This document shows, in pieces, positions 1 to 7,126 of a stretch of DNA of 7,126 nt. The DNA lies in assembly GCA_049414405.1 (NCBI GenBank), contig JBMSAQ010000017.1, positions 1-7,126 on the forward strand, given 5' to 3'. The translations under genes were made by a program, and so were the position numbers. Under the pieces are notes generated by a model that was given only the letters and a program-made list of their open reading frames with translations, ran no database searches and was not told the origin of the DNA. Position 1 is the first letter of the stretch; each line of letters begins with the position of its first letter. The stretch comes from Candidatus Nanopusillus sp. (GTDB lineage Archaea > Nanobdellota > Nanobdellia > Nanobdellales > Nanobdellaceae).

Positions 1-517
1 TGTTTTCATCAAAAGTAAAATTGTCTGTTAATCCACTCATTAATTGTTCGTATATTTCTTGAGCAGGATTTGGAACTAAATCCCAATAAAATCCAAATAA
101 AGTTATTAATGCACCATCAAATTTTGTAGAATTAGAAAGAACAATCAATACTATTTCTTTTGGTGGAGATATATTAGGGTCTAAAACAAATTTATCATAT
201 AAAATTCCTTTTTCAACCGTTAATATAGTTCCATTTATATACACCACATCATATTCGCCTCTACCATTATAAATTGCATAAAATGTCTCATTATCTACTA
301 CAAACCATAGTCCCCCCCAATATTTTTCTGCAAAAGAAATTATTGCATTAACTGTACTATTAAATAAGTCTCCTTTCCATATAACATAAATATTACTTTT
401 GGTATAATTTACATAATACTTTATATAGTGTGCAAAAGATAAACCAACACTTACAACAGTAATGATTATTATTAATACAATTAAAAAAACAATACCTCTC
501 ATTTTACCCCTAATCAT
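1..517 (-). CDS. Surface/secreted protein with N-terminal anchor or class III-like signal peptide, paralog A (3' end lies beyond window start)
   Basis: Not in the ORF track because it has no stop in the window. My minus-strand translation from ATG at 517..515 is open to position 2: MIRGKMRGIVFLIVLIIIITVVSVGLSFAHYIKYYVNYTKSNIYVIWKGDLFNSTVNAIISFAEKYWGGLWFVVDNETFYAIYNGRGEYDVVYINGTILTVEKGILYDKFVLDPNISPPKEIVLIVLSNSTKFDGALITLFGFYWDLVPNPAQEIYEQLMSGLTDNFTFDEN... It clearly aligns with the 614..1282 product (GGxWxVVxNxT, YDxxxxNGT, YWxxVPNPAQExYEQ). It has a basic N-terminus followed by a ~20-residue hydrophobic helix and six N-x-S/T sequons. Confidence 0.78.
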   Translation of the reverse strand, partial: MIRGKMRGIVFLIVLIIIITVVSVGLSFAHYIKYYVNYTKSNIYVIWKGDLFNSTVNAIISFAEKYWGGLWFVVDNETFYAIYNGRGEYDVVYINGTILTVEKGILYDKFVLDPNISPPKEIVLIVLSNSTKFDGALITLFGFYWDLVPNPAQEIYEQLMSGLTDNFTFDEN

Positions 518-539
518 TGTAGGTTCTATGTTAATGAGA

Positions 540-547
540 ATTTATAA
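540..547 (-). promoter_or_regulatory. TATA box (TTTATAAA) for paralog A; predicts a leaderless mRNA
   Basis: TTTATAAA is centred 26.5 nt upstream of the A of ATG at 517. It sits inside a 14-nt block (gaatttataaattt, 537-550) that is identical upstream of paralog B (1303-1316), next to a shared aattttttcata block. Confidence 0.55.
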
Positions 548-603
548 ATTTTTAATTTTTTCATAGCTTTAAGAAAAAGAAAATTGATAAAATAACTTAA
601 AAT

Positions 604-609
604 AAAAAA
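604..609 (-). terminator. Oligo-T tract (minus strand) just downstream of the paralog B stop
   Basis: A6 on the + strand is T6 on the minus strand, 5-10 nt after the TAA at 616..614. More T-runs follow on the minus strand. Archaeal RNAP terminates at oligo-T. Confidence 0.35.
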
Positions 610-613
610 TTCA

Positions 614-1282
614 TTAACTTGCCAATGACTTTAATAGACCTTCTACTTTAGAAGCAAATGCTTGTAGTTGATCTGAAGAAGCACTGATACCTTCGGTTAC
701 GATCATTATAAATACGTTTTGTCCTACTTCAATATACATTCCATAACCGAAAATTTTTGAATAACCCCAAATATTATTACCTCTCATACCTGTTGATGCT
801 CCATAAGAGCCAGATGTTAATTCTCTACGTGCTTGTTCATATTTCTCTTGAGCCGGATTTGGAACAGAATTCCAGTAATATCCAGCTAGTCCAATTTTTC
901 CTTCATTATTATTAGAAAGAGCTACAAATATTCCTACTTTTGGGGAAACATTACTCTGAGTATCTGTAAAGAAGGTTTTCCAAAAAAAGTACTCATCATC
1001 ATTTTCCCCAATTGTTATTGTAGTTCCATTCATAACTATTATATCATATCTCCCCCCACCTTTATGAATCATATATCCTGTTGAATTTTCAACAACATAC
1101 CATGATCCTCCATAAAAGTTTTTTGCAAGAGAAACCATTTCATTGACTGTATTTTTAAATTTGTTAGCACCACCCATACTCTGACTCAAATAATATACTA
1201 CAAATATGCCAATACTTACAACAGCAACAATTATTATCAACATAATTGAAAAACCAATACTTCTTATTTTACTTCTAATCAT
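614..1282 (-). CDS. Surface/secreted protein with N-terminal anchor or class III-like signal peptide, paralog B
   Basis: 222-aa ORF from the track. The N-terminus MIRSKIRS/IGFSIMLIIIVAVVSIGIFVVYY is a short basic leader followed by a hydrophobic helix. The rest aligns with paralog A. Three N-glycosylation sequons sit at aligned positions in both copies (NST/NET, NGT/NGT, NVS/NIS). No enzyme motif recognised. Confidence 0.82.
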   Translation of the reverse strand: MIRSKIRSIGFSIMLIIIVAVVSIGIFVVYYLSQSMGGANKFKNTVNEMVSLAKNFYGGSWYVVENSTGYMIHKGGGRYDIIVMNGTTITIGENDDEYFFWKTFFTDTQSNVSPKVGIFVALSNNNEGKIGLAGYYWNSVPNPAQEKYEQARRELTSGSYGASTGMRGNNIWGYSKIFGYGMYIEVGQNVFIMIVTEGISASSDQLQAFASKVEGLLKSLAS

Positions 1283-1305
1283 TATGTATCTTATGTCAAT
1301 AGGAA

Positions 1306-1313
1306 TTTATAAA
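1306..1313 (-). promoter_or_regulatory. TATA box (TTTATAAA) for paralog B; predicts a leaderless mRNA
   Basis: Centred 27.5 nt upstream of the ATG at 1282. The flanking 14-nt and 12-nt blocks are identical to those upstream of paralog A. Confidence 0.55.
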
Positions 1314-1380
1314 TTTAATTTTTTCATAATCAATTTTTAATTTTATTTTGAACATAAAAGCAATAAAACAAATTAAAAAC

Positions 1381-1388
1381 ATTTAAAG
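1381..1388 (+). promoter_or_regulatory. TATA-like box (ATTTAAAG) upstream of the yjbQ-like gene
   Basis: Centred 25.5 nt upstream of the ATG at 1410, the same spacing seen at other genes in the window. Confidence 0.4.
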
Positions 1389-1409
1389 TACTAAAAAAAT
1401 AAAAACTAT

Positions 1410-1824
1410 ATGGATATCTATCAAAAAGAAATTAAAATAAAAACAAAAAGTCCATATGATTTTATAGATATAACTGATATGGTTAATGAGGTATTAAAGG
1501 AATCGGGAATAAAAAATGGTATATTATCATTATTTTCATTACATAATACTGCATGTATAATAATACAAGAAAGTGATGAAACAATATTTAAAGATATTGA
1601 AGAATTTTTTAATAGAATATTACCACTACACATAAAATATTATCATAATTATGAGGGAAATATTAATGCAACCGCACATATAAAAACAAATTTATTATCA
1701 AAATCTTTATGTATATCAATAAAAGATGGAAAACTTTTGTTAGGAACATAGCAAAGGATAATATTTTTAGAATTATTTTGAACCAACAGAAAGAAGAATA
1801 TTCGTAACAATAATTGGGGAATAA
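1410..1824 (+). pseudogene. yjbQ: YjbQ/UPF0047 family (secondary thiamine-phosphate synthase-like) gene, disrupted by a nonsense codon and a +1 frameshift
   Basis: The ORF 1410..1751 carries family hallmarks: HNTACIIIQESDE, NATAHIKTNLLSKSL, DGKLLLGT. It stops at TAG 1749-1751, exactly where the family motif LGTWQ has Trp (TGG). Reading on gives QRIIFLELF, then TGA at 1779-1781. Removing one T from the T4 run at 1776-1779 restores ELFEPTERRIFVTIIGE-TAA (stop 1822-1824), the expected family C-terminus. Repaired length is 137 aa. Confidence 0.8.
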
Positions 1825-1826
1825 AA

Positions 1827-2288
1827 TTAAATAATATATAGATTCTTCTTATTTTTACTTTCTTTATAATTGTTGAAAAATAAACTATAACTAAATTTAC
1901 TGTCTAAGAATTTATTAATAGCTTTTAATATTTGTTTTCTTTTAATATTAGTTAATATCCTATTATTAATAAAATAAAATTCTTTAAAATACTCTCTTCC
2001 TAAATTATAATAAAATTCATAAAACCCATCTTCGTCAATATTATCTACAAATTCTTCAACTTTATTCAAACTCCCAAAAATTTTAATCAATATTTTTTCA
2101 TAATGTAAATATCTCAATATGTCCTTTACTTTTATCCTTTTACATTTGTATATATCAAGATTATTACATTCTTCTACAAACCCTTTTGCAAAATAGTATA
2201 CTGCTATTACAAATGGTAAGTCTGTATACAGAAAGTAATTTATATAATCTAATTTCTTTTTATTATCCCTTCCGATATACTTTATCAA
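1827..2288 (-). CDS. Hypothetical protein, no family recognised; start uncertain (TTG at 2288, or a frameshifted gene starting at ATG 2364)
   Basis: 153-codon ORF from the track. Its first codon is actually TTG (2288..2286). It is Lys/Tyr/Phe/Asn-rich with no motif I can assign. A 33-codon ORF (MKKFNSLDKILTDNIVSKRLFLKDIFDKVYRKG*, ATG 2364..2362) overlaps its 5' end in another frame. Confidence 0.55.
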   Translation of the reverse strand: MIKYIGRDNKKKLDYINYFLYTDLPFVIAVYYFAKGFVEECNNLDIYKCKRIKVKDILRYLHYEKILIKIFGSLNKVEEFVDNIDEDGFYEFYYNLGREYFKEFYFINNRILTNIKRKQILKAINKFLDSKFSYSLFFNNYKESKNKKNLYII

Positions 2289-2374
2289 ATATATCCTTTA
2301 GAAATAACCTTTTACTAACAATGTTATCTGTTAATATCTTATCCAAGCTATTGAATTTTTTCATAAATTATAAT

Positions 2375-2382
2375 TTTATATA
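2375..2382 (+). promoter_or_regulatory. TATA box (TTTATATA) upstream of alaX
   Basis: Consensus archaeal TATA octamer about 39 nt upstream of ATG 2418. This implies a short (~13 nt) leader, unlike the leaderless layout elsewhere, so it is less certain. Confidence 0.35.
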
Positions 2383-2417
2383 GAAAGGTAAATAAAGATA
2401 TCCTTATATTATTTTCT

Positions 2418-3122
2418 ATGACTGAAAAACTTTTTTGGCAAGATCAATATTTAAAAGAATTTGAAGGAAGAGTTATTGAAATTAGAGGAAAAGAAGTTAT
2501 TTTAGATAGAACTGCCTTTTATGCAAGAAGCGGAGGTCAACCAAGAGATACTGGGGAAATAAATGGAATAAAAGTGATAGATATATATTATGATGATAAG
2601 GGAAATATTGTACATTTATTAGAAAAAGAGCCAAATTTTAAAGTTGGTGATATTGTAAAAGGAAAAATAAACTGGGAAAGAAGATATAAATTAATGAGGT
2701 TACATACAGCCTTACATATATTATCTGCAGTATTGAATAACATGTTTGGTAATATAAAAATTACTGGAAATCAGATATATGAAGATAAAGCAAGAATAGA
2801 TTTTGATTTAGATAAGTTAGATGACGAATTAGTAAAGAAAATTGAAGAAAAGGCAAATGAAATTGTTGATAAAGATTTGCCTGTATACGCAAAATTTATA
2901 AATAAAGAAGAACTTGAAAAAATGCCCCAATTAAAAAGATTAATGGATGAAAAAAGATATGAAAAATATGGTGTTTTAAGAATAATTAGTATTGGAGATA
3001 TTGATGTACAATTGGATGGAGGAACGCATGTAAAATCTACAAAAGAAGTTGGAAAAATAAAAATTATTGGAAAAGAAAATAAAGGTAAAAATAATAAAAG
3101 GCTGATTATTACAATTGAGTAG
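2418..3122 (+). CDS. alaX: AlaX-type alanyl-tRNA trans-editing protein (AlaX-M-like; Ala/Thr-tRNA synthetase second additional domain)
   Basis: 234 aa. It has an N-terminal AlaRS-like barrel segment (LDRTAFYARSGGQPRDTGEI), the HxxxH motif (LHTALH, H96/H100), and the downstream GGTHVKSTKEVG motif typical of AlaRS/AlaX editing domains. The usual Cys before GGTH is Asp here (D200, GAT 3015-3017). Confidence 0.85.
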   Translation: MTEKLFWQDQYLKEFEGRVIEIRGKEVILDRTAFYARSGGQPRDTGEINGIKVIDIYYDDKGNIVHLLEKEPNFKVGDIVKGKINWERRYKLMRLHTALHILSAVLNNMFGNIKITGNQIYEDKARIDFDLDKLDDELVKKIEEKANEIVDKDLPVYAKFINKEELEKMPQLKRLMDEKRYEKYGVLRIISIGDIDVQLDGGTHVKSTKEVGKIKIIGKENKGKNNKRLIITIE

Positions 3123-3130
3123 CCTTAATA

Positions 3131-4175
3131 TCATACTACTATCATAAGACCAATTATTCCATTTTCTAGTCTATATTTTTTATTAGATTCTTCATTTAAT
3201 CTTTTTAAATAATCTTCTTCATATAGTGCAAATCTTATAAAGTCGTAATTTTTATATCTTAGTTGCATTATATTATATAATCTACCTAGATTAATAGCTT
3301 GTTTTAATATACTTCCAGATCTCTTTTCTTCAACATATATTCCCTAAATTTATAGTATATTCTCCTCCTCTTGTTATAATTATCATCTTATACTTCCCAA
3401 CTTCCTTTTTTTTCAATTTCTCAAATGACTTCTTTAATGGTTCACGTCACCAGTAGTTTGCAAATAATATATTGTAAGAAGTTTACCCAATAAACTAGAT
3501 ATTGCTTCTTTCAATTTTTCATCTTCTGGTATGGGACTTATAATTCCATCTAAACCATCCATTGGCAATTATTATTGATGATAACAATTAAAAGTTTTTT
3601 ATTAATCAGAAATTGTTGAAAAATTAATATATTTGTTGTTTTAATTCATAAAATTCCCATCTTATTTCTTTTCTAAAATTATTTATTAACTCTGTTGATT
3701 TCATTTTTCTTCTTTAGGCATATATTTTTTTCTTAATACACCCATAAATAATGCATATAACCTAGAATTAATTATTTTTGGAAATAAACTATATTTTATA
3801 TCTTCCTTTAATTCTTCTAATATCTCTTTAACTTCCTCTGATCTATTCAACCCCTTATTTCCTATATCTTTAACTGATCTTTATCAATTACCAAAATTTT
3901 TCCATCACTAAATGTTATCCTTCCTCTAAATATTCTATCATAAAATTGTCAGGATTCTAAAACATCCGGTTCCAATACTCTTAATCTATTAAATACAAAT
4001 CTTCTAATCTAATCAGTAGATAATTTTCCAAATTTTTCTGTTTTTATACAATCTTTAATTCTTTTACAATTTACTTTGCAACTTCTTCAGATGCATTCGC
4101 ATTAATTAATGAATTATATACATTATCCTCTAAAAATTCTTCCTCCTTACCAGATCTTTTTATTATTTTTACCAT
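3131..4175 (-). pseudogene. Decayed gene remnant beginning with an ATP-cone domain; distal part unassignable
   Basis: There is no ORF in the track across ~1.05 kb, but the minus strand is purine-rich like the coding strands elsewhere. From ATG 4175..4173: MVKIIKRSGKEEEFLEDNVYNSLINANASEEVAK-TAA(4073..4071). After a frame change: KVNCKRIKDCIKTEKFGKLSTD-TAG(4011..4009)-IRRFVFNRLRVLEPDVLES-TGA(3951..3949)-QFYDRIFRGRITFSDGKILVIDKDQLKI-TAG(3864..3862). This matches the ATP-cone pattern (vIKRdGxxExF...A...eevaxxv...istxeIxxxVxxxL). Further open fragments in shifting frames are SVKDIGNKGLNRSEEVKEILEELKEDIK...KEEK-TGA(3703..3701), a fragment ending at TAA 3626..3624, and a terminal 70-codon stretch ending at TGA 3133..3131. 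Confidence 0.6.
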
Positions 4176-4214
4176 AAATTTTTATTCAAATGTTGATATT
4201 AATAAAATAATATC

Positions 4215-4247
4215 GTATACAAAAATTTATATACATATTTTGAATAC
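4215..4247. promoter_or_regulatory. Imperfect inverted repeat bracketing the vapB TATA box (candidate antitoxin operator)
   Basis: GTATACAAAA (4215-4224) and TTTTGAATAC (4238-4247) are complementary at 9 of 10 positions. The 13-nt spacer contains TTTATATA (4226-4233). Confidence 0.35.
4226..4233 (+). promoter_or_regulatory. TATA box (TTTATATA) for the vapBC operon; predicts a leaderless mRNA
   Basis: Consensus octamer centred 26.5 nt upstream of ATG 4256. Confidence 0.55.
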
Positions 4248-4255
4248 AGTATATT

Positions 4256-4486
4256 ATGAGTAAAACGGATGTTATAAGTATAAGAATAGATAAAAATTTA
4301 AAGGAAAAAGCAAAAGAATTAGGAATAAATATAAAAGATGTCGTAGAAAAAGCTTTGAAAGAAGAAATAGAAAAAAGAAAAAGAGAAAAAATAAAAAAAT
4401 TAGCCGAAAAATTAAGCGAATTAATGAAAAATGTTACTCCAGAAGAATTCACAAGATTAATTAAAGAAACAAGATATGAAAGATAA
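4256..4486 (+). CDS. vapB: Type II antitoxin, ribbon-helix-helix (VapB-like)
   Basis: 76 aa. The N-terminus ISIRIDKNLKEKAKELGINIKDVVEKALKEEI looks like an RHH beta-strand plus two helices, followed by a charged C-terminal tail. It overlaps the downstream PIN gene by 11 nt (4476-4486), a typical toxin-antitoxin coupling. Confidence 0.72.
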   Translation: MSKTDVISIRIDKNLKEKAKELGINIKDVVEKALKEEIEKRKREKIKKLAEKLSELMKNVTPEEFTRLIKETRYER

Positions 4487-4901
4487 TAATTTTTTATTTG
4501 ATGCTTCTGCACTATATAAACTTCTAACTGTTTATAGAGATTATACTGACAAACTAGATTATAATTATATTTATATATTAGATCTTACTTTTTATGAAAT
4601 TGGAAATGCTATTTGGAAAGATTATTATATATTTAAGAGAATTAACAATCTTATAGAAACTTCTGAAGTTATTTATGGAATACTAAAAGAACTCAATGTA
4701 ATTGAAAATTTATCTTCATCATTTATTGAAATAATAAAAATTGCGATAGAAAAAAATTTAACATATTATGATGCTTCATATGTTTATGCTTCAAAAAATT
4801 TTGGACTTATTTTAGTATCTGAAGATAAAGATTTAATAGAAAAAGGTAATGCAATTTCAGTAAAAGAATTTATAGAAAAATATTTAAAAAATAATAATTA
4901 A
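4476..4901 (+). CDS. vapC: PIN-domain ribonuclease toxin (VapC)
   Basis: 141 aa with the PIN acidic residues in the expected order: FLFDASAL (Asp near the N-terminus), LTFYEIGNAIW (Glu), YYDASYVYAS (Asp), LVSEDKDL (Asp). It sits immediately downstream of, and overlaps, the small RHH gene. Confidence 0.85.
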   Translation: MKDNNFLFDASALYKLLTVYRDYTDKLDYNYIYILDLTFYEIGNAIWKDYYIFKRINNLIETSEVIYGILKELNVIENLSSSFIEIIKIAIEKNLTYYDASYVYASKNFGLILVSEDKDLIEKGNAISVKEFIEKYLKNNN

Positions 4902-4909
4902 ATTTAAAA
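4902..4909 (+). promoter_or_regulatory. TATA-like box (ATTTAAAA) for fen; predicts a leaderless mRNA
   Basis: Centred 26.5 nt upstream of ATG 4932. It directly abuts the vapC stop codon (4899-4901). Confidence 0.4.
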
Positions 4910-4931
4910 CATTATAAAATAAGTTATTTAA

Positions 4932-5981
4932 ATGGGTTTAGCAGAGATAAGAGAACTAATAAAACCTATAATAAAGGAAGTTGATTTTTCATATTTATCT
5001 GGAAAAGTTGTTGCATTAGATGCATTTAATGCTTTATATCAATTTTTAGCCGCAATAAGACAACCTGATGGTACACCTTTGAAAGATTCTAAAGGAAGAG
5101 TTACTTCACACTTATCAGGTTTATTTTATAGAACAAAGAATTTAATTGAATATGGAATAAAAGTAATTTATATATTTGATGGCAAACATCCGGAATTTAA
5201 AAAAAGAGAACGGGAATTAAGAGAGGAACAAAGAAAAAAGATGGGAGAAAAATATAAAAGAGCAATTGAAATGGGTATAAAAGGGGATTTAAAAAAATAT
5301 GCAGAATTTACATCAAAATTGGAATTTAATATGATAGAGGAATCAAAGGAGTTGTTAAAAGTGATGGGGGTTCCATATGTACAAGCACCTTCTGAAGGAG
5401 AAGCACAGGCTGCATATCTAGTTAAAAAGGGAATTGCAGATTATGTTGGATCACAAGATTATGATTCCTTATTATTTGGAGGATTGAGAGTTGCAAGAAA
5501 TTTAACAATAAGTGGAAAAAGAAAAGTGAGAGGTGTAGAAGTTGAAATAAATCCAGAAATTATTGAATTAAATGACATATTAAATCATTTAAAGTTAGAT
5601 TATAAAAAGTTAATATGGTTTGCTTTGATTATTGGAACTGATTATAATCCAGACGGAATTCCGGGAATAGGGGTAAAAACTGCATACGAACTTGTAAAAA
5701 ATAGTGATGACCCTGAAAGATTGTTTAAATATGTTGGATGGGAAAAATATTATAAAGAAATTTCTTGGAAAGAGCTTGAAGAATTCTTTGAAGATCCACC
5801 GGTAACTGATATAAATAAAGAAGATATAAAGTTTGGAGAAGTTGATGAAGAAAAAATAAGAAAAATATTAATTGATGAACATGATTTTTCAGAAGATAGA
5901 GTAAATAAGGCTATTGAAGAACTAAAGAACGCATATAAAAAAGGTAGTCAAAAAAATATATTATCTTTTTTTGGAAAATAA
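4932..5981 (+). CDS. fen: Flap endonuclease 1 (FEN-1, XPG/Rad2 family)
   Basis: 349 aa. It has the N-domain (VALDAFNALYQFL, TSHLSGLFYRT, IYIFDG), the I-domain (APSEGEAQAAYL, VGSQDYDSLLFG), the H3TH (GTDYNPDGIPGIGVKTAYELV), and a C-terminal PCNA-interacting PIP box QKNILSFF (Q-x-x-I-x-x-F-F). Confidence 0.95.
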   Translation: MGLAEIRELIKPIIKEVDFSYLSGKVVALDAFNALYQFLAAIRQPDGTPLKDSKGRVTSHLSGLFYRTKNLIEYGIKVIYIFDGKHPEFKKRERELREEQRKKMGEKYKRAIEMGIKGDLKKYAEFTSKLEFNMIEESKELLKVMGVPYVQAPSEGEAQAAYLVKKGIADYVGSQDYDSLLFGGLRVARNLTISGKRKVRGVEVEINPEIIELNDILNHLKLDYKKLIWFALIIGTDYNPDGIPGIGVKTAYELVKNSDDPERLFKYVGWEKYYKEISWKELEEFFEDPPVTDINKEDIKFGEVDEEKIRKILIDEHDFSEDRVNKAIEELKNAYKKGSQKNILSFFGK

Positions 5982-6032
5982 TCAGAATGGGTAAAATTCA
6001 TCACCTTTCAGTATCTTTTTTTCATCATCTAT
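5978..6032 (-). ncRNA. C/D box sRNA (2'-O-methylation guide RNA)
   Basis: The minus strand reads 5'-AUAG|AUGAUGA|AAAAAAGAUA|CUGA|AAG|GUGAUGA|AUUUUACCCAUU|CUGA|UUAU-3'. C box 6028..6022, D' box 6011..6008, C' box 6004..5998, D box 5985..5982. All four boxes match consensus (RUGAUGA / CUGA). The D guide is the canonical 12 nt and the D' guide is 10 nt. A 4-bp terminal stem forms between 6032-6029 and 5981-5978 (one G-U pair). Confidence 0.75.
6016..6022 (+). terminator. Oligo-T tract (T7) downstream of fen
   Basis: A T7 run on the + strand lies 35 nt after the fen stop. Archaeal RNAP terminates at oligo-T. The same bases are the A-run of the sRNA D' guide on the other strand. Confidence 0.3.
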
Positions 6033-7126
6033 ATGCTTTACTAATATATTCCTCAAAACATCTATAAGTATTAAATATTGGACTTATTGTTCTTATTGCA
6101 TTCAATGATATATCTATATATTTATCATAATTATTTCTGTAAATGTTTAATACATAGTCTAATTTATTATAGAAATCTTCTACATCTTTATCATTTGTAT
6201 CTATATTTATATCATAATTATTTTCTCCAAAGAACCATCCATTATAATCATCAATTATTATTTCTAATGGGGAACCATCTCTTGAAAATAATGTAGGAGT
6301 ACCATTCATTGCAGCCCTCATCCAAGAAGTACCTGAAGCTTCAAATGGTGGTCTTGGAATATGTAAAAATAAATCCGTACCTGCTAAAATTGTTCTTTCT
6401 TGTTCATATCCTCTATTTAATATTAATCCAATTGGAGTATTCAATGTTGACATAATATCTAAAATCCATCTAATTGTATTTTTTACAAATTCATCTTTTG
6501 GATGAAACGTACCAGATAATAAAAATTGTGTTTTATATTTTTTATCTAATTCTTCAAATTTTTCCAGTCTCCATAATAACATATGAAATCTTTTATATTC
6601 GGTTAATCTCCTTTTTACAGAAATTAATATTCTATCTTCTCTAAATTCTTTGTTTGAATATGAATTTACATTTATATAATCTATTAAATCTTTTTTTACA
6701 ACATTTTTTACCTTTATGAATTCTTTCCTATTTATGGATTGTGCATATGCAAACTTTCCAGGTTCATTTCTCCATCCATGTAGATATGTATCATATAAAT
6801 ATTCAATCTTTTTATTTACCCACCTTAAATGATATACACCATTTGTTACATAATCTAACTTTTTATTATATACACTTTCAGTAATTATTTTATGTTTACA
6901 TGATACAGCATTTACATATCCGGATAATTCAAATAATATTTTTGTTAATGATAATTTATTTGGAGATAGATTTCTTATTTCGCCAGGAATATCATAATAT
7001 TTTTCTACTAGATCATAATCAAATGAATCATGACCTGCAATAATTGAATGAGTAGTAAATACAATCTTTTCTTTTACCTTATTTATATCCCTATATCTTT
7101 TATATAATTCTATTGCTAAAAAACCT
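6025..7126 (-). CDS. glgP: Alpha-glucan (glycogen/maltodextrin) phosphorylase, GT35 family, 5'-partial (N-terminus beyond window end); PLP-lysine replaced by Arg
   Basis: The track lists only 6025..6582, but the frame stays open upstream to the window edge. My translation from 7125: GFLAIELYKRYRDINKVKEKIVFTTHSIIAGHDSFDYDLVEKYYDIPGEIRNLSPNKLSLTKILFELSGYVNAVSCKHKIITESVYNKKLDYVTNGVYHLRWVNKKIEYLYDTYLHGWRNEPGKFAYAQSINRKEFIKVKNVVKKDLIDYINVNSYSNKEFREDRILISVKRRLTEYKRFHMLLW... Family motifs present: FTTHS..AGHD, TNGV.H..W, RRLTEYKR, and the phosphorylase signature EASGTSWMRAAMN (6342..6304). Confidence 0.85.
   Translation of the reverse strand, partial: GFLAIELYKRYRDINKVKEKIVFTTHSIIAGHDSFDYDLVEKYYDIPGEIRNLSPNKLSLTKILFELSGYVNAVSCKHKIITESVYNKKLDYVTNGVYHLRWVNKKIEYLYDTYLHGWRNEPGKFAYAQSINRKEFIKVKNVVKKDLIDYINVNSYSNKEFREDRILISVKRRLTEYKRFHMLLWRLEKFEELDKKYKTQFLLSGTFHPKDEFVKNTIRWILDIMSTLNTPIGLILNRGYEQERTILAGTDLFLHIPRPPFEASGTSWMRAAMNGTPTLFSRDGSPLEIIIDDYNGWFFGENNYDINIDTNDKDVEDFYNKLDYVLNIYRNNYDKYIDISLNAIRTISPIFNTYRCFEEYISKAYR

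Follow-up and report, generated by a model that had tools for sequence, protein, structure and literature searches.

The stretch of Candidatus Nanopusillus sp. DNA analyzed here (7,126 nucleotides, hereafter the window) ends within a gene for an alpha-glucan phosphorylase homolog whose signature carries an arginine in place of the lysine that binds pyridoxal phosphate (PLP), which raises the question of what such a protein can still do. To our knowledge, covalently bound PLP was, before 2024, thought necessary for every phosphorylase of GT35. A sequence-only reading of the window had left three explanations standing: a catalytically dead glucan-binding pseudoenzyme, an early-stage pseudogene or a PLP-independent variant. 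We find the last of these best supported by comparison with related enzymes, and consider it probable that the product is an expressed and functional alpha-glucan phosphorylase, belonging to the short archaeal TIGR02094/GT35 type and most likely working without PLP.

Identification of the gene and of its signature

The minus-strand open reading frame is open at the window end, the N-terminal ~167 codons lying outside, and full-length orthologs have 533 aa (Table 1). The window protein is identical to the NCBI fragment P0284 and shares 93% identity and the same signature with Nps_03060 (AMD30011.1) of N. acidilobi. Despite being a partial copy, it matched TIGR02094 (E 6.9e-47, 160.5 bits) and PF00343 (E 3.6e-17), which argues that the signature is not a chance match. 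Full-length orthologs lie above the curated TIGR02094 cut-off of 191.7 bits (P0001, 273.7; P0004, 283.3; P0018, 290.7; P0017, 296.4 bits). Proteins with arginine at the cofactor position, called R-type below, score about 280 bits compared to 507 bits for their Lys-type relatives, and these lower scores possibly reflect some functional drift.

The AF2 model of the full-length ortholog P0001 (pLDDT 93.3, pTM 0.92) was compared with the PDB using Foldseek. Its top 50 matches consisted entirely of glycogen, maltodextrin or starch phosphorylases, with the solved Segatella copri enzyme 9l6i scoring best (TM 0.89), and the predicted fold is the two-domain GT-B fold of phosphorylases. No RNA features were returned by tRNA and Rfam scans over the window.

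Table 1. Features of the window discussed in the text; residues are numbered as in P0001.
Feature	Position	Strand	Basis or remark
FEN1 flap endonuclease, convergent neighbor of the phosphorylase gene	4932..5981	+	TIGR03674, 413.9 bits
Alpha-glucan phosphorylase homolog (GT35, TIGR02094 type), 3' part	6025..7125	-	366 codons + TGA stop (6027..6025)
Phosphorylase signature E-A-S-G-T-S-W-M-R-A-A-M-N, Arg at the cofactor-Lys position	6304..6342	-	identical motif type in 44/44 clade members
AGG, Arg437, PLP Schiff-base Lys position	6316..6318	-	opposite S. copri Lys609
TGG, Trp435, replacing Gly of ..GTSGMK	6322..6324	-	covaries with loss of the W-W pair
CAT, His422, replacing Asn of W-L-N-x-P, seven residues ahead of the signature Glu	6361..6363	-	
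AGA, Arg405, replacing Tyr of E-[ND]-Y	6412..6414	-	residue counts across homologs
ACG, Thr373, Lys position of G-K-A-H-P (S-G-T-F-H-P in the window)	6508..6510	-	alignment
R339-R340-L-T-E-Y-K345, putative substrate-phosphate site (S. copri R507, R508, K513)	6592..6612	-	kept in 20/20 R-type
AAA, Lys338, additional basic residue directly preceding the R-R pair conserved in the phosphate site	6613..6615	-	
CAT, His193, putative substrate-binding His (S. copri H316) of the T-T-H motif	7048..7050	-	kept

The window signature fails the PROSITE pattern PS00102, E-A-[SC]-G-x-[GS]-x-M-K-x(2)-[LM]-N, at the K, which we take to be the PLP Schiff-base lysine and where the window has arginine. In a HMMER alignment with 9l6i, this arginine stands opposite chain residue 609, and the S. 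copri enzyme carries its PLP on Lys609 (PMC12912991). The earlier statement that an AGG codon replaces that of the PLP lysine is thereby borne out. Throughout the alignment, all 20 R-type sequences have Arg at position 437, and all 232 Lys-type sequences have Lys. A relocated lysine was considered and rejected: the clade has just three other invariant lysines (K176, K244 and K345), and since Lys-type relatives also have K345, and K or R in the K244 column, no clade-specific replacement lysine is found.

The arginine is fixed in an archaeal clade

The signature E-A-[SC]-G-T-S-W-[MI]-R is present in all of the 44 closest protein clusters (20 plus 24 further ones) and in none of the other sequences examined. 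Its hosts, hot-spring archaea, are Nanopusillus, Nanobdella, Nanoclepta, YN1, Aenigmatarchaeota and Thermofilaceae, so that the change, which could have been unique to this contig or lineage-wide, proves fixed in every related cluster across three archaeal phyla. Every ortholog from an independent assembly, including three complete genomes, has the arginine, encoded by synonymous codons (AGG, AGA or CGC), within a clade whose divergence reaches about 42% identity. The dN/dS of the phosphorylase is 0.10-0.24 (0.10 to the nearest ortholog), compared to 0.07-0.14 for the neighboring FEN1 gene, which, together with the intact reading frame, agrees with the earlier impression that the rest of the protein is intact and under constraint. 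In N. acidilobi, Nps_03060 was detected in the published proteome at abundance rank 93rd. The arginine substitution is thus real, old, clade-wide and under selection, and these same observations (uniform Arg, varying codons, constraint, intact frame, detection of the ortholog) refute an early-stage pseudogene.

In neighbor-joining trees, the branch closest to the R-type proteins is a 'W-M-K' group that has kept the lysine, and the R-type clade is placed within the Lys-bearing phosphorylases; this nesting argues that it is derived rather than ancestral. We take the 'W-M-R' clade to be monophyletic, with members in Nanobdellota, Aenigmatarchaeota and Thermofilaceae.

Coupled changes at the cofactor site and conservation of the substrate site

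Three further positions changed together with the lysine. At position 405, the tyrosine of E-[ND]-Y, which we take to be Y648 in the E-N-Y648 of rabbit phosphorylase, is found in 231 of the 232 Lys-bearing homologs but is replaced by Arg (13) or Asn (7) in the R-type proteins, and likewise in the 24 further members. Position 422 is Asn in 222/232 Lys-type sequences and His in 20/20 R-type sequences and 24/24 further members, while position 338, Ala in 220/232 Lys-type sequences, is Arg (13) or Lys (7) in the R-type. The R-type signature correlates perfectly with [KR]338, [RN]405 and H422. The roles that these three residues presumably play in space are assigned from the alignment to rabbit E-N-Y648 and K680 and from the rabbit structure.

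Two other changes are not diagnostic. Trp435 was considered as a filler of the PLP pocket and rejected as a diagnostic residue, since four Lys-bearing sister sequences share it, which makes it older than the Lys-to-Arg change, and since it covaries with loss of a W-W pair at 452-453 (Ser-Pro in the window, 6273..6268). A second lost lysine, that of G-K-A-H-P, had also been suspected. The loss is real, with a threonine at this position, but it lends no support to cofactor loss and was discarded as a sign of it: the lysine is present in 220 of the 232 Lys-bearing homologs, and the 12 without it, which have kept Lys437, include all four sister-group sequences.

On the substrate side, H193, N239, N262, R339, R340, K345, E429, G432, T433 and S434 are each present in 20/20 R-type sequences, and the HMMER alignment equates H193, R339, R340 and K345 with S. 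copri H316, R507, R508 and K513. The GGLG motif, which lies beyond the window, is present in the full-length orthologs. All putative glucose- and phosphate-binding residues are therefore kept in the R-type clade as aligned; by the same alignment, R339, T433 and S434 are retained and the tyrosine of E-[ND]-Y is gone.

Comparison with other phosphorylases

The closest functional precedent is the Lys-to-Thr phosphorylase of Methanococcus maripaludis, which is active, in which PLP was found absent by four methods, and for which Gonzalez-Ordenes et al. proposed a two-phosphate mechanism (10.1101/2024.09.29.615707; 10.1111/febs.70182). Like the R-type proteins, the Methanococcales enzyme is a short archaeal GT35 member (about 520-550 aa) with a substitution at the EASGTxMK lysine. 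Both retain the GGLG motif, the substrate-phosphate residues and, for the R-type as predicted from the alignment, the niche for the 5'-phosphate of PLP. The two differ in that Thr or Ser replaces the lysine in Methanococcales, whereas the R-type combines Arg with its changes at positions 405 (Tyr to Arg/Asn), 422 (Asn to His) and 338 (Ala to Lys/Arg). In the Methanococcales enzyme, Phe26 is described as filling the pyridoxal pocket, whereas the GGLGxL segment of the R-type is unchanged and no counterpart of Phe26 was found in it. Activity and PLP content were measured for the M. maripaludis enzyme. By analogy, the R-type likely follows the same principle, phosphorolysis without bound PLP.

Neither the 150 best representatives from the R-clade profile search nor the other homolog lists (400 sequences in all) contained a Thr/Ser-type sequence, which, with a sister group that keeps the lysine, suggests that the R-type arose independently of the Methanococcales type. 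No Methanococcales phosphorylase came up in any of the hit lists. Like the R-type, the 'W-M-K' sister group (P0163, P0179, P0199 and P0215, from Altiarchaeota MAGs) has Trp435 and lacks both the W-W pair at 452-453 and the GKAHP lysine, but it keeps Lys437, Tyr405 and Ala338. From their residues, its members look like the PLP-dependent state just preceding the switch, and the two groups would form a natural before/after pair bearing on what the cofactor is needed for.

Lysine-less members have also been described, as sequences only, in 'GP1 clade VIII' of Bacteroidota, Akkermansia and Gastranaerophilales (Nat Commun 2026, PMC13324651). They resemble the R-type in length (about 550 aa), in belonging to the same broad subfamily and in lacking the Schiff-base lysine; they have Thr, Gly or Ala instead and bacterial hosts, and neither Arg nor the R-type archaeal lineages are mentioned there (PMC13324651). 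The S. copri enzyme (PDB 9l6i, PMC12912991) is the best match both in sequence (E 1.3e-34) and in fold. It differs by PLP on Lys609 and by additional domains at both termini (852 aa), whereas the window protein has Arg and no E-[ND]-Y tyrosine.

We found no report of an Arg variant, or of a characterized Thermofilum or DPANN phosphorylase, in the literature covered, largely outside subscription journals, and the Arg clade appears unreported. It adds to the lysine-less phosphorylases a defined clade of 44 clusters, spread over three archaeal phyla and represented in the cultivated systems of Nanopusillus, Nanobdella and YN1, with a different replacement and its own coupled active-site changes.

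Genomic context and physiology

The arrangement of FEN1 and phosphorylase genes recurs in Nanobdella, on a Nanopusillus contig, on a YN1-like contig and in N. acidilobi (Nps_03055/03060). We take this conserved adjacency as a marker of synteny and assign it no functional role. In some members the R-type gene lies in a glycogen-gene context: in locus L084 it adjoins GH57, GT5/GT4 synthase-like and GDE_C debranching-enzyme genes, and in L088 GH15, GH57 and GT5 genes lie <10 kb away. N. acidilobi has a separate synthase-like gene, Nps_00365.

Glucokinase is absent from YN1 and from an Aenigmarchaeota MAG, so that phosphorolysis remains there as the entry to glycolysis. Reconstructions of DPANN symbionts routinely take this gene as the sole route from glycogen to glycolysis, with the altered cofactor site unremarked. 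The idea of an organism wholly without PLP was rejected, since SufS is both encoded and expressed in N. acidilobi and the phosphorylase gene of locus L085 has aminotransferase genes on its flanks. As these organisms use PLP enzymes, cofactor scarcity is not a demonstrated driver of the change.

Proposed mechanism and alternatives

With the lysine replaced by arginine and the putative pyridoxal pocket rebuilt at positions 405, 422 and 338, PLP could not be held covalently. In the mechanism that we favor, orthophosphate would free glucose-1-phosphate from glycogen chain ends at the kept R339/R340/K345 site, and the proton shuttling otherwise done by the 5'-phosphate of PLP would fall to an anion bound without a covalent link, probably another orthophosphate. 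This anion would sit in the kept 5'-phosphate niche, formed by the N-terminus of the G-T-S helix and R339, and would be held by the gained Arg437 and neighboring basic residues. Stored glycogen would thereby feed glycolysis through phosphoglucomutase in reduced genomes, several of which have no glucokinase. The M. maripaludis precedent, the lost tyrosine and the kept substrate residues together make this PLP-independent option the best supported of the three originally offered.

The protein could instead be an inactive pseudoenzyme. Its fold and its binding of glucan or sugar phosphate would then serve sensing, regulation or the scaffolding of glycogen particles, with cleavage abolished because the PLP acid/base catalyst is gone. 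All classical phosphorylases require the PLP 5'-phosphate, four cofactor-site residues are altered together, and the TIGR02094 match is much weaker than that of Lys-type relatives. We nevertheless regard this explanation as unlikely, since a protein that only binds need not keep H193, R339, R340, K345, E429 and G432-S434, as 20/20 R-type sequences do across three phyla and down to about 42% identity, and since the M. maripaludis enzyme is active despite its lost lysine. Moreover, the homologs listed include no second, Lys-bearing phosphorylase from R-type taxa, so that, where glucokinase is missing too, a pseudoenzyme would leave glycogen without a phosphorolytic exit. A dead glucan-binding protein thus fits poorly with the perfect conservation of the predicted catalytic site.

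A dependence on PLP might also persist with the cofactor, or pyridoxal plus phosphate, held non-covalently by Arg437 together with the basic residues newly gained around it, which we judge improbable. Phosphorylase chemistry needs no aldimine bond, another enzyme with a replaced lysine binds PLP non-covalently, the 5'-phosphate niche residues are kept, and the cofactor is available in organisms that have PLP enzymes. However, the E-[ND]-Y tyrosine, nearly invariant in Lys-bearing homologs, is missing from every R-type protein but still present in P0129, P0173, P0195 and P0227, where Cys or Gly has replaced the lysine, a contrast that points to a lost pyridoxal-ring pocket. Retention of a non-covalent cofactor at 70-85 C would presumably be weak as well.

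It is very unlikely that the vacated pocket now binds a nucleotide diphosphate or pyrophosphate and that, by a switch of donor or acceptor, the protein became an NDP-glucose-dependent glucan synthase or another glycosyltransferase, like the proposed NDP-sugar-using GT35 ancestor. Such a change would accord with the idea in the literature that PLP took over from a nucleoside monophosphate in proto-GT35, with up to three basic side chains gained near the site and with weak Pfam/NCBIfam matches to GT1/GT5 families. Yet Lys-type relatives give similarly weak glycogen-synthase (GlgA-family) matches, and the TIGR02095 (GT5) scores of P0001, P0018 and P0017 (37.4, 27.8 and 28.4 bits) lie far under the cut-off of 328.45 bits. 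The clade is also derived from within the Lys-bearing phosphorylases, and the separate GT5/GT4 synthase-like genes (L084, L088, Nps_00365) would make a second synthase redundant, for which reason a glycogen synthase is disfavored for the window protein.

A sequencing error (true codon AAG) or a recently decaying gene has a negligible chance: AGG is one transition from AAG, and an ATP-cone-like gene on the same contig (3630-4175) has stops and frame changes, so that decay or base-call errors do occur there, but the arginine recurs in independent assemblies under three codons and the frame is intact at a dN/dS of 0.10.

The phosphorylase that we favor, working without PLP, may also be more unusual than the precedent suggests. 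The guanidinium of Arg437 and the gained Arg/Asn405, His422 and Lys/Arg338 might together form a new anion or nucleotide site, a third independent and mechanistically distinct PLP-free route in GT35 that clamps a dissociable phosphate or pyrophosphate or uses a diphosphate-containing donor; we put this forward as a speculation with a low chance of being right. If true, the clade would be a natural model of the interconversion of phosphorylases and NDP-sugar glycosyltransferases, and Thermofilaceae and the two DPANN phyla would record gene exchange between hyperthermophilic hosts and symbionts.

Arginine is chemically unlike the Thr, Ser, Gly or Ala of the known Lys-less enzymes, a point against the reading preferred here, and Arg437 might in principle contribute to non-covalent binding of PLP or of a different phosphorylated ligand.

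Arginine at the cofactor position of the phosphorylase

The codons at 6342..6304 translate to E-A-S-G-T-S-W-M-R-A-A-M-N, with an arginine codon (AGG) at 6318..6316. Positions were mapped with a HMMER alignment of P0001, a full-length ortholog 93% identical to the window protein, to the Segatella copri phosphorylase (PDB 9l6i), in which PLP is borne by Lys609 (PMC12912991). Arg437 (P0001 numbering) aligns with chain residue 609; arginine thus fills the Schiff-base position, as the sequence-only reading had claimed, and no alternative alignment is necessary. R339, R340, K345 and H193 align with S. copri R507, R508, K513 and H316, which touch substrate or product (PMC12912991).

The substitution is real and broader than one sequence could show. 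In a first homolog search, EA[SC]GTSW[MI]R was the reading in each of the 21 nearest protein clusters (identity as low as 42%), and every more distant hit read ..G-M-K. When a profile built from the clade alignment was searched, the total rose to 44 clusters, identical in signature; the score fell from 740 to 537 bits (P0010, a partial Arg-type fragment), then below 490 bits at the first Lys-bearing proteins. Three arginine codons are used: AGG by the window, Nanobdella, YN1 and metagenome contigs L003 and L004; AGA by three Nanopusillus MAGs and an Aenigmatarchaeota MAG; and CGC by a second Aenigmatarchaeota MAG. This synonymous variation indicates that selection acts on the residue. In pairwise comparisons with three orthologs, dN/dS was 0.10-0.24, similar to that of the adjacent FEN1 gene (0.07-0.14). 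In Candidatus Nanopusillus acidilobi, the ortholog Nps_03060 (93% identical, same 90%-identity cluster) was detected in the published proteome as 'Glucan phosphorylase', at abundance rank 93. Together these data exclude the early-stage pseudogene that had been proposed, leaving sequencing error or gene decay with a negligible probability.

Host range and phylogeny

According to source names and genome records, the Arg clade occurs in Candidatus Nanopusillus, 'Nanobsidianus stetteri', Nanobdella aerobiophila, Nanoclepta minutus, Nanoarchaeota archaeon YN1, Candidatus Aenigmatarchaeota and, unexpectedly, Thermofilaceae (Thermoproteota); it includes cultivable host-symbiont systems. Neighbour-joining trees, which are distance trees without support values and make the branching order within the clade only tentative, recovered it as monophyletic, with Thermofilaceae, Nanobdellota and Aenigmatarchaeota-like subclades and, as sister, a small group of Altiarchaeota MAG proteins (P0163, P0179, P0199, P0215) reading W-M-K. 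Thermofilaceae are free-living hyperthermophilic Thermoproteota, and their copy, at 10001-11653 of a 1.0-Mb MAG contig (L086), lies amid RuBisCO, GH35 and GH3 genes, surroundings that fit a free-living heterotroph. Its presence there hints at transfer between free-living hyperthermophiles and DPANN symbionts, which may have run in either direction.

Changes coupled to the substitution

Set against 232 Lys-type homologs, 20 Arg-type sequences of full length show a complete switch at four positions: 437, from Lys (232/232) to Arg (20/20); 405, the Tyr of E-[ND]-Y (231/232), to Arg (13) or Asn (7); 422, from Asn (222/232) to His (20/20); and 338, from Ala (220/232) to Arg (13) or Lys (7). Another 24 Arg-type members have identical states at all four. 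In rabbit muscle phosphorylase, the Tyr of E-N-Y648 packs against the pyridoxal ring, and the Schiff base is formed by K680.

The four W-M-K sisters carry Trp435 and lack the W-W pair (452-453) and the GKAHP lysine, yet retain Lys437, Tyr405 and Ala338. The first three traits therefore arose earlier and are no sign of cofactor loss. A second lost lysine had also been noted in the window, and S-G-T-F-H-P (Thr at 6510..6508) does align with G-K-A-H-P, but this loss has no weight as a mark of cofactor loss, since it is shared by these sisters. The group is a candidate for the state directly preceding the Lys-to-Arg switch.

All residues assigned to glucose or substrate-phosphate binding (H193, N239, N262, R339, R340, K345, E429, G432, T433, S434) are retained in 20/20 Arg-type sequences, and GGLG does not vary in the alignment of these 20. 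The confident AF2 model of P0001 (pLDDT 93.3) had only glycogen, maltodextrin or starch phosphorylases among its 50 best PDB matches. Full-length members exceed the TIGR02094 cut-off, although they score about half as high as a Lys-type relative. Beside this conservation, a catalytically dead protein that merely binds glucan appears unlikely.

Relation to known phosphorylases without the lysine

Lys-less, PLP-free phosphorylases have been known for about two years. In those of Methanococcales, Thr or Ser replaces the lysine (Gonzalez-Ordenes et al., bioRxiv 10.1101/2024.09.29.615707; FEBS J 2025, 10.1111/febs.70182). Recombinant enzyme from M. maripaludis was active in glycogen phosphorolysis, and four methods (absorbance, fluorescence, cyanohydrin assay, mass spectrometry) showed it to be free of PLP; in the same authors' proposal, the conserved 5'-phosphate niche takes up a second orthophosphate and bulky residues occupy the pyridoxal pocket. 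Lys is replaced by Thr, Gly or Ala in a clade of ~550-aa enzymes from Bacteroidota, Akkermansia and Gastranaerophilales (Nature Communications 2026, PMC13324651). Neither Gonzalez-Ordenes et al. nor the 2026 paper mentions Arg, DPANN archaea or Thermofilaceae, and genome papers on Arg-clade organisms treat the gene as that of an ordinary phosphorylase. The Arg clade, with its clean signature and Lys-bearing sister group, is apparently an unreported, distinct variant.

Thr or Ser at the Schiff-base site occurred in 0/400 collected homologs and the sister group keeps Lys, so the Arg clade looks like an independent loss, Methanococcales being compared by description only. Four TIGR02094-type metagenomic proteins (P0129, P0173, P0195, P0227; one labelled 'archaeon') have Cys or Gly instead of Lys and retain Tyr405, Asn422, the W-W pair and an otherwise intact cofactor pocket. 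By their residues these are further separate Lys-less lineages, and the lysine has evidently been lost several times, by different routes.

Proposed mechanism

Arginine is unable to form an aldimine, which excludes covalently bound PLP, and the loss of the near-universal Tyr405 suggests that the pyridoxal ring pocket is gone; binding of PLP without a covalent bond is accordingly given a low probability, a little below that of a dead protein. We favor, as the probable reading, PLP-independent phosphorolysis. The M. maripaludis precedent, together with conservation of the R339/T433/S434 niche, suggests that a dissociable anion (in the simplest case another orthophosphate) would stand in for the PLP 5'-phosphate in acid-base catalysis. 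The anion would be held by Arg437 and the other gained basic residues, while the substrate phosphate at R340/K345 would attack the glucosyl residue at the chain end and so release glucose-1-phosphate. That the enzyme has changed over to a diphosphate-containing donor seems improbable.

Gene neighbourhood and metabolism

From Nanopusillus to Nanobdella, a convergent order of FEN1, phosphorylase and class II (glycyl) tRNA synthetase is kept (window 4932-7125, contigs L001, L003 and L004, N. acidilobi Nps_03055-03065), with the phosphorylase apart from other glycogen genes. In contrast, on the Aenigmatarchaeota-like contig L084 it immediately adjoins GH57, GT5/GT4 glycogen-synthase-like and GDE_C debranching-enzyme genes, and on L088 GH15, GH57 and GT5 genes lie within 10 kb. 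N. acidilobi encodes the GH57, synthase-like and GDE_C trio elsewhere (Nps_00360, Nps_00365, Nps_00370). That these clusters already contain a separate synthase speaks for a degradative role of the Arg-type protein and against its being a second synthase. Glucokinase is absent from YN1 and from an Aenigmarchaeota MAG, and the authors of the Aenigmarchaeota study routed glycogen into glycolysis via this phosphorylase and phosphoglucomutase.

On contig L085, two class I/II aminotransferase genes (4190-5185 and 12342-13706), coding for PLP enzymes, lie within 6 kb of the phosphorylase gene; at least that lineage thus uses PLP elsewhere.

Other features of the window

The window is archaeal, with a G+C content of 24.6%. 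Its phosphorylase fragment is 100% identical to a protein fragment that NCBI lists for a 7126-bp contig; with full-length orthologs of 533 aa, ~167 N-terminal codons lie beyond the window.

Features of the window
Feature	Position	Strand	Remarks
222-aa ORF	614-1282	-	no Pfam match; hydrophobic N-terminal segment
YjbQ-family protein	1410-1751	+	
153-aa ORF	1827-2288	-	no Pfam match
Alanyl-tRNA editing protein AlaXM	2418-3122	+	
76-aa ORF	4256-4486	+	overlaps PIN-domain gene start; L003 ortholog has weak CcdA match
PIN-domain protein	4476-4901	+	PF01850, E 2.7e-4
Flap endonuclease FEN1	4932-5981	+	
Phosphorylase ORF, 366 residues visible	7125 (window end) to TGA stop 6027..6025	-	TIGR02094 'alpha-glucan family phosphorylase', E 6.9e-47; PF00343

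The 222-aa product may be a membrane or secreted protein. The 76-aa ORF and the PIN-domain gene look like a VapBC-type toxin-antitoxin pair, and a 108-aa minus-strand ORF (4186-4512) was rejected as a low-complexity antisense artefact of this pair. At 3630-4175 (minus strand) lies a decayed ATP-cone-like gene whose 190-aa counterpart is intact on L006 (4229-4801), from a Candidatus Nanopusillus MAG. Tblastn gave four pieces over the three minus-strand frames, 52-88% identical and interrupted by at least four in-frame stops, representing either a real pseudogene or an error-rich contig segment; the phosphorylase gene on the same contig is, in contrast, intact.
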